This document shows positions 1-10,211 of a DNA stretch of 10,211 nucleotides, piece after piece. Each line of letters starts with the position of its first letter. Within the stretch, counting starts at the first letter, position 1. A model generated the notes under the pieces. The model was not told where the DNA came from, did not search any database, and was given only the letters and a program-made list of their open reading frames with translations. The stretch lies in NCBI GenBank assembly GCA_035387745.1, contig DAOOON010000009.1, positions 17,866 through 28,076 of the forward strand, in the 5' to 3' direction. A program made the position numbers and the translations under genes. Source of the DNA: an archaeon (lineage in GTDB: Archaea; Iainarchaeota; Iainarchaeia; Iainarchaeales; CSSED10-239).

Positions 1-1
1 A

Positions 2-1750
2 GGCACAACAATTGAATTAGACGAAATTAGCAAAATAAATAATCAATTAGACGATCTTGATAAACTATTAAAAGGGACAACATCAATATCCACTAGCACA
101 GCCGCAATAACCACGGATGATCAGCTGAAAATTGTTAATTCTTTAAAACAAACAAATCAAGGTATTGATGACGGTATAAAACAAATAGATGACGCAATCA
201 ATATTACAAACCCATCTGATACTGCAAAATTAGATACGTTAAAAGCCAATAGAGAAAGCTTACTTAAAGCAAAAGAAGGGCTATCTGAAATTAGTGATGA
301 CGTTTCTAAATTAAAACCAAACGGAGCAGGGAGTATAGAGGTTTCTTCCGAATTACAAAACAAAATAAATAATGTATCTCTTATTGATGATCAGATTAAA
401 GGTGTAAATTCGGCCTTATCTTCAATAGTCACTGGATCAAAATCAACTATGAGTTCCGCACAATTAGCAAATACGATTTCCGGTTTAGAAAAATCATCAG
501 CAAGTGCTGCAAAGCAATTGGCTATGTTAGATACCCAAATAGCGAATATGGAAAAAAGTAAAAACATAGTAACAATAGGCGCAAGAAATAAATATTTAGA
601 AAAATTAAAAGATCAAAGAGCTGGTCTTCAACAGGCTATAGAAAAATACAAAACTGCTGCTAATGAATTGGCAAGCGCACAAGATGATTTAGCAAAAACC
701 GGAAAAGGGGCCATAGAAGTATCCGATGACGTAATAAATAAAATAGATGATGCTTCAGGACTAGTTGCTGCCCAGAAGTTGCCTTCAAAATTAAGAAGGA
801 TATCAACAGGTCTACTAAAAATGGGGGTAGATATGGTTATAGTTGGAATTTCAAATGCTGCAGGGAAAGAATATTTAAATCGTCTTTCAAACGAGAACGG
901 ACAATTAGCAAATTTAGTTTATCAAGGAATTCCAGTTACTGAATTTGAAAAGAATGTGTGGTATAAAGTAACAGTAATAAAAAATTCAGACCGTTATAAT
1001 ATAATGATTGAAAAAGAAATACCGGCAATAAGTAATGATATAGTAATATATTATACAGATAATAAAGAAATTAAAGACATACAGACTTTAGAGCATCAAG
1101 ATGAATTATTACAAAATAATACACCGCAAGTACAATCACAAGATTGGTCAGAACTAAAAGAAGAGAAAGACAGAATTGATGCAACTCAAATTGCAACAAA
1201 TATTGAAGATTTACAAATGAGAATGTATTCTGAACACGAAACAAAATTAAAAGATTATGCAAGCTGTACATTTAGTAGTAGTGGCACTGTGTGTGTTGAT
1301 ATTAAGCCATTAACTCCAAACATGTGTGCTGCATTTGTTACAGGAGCATCTAGTAAGCTATATGGCGCAAACTATGTTGCAGGAAATGCTTGTGATTCTG
1401 GTACTGGCGCAAATCAAAATTATGGAACAAGAAACAGAATTGTTTGGCAAAAAGGAGAAGATAGTACAAGTTCATTAGATAATGTATTAGTGCCTGGTGT
1501 AGTAATAGGCATAGAAGGCACAAGTAACGTTCTTAAAAATTGTCAACCACCACATGTTGTTTTATATGTTGGTAAAAACGAATATGGTCAACACATGATA
1601 TTACAACAAAATGGAAGTAAAGGAAAATTAAGTCCTTTATTATCTGCAGATGGTGGCGCCTATCCTATGGAGAAAATATTTTTCATAGTTGTTCCAAAAA
1701 GTGGTTATGCAACTTATGATAATTTTGCAATAAATAATAATTTATCATAA
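2..1750 (+). CDS. 5'-truncated coiled-coil protein with a C-terminal NlpC/P60- or CHAP-like cysteine peptidase domain (putative extracellular cell-wall hydrolase)
   Basis: Frame 2 is open from nt 2 to TAA at 1748-1750. The track ORF begins at the first in-frame ATG (449). However, 149 stop-free codons lie upstream of it in AT-rich DNA, and they translate to the same heptad-like K/D/E/L/I/N-rich sequence. A ~24-aa motif (G-x-G-x-IEVS-x-x-x-x-NKI) occurs both upstream (323-394) and downstream (701-775) of that ATG. The gene therefore continues off the left edge. Confidence 0.85.
   Translation, partial: GTTIELDEISKINNQLDDLDKLLKGTTSISTSTAAITTDDQLKIVNSLKQTNQGIDDGIKQIDDAINITNPSDTAKLDTLKANRESLLKAKEGLSEISDDVSKLKPNGAGSIEVSSELQNKINNVSLIDDQIKGVNSALSSIVTGSKSTMSSAQLANTISGLEKSSASAAKQLAMLDTQIANMEKSKNIVTIGARNKYLEKLKDQRAGLQQAIEKYKTAANELASAQDDLAKTGKGAIEVSDDVINKIDDASGLVAAQKLPSKLRRISTGLLKMGVDMVIVGISNAAGKEYLNRLSNENGQLANLVYQGIPVTEFEKNVWYKVTVIKNSDRYNIMIEKEIPAISNDIVIYYTDNKEIKDIQTLEHQDELLQNNTPQVQSQDWSELKEEKDRIDATQIATNIEDLQMRMYSEHETKLKDYASCTFSSSGTVCVDIKPLTPNMCAAFVTGASSKLYGANYVAGNACDSGTGANQNYGTRNRIVWQKGEDSTSSLDNVLVPGVVIGIEGTSNVLKNCQPPHVVLYVGKNEYGQHMILQQNGSKGKLSPLLSADGGAYPMEKIFFIVVPKSGYATYDNFAINNNLS
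323..394 (+). repeat. Intragenic protein-level repeat, copy 1 (GAGSIEVSSELQNKINNVSLIDDQ)
   Basis: Manual translation of frame 2. It matches copy 2 at 701-775 in the G-x-G-x-IEVS...NKI...Q pattern. Confidence 0.6.
701..775 (+). repeat. Intragenic protein-level repeat, copy 2 (GKGAIEVSDDVINKIDDASGLVAAQ)
   Basis: Manual translation of frame 2. It matches copy 1 at 323-394. Confidence 0.6.
1262..1708 (+). other. Putative NlpC/P60- or CHAP-like papain-fold peptidase domain of gene 1
   Basis: The motif order resembles NlpC/P60 enzymes such as E. coli MepS/Spr (DCSGFV ... PGDLVLF ... HVGIYIG ... VHA). Here NMCAAFV carries a Cys at 1325-1327, LVPGVVIGIEG follows, PPHVVLYVG carries a His at 1553-1555, and GQHMILQ carries a second His at 1592-1594, 13 residues after the first. 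The domain has 5 Cys, an odd number that would allow one free catalytic thiol plus two disulfides. Confidence 0.5.
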
Positions 1751-1760
1751 TACTAACCTC

Positions 1761-1786
1761 TTTTAAATCTTTTTCTTATATTTTTA
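1761..1786 (+). promoter_or_regulatory. Possible TATA-like promoter elements upstream of gene 2 (TTTTAAAT, CTTATATTTTTA)
   Basis: A/T boxes lie 14-39 nt upstream of ATG 1800, and the last 20 nt contain no Shine-Dalgarno-like purine run. Such strings are common by chance in DNA this AT-rich. Confidence 0.15.
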
Positions 1787-1799
1787 TTTAGATTTAATC

Positions 1800-1889
1800 A
1801 TGAATAAAAAAGGCTTTACATTATTTACAGCACTGATCTCTTTGTTATTAGTATCTGTAGCCTTGTCTTTAATTTTTAATATGATTAAT
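1800..1889 (+). other. Class III (prepilin-type) signal peptide or N-terminal hydrophobic pilin helix of gene 2
   Basis: K-K-G precedes F-T-L and an uninterrupted ~22-residue hydrophobic stretch. This fits the archaeal prepilin pattern [KR][GA]|[hydrophobic]. It also fits the bacterial G|FTL pattern, except that position +5 is Thr rather than Glu. There is no AxA-type Sec cleavage site. A plain signal anchor is the alternative. Confidence 0.55.
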
Positions 1890-3590
1890 ACAGAAGACAC
1901 GTATCTCTCTCTTATTCAAGATCAATCGTCAATGTCTGATCTTATGACTATTGCTGATCTTGCAAGAGCTGATGCATTTAATACTTTCATAATAACTCTT
2001 AGATCCAATTGGGAAGAGCACATGTCTAGAAATCATATGCTAGTAACTAGAGACCAAATGGATATGAATTGGGATGATTTTACACAATGGTTTATAAAAG
2101 ACAATTTTTTTGAAAGAGCATTTCCTGCATACTTTGCTCAAGGTATACTTTTTAATCTTAAATATAAAATGGAGCCACCAGGATATGATATAAGAACAGA
2201 AACAAACACCGGCACAAAAATAGTTTGTACCGAAAATTGTGAATATGGAGCACCAAATTGTAATTGTGAAATTCAAGCAACTGACCCTGATAGCGATACA
2301 AACAATTTATTTATTGATGTAGTTGTTGATATTTTTAAAGCAGGAGGAGAGAAAGCAGATATTATTGATTGTAATCAAACCGATACCAACTGTAATGGCT
2401 CTTTCTTTTTAACATTAGACACTACTCAGCTTGCAGATGAAAACTATGAATTGTTGCCGATAGTAACTGTTTTAAGAACTAAAAGTAATCAAGTAATACA
2501 AAGACCAGTATTAAGCAGACAGATTTATAAGATATATATGCCATGGCGTGGTCTTCAAGCATTAAGAACTGCAAGAAATATTGTTTTAGATAATGATACA
2601 GAAGAAAATGAAAATCCTGCAACACACGAGAATGTTGGTTTTTTCTCTCCAACAATTCACAACACCCTAGAGCAGGCAAGGCTTGGTTTTTGTGATCCAG
2701 GAACCTGCGTTCCAAGAAATAATTTCTTTATCACGCCAAATAAAATAGGAGTAGGGAACAGTTTTTGCCATACTATTCCCAAAACTTTAACGGCATCGGT
2801 GCCTTCTAATTTACTTTCAATATCACAAGTAAAAAATCTTCCTACAACATATGATTCTACAGAAAACATTAAAGATGGCTTTCTAAAACTTTATGGTCAA
2901 TCGCTTCTAGGAAATTTGAGCCAAAAAAGAAACGGCCAAACAATTACTTACAATAATGGATTAATAATGGATGGCCTCATAACTCCAATAGCTCCAGATG
3001 TTAATATTTTTGAATTTGTATTAGACGTTAGTTCAAAAAGAAGTAAAAAATATGTTACTACTGTTGCAAGTAATTTTGACGACGATTATGGTGCATTCAA
3101 CTTTGATGCATTAAGCAAAATGCCTTCTCTTGTAGGCGGCTTAGGTCTATTCTTAAAAGATAACAAATCCTCGCTAATCTGGCAAGTTAATAAACCTTGG
3201 TACGATAATCAAGCAAGCTTAAATTTGCCCGCAGATAACTCACAATATTCTGGCATTTTTAATTGCTCTGAAATAAATAATGCAACAACAGTTCTGCAAT
3301 TTATAGAAACAGATCCAAGATATAGAATAAAAGAATCTTATAAAGGCGTTAATACAAATATTAAAATACATTTACGTGAAGATTTTAGTGAGTTTTATTT
3401 TACTCCGGACAATAATTGGTCAAATCTGAAGCTTATAATAAATGATAATGGTTATTTAGATCCAAATTCTGCAAATTCTTTTGGTGACACCACAATTGAT
3501 GAAATCGGCTCAGGAATACAACCATGGGTTTGTTACAGCCAAGTCGATAGTGACAGTTCAGCCCCAAATTGTGGCCCAAAGAAATCATAA
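1800..3590 (+). CDS. Large Cys-rich secreted protein with a type IV pilin-like (class III signal peptide) N-terminus; candidate minor or tip pilin, or pilus-associated adhesin
   Basis: This is a complete 596-codon ORF running from ATG 1800 to TAA 3588-3590. The N-terminus is MNKKG|FTLFTALISLLLVSVALSLIF. The mature part is polar and N/D/T-rich and contains exactly 12 Cys in local clusters (CTENCEYGAPNCNC, DCNQTDTNC, FCDPGTC, VCYSQVDSDSSAPNC). Confidence 0.9.
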   Translation: MNKKGFTLFTALISLLLVSVALSLIFNMINTEDTYLSLIQDQSSMSDLMTIADLARADAFNTFIITLRSNWEEHMSRNHMLVTRDQMDMNWDDFTQWFIKDNFFERAFPAYFAQGILFNLKYKMEPPGYDIRTETNTGTKIVCTENCEYGAPNCNCEIQATDPDSDTNNLFIDVVVDIFKAGGEKADIIDCNQTDTNCNGSFFLTLDTTQLADENYELLPIVTVLRTKSNQVIQRPVLSRQIYKIYMPWRGLQALRTARNIVLDNDTEENENPATHENVGFFSPTIHNTLEQARLGFCDPGTCVPRNNFFITPNKIGVGNSFCHTIPKTLTASVPSNLLSISQVKNLPTTYDSTENIKDGFLKLYGQSLLGNLSQKRNGQTITYNNGLIMDGLITPIAPDVNIFEFVLDVSSKRSKKYVTTVASNFDDDYGAFNFDALSKMPSLVGGLGLFLKDNKSSLIWQVNKPWYDNQASLNLPADNSQYSGIFNCSEINNATTVLQFIETDPRYRIKESYKGVNTNIKIHLREDFSEFYFTPDNNWSNLKLIINDNGYLDPNSANSFGDTTIDEIGSGIQPWVCYSQVDSDSSAPNCGPKKS

Positions 3591-3622
3591 AGTTATAACT
3601 TATACCAGTTAATTAATATTAT

Positions 3623-3716
3623 TTTATAAACCTTTTTGTTATTAGATATATTATCCAAAAAAGATAATATTTATAAACAATTGTTTAATCTATTATAATA
3701 TATATTATATTAAAAT
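3623..3716 (+). promoter_or_regulatory. Candidate promoter region for the giant gene: duplicated TTTATAAAC boxes and a TA-rich palindrome
   Basis: TTTATAAAC occurs at 3623-3631 and again at 3670-3678, the second time preceded by an A-rich run. A perfect 16-nt palindrome TATAATATATATTATA sits at 3694-3709. All of these lie 26-120 nt upstream of ATG 3742, in the only sizeable non-coding gap in the window. Confidence 0.3.
3633..3640 (+). terminator. Oligo-T tract (TTTTTGTT) downstream of gene 2; possible archaeal-style intrinsic terminator
   Basis: A T5 run lies 43 nt after the gene 2 stop. No GC-rich hairpin precedes it. The signal is weak in AT-rich DNA. Confidence 0.15.
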
Positions 3717-3727
3717 CTGAAATAAAA

Positions 3728-3733
3728 GAAGGT
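3728..3733 (+). promoter_or_regulatory. Shine-Dalgarno-like GAAGGT upstream of the giant gene
   Basis: It partially matches AGGAGGT and ends 8 nt before ATG 3742. Confidence 0.35.
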
Positions 3734-3741
3734 TTTCAAAA

Positions 3742-6700
3742 ATGGGATTAAAAGAATTCTACTATAAATTAGAAGATAAATATTTTGCAATGCTTGATAA
3801 TCTGGAGGAAAAGGGAATTAATTTATACAAATTAGTTGATCCTCTAGAAAAAAATGGAATACCAACATTCCCTATTTTTATAATTCTTATTCTTGCAATA
3901 ATCGGTTTGATAATTTTCTTATTACTTCCTGTTTTTGGAATAACAGGTGGACCGCACGGAACTGCTGTTCAATTTGTAAATGAAACAAATGATCCAATTT
4001 CTGATATAACCTTAAAAGTAAAATTAAATGGCCAGTCTAAAACAATAGAAACAGATTCTGAAGGTTATTTTTATTTTAAAGATTTAAGTAAAGATTCAAC
4101 TTATGTTTTAAAATTAGCAGACGATAAATATCTATTCTCAGATAGAGAAGAATATACAATTGATCCAAAAAAGGAATCACTAGTAGTTCATTTAAAAGAA
4201 GGCGCATTTTCAACCACAAAAACAATTTTATTTAAAACACAATCAGGAGAAGCAGTAACTTCTGAATTAAATGTAGAATTTAGTTGTCTTGGAACAGACT
4301 ATGAAAAAACAGTAATAGTTAAAGGTGGATCTCACACATTAGACGATATACCAACAGATTGTGGCAGTTTAACAGTAGATGTAAAAAACAGAAGTGATTA
4401 TGAAACAAAGATTCCTGCGGATGGAACAAGTGGGGAAATAATATTTAGTAGTTCTGTAAACTACGCAACATTATCGGTAACAATAAAAGATAAAGACAAA
4501 GGAATAATTCTACCCGGCATGTCAGTATCAATATATGATTTAACAGGGATAAAGGTTGATAGTGGACCAACAAATGCAAATGGTATTTTTTCAACAGAGT
4601 TAGTTCAAGTTTCAAAGACCTATAGAATATTAGTTTCTGATGATACAAAAAAAATTTATTCTGGAATAAACGATCAAGATTATGCAAATAATATTCAAAC
4701 ACCAGTAACAATAACTACAGGGATAAACACTAAATCATTAGAAATAAAACAAGATGTTGTTGGGTTTATAAAAGTAAAAGTAAAAAACGATTCTGGATTA
4801 TATCTAGAAGGCGTTTCTGTAAAATTATCAAAAGGCAGTTCTACAATTGATATTAAAACTACTGATTCTACGGGGGTTGTAGAGTTTGGAGTAAAAGAGA
4901 ATGTAACTTATGTTTTGTCCTTTGATAAAGAAGGTTATTTTGTTTACACAAACAGAAATGCAACAGTTTCTGAAAGTACAACAGAGGTCACTTTAAGGAG
5001 TATGACTGAAGAAACAAAAACCAGTTTATTGATTAGCGTAACCGATACAGAATTAAATCCTTTAGAATATGCGACTGTAAAAATATGGGATGCATTAAAT
5101 AATACAGTTGTTAAAATTGTAACTACAGATGTAACAGGCAGAGTAATTATTTCAAATTTAAGTGTGGAAACAACTTATTTAGCAGAAGCAATAGTTGGTC
5201 CATTTACTGGTAGAACAAATAATTTTGTAGTAGAGGAAAGAGAAGAGACGTCTGTTCCAATTTTAGTTTCAATTGGTTATGGCACTTATAATTTAACAAT
5301 ATTAAATTCAGATGGCAATCCTATTTCAAATGCAACAATAAAAGCATATGATGCAAGCACAAATAAAGAAATGACAGAAAAGCAAACAACCACTAACGAA
5401 ACAGGTCTTGCAATATTACCAATTAGAGCAGATAAAGAAGTATATTTTGCTATAGTCACAGCAGACGGCACAATAATTACAAAAAGATATTCTGTAGATG
5501 CAGAAAATGTAACAAACGATACAATAGTCATTCCTTCTAATGTTTCAAGCTCTGCAAGTCTGGAGTTTGTTGGCTATTTTTCCGCAAATGGAGAACAGTT
5601 GCCAGCAGTTAGTGCTGGTCAATCCGCAACAGCAAGATTTTTATTAAATGTTAATAAAAAATACTCAAAAGTTCTAGCACACATAAGAACAGGAGAAGGA
5701 GAAACTTGTGGTAACAGAACATATTCAATAACTGAAGATTCTATATATATTAAACAAATAAAATTTGCAGGAAATAAAATCATTGGTTCAATTGATTATA
5801 CACCATGTAATGGAGAATCAAAAGATACTGCTTCAATAGTCCGAAAAGATGCTAAATGGTTTAATGTTATTTTAGATAACCCAATAGAAGGGTCTTATAT
5901 TATTGATGCAGACATTGTAGTTACAGATACAGCAACAACCGATCAATCCATATTTTATAGAGCAGAATATCAACAAGGTTCTGCAATATTAAGAAATCCA
6001 AAAGACGATGTTATTGGAACAAGCCTAACTTCTCCAAATAGACAGGCACTTTATGCATATGCAAATAAGAAAATCATTTCAGTAGGTGATTCATCCAGTT
6101 GTGAAAACGGAATATGCTATGCTTTTACTATCAAAGACAAATCTACAGGTGCAGAAAAAAGAATAATGGACAAGTTTACAGCAAAAGAAGGAACAGATTA
6201 TCAACTTAATTTTAGATTAAGTTTTGAAAGACCTGCGACAGATGCAATTTTAGTGGTTTCACCAACAGGCCAAACAATAGTATTAAACGAATATGATATA
6301 ACTTCTGGTGGCAGTCTACCAATAACAGACACTGATTTTTCAAATATTAGTTTAGGAAATATAAATGCGAACGGCACAGTAAATGGTTCAATTGATTTAA
6401 GTGTAATTAATGACGTAACAGACGAATTGACCTTTAATATTTATGCAAATAGCGACAGCGTATTCTCAAAGATAATACACTTTGATCTTAAGCCTTCAAA
6501 AAAAATGATTGTTGATGTTGTTCCAAAAACAATGGTTCCATTTGTGCCTAATGTTATTTCTGTAGGAGTAACAGAAGAATCTGGCACAAAAATTTCTGAT
6601 GCAACAGTTTTTATAAGAATAAACGGAAAGACTATAGCAAATGGTAAAACCGACAGAGACGGTTTATATTCAGTAATGTTACCATCCACAGATATAAAAG

Positions 6701-9700
6701 ACGAAGTAGAATTTACAGTTAAAAAACAAAATTATAGTGGAGTTACAATAAAGCAAATAGTTTCTGAAAATCTAGTTGTTGCAACACCAGAGAAATTAGA
6801 TATACAATTAGATATTTCTAAAGGTTATTCTCAAGATTCTGGTTTGATATTAGTGAATAATTCAGTTTTACCATTAACAATTATTGGTTTAGAAACAAAC
6901 ATAAGGTCAGATTATGTTTCTATAAAAAGTGGCGCACAAGGCACAATTTTAGAACCCTCATTCCAGCAACAAATAAATATTTCAACTAAATTAACAGAGA
7001 AAGGAATAGATTTAATGGCTCAAAAAGTTATAGAAGGAGATCTTCTAATTAGCGTTAGTGAAGCAAGTCTTGCAAAAGTTTGGGTTATTAAAGTTCCAAT
7101 AAAAGTAAGAATTACTTTTGGGAATTCTGTAGACAACGTAGACTGTTTAGAAATTAATCCTCAAGAAACAACAATAAGAGTTGAAAATTCAAACGATATA
7201 GAATATAATCTTAAAATTAAAAATAATTGTACAGTAGATGATGAGCCAGTAGATATTGGCAGAATTTATGCAGAATCAGACTATAAGAACACAAAGAAAT
7301 TAGGAGATTATTTTGTAGTGGTTTCTGGTAAAGAACAAAAATTATCACTTGATGAAAAAGTGGAAGTTGCAAATAAAATTGTAGCAGAAGAAACCGCAAC
7401 CATAAAATTAATCTTTAGACCAAACAAGTCTGCAAAAAGTGGATTATCAAATCCAATAATCACATTCTCATCAAATAGGCCAAATGTAAATGGTATAGAT
7501 GTAATAGAGTCACAGCATTTACCAAGCATAATATTAAACAATTATGTTAGTTGTATAGAAACACCAAGCTCTCCAATTACAATTCCATATTGTATGGGTT
7601 ATGGTTATAATCTATATGCTGGTGGAACAAACACAATGAATTTTAATCCATTTTTAATGGGCCAATATAATTATCAATATGCTGGCCAAGCACCACAATC
7701 AATGAATCAAAGTTGGTTAACTGGTTCAACTTATCCAACTAGTATGATGGGATATCAAAGTGTATTGGGAACAGGAGTCCCATATACAAATTATAGAGAA
7801 AATACCCCTGCAGGATATCAAGGTGCTCAAGGCTTTTCATCATCTGGAATGTTTGGTTGTGAGAAAGCGCAAATACAAATTAGAAACAATTGTTCAGAAG
7901 AATTAAGTTTACAATTTAGTACTCTTGGTGGAGTAATAATTACAGATCCTGAAAATTCAGAAATGGCATTAAAAAAAGGCGCAAGTGGAATGTTAGGTGT
8001 ACAGGGCTCACAAGTTCTTGGACAATACAAGATAGCAGTAAATGCAAAGCCAGACGATGATGCTATAGAAGAATACACTTATGTAAAAGACATAGTTGTT
8101 TCAGTAAATAGACCAGTTAGTATTTTGCCTGAAAATTGTATAAGCGTAGTTCCTACAGAATTTGATTTCTCTGGAATAGATACAACAGAAAAGAAACTAA
8201 TGGTAATCAATACCTGTTATGACATGGGCTATGCATTATTAGGTTTAAGTGTCTTAAATGAAGATCAATTAATTGTTGGAGAGGTTCAATATTTCTCTAT
8301 TGGAGATGTAAATGCAAATCTTAAGCCAAAGAAAACATATAGATATGTAGACGGTAAAACCACAGAAATAATGACCATCAAAATTAGAAGAAATCCTGAT
8401 ATTACAGAAAAAACATTAAGACTTGATAGCGAAGATAATAATTCTATTGCTAAGAAACTAACCGCACTAAGAAAAGATTATTATGATGTTGGCAAGTCCG
8501 TAAATTTAACAGCATTACTTGGAATTACTTATTCTAATCCAAGATTAGGAAATGATGAAATGGAAGCAGAGATTACTTTAACAGATAAGCTTCAATGGTT
8601 AAGTTATATAGATAGCTTTGCAGACACCAGTTCTGCTCTTGAAGGTCAAACACCACCAACAGATTCCACAGATACAACGACCGGGGCACAAGTACCATCA
8701 TTTACAGAATACTTCGCAGGTAGCGAGGCTCTAAATCCTGGCGAGTGTTATGATCCAAAAGGATTTAAGAAACAAGGATTCACTGGAGAAGATAATTTTA
8801 AAAAATATGGTTTTAACAGATTATTATTTACATATAATGATACAGATATAACTCATAATATATGTGATTATGGAAGAGTCTATTGTGATCAAGATCAATT
8901 AAGAATTGCCATATCTAAAAAAGCAGATATGCAAGGTGCAAATAAAACCTATCTATTAGATGGAACATATTTCTTACTTGAAGGAAATAAGATTGCAGCA
9001 AATCCTTATTTCTTTGATGAAGATGAAAATCCATTAGATAAGGCCGCAATAGAAAGCATAGTTTCAAGTCAAACATTTAATAATCGCGACCCAAATTCAA
9101 TATTACAGGCTTTAAAAGCAGTATTAAATAGAGTGCCTGCAGATTTAAGAAAATTTACAATACTTGAAGCAAAGATTGGTCCAATAACTACAAGCGAACC
9201 AACACCAGTAAATCTTTCAGCAGATAACATAAAAGCGTATATGACCATATTTGGAGATAATGACTTTACAAAGAACGTAAAGCAAGACGGAGACGTCTAT
9301 CAAATAACTGTTGATTCTTTCTTAAGAAGTGAAGGAAAATTAGAAGAGAAGATTAATAGCGCTTCAACTTCTTTACAAGAGCAAGCAATTATTGCTGAGT
9401 TCTTGAATCAATATCTAAATACAATGCAGTTATATTATGGTGACACAATAAGTCCATTTATTATTAATGCAAAGACATACGGTGCATTAAATTCAGGAAA
9501 TACGAAATCAATATTTGGTGCTGTTCAGTTCATGAGTGGAGCATGGAATTTAACTTTAGATTCAACGTCTCCAGTAAAAGAGGTTGCAACTCCAGGAACA
9601 TACAGCATTGCATTTAAGAATTCTTCAACTAATAAACAATTAACTTATACTGTTCAAAAAATAACTTCTAATTTATTAGATTATTATAATAATAATCCAG

Positions 9701-10211
9701 ATTATAAGACAAACACCTTCTTTACAAATCCAACAAACGCTTATTATTTCCATTATTTCGGGGTGCCTTTTAAGACCGCAAATACCGGGCAATCAAAAGC
9801 AACAGTTATTATTAATAACTACAACAACGGTTGGGATAAAGTACAAGATGGTATTATATTAAATGTTCCAAAAGACAACGCAGCAATATCTTTTAAAGAT
9901 ATAAGACCATTACAGGTTTTATCTTCTGGGGCATATAAGATAGAATATATAGCAAATGGCAAATATTCTTCAAAAGACACTTCAGAATTAAAAAATACTT
10001 TGTTTATTTTCCAAAAAATAAATGAAACAACAAAAGGTGCAGACTATCAATTAAAGACCTCTTCAAACTTAGATATGAAATTTAATATTGTTCCGACAAC
10101 ACTAAGTGCTACAAAGAACTTTACGCACGTTTATGGAGTACTAAAAGACATAACTAGTTCAAGTAATTTTACAGCTGAAGAAACAAGTTCAGTAAAGATA
10201 ATGGTTGATGG
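3742..10211 (+). CDS. Giant N-terminally membrane-anchored multi-domain surface (adhesin-like) protein, 3'-truncated by the window (at least 2,156 aa)
   Basis: In-frame TGA at 3718-3720 is followed by the first ATG at 3742. I then read frame 1 without any stop to nt 10211. The translation is protein-like throughout, with one TM helix, repeated beta-sandwich-type modules and paired cysteines. It is absent from the ORF track, presumably because no stop lies inside the window. Confidence 0.9.
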   Translation, partial: MGLKEFYYKLEDKYFAMLDNLEEKGINLYKLVDPLEKNGIPTFPIFIILILAIIGLIIFLLLPVFGITGGPHGTAVQFVNETNDPISDITLKVKLNGQSKTIETDSEGYFYFKDLSKDSTYVLKLADDKYLFSDREEYTIDPKKESLVVHLKEGAFSTTKTILFKTQSGEAVTSELNVEFSCLGTDYEKTVIVKGGSHTLDDIPTDCGSLTVDVKNRSDYETKIPADGTSGEIIFSSSVNYATLSVTIKDKDKGIILPGMSVSIYDLTGIKVDSGPTNANGIFSTELVQVSKTYRILVSDDTKKIYSGINDQDYANNIQTPVTITTGINTKSLEIKQDVVGFIKVKVKNDSGLYLEGVSVKLSKGSSTIDIKTTDSTGVVEFGVKENVTYVLSFDKEGYFVYTNRNATVSESTTEVTLRSMTEETKTSLLISVTDTELNPLEYATVKIWDALNNTVVKIVTTDVTGRVIISNLSVETTYLAEAIVGPFTGRTNNFVVEEREETSVPILVSIGYGTYNLTILNSDGNPISNATIKAYDASTNKEMTEKQTTTNETGLAILPIRADKEVYFAIVTADGTIITKRYSVDAENVTNDTIVIPSNVSSSASLEFVGYFSANGEQLPAVSAGQSATARFLLNVNKKYSKVLAHIRTGEGETCGNRTYSITEDSIYIKQIKFAGNKIIGSIDYTPCNGESKDTASIVRKDAKWFNVILDNPIEGSYIIDADIVVTDTATTDQSIFYRAEYQQGSAILRNPKDDVIGTSLTSPNRQALYAYANKKIISVGDSSSCENGICYAFTIKDKSTGAEKRIMDKFTAKEGTDYQLNFRLSFERPATDAILVVSPTGQTIVLNEYDITSGGSLPITDTDFSNISLGNINANGTVNGSIDLSVINDVTDELTFNIYANSDSVFSKIIHFDLKPSKKMIVDVVPKTMVPFVPNVISVGVTEESGTKISDATVFIRINGKTIANGKTDRDGLYSVMLPSTDIKDEVEFTVKKQNYSGVTIKQIVSENLVVATPEKLDIQLDISKGYSQDSGLILVNNSVLPLTIIGLETNIRSDYVSIKSGAQGTILEPSFQQQINISTKLTEKGIDLMAQKVIEGDLLISVSEASLAKVWVIKVPIKVRITFGNSVDNVDCLEINPQETTIRVENSNDIEYNLKIKNNCTVDDEPVDIGRIYAESDYKNTKKLGDYFVVVSGKEQKLSLDEKVEVANKIVAEETATIKLIFRPNKSAKSGLSNPIITFSSNRPNVNGIDVIESQHLPSIILNNYVSCIETPSSPITIPYCMGYGYNLYAGGTNTMNFNPFLMGQYNYQYAGQAPQSMNQSWLTGSTYPTSMMGYQSVLGTGVPYTNYRENTPAGYQGAQGFSSSGMFGCEKAQIQIRNNCSEELSLQFSTLGGVIITDPENSEMALKKGASGMLGVQGSQVLGQYKIAVNAKPDDDAIEEYTYVKDIVVSVNRPVSILPENCISVVPTEFDFSGIDTTEKKLMVINTCYDMGYALLGLSVLNEDQLIVGEVQYFSIGDVNANLKPKKTYRYVDGKTTEIMTIKIRRNPDITEKTLRLDSEDNNSIAKKLTALRKDYYDVGKSVNLTALLGITYSNPRLGNDEMEAEITLTDKLQWLSYIDSFADTSSALEGQTPPTDSTDTTTGAQVPSFTEYFAGSEALNPGECYDPKGFKKQGFTGEDNFKKYGFNRLLFTYNDTDITHNICDYGRVYCDQDQLRIAISKKADMQGANKTYLLDGTYFLLEGNKIAANPYFFDEDENPLDKAAIESIVSSQTFNNRDPNSILQALKAVLNRVPADLRKFTILEAKIGPITTSEPTPVNLSADNIKAYMTIFGDNDFTKNVKQDGDVYQITVDSFLRSEGKLEEKINSASTSLQEQAIIAEFLNQYLNTMQLYYGDTISPFIINAKTYGALNSGNTKSIFGAVQFMSGAWNLTLDSTSPVKEVATPGTYSIAFKNSSTNKQLTYTVQKITSNLLDYYNNNPDYKTNTFFTNPTNAYYFHYFGVPFKTANTGQSKATVIINNYNNGWDKVQDGIILNVPKDNAAISFKDIRPLQVLSSGAYKIEYIANGKYSSKDTSELKNTLFIFQKINETTKGADYQLKTSSNLDMKFNIVPTTLSATKNFTHVYGVLKDITSSSNFTAEETSSVKIMVD
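3862..3939 (+). other. Single transmembrane signal-anchor helix of the giant protein (aa 41-66, PTFPIFIILILAIIGLIIFLLLPVFG)
   Basis: A 26-residue uncharged hydrophobic stretch follows a 40-aa charged leader (MGLKEFYYKLEDKYFAMLDNLEEKGINLYKLVDPLEKNGI). The leader carries several Lys, which fits an N-in, C-out topology. Confidence 0.75.
3961..5535 (+). repeat. Tandem array of six divergent ~80-95-aa carboxypeptidase-regulatory-like (CarboxypepD_reg / Ig-like beta-sandwich) domains (protein-level repeats)
   Basis: A core pattern recurs: [hydrophobic-x]n ... T(T)D-x-x-G ... hydrophobic ... x-Y-x-[hydrophobic]. Examples are TDSEGYFYFKDLSKDSTYVLKL, TTDSTGVVEFGVKENVTYVLSF, TTDVTGRVIISNLSVETTYLAEA and TTNETGLAILPIRADKEVYFAIV. 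Approximate units are 3961-4197, 4204-4461, 4462-4749, 4753-5001, 5017-5271 and 5281-5535. The DNA copies are not identical. Confidence 0.6.
6499..6762 (+). repeat. Seventh, isolated CarboxypepD_reg-like domain in the giant protein
   Basis: ISVGVTEESGTKISDATVFIRINGKTIANGKTDRDGLYSVMLPSTDIKDEVEFTV shows the same pattern as the 3961-5535 array. Confidence 0.5.
7591..7860 (+). other. Cys-bracketed, nearly uncharged G/Y/Q/N/M-rich low-complexity island (90 aa) in the giant protein
   Basis: My manual count of the 90 residues from Cys (7591-7593) to Cys (7858-7860) gives 15 Gly, 11 Tyr, 8 Gln, 8 Asn and 7 Met. There is only one Arg and one Glu, and no Lys, Asp, His or Ile. The flanking sequence is rich in K/E/D/I. 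Confidence 0.8.

Follow-up and report, generated by a model that had tools for sequence, protein, structure and literature searches.

Giant proteins known as SPEARE, which carry protease and nuclease domains, are found in the Nanohaloarchaeota. The giant-gene loci described by West-Roberts et al. in the Omnitrophota belong to ultra-small cells and encode surface giants with attachment and wall-degrading domains; these genes adjoin type II/IV-filament genes (GspE/F) and small genes for proteins with class III signal peptides, and the proposed role of the giants is adhesion to prey and digestion of its wall (bioRxiv 10.1101/2023.11.21.568195). The Giant1-5 locus of the symbiont Apilactobacillus kunkeei is a series of consecutive genes for very large extracellular proteins (PMC12863079). 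Murein hydrolases are encoded by DPANN and other archaea (PMC12352652, PMC9723730).

The archaeal DNA analysed here (10,211 nt in its whole length, referred to as the window) contains three co-directional open reading frames on the + strand, g1, g2, and g3, with intergenic spacers of 49 nt and 151 nt (Table 1). The window is best explained as a stretch from within a conserved locus for a surface organelle in the Iainarchaeota, which are DPANN archaea. In the Iainarchaeota this locus spans at least 30 kb and has at least six genes, more than the three that an earlier sequence-only reading of the window took as its composition; in the complete genome of Ca. Forterrea multitransposorum, at least three further genes for large surface proteins come after g1-g2-g3. 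The g1-g2-g3 order recurs in about 20 independent lineages, where g2 identity is as low as 29%. Among the informative loci from genome and metagenome collections, a g3 homologue is next in every g2 locus with sufficient downstream DNA, a g1 homologue lies upstream in almost every g2 locus, and g2 sits between g1 and g3 in every informative locus. Order, orientation, and spacing are kept even at 29-32% g2 identity and at differing GC content (31% versus 43%), and the arrangement is far beyond chance. The suggestion in the sequence-only reading that the three genes form a conserved module was borne out by synteny. Its views that all three products are extracytoplasmic and that the DNA could come from a DPANN-type organism are also supported; the named relatives that carry the cluster are Iainarchaeota/Diapherotrites, including Ca. 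Iainarchaeum and Ca. Forterrea multitransposorum.

The genomes of Iainarchaeota (Diapherotrites) are roughly 0.8-1 Mb in size, and whether these archaea lead a free-living or a symbiotic life is disputed. Of a genome of this size, the locus occupies more than 3%; it encodes exported products only and is present in every relative sampled, which makes it a prime candidate for the outward interface of the cell. The contig ENA ERZ761564 NODE_8064 is co-extensive with the 10.2-kb window; because it ends where the window ends, it has no flanks of its own.

Table 1. Features of the window (nucleotide positions of the whole stretch; residue numbers of g1 refer to the fragment in the window)
Feature	Position (nt)	Strand	Description
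g1	2..1750	+	ORF and translation; open at 5' end; C-terminal 582 aa plus stop
g1 aa 1-252	2..757	+	Interrupted alpha-helical segments with heptad-like periodicity
g1 aa 260-288	779..865	+	Conserved Gly-rich hydrophobic segment, LPSKLRRISTGLLKMGVDMVIVGISNAAG
g1 aa 319-351	956..1054	+	Small conserved beta-rich domain before the tip, VWYKVTVIK...IVIYY
g1 tip domain, aa 408-582	1223..1747	+	175 aa; predicted divergent NlpC/P60-CHAP-like papain fold
Tip candidate catalytic residues	1325-1327 (Cys442); 1553-1555 (His518); 1607-1609 (Gln536)	+	Cys442, His518, Gln536
g2	1800..3590	+	Complete ORF, 596 aa, prepilin-like
g2 leader	1800-1814	+	MNKKG, then hydrophobic helix FTLFTALISLLLVSVALSLIF (nt 1815-1877)
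g2-g3 spacer	3591..3741	+	151 nt, ~85% A+T
g3	3742..10211	+	First 2,156 aa; ORF 3742..10209+, open at 3' end; full size ~2,450 aa
g3 N terminus	3742..3936	+	Motif MGLKEFYYKLEDKYFAMLDNLEEKGINLYKLVDPLEKNGIPTFP (aa 1-44) and transmembrane helix (aa 45-65)
g3 aa 1284-1373	7591..7860	+	Low-complexity G/Y/N/Q/M-rich loop between two Cys

The products of g1 and g3 and of the paralogous genes g4 and g6 are single-pass proteins with an N-terminal anchor (one N-terminal transmembrane helix each and no C-terminal one) and ectodomains of 1,600-3,100 aa that hold Ig-like and prealbumin-like repeats (Ig-like Pfam domains were matched). Variants of the N-terminal motif of g3 also open g1, g4, and g6; g5 has an ordinary Sec-type signal peptide. 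Judging from its sequence relatives, g1 makes up the far end of an N-terminally anchored surface giant of about 3,000 aa and is not the small protein on a coiled-coil stalk that had been proposed: the full-length orthologues (L002, L006, L007, L008, L015, L018, and L023) measure 2,640-3,116 aa, each with one transmembrane helix at the N terminus and Ig-like repeats after it. The "long coiled coil" of that proposal is not continuous either, as Gly/Pro/Ser-rich stretches break up its heptad-like helical segments. In this region (aa 1-252), hydrophobic residues are enriched at a/d positions to the 95th percentile of shuffled controls or higher in several non-continuous 28-aa windows, and Pfam gives weak coiled-coil matches only (e.g., Mce4_CUP1, KELK, and DivIC); an internal repeat can be read there (GSIEVSSELQNKINNVS / GAIEVSDDVINKIDDAS). 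Gly-rich motifs such as GAGLVRGVACTLVGNWAG and FGRGLLCGATGNAAG are found in all g1 orthologues, the hydrolase-less ones included, and the Gly-rich segment may serve as a glycine-zipper-like, a membrane-active, or a packing element. The small beta-rich domain is kept in alignments A4 and A6 and in the hydrolase-less clade. Identity to the L002 orthologues is 54% for distal g1, 69% for g2, and 86% for g3; distal g1 evolves fastest, which fits a partner-facing tip.

The AlphaFold2 model of the tip (pLDDT 88.2, pTM 0.87) is confident and predicts a papain-like fold of the NlpC/P60-CHAP superfamily, with conserved Cys, His, and polar residues in the corresponding order. In the model, the Cys starts a helix (residues 35-47) and the His starts a strand. 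The best Foldseek match was NlpC2 (6biq; probability 0.99, E 0.02, TM 0.47), and further matches were MepS (8xup), NlpC1 (6bim), CHAP (2k3a), Tae2 (6win), 5t1q, 2evr, and 2hbw. NlpC/P60, CHAP, Tae, or papain-like toxin structures made up 8 of the top 10 matches, and the best three chains had probabilities of 0.96-0.99, at marginal E-values (0.02-0.2) and TM-scores of ~0.45-0.5. The wall-hydrolase-type fold that the sequence-only reading had placed at the end of g1 therefore agrees with the model and with its NlpC/P60 and CHAP matches. Residues C35, H111, and Q129 of alignment A5 (Cys442, His518, and Gln536 of the g1 fragment) are invariant. In an hhalign comparison with a Pfam-verified canonical NlpC/P60 domain, the Cys, a PG motif, and the His fell in register, at a probability of only 4.7%. 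The window tip and six close relatives had no match in Pfam or NCBIfam, even at E-values up to 10, and the tip profile had none among PDB sequences.

The tips of g1 orthologues are of the window type, canonical NlpC/P60, both, or none. For example, the L006 orthologue has a Pfam-verified NLPC_P60 domain (82 bits) at the tip position, P0064 carries the window-type and canonical domains in tandem, and a whole clade that includes Ca. Forterrea lacks the hydrolase tip. The tip is probably a swappable module in this sense, and because the Forterrea-type clade does without it, wall digestion is not the universal core function of the module. On an archaeal contig, the gene for a stand-alone, secreted homologue of the tip (P0071) follows an SLT lytic transglycosylase gene at a distance of 2 nt; by association, this neighbourhood hints that the tip may hydrolyse peptide or amide bonds of the wall.

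Type IV pilins that act as large minor or tip pilins include CofB, TcpB, ComZ, and GspK, and archaeal proteins with class III signal peptides include the sugar-binding proteins of the Sulfolobus bindosome. Glu5 is a feature of bacterial major pilins and is not required in GspK-type or archaeal pilins. The g2 product is prepilin-like, with a large Cys-rich head that has no solved structural relative. Its start consists of a short basic leader ending in Gly and a hydrophobic helix of ~20 residues. We found 57 g2 homologues, and in an alignment of 39 of them the mature position 5 is Thr, not Glu, in keeping with the earlier description of a prepilin-type N terminus without Glu5; 8 of the 12 Cys residues of g2 are invariant across the same 39 homologues. 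The leader [KR]GF[TNS]LFTA is invariant, with the exception of a Lys-Ala variant in one of the 39 aligned sequences (P0032), and it occurs once per locus in the loci checked, including those of the distant relatives L045 and L046 (29-32% identity). The sole NCBIfam similarities of g2 are weak ones to the N termini of minor pilins (ComGF, ComGE, ComGD, and GspH), the best being ComGF (18.8 bits against a cutoff of 80, E 1.4e-3, residues 3-54 only). Pfam gave no match, and no pilin or N-methylation-site model scored above its curated cutoff; NCBI gives one g2 homologue (P0014) the name [quoted passage not shown]. The g2 model (pLDDT 84.8, pTM 0.80) has a 70-residue N-terminal helix (aa 8-77) and a mixed alpha/beta head, for which Foldseek found no pilin or other match in the PDB (best E 0.78, TM below 0.1).

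The second giant was correctly described from its sequence as a membrane-anchored protein of more than 2,156 aa: g3 has one transmembrane helix, and its L002 orthologue, 86% identical, is 2,448 aa long. Orthologues of g3 can be aligned over 97% of its length even at 31% identity. Pfam recognises six CarboxypepD_reg stretches, an MG4 domain (aa 931-1005), and a Big_1 domain (aa 516-574); nothing in Pfam or among PDB sequences matches the distal half (aa 1001-2156). The position of the low-complexity loop is kept in all orthologues; the 90-aa window richest in G/Y/N/Q/M starts at aa 1271-1288 in L002, L007, L006, L015, L018, and L046. The spacer before g3 has T-runs past the g2 stop, TTTATA-type boxes, and GAAGG ~10 nt ahead of the g3 ATG, and its length is 101-213 nt across all orthologous loci; by these sequence features, it may contain a promoter for g3.

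The neighbourhood of the cluster differs between clades. In the distant relatives L045 and L046, a T2SSE PilB/FlaI-type ATPase adjoins the cluster, and an exosortase/archaeosortase-family protein is encoded beside it (TIGR04178, 33-36 bits against a cutoff of 23); among the loci, only these two have an archaeosortase-family neighbour. In the clade of the window, no pilus ATPase, platform, or prepilin peptidase gene lies within 10 kb of the cluster. The expectation of a PilB-type ATPase in the flanks thus holds for the two distant relatives and fails within this distance in the window's own clade. The g1, g3, g4, and g5 products have no C-terminal hydrophobic segment, so they lack an archaeosortase sorting signal (PGF-CTERM and similar).

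With moderate confidence, we propose that the locus encodes a surface apparatus for cell contact whose wall-cutting tip can be exchanged; it would attach to a host and digest the host's wall locally. The giants would project from the cell as long fibres, with an extended length on the order of 100 nm, and would bind to a partner cell, where the tip enzyme of g1 would cut peptide links of the partner wall, most likely in murein and possibly in pseudomurein. In the clade of the window, type IV-filament machinery with its genes elsewhere would process g2 and insert it, and g2 would then act as an adaptor of the fibres, near the membrane or at the tip, comparable to large minor pilins and the Sulfolobus bindosome proteins. 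Several observations speak against this reading: the tip fails every sequence-profile test, its Foldseek E-values are marginal (0.02-0.08) and its hhalign probability is low, the core function can do without the tip (in the Forterrea-type clade), pilus genes are missing within 10 kb in the window's clade, the g2 head has no match among pilin folds, Diapherotrites have been argued to be free-living, and g3 is unusually conserved for a host-binding adhesin.

The last of these observations would fit a locus that builds the cell's own main envelope scaffold, S-layer-like or sheath-like, in which the giants and g2 are housekeeping structural proteins and not a device for contact with a host. The g1 amidase would then be an accessory for self-maturation, for the trimming of cross-links, or an occasional antibacterial add-on. 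We consider this rather unlikely, although several findings fit it: all related genomes sampled have the locus, in syntenic order, conservation of g3 is high (86% identity to L002), a whole clade does without the hydrolase tip, g5 bears an ordinary Sec-type signal peptide, and L045 and L046 have next to the cluster an archaeosortase-family gene, of a kind typical of S-layer protein processing. However, no giant has a C-terminal archaeosortase sorting signal, and proteins with a single-pass anchor at the N terminus and a repeat ectodomain of 2,000-3,000 aa resemble fibres, not lattice subunits. Moreover, the fast-evolving, domain-swapping distal part of g1 suggests interaction with something variable outside the cell.

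This variability would also suit a contact-dependent antibacterial or predatory weapon, a polymorphic-toxin or CDI-like system in which g1 delivers a variable, lytic C-terminal domain to competitor or prey bacteria and the outcome is not a stable episymbiosis. The C-terminal domain indeed varies on a conserved stalk, the structural neighbours of the tip include Tae2, papain-like toxin/immunity pairs, and CdiA-CT, and the stand-alone tip copy is paired with an SLT gene; archaeal murein hydrolases that kill bacteria have been documented (PMC12352652). Such a weapon is nevertheless improbable, since the loci showed no orphan tip cassettes and no variable immunity gene follows g1, the conserved g2 being always next. 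The missing immunity gene is weak evidence, because an archaeon without murein needs no immunity. The weapon and the contact apparatus overlap strongly and differ mainly in their ecological outcome.

The sequence-only reading had also considered an integrated viral tail-like module, made of a tape-measure-like protein with a lysin domain plus fibres. Distal g1 is superficially tape-measure-like (helical, with Gly-rich hydrophobic segments and a C-terminal NlpC/P60-type domain), but this idea is effectively refuted: g1 and g2 have no PHROG match and g3 has only a chance-level one, none of the flanks across ~20 lineages contains a capsid, terminase, portal, or integrase gene, a search of 2.9 million IMG/VR contigs turned up no relative, and g2 has no fold match in BFVD. 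In addition, g1 is N-terminally membrane-anchored with ~2,000 aa of Ig-like repeats, and the cluster has a fixed chromosomal position and a vertical-looking divergence. The null explanation, three unrelated surface proteins side by side, is refuted by the conservation of order, orientation, and spacing in all informative loci, even at 29-32% g2 identity.

Going further, we tentatively consider the possibility that the locus encodes an undescribed archaeal contact organelle, specific to the Iainarchaeota and related DPANN-like lineages, that combines fibres, prepilin, ATPase, archaeosortase, and tip. Several giant fibres with a common N-terminal targeting and anchor motif would be arranged around one prepilin-like protein whose head resembles no solved structure, assembly would fall to a type IV-filament ATPase together with an archaeosortase of a new subtype, and the swappable tip would open the wall of a bacterial or pseudomurein-bearing partner. 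The motif common to the N termini of the giants may mark a dedicated route of export or anchoring. The tip itself would be a cysteine-amidase-like domain of 175 aa that sequence databases do not recognise, and a murein or pseudomurein substrate would indicate the type of partner. Diapherotrites have been argued to be free-living in work cited in PMC5905446; the organelle, if real, would be the first molecular handle on cell contact in a lineage long argued to be so.

The tip shares with NlpC/P60 and CHAP amidases (MepS, T. vaginalis NlpC1/2, staphylococcal CHAP, and T6SS Tae2) a papain-like fold, a Cys that starts a helix, a His and a polar third residue on the following strands, and a place at the C terminus of a modular exported protein. 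Unlike the known members, it is unrecognised by Pfam or NCBIfam models or by PDB sequence search, its third residue is a Gln or, in one clade, an Asp, additional Cys pairs are conserved in it, and it sits ~3,000 aa away from the membrane anchor in an archaeon without murein of its own. The g2 product resembles the large minor and tip pilins and the Sulfolobus bindosome proteins in its basic, Gly-ending leader, hydrophobic helix, and very large head, and GspK-type and archaeal pilins in having no Glu5. It differs from solved pilins in that the head has no structural match and profile scores are far under their cutoffs, and the locus differs from pilin systems in that it has no other pilin-like gene and, in the clade of the window, no adjacent pilus genes.

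As in Giant1-5 and SPEARE, consecutive genes for giant extracellular proteins occupy several per cent of a small genome. Unlike those loci, which have no prepilin-like partner gene, the present one encodes proteins that are anchored in another way, share no homology with them, and lack the protease and nuclease domains of SPEARE. The claim in the sequence-only reading that no named system has this composition needs tempering in view of the Omnitrophota giant genes, because these adjoin filament genes and encode wall-degrading domains (bioRxiv 10.1101/2023.11.21.568195). Sequence homology between the present proteins and the Omnitrophota giants was not detected. The locus shows an archaeal counterpart to the arrangement recently described in these predatory bacteria, in which giants go together with type IV-filament genes, wall-degrading domains, and class III signal peptides. 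The Omnitrophota loci are bacterial and encode proteins of more than 30,000 aa with many transmembrane regions and SecA-like domains, whereas the giants described here are archaeal, 2,000-3,000 aa long, and single-pass, with one large prepilin-like protein fixed between two of them.

The order g1-g2-g3, in which a prepilin-like gene (g2) stands between the genes for two giant surface proteins, recurs in related loci. To map it, we collected the DNA surrounding g2 homologues (n = 57) from several sequence collections and called open reading frames afresh. A g3 homologue is the next gene after g2 in every locus with sufficient downstream DNA, and a g1 homologue lies upstream of g2 in nearly all loci; only the L016/L043 lineage departs from this, in having another protein, of 780 aa, upstream of g2. 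Counted over non-redundant lineages, the order is found in about 20, including three distant ones (L045, L046, and L047, one of them at 43% G+C) whose g2 identity is only 29-32%, which bears out the proposal from the sequence-only reading that the three genes form a conserved module. The gene upstream of g1 differs by clade: one clade has LemA there and another a membrane protein of 111 aa. L047 carries an insertion between g1 and g2, a HicA/HicB toxin-antitoxin pair on the opposite strand. The named carriers are Iainarchaeota/Diapherotrites, namely Ca. Iainarchaeum, 'ainarchaeum', and Ca. Forterrea multitransposorum (complete genome CP045477.1, 840-kb); the suspicion of a DPANN organism was thus correct. 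Relatives 69-99% identical are present in anaerobic-digester samples (JGI 3300010357 and 3300009688).

The window itself is the entire contig NODE_8064 of ENA ERZ761564 (10,211 bp, about 31% G+C) and therefore has no flanks of its own. It holds three co-directional, close-set open reading frames, as had been noted from the sequence. Both spacers are strongly A+T-rich, with T-runs past the stop codons and TTTATA-like boxes; GAAGG stands ~10 nt 5' of the g3 ATG, and g2 is without an obvious ribosome-binding site. No tandem repeats or Rfam families were found across the window, and a scan of it for sigma-70 promoters and terminators was uninformative, the organism being an archaeon. Judging from the sequence, individual genes may have separate archaeal promoters.

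Features of the cluster in the window (plain nucleotide positions) and in related loci (L-numbers)
Feature	Location	Strand	Description
g1	2..1750	+	ORF/translation; 5' end open; 582 aa
g1-g2 spacer	1751-1799		49 nt
g2	1800..3590	+	ORF/translation; complete; 596 aa
g2-g3 spacer	3591-3741		151 nt
g3	3742..window end	+	ORF/translation; 3' end open; 2,156 aa
g1 internal repeat	329-379, 707-757 (aa 110-126, 236-252)		copies ~126 aa apart
Conserved Gly-rich hydrophobic segment	g1 aa 260-288
Small beta domain	g1 aa 319-351
Tip domain	g1 last 175 aa
g3 N-terminal motif	3742-3873
g3 low-complexity loop	7591-7860 (aa 1284-1373)		90 aa
g4	related loci, window's clade		1,616-1,873 aa
g5	related loci		about 960-1,090 aa; Sec-type signal peptide, no Pfam match
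g6	related loci		>1,230-1,450 aa; gene cut by locus ends
T2SSE ATPase gene	L045 1-811; L046 1-514	-	product about 760 aa
Exosortase/archaeosortase-family gene	L045 1835-2428; L046 681-1226	same as g1	immediately 5' of g1
HicA/HicB pair	L047 8667-9104	opposite
P0071 and SLT genes	L048 4250-5540; L049 1600-2890		2 nt apart
NLPC_P60 domain	L006 g1 aa 2961-3096		82 bits
g1-g2 gap	L005 9343-10000; L033 1-855		658 nt

Across the loci, full-length g1 measures 2,640-3,116 aa and g3 2,190-2,565 aa, and in the window's clade the cluster runs on past g3 into further large surface-protein genes, g4, g5, and g6; g3, g4, and g6 are paralogues that can be aligned across 900-1,300 aa. A single strongly hydrophobic segment lies near the N terminus of every giant, and no C-terminal hydrophobic segment was present in any giant examined. 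The transmembrane helix is preceded by a conserved motif, which in g3 takes the form MGLKEFYYKLEDKYF..LD.LEEKGINLYK.VDPLEK.GIPTFP; variants of it also begin g1, g4, and g6 (L002, L007, L018, L027, L032, L045, and L046), giants of distant lineages included. This motif matched no Pfam or NCBIfam model; it may serve specifically to target or anchor exported proteins of very large size. Pfam recognizes CarboxypepD_reg, MG3/MG4, Big_1, and SpaA-type beta-sandwich repeats in the ectodomains, and these repeats, together with the single N-terminal helix, mark the giants as fibre-like surface proteins with an N-terminal anchor. The distal half of g3 had no match in Pfam and only chance-level matches among PDB sequences. 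It includes a low-complexity loop rich in G/Y/N/Q/M with a Cys at each border; the loop keeps its position in all g3 orthologues, starting at aa 1271-1288 in six of them, including distant L046, and its sequence itself is unconserved. Of g1, the window contains the C-terminal 582 aa only. The long coiled coil that had been proposed for g1 stands in part: aa 1-252 of this fragment do form heptad-like helical segments, but these are interrupted by Gly/Pro/Ser-rich stretches and are not continuous. The region also contains an internal repeat (GSIEVSSELQNKINNVS and GAIEVSDDVINKIDDAS), which suggests repeated helical units instead of one continuous coiled coil.

The leader and helix of g2, [KR]G/F[TNS]LFTA... 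(the slash marks the cleavage site), occur once per locus and are invariant in the loci surveyed, including the most distant; one exception in a 39-sequence alignment, P0032, has Lys-Ala ahead of the cleavage site. Position +5 is Thr, and eight Cys are invariant in the same alignment. Profile similarity is weak and limited to minor-pilin N termini (ComGF, E 1.4e-3, then ComGE, ComGD, and GspH), and one homologue, P0014, is named prepilin-type by NCBI. The AlphaFold2 model is confident (pLDDT 84.8, pTM 0.80); its N-terminal 70 residues form a helix, and the head is mixed alpha/beta. Since Foldseek found no match for the model in PDB (best E 0.78) or BFVD (best E 0.34), the head is without a solved structural relative, and the pilin reading is therefore confined to the N terminus; searches of PDB sequences gave chance-level matches only. 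As for the pilus machinery sought in the flanks, a T2SSE (PilB/FlaI-type) ATPase gene lies divergently upstream in distant L045 and L046, whereas no pilus genes were found within 10 kb of the cluster in the window's clade. The same two loci encode an exosortase/archaeosortase-family protein (TIGR04178, 33-36 bits against a cutoff of 23; Pfam Exosortase_EpsH, 27 bits; subtype unassigned). None of the giants carries a C-terminal sorting signal.

For the tip domain at the end of g1, no match came up in Pfam, NCBIfam, or PDB sequences (phmmer), nor did a profile of seven tip domains match PDB; the lead to its family comes solely from structure prediction. Relatives are few: HMMER, run exhaustively against 1.8 billion representative proteins, recovered only 12. 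Word-indexed protein searches, one using the g1 fragment and one just its last 287 aa, returned two matches each and missed the ~3,000-aa g1 orthologues that are evident in the loci, whereas the exhaustive search recovered them; our g1 comparisons are drawn from that search and from locus DNA. The AlphaFold2 tip model, built on a shallow alignment of 10 sequences, is confident (pLDDT 88.2, pTM 0.87); a helix in it begins at an invariant Cys, and successive strands bear the invariant His and Gln. Its top Foldseek matches in PDB are nearly all papain-like wall amidases: T. vaginalis NlpC2 and NlpC1, E. coli MepS, a staphylococcal CHAP domain, the T6SS effector Tae2, S. aureus amidase 5t1q, and the cyanobacterial gamma-D-Glu-diamino-acid endopeptidases 2evr and 2hbw. 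Match probability peaks at 0.99 and is 0.96-0.99 across the best three chains, but the E-values are no better than 0.02-0.5, with TM-scores of about 0.45-0.5. An hhalign comparison with a canonical NlpC/P60 domain brings the Cys, PG motif, and His into register, but its probability is just 4.7%.

The assignment is supported independently from three sides. In L006, the window-type domain is replaced at the same terminal position of g1 by an NLPC_P60 domain verified in Pfam; in P0064, a g1 orthologue of 3,182 aa, the window-type domain is followed in tandem by a canonical NlpC/P60 domain; and the gene for P0071, a secreted stand-alone homologue of 179 aa, directly follows one for an SLT lytic transglycosylase. 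The latter pair looks like an archaeal two-enzyme murein-degrading operon, and a TrmB regulator and a ThrRS whose editing domain is of archaeal type are encoded on the same contig. A papain-like wall amidase fold is thus likely for the tip, and murein is a plausible substrate.

The tip varies among g1 orthologues, as a comparison of C termini that also covered L018, L019, L022, L023, L036, L037, and L040 revealed. The window-type domain is found in the window, L002, L007, L008, L011-L015, and L026-L028, and L024 and L032 have a related variant whose third residue is Asp. The Forterrea-type clade lacks the tip, and its g1 ends in a conserved R-x-D-x-C motif just past the beta domain. The tip region of L005/L033 looks decayed: where the close relatives L024 and L032 encode the domain, there is a gap between g1 and g2 with only a 63-aa ORF inside, suggesting that the enzyme domain decayed recently in this lineage. 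Of all parts of the window, distal g1 also changes fastest: it shares 54% identity with L002, compared with 69% for g2 and 86% for g3. This variation and fast evolution fit an outward-facing, exchangeable effector.

Starting from topology, fold, and synteny, we infer all functional steps that follow. The most likely function, to which we give about even weight for and against, is a surface contact apparatus: the apparatus would make contact, the exchangeable g1 tip would cut the wall, and a type IV-filament-related component would take part. Because the tip is exchanged or absent among orthologues, the core role of the module is independent of the enzyme. The main rival is a housekeeping envelope scaffold, which we regard as rather unlikely. 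A close variant of the contact apparatus, a contact-dependent antibacterial weapon, appears improbable. The viral tail or tape-measure module raised earlier was rejected on PHROGs, IMG/VR, BFVD, and flank content: g1 and g2 have no PHROG match, no relatives were found in IMG/VR, BFVD holds no match to g2, and virion or integrase genes are absent from all flanks of the fetched loci. The null of three unrelated neighbours is refuted by the recurrent gene order across about 20 lineages.

We found no description of this locus in the literature on Iainarchaeota/Diapherotrites surface proteins, pili, or giant proteins, and DPANN loci resembling type IV pili with 'specific surface proteins' had been noted in general terms. 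Murein hydrolases are documented in archaea, some DPANN included (PMC12352652, PMC9723730). The nearest concept to this locus is that of the giant-gene loci of Omnitrophota, which adjoin genes of the GspE/F type and small genes for class III signal-peptide proteins, have wall-degrading domains, and are proposed to serve prey adhesion and wall digestion (bioRxiv 10.1101/2023.11.21.568195). The present locus is their counterpart in archaea, not homologous to them and with a fixed architecture of its own.

What the first reader, a model, noticed from the sequence alone, without database searches (positions are those of the whole stretch)
1262..1708. NlpC/P60- or CHAP-like Cys-His-His domain at the tip of the coiled-coil protein
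The C-terminal ~150 aa of gene 1 reproduce the motif order of NlpC/P60 hydrolases. NMCAAFV carries Cys 1325-1327, followed by LVPGVVIGIEG, then PPHVVLYVG with His 1553-1555, then GQHMILQ with His 1592-1594. The His-His spacing is 13 residues, compared with 12 in E. coli MepS/Spr. The five cysteines fit one catalytic thiol plus two disulfides in a secreted enzyme. If the organism is an archaeon, a murein- or pseudomurein-type endopeptidase would have no self substrate and would point to a foreign target (host or prey) wall. If it is a bacterium, a remodelling enzyme or an effector is possible.
Basis: partly seen in the sequence, partly recalled or inferred. Interest (0 to 1): 0.65.

Follow-up and report, generated by a model that had tools for sequence, protein, structure and literature searches.

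The report
Papain-like hydrolase tipping archaeal giant protein
The last ~190 residues of a roughly 3,000-residue surface protein from a tiny symbiotic (DPANN) archaeon form a previously unannotated relative of bacterial and phage cell-wall-cutting cysteine enzymes, probably used on the wall of a partner cell.

Summary
Cys 1325-1327, His 1553-1555, His 1592-1594 and five cysteines are in frame where stated. The Cys and the first His are invariant in 22 homologues at 25-74% identity.

- No Pfam, NCBIfam, PHROG or PDB sequence match exists.
- A family profile aligns to an NlpC/P60 profile at 88% probability (P 3e-6), catalytic Cys on Cys and His on His.
- Two AlphaFold models (pLDDT 91 and 94) show the papain-like order of elements.
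- Their best Foldseek matches are MepS, CHAP endolysins and Gsp amidase, at weak scores (best E 8e-4, TM 0.4-0.55).

One correction. The third catalytic position is Gln 1604-1606, a Gln/His (rarely Asp) column. It aligns with the third His of NlpC/P60 and Glu134 of LysK.

The two cysteine pairs are gained and lost together, which fits two disulfides plus one free thiol.

All genome hits are archaeal (DPANN) MAGs. The domain ends an N-terminally anchored giant protein in a conserved three-gene cluster with a pilin-like gene and a second giant protein. One homologue adds a genuine NlpC/P60 domain.

This is a new family of a known superfamily. A foreign cell wall as substrate is inferred, not shown.

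The parts
2..1750 (+). 3' part of gene 1: the C-terminal 582 residues of a giant protein of about 3,000 residues. It is anchored at its N-terminus and carries a helical or coiled-coil-like stalk, then a beta-rich module, then the hydrolase domain.
   Evidence: The frame is open from the window edge. Full-length homologues are P0003 (2,978 aa, 70% identical), the L005 ORF (about 3,116 aa) and P0011 (2,855 aa). Each has a single strong TM helix near the N-terminus.
926..1130 (+). Conserved beta-rich module of unknown function upstream of the hydrolase domain (approximate limits).
   Evidence: It is conserved in P0002, P0005, P0007 and P0008. It has no Pfam, NCBIfam or PHROG match. It was not modelled.
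1202..1735 (+). Papain-like (NlpC/P60-CHAP superfamily) domain: two N-terminal helices, a disulfide hairpin, the Cys-bearing core helix, then five strands.
   Evidence: AlphaFold2 model with pLDDT 90.9 and pTM 0.89. hhalign to an NlpC/P60 profile gives probability 88%, P 3e-6.
1325..1327 (+). Predicted catalytic cysteine (C50 of fragment 1178-1747), at the N-terminus of the core helix.
   Evidence: It is invariant in 22 sequences. It is the first residue of helix 50-62. It aligns with the Cys of DCSAF in NlpC/P60 and with C54 of LysK.
1553..1555 (+). Predicted catalytic histidine (H126), the first residue of strand beta2.
   Evidence: It is invariant. Strand 126-133 starts here. It aligns with the His of HVTIY in NlpC/P60 and with H117 of LysK.
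1604..1606 (+). Gln143, the predicted third (histidine-orienting) residue on strand beta3.
   Evidence: The column holds Q (13), H (8) and S (1), and D in L103 and H in L104. It aligns with the third His of NlpC/P60 (MIHAS) and with E134 of LysK (ILQQN against ILEQN). It lies 17 residues after H126.
1592..1594 (+). It is probably not catalytic.
   Evidence: It lies in a 5-residue insertion relative to NlpC/P60. It sits at the far end of the beta2-beta3 hairpin from H126 (strands 126-133 and 139-145). The column varies among H, Q, D and N.
1265..1294 (+). Cys pair 1 (C30 at 1265-7, C39 at 1292-4), an inferred disulfide in an N-terminal hairpin.
   Evidence: Both are present in 13 sequences and both absent in 9 of 22.
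1391..1543 (+). Cys pair 2 (C72 at 1391-3 in 'GNAC', C122 at 1541-3 in 'NCQP'), an inferred disulfide.
   Evidence: Both are present in 9 sequences and both absent in 13 of 22.
1493..1498 (+). The invariant Pro-Gly before strand beta1. It corresponds to the 'PGD' of NlpC/P60 but lacks the Asp.
   Evidence: P106 and G107 are invariant. They align with PGDL. The 'GD' motif is defined as a feature of the NlpC/P60-CHAP cluster in PMC10318531.
1800..3590 (+). Gene 2: a 596-residue cysteine-rich protein with a type IV prepilin-like N-terminus (KKGFTLFTALISLLLVS). It is always the next gene after gene 1.
   Evidence: ORF. There are weak NCBIfam hits to ComGF, ComGE and ComGD minor-pilin N-termini (E 0.0014). 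Position and N-terminus are conserved in L001 and L005-L009.
3742..10209 (+). Gene 3: a second giant surface protein (>2,156 residues, running off the window). It has an N-terminal TM helix and Ig-like repeats, and is a distant paralogue of gene 1 over the first ~800 residues.
   Evidence: Pfam hits are CarboxypepD_reg x6, MG4 and Big_1. BLASTP to P0003 gives 22% identity over 838 residues, E 2e-8. Full-length homologues are 2,474-2,564 aa in L007 and L009.

Best explanation
The region encodes the distal, catalytic end of a surface protein of about 3,000 residues from a DPANN (Nanobdellati) archaeon.

The protein has a short cytoplasmic N-terminus, one transmembrane helix, a long extracellular run of Ig-like domains and a helical stalk. 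It ends in a domain of about 180 residues that is a new family of the NlpC/P60-CHAP papain-like superfamily.

The proposed mechanism is as follows. The thiol of Cys 1325-7, at the N-terminus of the core helix, is activated by His 1553-5 on strand beta2. That His is oriented by Gln 1604-6 (His or Asp in relatives) on strand beta3. Two disulfides stabilise the extracellular fold. The enzyme forms and hydrolyses a thioester, as cysteine amidases and endopeptidases do.

I infer that the substrate is a peptide or isopeptide bond in the cell wall of another cell that the archaeon contacts. Bacterial murein is most likely; pseudomurein is the main alternative. The neighbouring pilin-like protein and second giant protein would form part of the same contact apparatus.

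Shown here: fold class, residue conservation, domain position, archaeal origin and gene-cluster conservation. Inferred: catalysis, extracellular location, and above all the substrate.
For: **Homology and fold**
- hhalign of the 17-sequence family alignment against a profile of 115 PF00877 domains gives probability 88%, P 3e-6 over 91 columns. Cys aligns on Cys, His on His, and Gln143 on the third His.
- None of 200 column shuffles and none of 200 block shuffles reached the real score.
- The AlphaFold2 models have pLDDT 90.9 and 94.4. Both show a helix starting at the Cys followed by five strands, with the His at the start of beta2. This is the core defined for papain-like enzymes in PMC10318531.
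- Foldseek top hits are wall hydrolases of this superfamily. They include MepS 8xup (probability 0.82), NlpC/P60 2hbw, 2evr and 3m1u (TM up to 0.55), the CHAP endolysin Ly7917 5d74 (E 8e-4, probability 1.00), the phi812 CHAP domain, Gsp amidase, and many phage CHAP/C51 lysins (E 1.6e-3 to 6e-2, probability 0.95-0.99).

**Conservation**
- Cys and His are invariant. The third column is Q, H or D. The cysteine pairs covary.

**Context**
- The homologue P0006 carries a true NLPC_P60 domain (E 1e-24) directly after this domain, about 50% identical to bacterial C40 peptidases. This resembles two-domain wall hydrolases.
- There is a single N-terminal TM helix.
- All 6 genome hits are archaeal MAGs. 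One of those MAGs also encodes a thermosome, archaeal DnaG and Kae1.
- The three-gene cluster is conserved in six loci.
- Archaeal peptidoglycan hydrolases aimed at bacteria are documented and are prominent in Nanoarchaeota (PMC12352652).
Against: - No sequence model of any known family is matched, even at E<=10.
- Only one of three Foldseek searches gave a hit at E<=0.001, and all TM-scores are 0.4-0.55.
- The Asp of the 'GD' motif typical of NlpC/P60-CHAP is missing.
- The LysK-type CHAP profile comparison is not significant (probability 2.3%).
- No recognised wall-binding module (SH3b, LysM, PG_binding, PMB) is present.
This argues against a recent transfer of a bacterial lysin.
- Small membrane-anchored paralogues (about 200 residues) could act on the cell's own surface.
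- All cultivated DPANN have archaeal hosts without murein (abstract of bioRxiv 10.1101/2023.02.24.529834).
- I could not measure the Cys-His distance in the models, because the tools do not expose coordinates.
Confidence: 0.55

Rival explanations
1. It is a self-directed surface peptidase or amidase. The domain would act on the archaeon's own envelope. Examples are maturation, shedding or remodelling of S-layer or giant surface proteins, or autoprocessing of the giant protein. It would not act on a foreign wall.
For: - Stand-alone paralogues of about 200 residues have an N-terminal anchor and only a ~50-residue linker, which keeps the enzyme at the producer's own surface.
- The family was found only in archaeal MAGs, which fits an ancient lineage-specific housekeeping role.
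- No wall-binding module was detected.
Against: - Placing the domain at the far end of an extracellular protein of about 2,900 residues suits reach rather than self-maintenance.
- P0006 adds a bacterial-type gamma-D-Glu-diamino-acid endopeptidase domain, for which an archaeon has no substrate of its own.
- The nearest structural neighbours are wall lysins.
Confidence: 0.2
2. It is a contact-dependent toxin or effector tip, as in CdiA, Rhs or other polymorphic toxins. The papain-like domain would be delivered into or onto a target cell. There it would act as a protease, deamidase or LRAT-like lipid acyltransferase/phospholipase, not as a wall hydrolase.
For: - Foldseek lists a papain-like cysteine protease toxin (9l5u, TM 0.48-0.49), the Tae2 effector and a CdiA-CT among its weak hits.
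- The position at the extreme C-terminus of a giant filament-like protein resembles polymorphic toxins.
- The NlpC/P60 superfamily includes LRAT acyltransferases (PMC10318531).
Against: - The C-terminal domain is conserved across all homologues, not polymorphic.
- The next gene is a conserved 600-residue pilin-like protein, not a small variable immunity gene.
- Two inferred disulfides argue for function outside cells.
- The topology is non-permuted, unlike LRAT.
Confidence: 0.12
3. It is a non-catalytic papain-like module that only binds a ligand. That is, it is a pseudoenzyme or adhesin tip.
For: - The Asp of the 'GD' motif is missing and the third residue is Gln in the window.
- No family model is matched.
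Against: - Cys and His are invariant in 22 or more sequences at as little as 25% identity, while neighbouring positions vary.
- The third column keeps only catalytically competent residues (Q, H, D), with one exception.
Confidence: 0.05

Closest known systems
NlpC/P60 (peptidase C40, PF00877) gamma-D-glutamyl-diamino-acid endopeptidases, e.g. E. coli MepS/Spr and YkfC
   Same: - Non-permuted order: Cys at the start of a helix, then 'PG' strand beta1, then His at the start of beta2 in an H-h-h-h-Y-h-G motif, then a polar third residue on beta3.
- Best profile-profile partner (88%).
- MepS is the top PDB Foldseek hit for the window model.
- One family member has a true PF00877 domain fused behind it.
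   Different: - It fails the PF00877 model outright.
- It lacks the Asp of PGD.
- The beta2-beta3 hairpin is 5 residues longer, so the spacing from His to the third residue is 17 rather than 12.
- The third residue is Gln/His/Asp.
- It has extra N-terminal helices and a disulfide hairpin, plus a disulfide-stapled insert after the Cys helix.
- It was found only in archaea.
CHAP domain (peptidase C51, PF05257), e.g. LysK/CHAPk (4csh), Ly7917 (5d74), Gsp amidase
   Same: - Identical register by eye and in hhalign. The Cys is followed about 20 residues later by 'GNA'. The His is followed 17 residues later by the third residue, in 'ILQQN' against 'ILEQN' of LysK (H117, E134, N136).
- CHAP proteins are the top Foldseek hits for the stand-alone homologue and in the viral library.
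   Different: - The profile comparison with LysK-type CHAP is not significant (probability 2.3%, P 0.02).
- There is no PF05257 hit.
- Gln or His replaces Glu.
- The catalytic-residue numbering of LysK comes from my own knowledge of the literature. Its sequence was verified against 4csh.
SPEARE proteins of Nanohaloarchaeota (Hamm et al. 2019, PMC6642349)
   Same: They are giant (3,000-8,500 residue), mostly extracellular, single-anchor proteins of DPANN archaea. They combine adhesion domains with a hydrolytic (protease) domain and are proposed to mediate host contact.
   Different: - No sequence relationship was found.
- SPEARE proteins carry a serine protease, laminin-G, a toxin-like domain and a cytoplasmic restriction-enzyme domain.
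- Here there is a cysteine papain-like tip, Ig-like or CarboxypepD_reg repeats, and a conserved partnership with a pilin-like gene and a second giant paralogue.
Modular archaeal peptidoglycan hydrolases (Strock et al. 2025, PMC12352652)
   Same: They are archaeal extracellular enzymes with folds of bacterial wall hydrolases. They are enriched in Nanoarchaeota and are interpreted as acting on bacteria, because the producers lack murein.
   Different: Those were found through known Pfam catalytic plus wall-binding domains, and many look recently transferred from bacteria. This family matches no Pfam model, has no recognised binding domain, was found only in archaea, and sits on a giant anchored protein.

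Membership tests
Papain-like fold / NlpC/P60 superfamily (Anantharaman & Aravind 2003; definition as in PMC10318531) | [quoted passage not shown] | tested here: met
   Cys 1325-7 is residue 50 of the model, and helix 50-62 starts there. The same holds in the P0021 model, where C19 starts helix 19-31. The residue is invariant.
Papain-like fold / NlpC/P60 superfamily (Anantharaman & Aravind 2003; definition as in PMC10318531) | His on strand beta2 and a polar residue on strand beta3, after the helix (non-permuted order), within a 4-5 stranded antiparallel sheet | tested here: met
   Strands are 109-112, 126-133 (H126 first), 139-145 (Q143), 148-153 and 167-172. hhalign maps H126 and Q143 onto the second and third catalytic residues of NlpC/P60. 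The sheet topology in 3-D was not inspected.
Papain-like fold / NlpC/P60 superfamily (Anantharaman & Aravind 2003; definition as in PMC10318531) | Cys and His side chains adjacent in space | not testable with these tools
   The tools report model confidence and secondary structure but give no coordinates. Adjacency is inferred from homology only.
Papain-like fold / NlpC/P60 superfamily (Anantharaman & Aravind 2003; definition as in PMC10318531) | Significant structural match to solved members | tested here: inconclusive
   Top hits are consistently from this superfamily but are weak. Window model against PDB: best E 0.09, TM 0.39-0.50. Against BFVD: best E 1.6e-3, probability 0.95-0.99. Stand-alone homologue against PDB: E 8.2e-4, probability 1.00, TM 0.44-0.55.
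NLPC_P60 (PF00877, peptidase C40) | Score above the Pfam gathering threshold | tested here: not met
   No hit at E<=10 for the window domain or for seven homologues. As a positive control, P0006's extra domain scores 87 bits against a cut-off of 23.
NLPC_P60 (PF00877, peptidase C40) | Profile-profile homology with the catalytic residues aligned | tested here: met
   hhalign probability 87.6-88%, P 3e-6, 91 columns. None of 400 shuffled controls reached the score.
NLPC_P60 (PF00877, peptidase C40) | 'GD' motif on strand beta1 (the Asp pairs with an Arg on beta5), a feature of the NlpC/P60-CHAP cluster | tested here: not met
   Pro-Gly is invariant, but the next residue is V, A, N, Q or H and never D. 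The feature is defined in PMC10318531.
NLPC_P60 (PF00877, peptidase C40) | Third catalytic residue about 12 residues after the His (H-x11-H) | tested here: not met
   The spacing is 12 in P0006's PF00877 domain (HVTIYMGDGKMIH). In this family the spacing is 17 (16 in the small paralogues) and the residue is Q, H or D.
CHAP (PF05257, peptidase C51) | Score above the Pfam gathering threshold | tested here: not met
   No hit at E<=10.
CHAP (PF05257, peptidase C51) | Profile-profile homology | tested here: inconclusive
   Against a narrow LysK-type profile of 33 phage sequences, probability is 2.3% and P 0.02. The register is nevertheless correct for Cys, GNA, His and the third residue. A broad CHAP profile was not available.
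Pseudomurein endoisopeptidase (PeiW/PeiP) / transglutaminase-like | Match to the Pfam family models (hmmscan of all Pfam-A) or to solved transglutaminase-fold structures | tested here: not met
   hmmscan of all Pfam-A at E<=10 gave nothing. No transglutaminase or Pei structure is among the top 50 Foldseek hits.
Polymorphic toxin systems (CdiA/Rhs-like) | Variable C-terminal toxin domain followed by a cognate small immunity gene | tested here: not met
   The same C-terminal domain is present in all homologues. The downstream gene is a conserved ~600-residue pilin-like protein in 6 of 6 loci.

The most novel reading that the evidence does not exclude
The three-gene cluster (giant protein with a cysteine-hydrolase tip, pilin-like protein, second giant paralogue) is a dedicated host-breaching apparatus of a group of DPANN archaea. 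Its tip enzyme cuts bacterial murein. That would mean these archaea attach to and feed on bacteria, a cross-domain episymbiosis that has not been demonstrated. The tip would be a new, archaea-specific family of wall lysins.
Probability: 0.2. Interest if true: 0.8.

Novelty: new variant of a known kind. Interest (0 to 1): 0.55.

Why it matters
The hosts and attachment mechanisms of most DPANN archaea are unknown. This domain is a conserved enzyme displayed at the far end of a surface protein of about 3,000 residues. It sits in a conserved cluster with a pilin-like protein and a second giant protein.

That makes it a concrete, expressible handle of about 190 residues. Its bond specificity (murein, pseudomurein or protein) would indicate what kind of cell these archaea contact.

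It also adds an unannotated family to the NlpC/P60-CHAP superfamily that current Pfam, NCBIfam and PHROG models miss. Surveys of archaeal wall hydrolases based on those models would therefore overlook it.

If it is lytic on bacterial or methanogen walls, it is a new lysin scaffold.

Tried and rejected
**Sequence and profile searches that found nothing for the C-terminal domain**
- Direct hmmscan of the C-terminal domain and seven homologues against Pfam, NCBIfam and PHROGs.
- phmmer and profile hmmsearch against PDB sequences; the only hit at E<=10 was a chance match at E 1.4.

**Homologue searches**
- The word-indexed homologue search with the single sequence gave only two close relatives.
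- The exhaustive phmmer search and the profile search were needed to find the family.

**CHAP comparison**
- I built a CHAP profile from phage loci to ask whether CHAP is closer than NlpC/P60.
- The result was not significant, probably because that profile is narrow (LysK-like only).

**Collection scans**
- A scan of IMG/VR viral contigs for the family gave no member, so I dropped a viral or provirus origin.
The scan with A1 added six loci but no new domain fusions.

**Readings rejected**
- Polymorphic-toxin reading: the domain is not variable and there is no immunity-like gene.
- Transglutaminase or Pei reading: no support from sequence or fold.

**Technical problems**
- The first structure job was lost on the remote machine and was re-run with the same result.
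Full report
**1. What is in the window**

The window is a whole 10,211-bp metagenomic contig (ENA ERZ761564 NODE_8064) with about 31% G+C. It carries three genes on the + strand.
- Gene 1 is open from the left edge to the stop at 1748-1750. 582 residues are visible.
- Gene 2 spans 1800-3590 (596 residues).
- Gene 3 runs from 3742 past the right edge (more than 2,156 residues).

The finding concerns the last ~160 residues of gene 1.

**2. The observation**

- NMCAAFV has Cys at 1325-1327.
- LVPGVVIGIEG is present.
- PPHVVLYVG has His at 1553-1555.
- GQHMILQ has His at 1592-1594, 13 residues after the first His.
- There are five cysteines, at 1265, 1292, 1325, 1391 and 1541.

The pattern is not chance, because homologues conserve it. 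A word-indexed search found only two close relatives. An exhaustive phmmer search of 1.84 billion representatives found ten. A profile search added a set of stand-alone proteins of about 200 residues. Genome and metagenome scans added further loci.

In a 22-sequence alignment spanning 25-74% identity, Cys 1325 and His 1553 are invariant. So are an Asn, a Trp, the Pro-Gly, a Tyr and a Gly.

The other four cysteines behave as two units. The 1265/1292 pair is present together in 13 sequences and absent together in 9. The 1391/1541 pair is present together in 9 and absent together in 13.

**3. Is it NlpC/P60- or CHAP-like?**

*Sequence models.* These say no.
- hmmscan at E<=10 against Pfam gives nothing for the window domain or seven homologues.
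- NCBIfam and PHROGs give nothing for the domain.
- PDB sequence searches with the single sequence and with a profile give no credible match; the single-sequence search returned only a chance hit at E 1.4, the profile search none.

*Profile-profile comparison.* This says yes. One homologue, P0006 (3,182 residues), carries an additional genuine NLPC_P60 domain after the family domain (87 bits against a cut-off of 23). I collected 115 relatives of that domain and compared their profile with the family alignment using hhalign.
- The result was probability 88%, P 3e-6 over 91 columns.
- The family Cys aligns on the DCSAF Cys.
- The PG aligns on PGDL.
- His 1553 aligns on the HVTIY His.
- None of 200 column-shuffled and none of 200 block-shuffled versions of the family alignment reached the real score (42.2, against maxima of 27.5 and 39.7).

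*Structure prediction.* This agrees in kind.
- The window domain (residues from nt 1178-1747) gives an AlphaFold2 model with pLDDT 90.9 and pTM 0.89.
- A stand-alone homologue (P0021 ectodomain) gives pLDDT 94.4.
- In both, the Cys is the first residue of a helix. That helix is followed by five strands, with the His as the first residue of the second. This is the core defined for papain-like enzymes (PMC10318531).

*Foldseek hits.* They are weak but consistent.

| Query model | Library | Main hits |
|---|---|---|
| Window domain | PDB | MepS 8xup (E 0.09, probability 0.82, TM 0.39/0.50), CHAP 5t1q and 2k3a, NlpC/P60 2hbw and 2evr, a papain-like toxin |
| Window domain | Viral (BFVD) | Almost only phage CHAP/peptidase-C51 lysins (E 1.6e-3 to 6e-2, probability up to 0.99) |
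| Stand-alone homologue | PDB | CHAP endolysin Ly7917 (E 8.2e-4, probability 1.00), phi812 CHAP, Gsp amidase, NlpC/P60 3m1u (TM 0.55) |

*CHAP profile.* A LysK-type CHAP profile that I assembled from phage loci gave a non-significant score (probability 2.3%). The register was correct nonetheless. My NlpC/P60 and CHAP profiles, which represent known relatives, reached only 48% against each other. The CHAP test is therefore weak rather than negative.

*Conclusion.* This is a new family inside the NlpC/P60-CHAP superfamily, not a member of PF00877 or PF05257.

**4. Correction of the triad**

- In the hhalign alignment it lies in a 5-residue insertion in the beta2-beta3 hairpin. Gln143 (nt 1604-1606) lies opposite the third His of NlpC/P60 (MIHAS).
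- In the CHAP alignment Gln143 lies opposite Glu134 of LysK, in 'ILQQN' against 'ILEQN'. I verified the LysK sequence against 4csh. The LysK residue roles come from my own knowledge.
- In the model the hairpin strands are 126-133 and 139-145. Residue 139 therefore pairs with the far end of the hairpin from His126, and 143-145 with the near end. This is an inference from antiparallel pairing; I had no coordinates.
- The column of residue 143 holds Q (13), H (8) and S (1), plus D and H in two further loci. This is the usual repertoire of histidine-orienting residues. The column of residue 139 holds H, Q, D and N.

The canonical His-to-third-residue spacing of 12 is visible in P0006's own PF00877 domain. 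Here the spacing is 17. The agreement of 13 with 12 was coincidental.

The Asp of the 'GD' motif that marks NlpC/P60-CHAP enzymes is also absent: Pro-Gly is followed by V, A, N, Q or H.

**5. Context**

*Gene 1.* Full-length homologues of gene 1 are 2,855-3,182 residues long.
- They have one strong transmembrane helix near residue 60-110 and nothing comparable afterwards.
- They carry CarboxypepD_reg, MG3 and SdrD_B-like Ig domains, then a helical stalk, a conserved beta-rich module, and the hydrolase domain at the extreme C-terminus.
- The enzyme therefore sits at the distal end of an N-terminally anchored extracellular protein. The orientation is inferred.

*Gene cluster.* The order giant-1, pilin-like gene, giant-2 is conserved in L001, L005, L006, L007, L008 and L009.
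- Gene 2 has a type IV prepilin-like N-terminus (KKGFTLFTALISLLLVS), with weak hits to ComGF, ComGE and ComGD N-termini.
- Gene 3 is a distant paralogue of gene 1 over its first ~800 residues (22% identity, E 2e-8).

*Organism.* All six hits in species-representative genomes are archaeal MAGs, one of them named Candidatus (I)ainarchaeum, a DPANN/Nanobdellati lineage. The MAG holding L009 and L010 also encodes a thermosome, archaeal DnaG and Kae1 next to a small paralogue. No member was found in IMG/VR viral contigs.

**6. Mechanism and rivals**

The best-supported reading is an extracellular cysteine amidase/endopeptidase with a Cys-His-Gln triad, held at the tip of a long surface protein and acting on the wall of a contacted cell. 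I put about 0.85 on a catalytically competent papain-like hydrolase. I put about 0.45-0.5 on a foreign wall polymer as substrate.

In favour of a foreign wall:
- The nearest sequence and structure relatives are wall hydrolases.
- P0006 fuses a bacterial-type gamma-D-Glu-diamino-acid endopeptidase (about 50% identical to bacterial C40 peptidases) right behind it, as in two-domain lysins.
- Archaea have no murein of their own.
- Archaeal peptidoglycan hydrolases, prominent in Nanoarchaeota, have been shown to kill bacteria (PMC12352652).

Against:
- No wall-binding module is present.
- The distribution found is archaeal only.
- Small membrane-anchored paralogues exist.
- Cultivated DPANN all have archaeal hosts.

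The rivals are a self-directed surface peptidase (0.2), a contact-dependent effector acting inside the target (0.12) and a non-catalytic module (0.05). Pseudomurein rather than murein as the target is a variant of the main reading that I cannot separate in silico.

**7. Comparison with what is known, and novelty**

In fold and chemistry it works like NlpC/P60 and CHAP enzymes. It is not a member of either Pfam family, since several defining features were tested and not met.

At the system level it resembles the SPEARE giant proteins of Nanohaloarchaeota, which are giant, anchored, adhesive and hydrolytic and are proposed to mediate host contact (PMC6642349). It shows no sequence relationship to them and has a different enzyme class.

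I rate it a new variant of a known kind: an unannotated family, found so far only in archaea, in an unusual and conserved architectural context.

Interest is moderate (0.55). The fold is familiar and archaeal wall hydrolases are now documented. However, the domain gives a direct, testable handle on what these uncultured archaea attach to.

Noticed in passing
window 1800-3590 (gene 2); L005 10545-12353; L007 1816-3522; L009 10506-12326: This is a ~600-residue cysteine-rich protein with a bacterial-style type IV prepilin N-terminus (K/R-G-F-T-L-F-T-A-L, with Thr where bacterial pilins have Glu+5). It is always encoded between the two giant genes. The only matches are weak hits to ComGF, ComGE and ComGD N-termini.
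   Followed up: partly
window 3742-10209 (gene 3): A second giant surface protein runs off the contig end (full-length homologues are 2,474-2,564 aa). It shares with gene-1 homologues a conserved cytoplasmic N-terminal motif (Y..LE.KY...L..KGI.L.K....KGIP.F), the TM helix and the first ~800 residues (22% identity, E 2e-8). It has no hydrolase domain that Pfam recognises.
   Followed up: partly
P0006 residues ~3040-3182 (homologue of gene 1): One giant homologue has an extra, genuine NLPC_P60 domain (PF00877, E 1e-24) appended after the family domain. It is about 50% identical to C40 peptidases, the named ones being from Clostridia (Blautia, Lachnospiraceae, Eubacteriales) and Acidimicrobiia, which suggests horizontal acquisition from bacteria.
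   Followed up: yes
window ~926-1130: A conserved beta-rich module (VWYKVTVIK...IYYTDNKEIK...) lies between the helical stalk and the hydrolase domain. It has no family match. It could be a binding module but was not modelled.
   Followed up: no
P0003 residues ~2150-2250 (upstream of the part seen in the window): Full-length homologues contain a Cys/Gly-rich hydrophobic stretch (GCMGSCATL...NCGLGCGMP). It does not reach TM-helix hydrophobicity in most members. Its role is unknown.
   Followed up: no
L010 9635-12438; L104 953-3576: The MAG that has the three-gene giant cluster (L009) also has two adjacent paralogues carrying the same domain. One is a 257-residue signal-peptide protein and the other a ~670-residue protein. 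They sit among archaeal housekeeping genes (thermosome, Kae1, DnaG).
   Followed up: partly
L005 397-954; L009 1164-1718: A small membrane protein resembling LemA is encoded directly upstream of the giant gene 1 in two distant loci. For the L005 copy, NCBIfam gives a below-cutoff hit to the MamQ model (E 2e-22, 79.7 bits against a cut-off of 250); calling it LemA-like is my own reading of the sequence.
   Followed up: no
window 1751-1799 and 3591-3741: The intergenic regions are very A+T-rich, with TATA-like runs (TTTTAAAT and TTATATTTTT) 15-40 nt before the gene 2 start and no Shine-Dalgarno-like purine run. This fits archaeal promoters with short or absent leaders. I read this by eye only.
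   Followed up: no
L001 (ENA ERZ2647914, coverage ~1x): The syntenic contig that supplied P0002 has the three genes broken into several ORFs. These are most likely frameshifts from a low-coverage assembly. P0002's odd C-terminus (…VPKVAMQLMIIM) is therefore probably an artefact.
   Followed up: partly

Follow-up and report, generated by a model that had tools for sequence, protein, structure and literature searches.

The locus raises the question of why a giant, charge-rich surface protein carries a 90-residue island that is nearly devoid of charge, and what such an island may do. The window analysed here, a 10,211-nucleotide stretch of archaeal DNA, encodes the island on its forward strand (frame 1) as residues 1284–1373 of a giant open reading frame (CMGYGYNLYAGGTNTMNFNPFLMGQYNYQYAGQAPQSMNQSWLTGSTYPTSMMGYQSVLGTGVPYTNYRENTPAGYQGAQGFSSSGMFGC; Table 1). 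The translation contains 15 Gly, 11 Tyr, 8 Gln, 8 Asn, 7 Met, 8 Thr and 8 Ser residues. One Arg and one Glu are the only charged residues, Lys, Asp, Ile and His are absent, and Cys occupies the first and last positions. The counts given in a preliminary description of the DNA are thereby reproduced exactly; that description also called the island the sharpest compositional discontinuity in the window. The latter claim is borne out by a KL divergence of 0.745, versus 0.33 for the next segment, which makes the island the strongest 90-residue compositional outlier of the protein. The remainder of the protein is 22.4% charged, so that the probability of finding at most two charged residues in 90 is 4.6e-8 (~ 1e-4 over all such segments), and 500 shuffles of the protein yielded a minimum charged count of 4 (mean minimum 9.7) compared with 2 in the island.

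The island is a case of compositional bias, not of repetition. The low-complexity likeness proposed earlier holds with respect to the strong bias, but the Shannon entropy is only mildly low (3.65 bits versus 3.86 elsewhere) and repeats are lacking: Gly (16.7%) follows no periodic motif, and no tandem repeats were found in the island DNA, which led us to discard an origin by tandem-repeat slippage in this lineage. Sixteen aromatic residues are distributed along the island with gaps of 2–12 residues. The Met-richness is lineage-specific (7.8% in the island versus 2.2% pooled over the family). Asn and Gln together account for 16 of the 90 residues (17.8%), Pro for 5.6%, and Asn, Gln, Ser and Thr combined for 36%. 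Compared by cosine similarity of composition, the island scores 0.79 with Sup35N and 0.83 with the low-complexity region of FUS; Sup35N contains 45% Gln and Asn. A classical Q/N-rich prion-like domain requires a core of at least 60 residues strongly enriched in Gln and Asn; no such core was found, and Gly and Tyr dominate instead. With only 18% Asn and Gln, the island is thus nearer to a Tyr/Gly sticker-and-spacer segment of the FUS kind than to a classical prion domain, and of the earlier "prion-like or FUS-type" designation it is the second half that fits better.

Table 1 Features of the giant surface-protein gene and of the island (coordinates in nucleotides of the window).
Feature	Coordinates	Strand	Basis or remarks
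Giant surface-protein gene	3742..10209, continuing past window end	+	Open frame, Pfam, relatives
N-terminal hydrophobic segment IPTFPIFIILILAIIGLIIFLLLPVFGI, presumed membrane anchor	3859..3942	+	Read from translation
Reference Cys...NxC pair of preceding Ig-like domain CLEINPQETTIRVENSNDIEYNLKIKNNC, insert-free	7144..7230	+	Spacing 28 residues
Host Ig-like β-sandwich domain, outer Cys to last strand	7552..8109	+	AF2 strands, Foldseek
Outer Cys, N-terminal partner (SCIETP...), C1271	7552..7554	+	Invariant C148 in A1; starts 58/58 extracted segments
Island: 90-residue G/Y/Q/N/M/S/T-rich near-uncharged loop, predicted disordered	7591..7860	+	Composition, AF2, family conservation, dN/dS
Inner Cys, N-terminal partner (PYC), C1284	7591..7593	+	Co-occurrence with C-terminal inner Cys
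Motif 1 equivalent (GYGYNLY)	7597..7617	+	A2 alignment, shuffles
Motif 2 (FNPF)	7642..7653	+	A2 alignment, shuffles
Motif 3 equivalent (VPYTNY)	7777..7794	+	A2 alignment, shuffles
Inner Cys, C-terminal partner (FGC), C1373	7858..7860	+	Co-occurrence with N-terminal inner Cys
Outer Cys, C-terminal partner (IRNNC), C1384	7891..7893	+	N259, C261 invariant in A1
Reference Cys...NxC pair of following Ig-like domain CISVVPTEFDFSGIDTTEKKLMVINTC, insert-free	8137..8217	+	Spacing 26 residues

The island lies within a single reading frame that is open from nucleotide 3721 (first ATG at 3742) to the window end at 10209. A frameshift or wrong-frame artefact was rejected because stop codons occur in all five other frames across the island and dS is far above dN there. 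Relatives with ~ 87% identity are present in L001, L003 and L004, of which the full-length one in L003 comprises 2,448 amino acids; the island sits mid-chain, roughly half-way along a protein of ~ 2,450 residues. The Pfam search identified CarboxypepD_reg domains (PF13620, 92.4 bits against a cut-off of 32.3, six stretches) and MG4 (41.1 bits), and detected no RNA-binding domains in the host protein. The three-domain region that contains the island and the C-terminal ~ 1,000 residues matched nothing in Pfam or NCBIfam. Pfam likewise returned nothing for the island alone, and neither the C-terminal half nor the isolated island had a meaningful sequence match in the PDB. The family members that were looked up are either unnamed or annotated only as "hypothetical protein". 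The N-terminal hydrophobic segment is presumed to be a membrane anchor preceded by a Lys-rich cytoplasmic head; because the positive-inside rule applied to this head would place the remaining chain outside the cell, the CarboxypepD_reg and Ig-like domains that follow the anchor are presumably extracellular. L003, L005 and L006 retain a class-III/pilin-like neighbour and the syntenic group of giant surface-protein genes. This cluster encodes the upstream giant protein, a pilin-like protein of ~ 600 amino acids, giant proteins of ~ 1,610 and ~ 2,500 amino acids and a protein of ~ 965 amino acids. No partner loop of similar composition was found elsewhere in the gene cluster, so that a heterotypic match is lacking there; the loci contain no tRNAs, and their accessible flanks no marker genes. 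The C-terminus of an upstream ORF (449–1750) resembled by eye an NlpC/P60 Cys-His peptidase, an assignment that Pfam, NCBIfam and the PDB did not support.

The position of the island with respect to the domain architecture was derived from three consecutive Ig-like domains, each of which carries a Cys...NxC pair. In alignment A1 the residues of this pair are invariant in the preceding (C12, N38 and C40) and following (C343, N367 and C369) domains as well as in the host domain. Because the sister domains hold the pair at 28 and 26 residues whereas the spacing in the island domain is 113, the island is an insertion of ~ 86–88 residues within one Ig-like domain, located in the A′–B hairpin and nested within the invariant outer Cys pair. 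The AlphaFold2 (AF2) model of the preceding domain places strands A, A′ and B at the reference pair with pLDDT above 90. In the host domain, a strand at model residues 156–159 (ITIP) precedes the island and strands within residues 252–333 follow it (pLDDT 88–95), such that strands occur directly before residue 161 and after residue 250. The earlier proposal of a loop displayed between β-sandwich modules is thereby modified: the loop is displayed from a β-sandwich architecture, but from the A′–B hairpin inside a single module. Among the matches that Foldseek listed from the PDB, only generic Ig/ASH/PapD-like folds were seen for the flanking domains, including generic fold-level matches to RbmA, CfaB and PapD-like proteins. 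The best 50 matches listed comprise ciliary ASH-domain proteins, pilins, macroglobulins, integrins and similar Ig-like proteins, with no fusogen among them.

This geometry bears on whether the island is a membrane-active loop, in which a disulfide-stabilised hairpin tip rich in aromatic residues, Gly and Met would dip into a host membrane interface, as class II fusion loops do, and contribute to contact between symbiont and host membranes. A G-[YFW]-G-x-[YF]-G type motif adjoins the Cys at the hairpin tip, the uncharged loop offers many interfacial residues (Tyr, Trp, Met and Phe), and the archaeon may lead a host-dependent life. However, at ~ 88 amino acids the loop is 5–10 times longer than known fusion loops, it is very polar (36% Asn, Gln, Ser and Thr) and mid-chain, and the Foldseek matches listed include no fusogen-like fold. 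Assignment to the class II fusion proteins or fusexins was rejected on these grounds, and membrane activity is considered very unlikely.

Whether the island is kept in evolution was addressed with its homologues. A word-indexed homology search with residues 1020–2163 found no relatives, whereas an exhaustive search of representatives found 129; the empty result is a failure of index sensitivity and not an absence of relatives. A scan of viral contigs found no relatives, and a literature search found no description of the protein family or the loop. The comparison set consisted of 57 homologues from clusters at ≤ 50% identity, mostly 1,800–3,050 amino acids long, and 58 segments were extracted. 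All 57 homologues carry an insert at the island position, with a core of 38–177 amino acids (median 90). The pooled inserts of the 58 members are rich in Gly (16.3%), Tyr (14.8%), Asn (10.3%), Ser (9.6%), Pro (8.2%) and Gln (7.2%), with Asn and Gln together at 17.5%, and depleted in Lys (0.4%), Glu (1.1%), Ile (1.4%) and Val (1.5%). With the exception of three short anchored motifs, the insert sequences cannot be aligned across the family; some homologues contain regular GYGG-type repeats. The check proposed in the preliminary description, which was whether orthologues retain the composition or show an ordinary one, thus turned out in favour of retention. To judge from these sequences, selection keeps the composition of the insert, its three anchored motifs and its putative Cys staple, but not the sequence and length of the middle. 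The preserved composition consists of aromatic "stickers" every 2–12 residues within a Gly/Ser/Asn/Gln/Pro "spacer" from which Lys, Glu, Ile and Val are nearly excluded.

Comparison with L003 and L004 yielded dN/dS ratios of 0.18–0.20 for the island and 0.09–0.13 for its flanks, and an island dN ~ 1.8 times that of the flanks. These values point to purifying selection on the island. A diversifying loop resembling a CDR or a DGR target was excluded, as the ratio of ~ 0.2 is not elevated to ~ 1. The elevated dN and the highly variable sequence and length are what would be expected of neutral expansion of a tolerated loop with drifted composition. This explanation is largely refuted and barely credible, given that every one of the 57 homologues holds an insert of at least 38 amino acids with the same strong bias, that dN/dS is 0.2, that the motifs are conserved in position and that the staple has been gained or lost in coordination ~ 10 times.

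The last of these observations concerns the two inner cysteines. Both are present in 36 of the 58 sequences and both are absent in 22, while none has a single one when the shifted partner in P0058 is counted (Fisher's test, p ~ 2e-16). A neighbour-joining tree built from the flanking domains shows ~ 10 coordinated changes. Such strictly joint gain and loss of the two cysteines speaks for a disulfide staple, and the pair very probably closes the loop, as had been suggested from the terminal positions of the cysteines, by forming a disulfide at the neck of the insertion. On the accompanying question of whether orthologues conserve both residues, 36 sequences keep the pair and 22 lack it. Several of the matching metagenome contigs could originate from anoxic, reducing habitats, where disulfide formation would be less certain.

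In the AF2 model of the window protein, pLDDT is 29–43 over model residues 165–247, whereas most of the flanking sequence scores ~ 90 or higher. The model of a distant homologue from a second subfamily (P0062) exhibits the same pattern, with pLDDT of 34–54 in the insert and 82–95 in the flanks. The insert is thus predicted to be intrinsically disordered, although the low values may be due in part to the shallow and poorly alignable sequence alignments (24–35 sequences). A confidently predicted globular domain, named in the preliminary description as the observation that would speak against it, was seen in neither subfamily model. The same shallowness, together with the richness in Gly and aromatic residues, the conserved anchor motifs and staple, and the GYGG-type repeats of some homologues, would leave room for a small folded module missed by AF2, such as a Tyr-stacked β-solenoid or a polyglycine-II sandwich like the receptor-binding domain of the phage gp38 adhesin. 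We regard this as improbable, since both independent predictions were confident for the flanks in the very runs that left the insert unfolded, core lengths of 38–177 amino acids are hard to reconcile with one fold, and the PDB and Pfam gave no match. The gp38-type sandwich in particular was discarded because the Gly of the window sequence is non-periodic at only 16.7%, without a regular motif or repeats at the protein or DNA level, and AF2 yields no fold.

The three anchored motifs are the only alignable parts of the insert. Motif 1 has the family consensus P-[YF]-N-[TL]-G-[YF]-G-x-Y and lies a constant number of residues from the outer Cys. Its strict form occurs in 37 of 58 sequences versus 3.6 in shuffles, and alignment A2 shows an invariant G38 with a nearly invariant P34 and Y42; the window's version fails the strict regular expression yet aligns at the same position. 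Motif 2, [FY]-[DNS]-P-[YF], occurs in 32/58 sequences (5.6 in shuffles) and contains the nearly invariant P59. Motif 3, [YF]-P-Y-S-N-[YF], occurs in 37/58 (13.5 in shuffles) with P106 nearly invariant, and is located ~ 37–38 residues before the last outer Cys, a distance to the C-terminal end that is conserved. Variation in insert length falls between the motifs. In the subfamily of the window protein, motifs 1 and 3 are present in degenerate versions. Conservation of the three motifs may point to a degree of specific structure or to a particular binding partner.

The motifs could also be read as a docking site of short linear motifs that bind a specific conserved partner, with the biased middle acting as a flexible tether of variable length. 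Candidates for the partner are a second protein encoded in the syntenic cluster, an adjacent domain of the same polypeptide and a component of a host surface. The fixed offsets of the motifs from the outer Cys, their 3- to 10-fold excess over shuffles with length varying between them, the conserved gene cluster and the dN/dS of 0.2 all speak for this model. Nevertheless, a mere tether needs neither the exclusion of Lys, Glu, Ile and Val nor 15% Tyr throughout in every lineage, the window's own subfamily has let two of the motifs degenerate, and AF2 docks the motifs onto the flanking domains without confidence. Motif-driven docking is possible but on balance unlikely.

Since the relatives keep the make-up of the island but not its sequence, it is probably a sticky contact patch. 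We infer from the composition and context that it may serve as a stapled, disordered loop of aromatic stickers for low-specificity adhesion or self-association, a function for which we consider the case evenly poised. The inner disulfide would turn the insert into a closed loop that is displayed without disturbing the sandwich, and this loop would provide a multivalent contact surface of low specificity through Tyr-mediated π and hydrogen-bond contacts. Such a surface could join adjacent protein molecules to one another at a set height over the membrane, or it could stick to a partner or to the envelope of a host cell; in both cases function would be carried by composition and valency rather than by a folded binding site. 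The mid-chain location, away from the distal tip, is not the obvious site of host contact. A further extension, in which a lawn of giant stalk proteins with one loop per molecule at a fixed height forms either a cohesive layer with gel- or condensate-like properties or a contact zone that wets membranes, is speculative and rather unlikely.

Self-association might alternatively proceed by conversion to cross-β structure, the island being a true prion-like or functional-amyloid segment that templates its neighbours into patches in the manner of Als/Flo nanodomains or curli. An uncharged, predicted disordered loop rich in Tyr/Phe, Asn, Gln and Gly, with the cosine similarities to Sup35N and FUS given above, has the appearance of such a segment, and Zajkowski et al. 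(bioRxiv 10.1101/2020.07.20.212902) report that archaeal candidate prion domains with high Tyr/Phe content formed amyloid experimentally. However, Asn and Gln at 17.8% here and 17.5% in the family are well under the level typical of classical Q/N-rich prion domains. Long β-strands are disfavoured by Pro (5.6% in the island, 8.2% in the family) and by Gly (16%), and a staple at the base would constrain the topology of the loop. An amyloid role is accordingly judged to be fairly improbable.

The sticker-loop reading, if correct, has consequences beyond this protein. The island is a defining feature of an unannotated family, mostly of 1,800–3,050 residues, within a conserved giant-surface-protein cluster of uncultivated archaea. 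To our knowledge, prokaryotes have few functional disordered regions, and those described are mostly intracellular. Should the loop mediate self-association or adhesion to a partner or host, it would offer a testable handle on surface building or attachment and would add the surface of archaeal cells to the places where sticker-and-spacer behaviour occurs. If a gel-like layer does form, the physics familiar from FG-nucleoporins and FUS-type domains would be at work outside a prokaryotic cell, and the layer would be a candidate for the molecular basis of cell–cell attachment in an archaeon that is possibly host-dependent. Even a merely tolerated loop would constitute a clean natural case of selection on composition and not on sequence.

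Archaeal candidate prion domains are among the closest known systems. The survey by Zajkowski et al. (bioRxiv 10.1101/2020.07.20.212902) reports that these are enriched in proteins with cell-wall and adhesion GO terms and that Tyr/Phe content set apart those forming amyloid; a search of that text finds no mention of the protein family described here. Given that prion-like segments of archaeal cell-wall and adhesion proteins have been surveyed there, the earlier statement that the island is unusual for a prokaryotic surface protein is too strong. Like those domains, the island is an uncharged stretch of an archaeal protein that is rich in Asn, Gln, Gly and Tyr. It differs from them and from the yeast Q/N-rich prion domains in its Asn and Gln content of only ~ 18%, its appreciable Pro and its staple-constrained loop.

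The resemblance to the FUS/FET domains consists of ~ 12% Tyr at every few residues in a Gly-rich polar background, near-zero charge with evenly spread aromatic residues, and disorder as predicted by AF2; in the island family it is the composition and not the sequence that is conserved. Unlike the FUS/FET domains, which are free tails of intracellular RNA-binding proteins, the island would be an extracellular Cys-stapled loop of ~ 90 amino acids in an Ig-like domain, and it contains more Asn, Met and Thr but less Ser and Gln than they do. The presumed extracellular location, the lack of RNA-binding domains and of a PDB sequence match indicate neither homology nor shared context with the FET family, and the resemblance is thus a functional analogy only. 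Microbial adhesins such as fungal Als/Flo, curli CsgA and Vibrio RbmA-type proteins are comparable in architecture, namely a surface-anchored Ig-like stalk with a segment that, in the present case, may self-associate. No sequence or family relationship connects them to the island, and their segments are short β-prone peptides or regular repeats rather than a 90-residue Tyr/Gly loop.

Camelid and shark CDR3 and the bovine ultralong CDR-H3 likewise present a Tyr/Gly/Ser/Asn-rich loop with an extra Cys pair on an Ig-like β-hairpin, and both they and the island vary greatly in sequence and length between lineages. The comparison is an analogy only: the island is much longer, predicted to be disordered and, at a dN/dS of 0.2, not under diversifying selection, and the window revealed no machinery for diversification. 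With the giant CarboxypepD_reg, Big_1 and MG-domain surface proteins of uncultivated archaea and bacteria, the host protein shares these Pfam domains, scored above threshold, behind a presumed N-terminal anchor, and differs in that the three-domain island region and the C-terminal ~ 1,000 residues are without a Pfam or NCBIfam match. The locus fits the structural class of an Ig-like domain with a hairpin-loop insertion, as confident strands flank the insert on both sides and the sister domains are insert-free.

Translation places the island, a 90-residue segment rich in Gly, Tyr, Gln, Asn and Met with cysteine as its first and last residue, in the frame of one very long ORF encoding a giant protein. 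The other five frames across it are full of stops. A recount gave 15 Gly, 11 Tyr, 8 Gln, 8 Asn, 7 Met, 8 Thr, 8 Ser, one Arg and one Glu, in exact agreement with the counts of the preliminary description, and Lys, Asp, Ile and His are absent. The giant protein outside the island is 22.4% charged and contains 9% Ile. Relative to this background, the probability that 90 residues include no more than two charged ones is 4.6e-8, and 500 shuffles of the giant protein gave a minimum of four charged residues in any window. No other 90-residue segment of the protein deviates in composition nearly as much as the island (KL 0.745 vs 0.33 for the second), which bears out the island's earlier designation as the sharpest compositional discontinuity. 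Its Shannon entropy is 3.65 bits, compared with 3.86 bits elsewhere, and no tandem repeats were found in its DNA; the segment is compositionally biased, not truly repetitive.

Features of the window and of related loci (window positions unless a locus is named)
Feature	Position	Strand	Remarks
C-terminal part of another giant protein	2-1750	+	ORF continues past the left window end
596-aa ORF	1800-3590	+	N-terminus MNKKGFTLFTALISLLLV; upstream of the giant ORF
Giant ORF	3721-10209	+	first ATG at 3742; runs past the window end
Hydrophobic segment	3859-3942	+	28 residues
Island	7591-7860	+	residues 1284-1373 of the giant ORF
83-aa ORF, GTG start	7827-8078	-	overlaps the island end, wholly within the giant gene's conserved coding frame; most likely spurious
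Thr/Pro/Asp-rich linker TPPTDSTDTTTGAQ	8650-8691	+	follows the Ig-like region; compare the L006 giant protein at ~aa 1602
C-terminal module	8700-10209	+	~500 residues; ~640-1130 of the exhaustive-search query 6778-10209
C-terminal extension of full-length relatives	L003:13400-14311		~290 residues beyond the window end
Upstream giant protein	L003:3-4946		>1,648 aa
KEPDPN repeats	L003:~18900-19082; L004:~18600-18737		contig edge
Conserved gene cluster	L003:1-19083; L005:1-26567; L006:1-20501		genes on one strand

In each of the three Ig-like domains at the island, strand A starts with an invariant Cys and strand B ends with an invariant Asn-x-Cys (C12/N38/C40, C148/N259/C261 and C343/N367/C369 in A1, the protein alignment of this region). 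The spacing of these cysteines is 28 and 26 residues in the neighbour domains and 113 in the island domain. An AlphaFold2 model of the window three-domain region, calculated with a 35-sequence alignment, has pLDDT values of ~90 or more over most of both flanking domains, with lower values (67-83) confined to its C-terminal end, and places one strand (ITIP) directly before the island and strand B (KAQIQIRN) directly after it. The Cys spacing and the strands on either side thus identify the island as an ~86-residue insertion in place of the A'-B hairpin turn of one domain. The normal Cys pair of the domain encloses the insertion, whose own terminal cysteines (PYC ... FGC) sit exactly at the neck. 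The structural idea of the preliminary description was largely right, except that the island lies within one β-sandwich module and not between modules. The 50 top Foldseek matches listed for the flanks are generic Ig/ASH/PapD-like sandwiches (such as hydin-type ciliary proteins, CEP192, the CfaB pilin, RbmA and macroglobulins).

A word-indexed protein search with window positions 6778-10209 as query gave no match; none of its 8,000 word-sharing candidates reached E <= 0.001, despite the presence in the collection of relatives up to 69% identical, and for proteins of this kind such a negative does not amount to absence. An exhaustive search of 1.84 billion cluster representatives yielded 129 relatives, of which 105 had E values below 1e-10. 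Extraction of the three-domain region succeeded for 57 relatives, mostly of 1,800-3,050 aa plus a few shorter fragments, and all 57 carry a similarly biased insert at the island position, with a core of 38-177 aa (median 90). The pooled inserts contain 16.3% Gly, 14.8% Tyr, 10.3% Asn, 9.6% Ser, 8.2% Pro and 7.2% Gln, and are low in Lys (0.4%), Glu (1.1%), Ile (1.4%) and Val (1.5%); the flanks of the same proteins contain 2.1% Tyr, 7.2% Lys and 8.2% Glu. Met enrichment is peculiar to the window lineage (7.8% vs 2.2%). The island is real, non-random and conserved by composition.

The middle of the insert is unalignable, but three short motifs recur at constant offsets. P-[YF]-N-[TL]-G-[YF]-G-x-Y, located 15 residues past the outer Cys, occurs in 37 of 58 sequences vs 3.6 in shuffles, [FY]-[DNS]-P-[YF] in 32 of 58 vs 5.6, and [YF]-P-x3-[YF], ~37-38 residues ahead of the last Cys, in 37 of 58 vs 13.5. 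The window equivalents are GYGYNLY, FNPF and VPYTNY. The likeliest rival explanation, which holds a clear minority of our confidence, is that motifs in the insert form a docking site and the remainder is a passive tether.

The insert is predicted to be disordered. Its pLDDT is 29-43 in the window protein (model residues 165-247) and 34-54 in the distant homologue P0062, where the rest of the domain scores 82-95 in a model from a separate 24-sequence alignment; the alignments behind both models are shallow and poorly alignable. Neither model gives the insert the confident globular fold that would have contradicted the preliminary description. That AlphaFold2 missed a small fold, the third rival in rank, is doubtful in view of the wide range of insert lengths.

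Compared with L003 and L004, metagenome loci encoding ~87% identical homologues, the island has a dN/dS of 0.18-0.20 (dN 0.11, dS 0.54-0.64) and the flanks one of 0.09-0.13 (dN 0.06). The island is therefore under purifying selection and evolves ~1.8 times faster than the scaffold. The same ratio rules out a diversifying, CDR-like loop. Selection retains a closed loop, dense Tyr/aromatics and Gly/Ser/Asn/Gln/Pro spacers, and it rigorously excludes charge and β-branched aliphatic residues; the sequence and length of the insert middle are free to drift.

The two terminal cysteines of the insert are both present in 35 sequences, and also in P0058, a homologue in which an extra insertion displaces the N-terminal partner. 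Both are absent from 22 sequences, and none has a Cys at one end only (Fisher's test, p ~2e-16). These flanking cysteines, whose conservation the preliminary description had raised, thus always occur together but are not universal. A neighbour-joining tree of the flanking domains requires a minimum of about 10 coordinated gains or losses. This comparative evidence argues strongly that the two cysteines work as a pair, and the obvious reading is that they would form a disulfide staple at the loop base. Neutral loop expansion, the least likely rival, is essentially excluded by the composition bias, the dN/dS, the motifs and the Cys coordination.

The giant protein begins with a Lys-rich N-terminus and a single hydrophobic segment, followed by many β-sandwich modules. 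Pfam matches are CarboxypepD_reg (92.4 bits in six stretches) and MG4 (41.1 bits); Big_1 and bMG3, at 33.9 and 32.5 bits, fall slightly below their 34.9-bit cut-offs. The protein is probably a membrane-anchored stalk that would expose the loop outside the cell. The full-length counterpart in L003 is 2,448 aa. Since full-length relatives extend past the window end, the window protein is cut by the window and not by a stop codon; their extension has one stretch rich in Ser/Thr and one rich in Ala/Ile (AIAIAIATA), together with a coiled-coil-like segment and short β-repeats. Where the window has its Thr/Pro/Asp-rich linker, the homologue P0002 (48% identical) has a long (GT)n/GQ repeat, and the linker looks like a second, variable low-complexity hinge. 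Many shorter proteins without the island region (870-1,425 aa; P0010-P0017 and others) share the separate, conserved C-terminal module, for which Pfam offers no match and which may be a 'head' domain.

Very large genes, at least five or six of them, form the conserved cluster to which the gene belongs. Their order is a giant protein, a ~600-aa pilin-like protein, the ~2,200-2,450-aa island protein, then a ~1,610-aa giant paralogue and a ~965-aa protein, with a further giant protein at the end. L002 has the same sequence as the window, and the more distant L005 and L006 keep the same gene order. The 596-aa ORF, which directly precedes the island-bearing gene in L003, L004, L005 and L006, has no Pfam domain and a weak NCBIfam ComGF match (E 0.0014); its N-terminal sequence resembles a class-III signal (type IV pilin/archaeal pilin-like) that lacks Glu at +5. 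The last ~150 residues of the upstream giant protein show a Cys ... PPHVVLYVGKNEYGQH pattern. An NlpC/P60-type Cys-His peptidase, suspected there by eye, was unsupported by Pfam, NCBIfam and PDB sequence searches. The ~1,610-aa paralogue has the same N-terminal anchor style without the island, and no island-like segment was found in other proteins of the cluster. The downstream paralogue ends in perfect KEPDPN hexapeptide tandem repeats, which match Pfam Trypan_PARP by composition only. The cluster may encode a surface or attachment apparatus, and a DPANN-type lifestyle is plausible for the uncultivated source archaeon, whose G+C content is low (~31%).

Aromatic residues are spread evenly along the island, with gaps of 2-12 residues. 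FUS-type and FG-type domains display sticker-and-spacer behaviour. By analogy, a kept composition with a drifting sequence would be the signature of a function in composition and valency. We consider the chances about even that the island is a disordered, disulfide-stapled sticky loop for multivalent, low-specificity contacts. Such adhesive contacts would either join adjacent stalk-protein copies to one another, at a set height above the membrane, or hold a partner or host envelope. It is rather unlikely that the loops build, outside the cell, a layer that is cohesive or condensate-like, or else a membrane-wetting contact zone. A membrane-active loop, the fourth rival, is very unlikely.

Searches of Pfam, NCBIfam, the PDB and the literature found no description of the loop-in-Ig-domain architecture, of a covarying staple nested within an invariant disulfide, of the anchored insert motifs, or of such a loop as the defining feature of an unannotated giant-protein family in a conserved cluster. 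The second rival, a genuine amyloid or prion-like element, is improbable given an N+Q content of just 18%, Pro contents of 5.6% in the island and 8.2% in the pooled family inserts, and the topology of a stapled loop. Of the prion-like or FUS likeness first proposed, the low-complexity-domain-like character stands, but the N+Q content is below that of classical Q/N-rich prion domains. Archaeal candidate prion domains have been surveyed; they are enriched among proteins with GO terms for cell wall and adhesion, and the amyloid formers stood out by their Y/F content (10.1101/2020.07.20.212902). Prion-like patches on archaeal surface proteins thus have precedents of their kind, and to call the island unusual for a prokaryotic surface protein is too strong. 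By its lack of homology, its extracellular context and its Q/N content the island stands outside the FUS-type and prion-like families, but it would act like their low-complexity domains.
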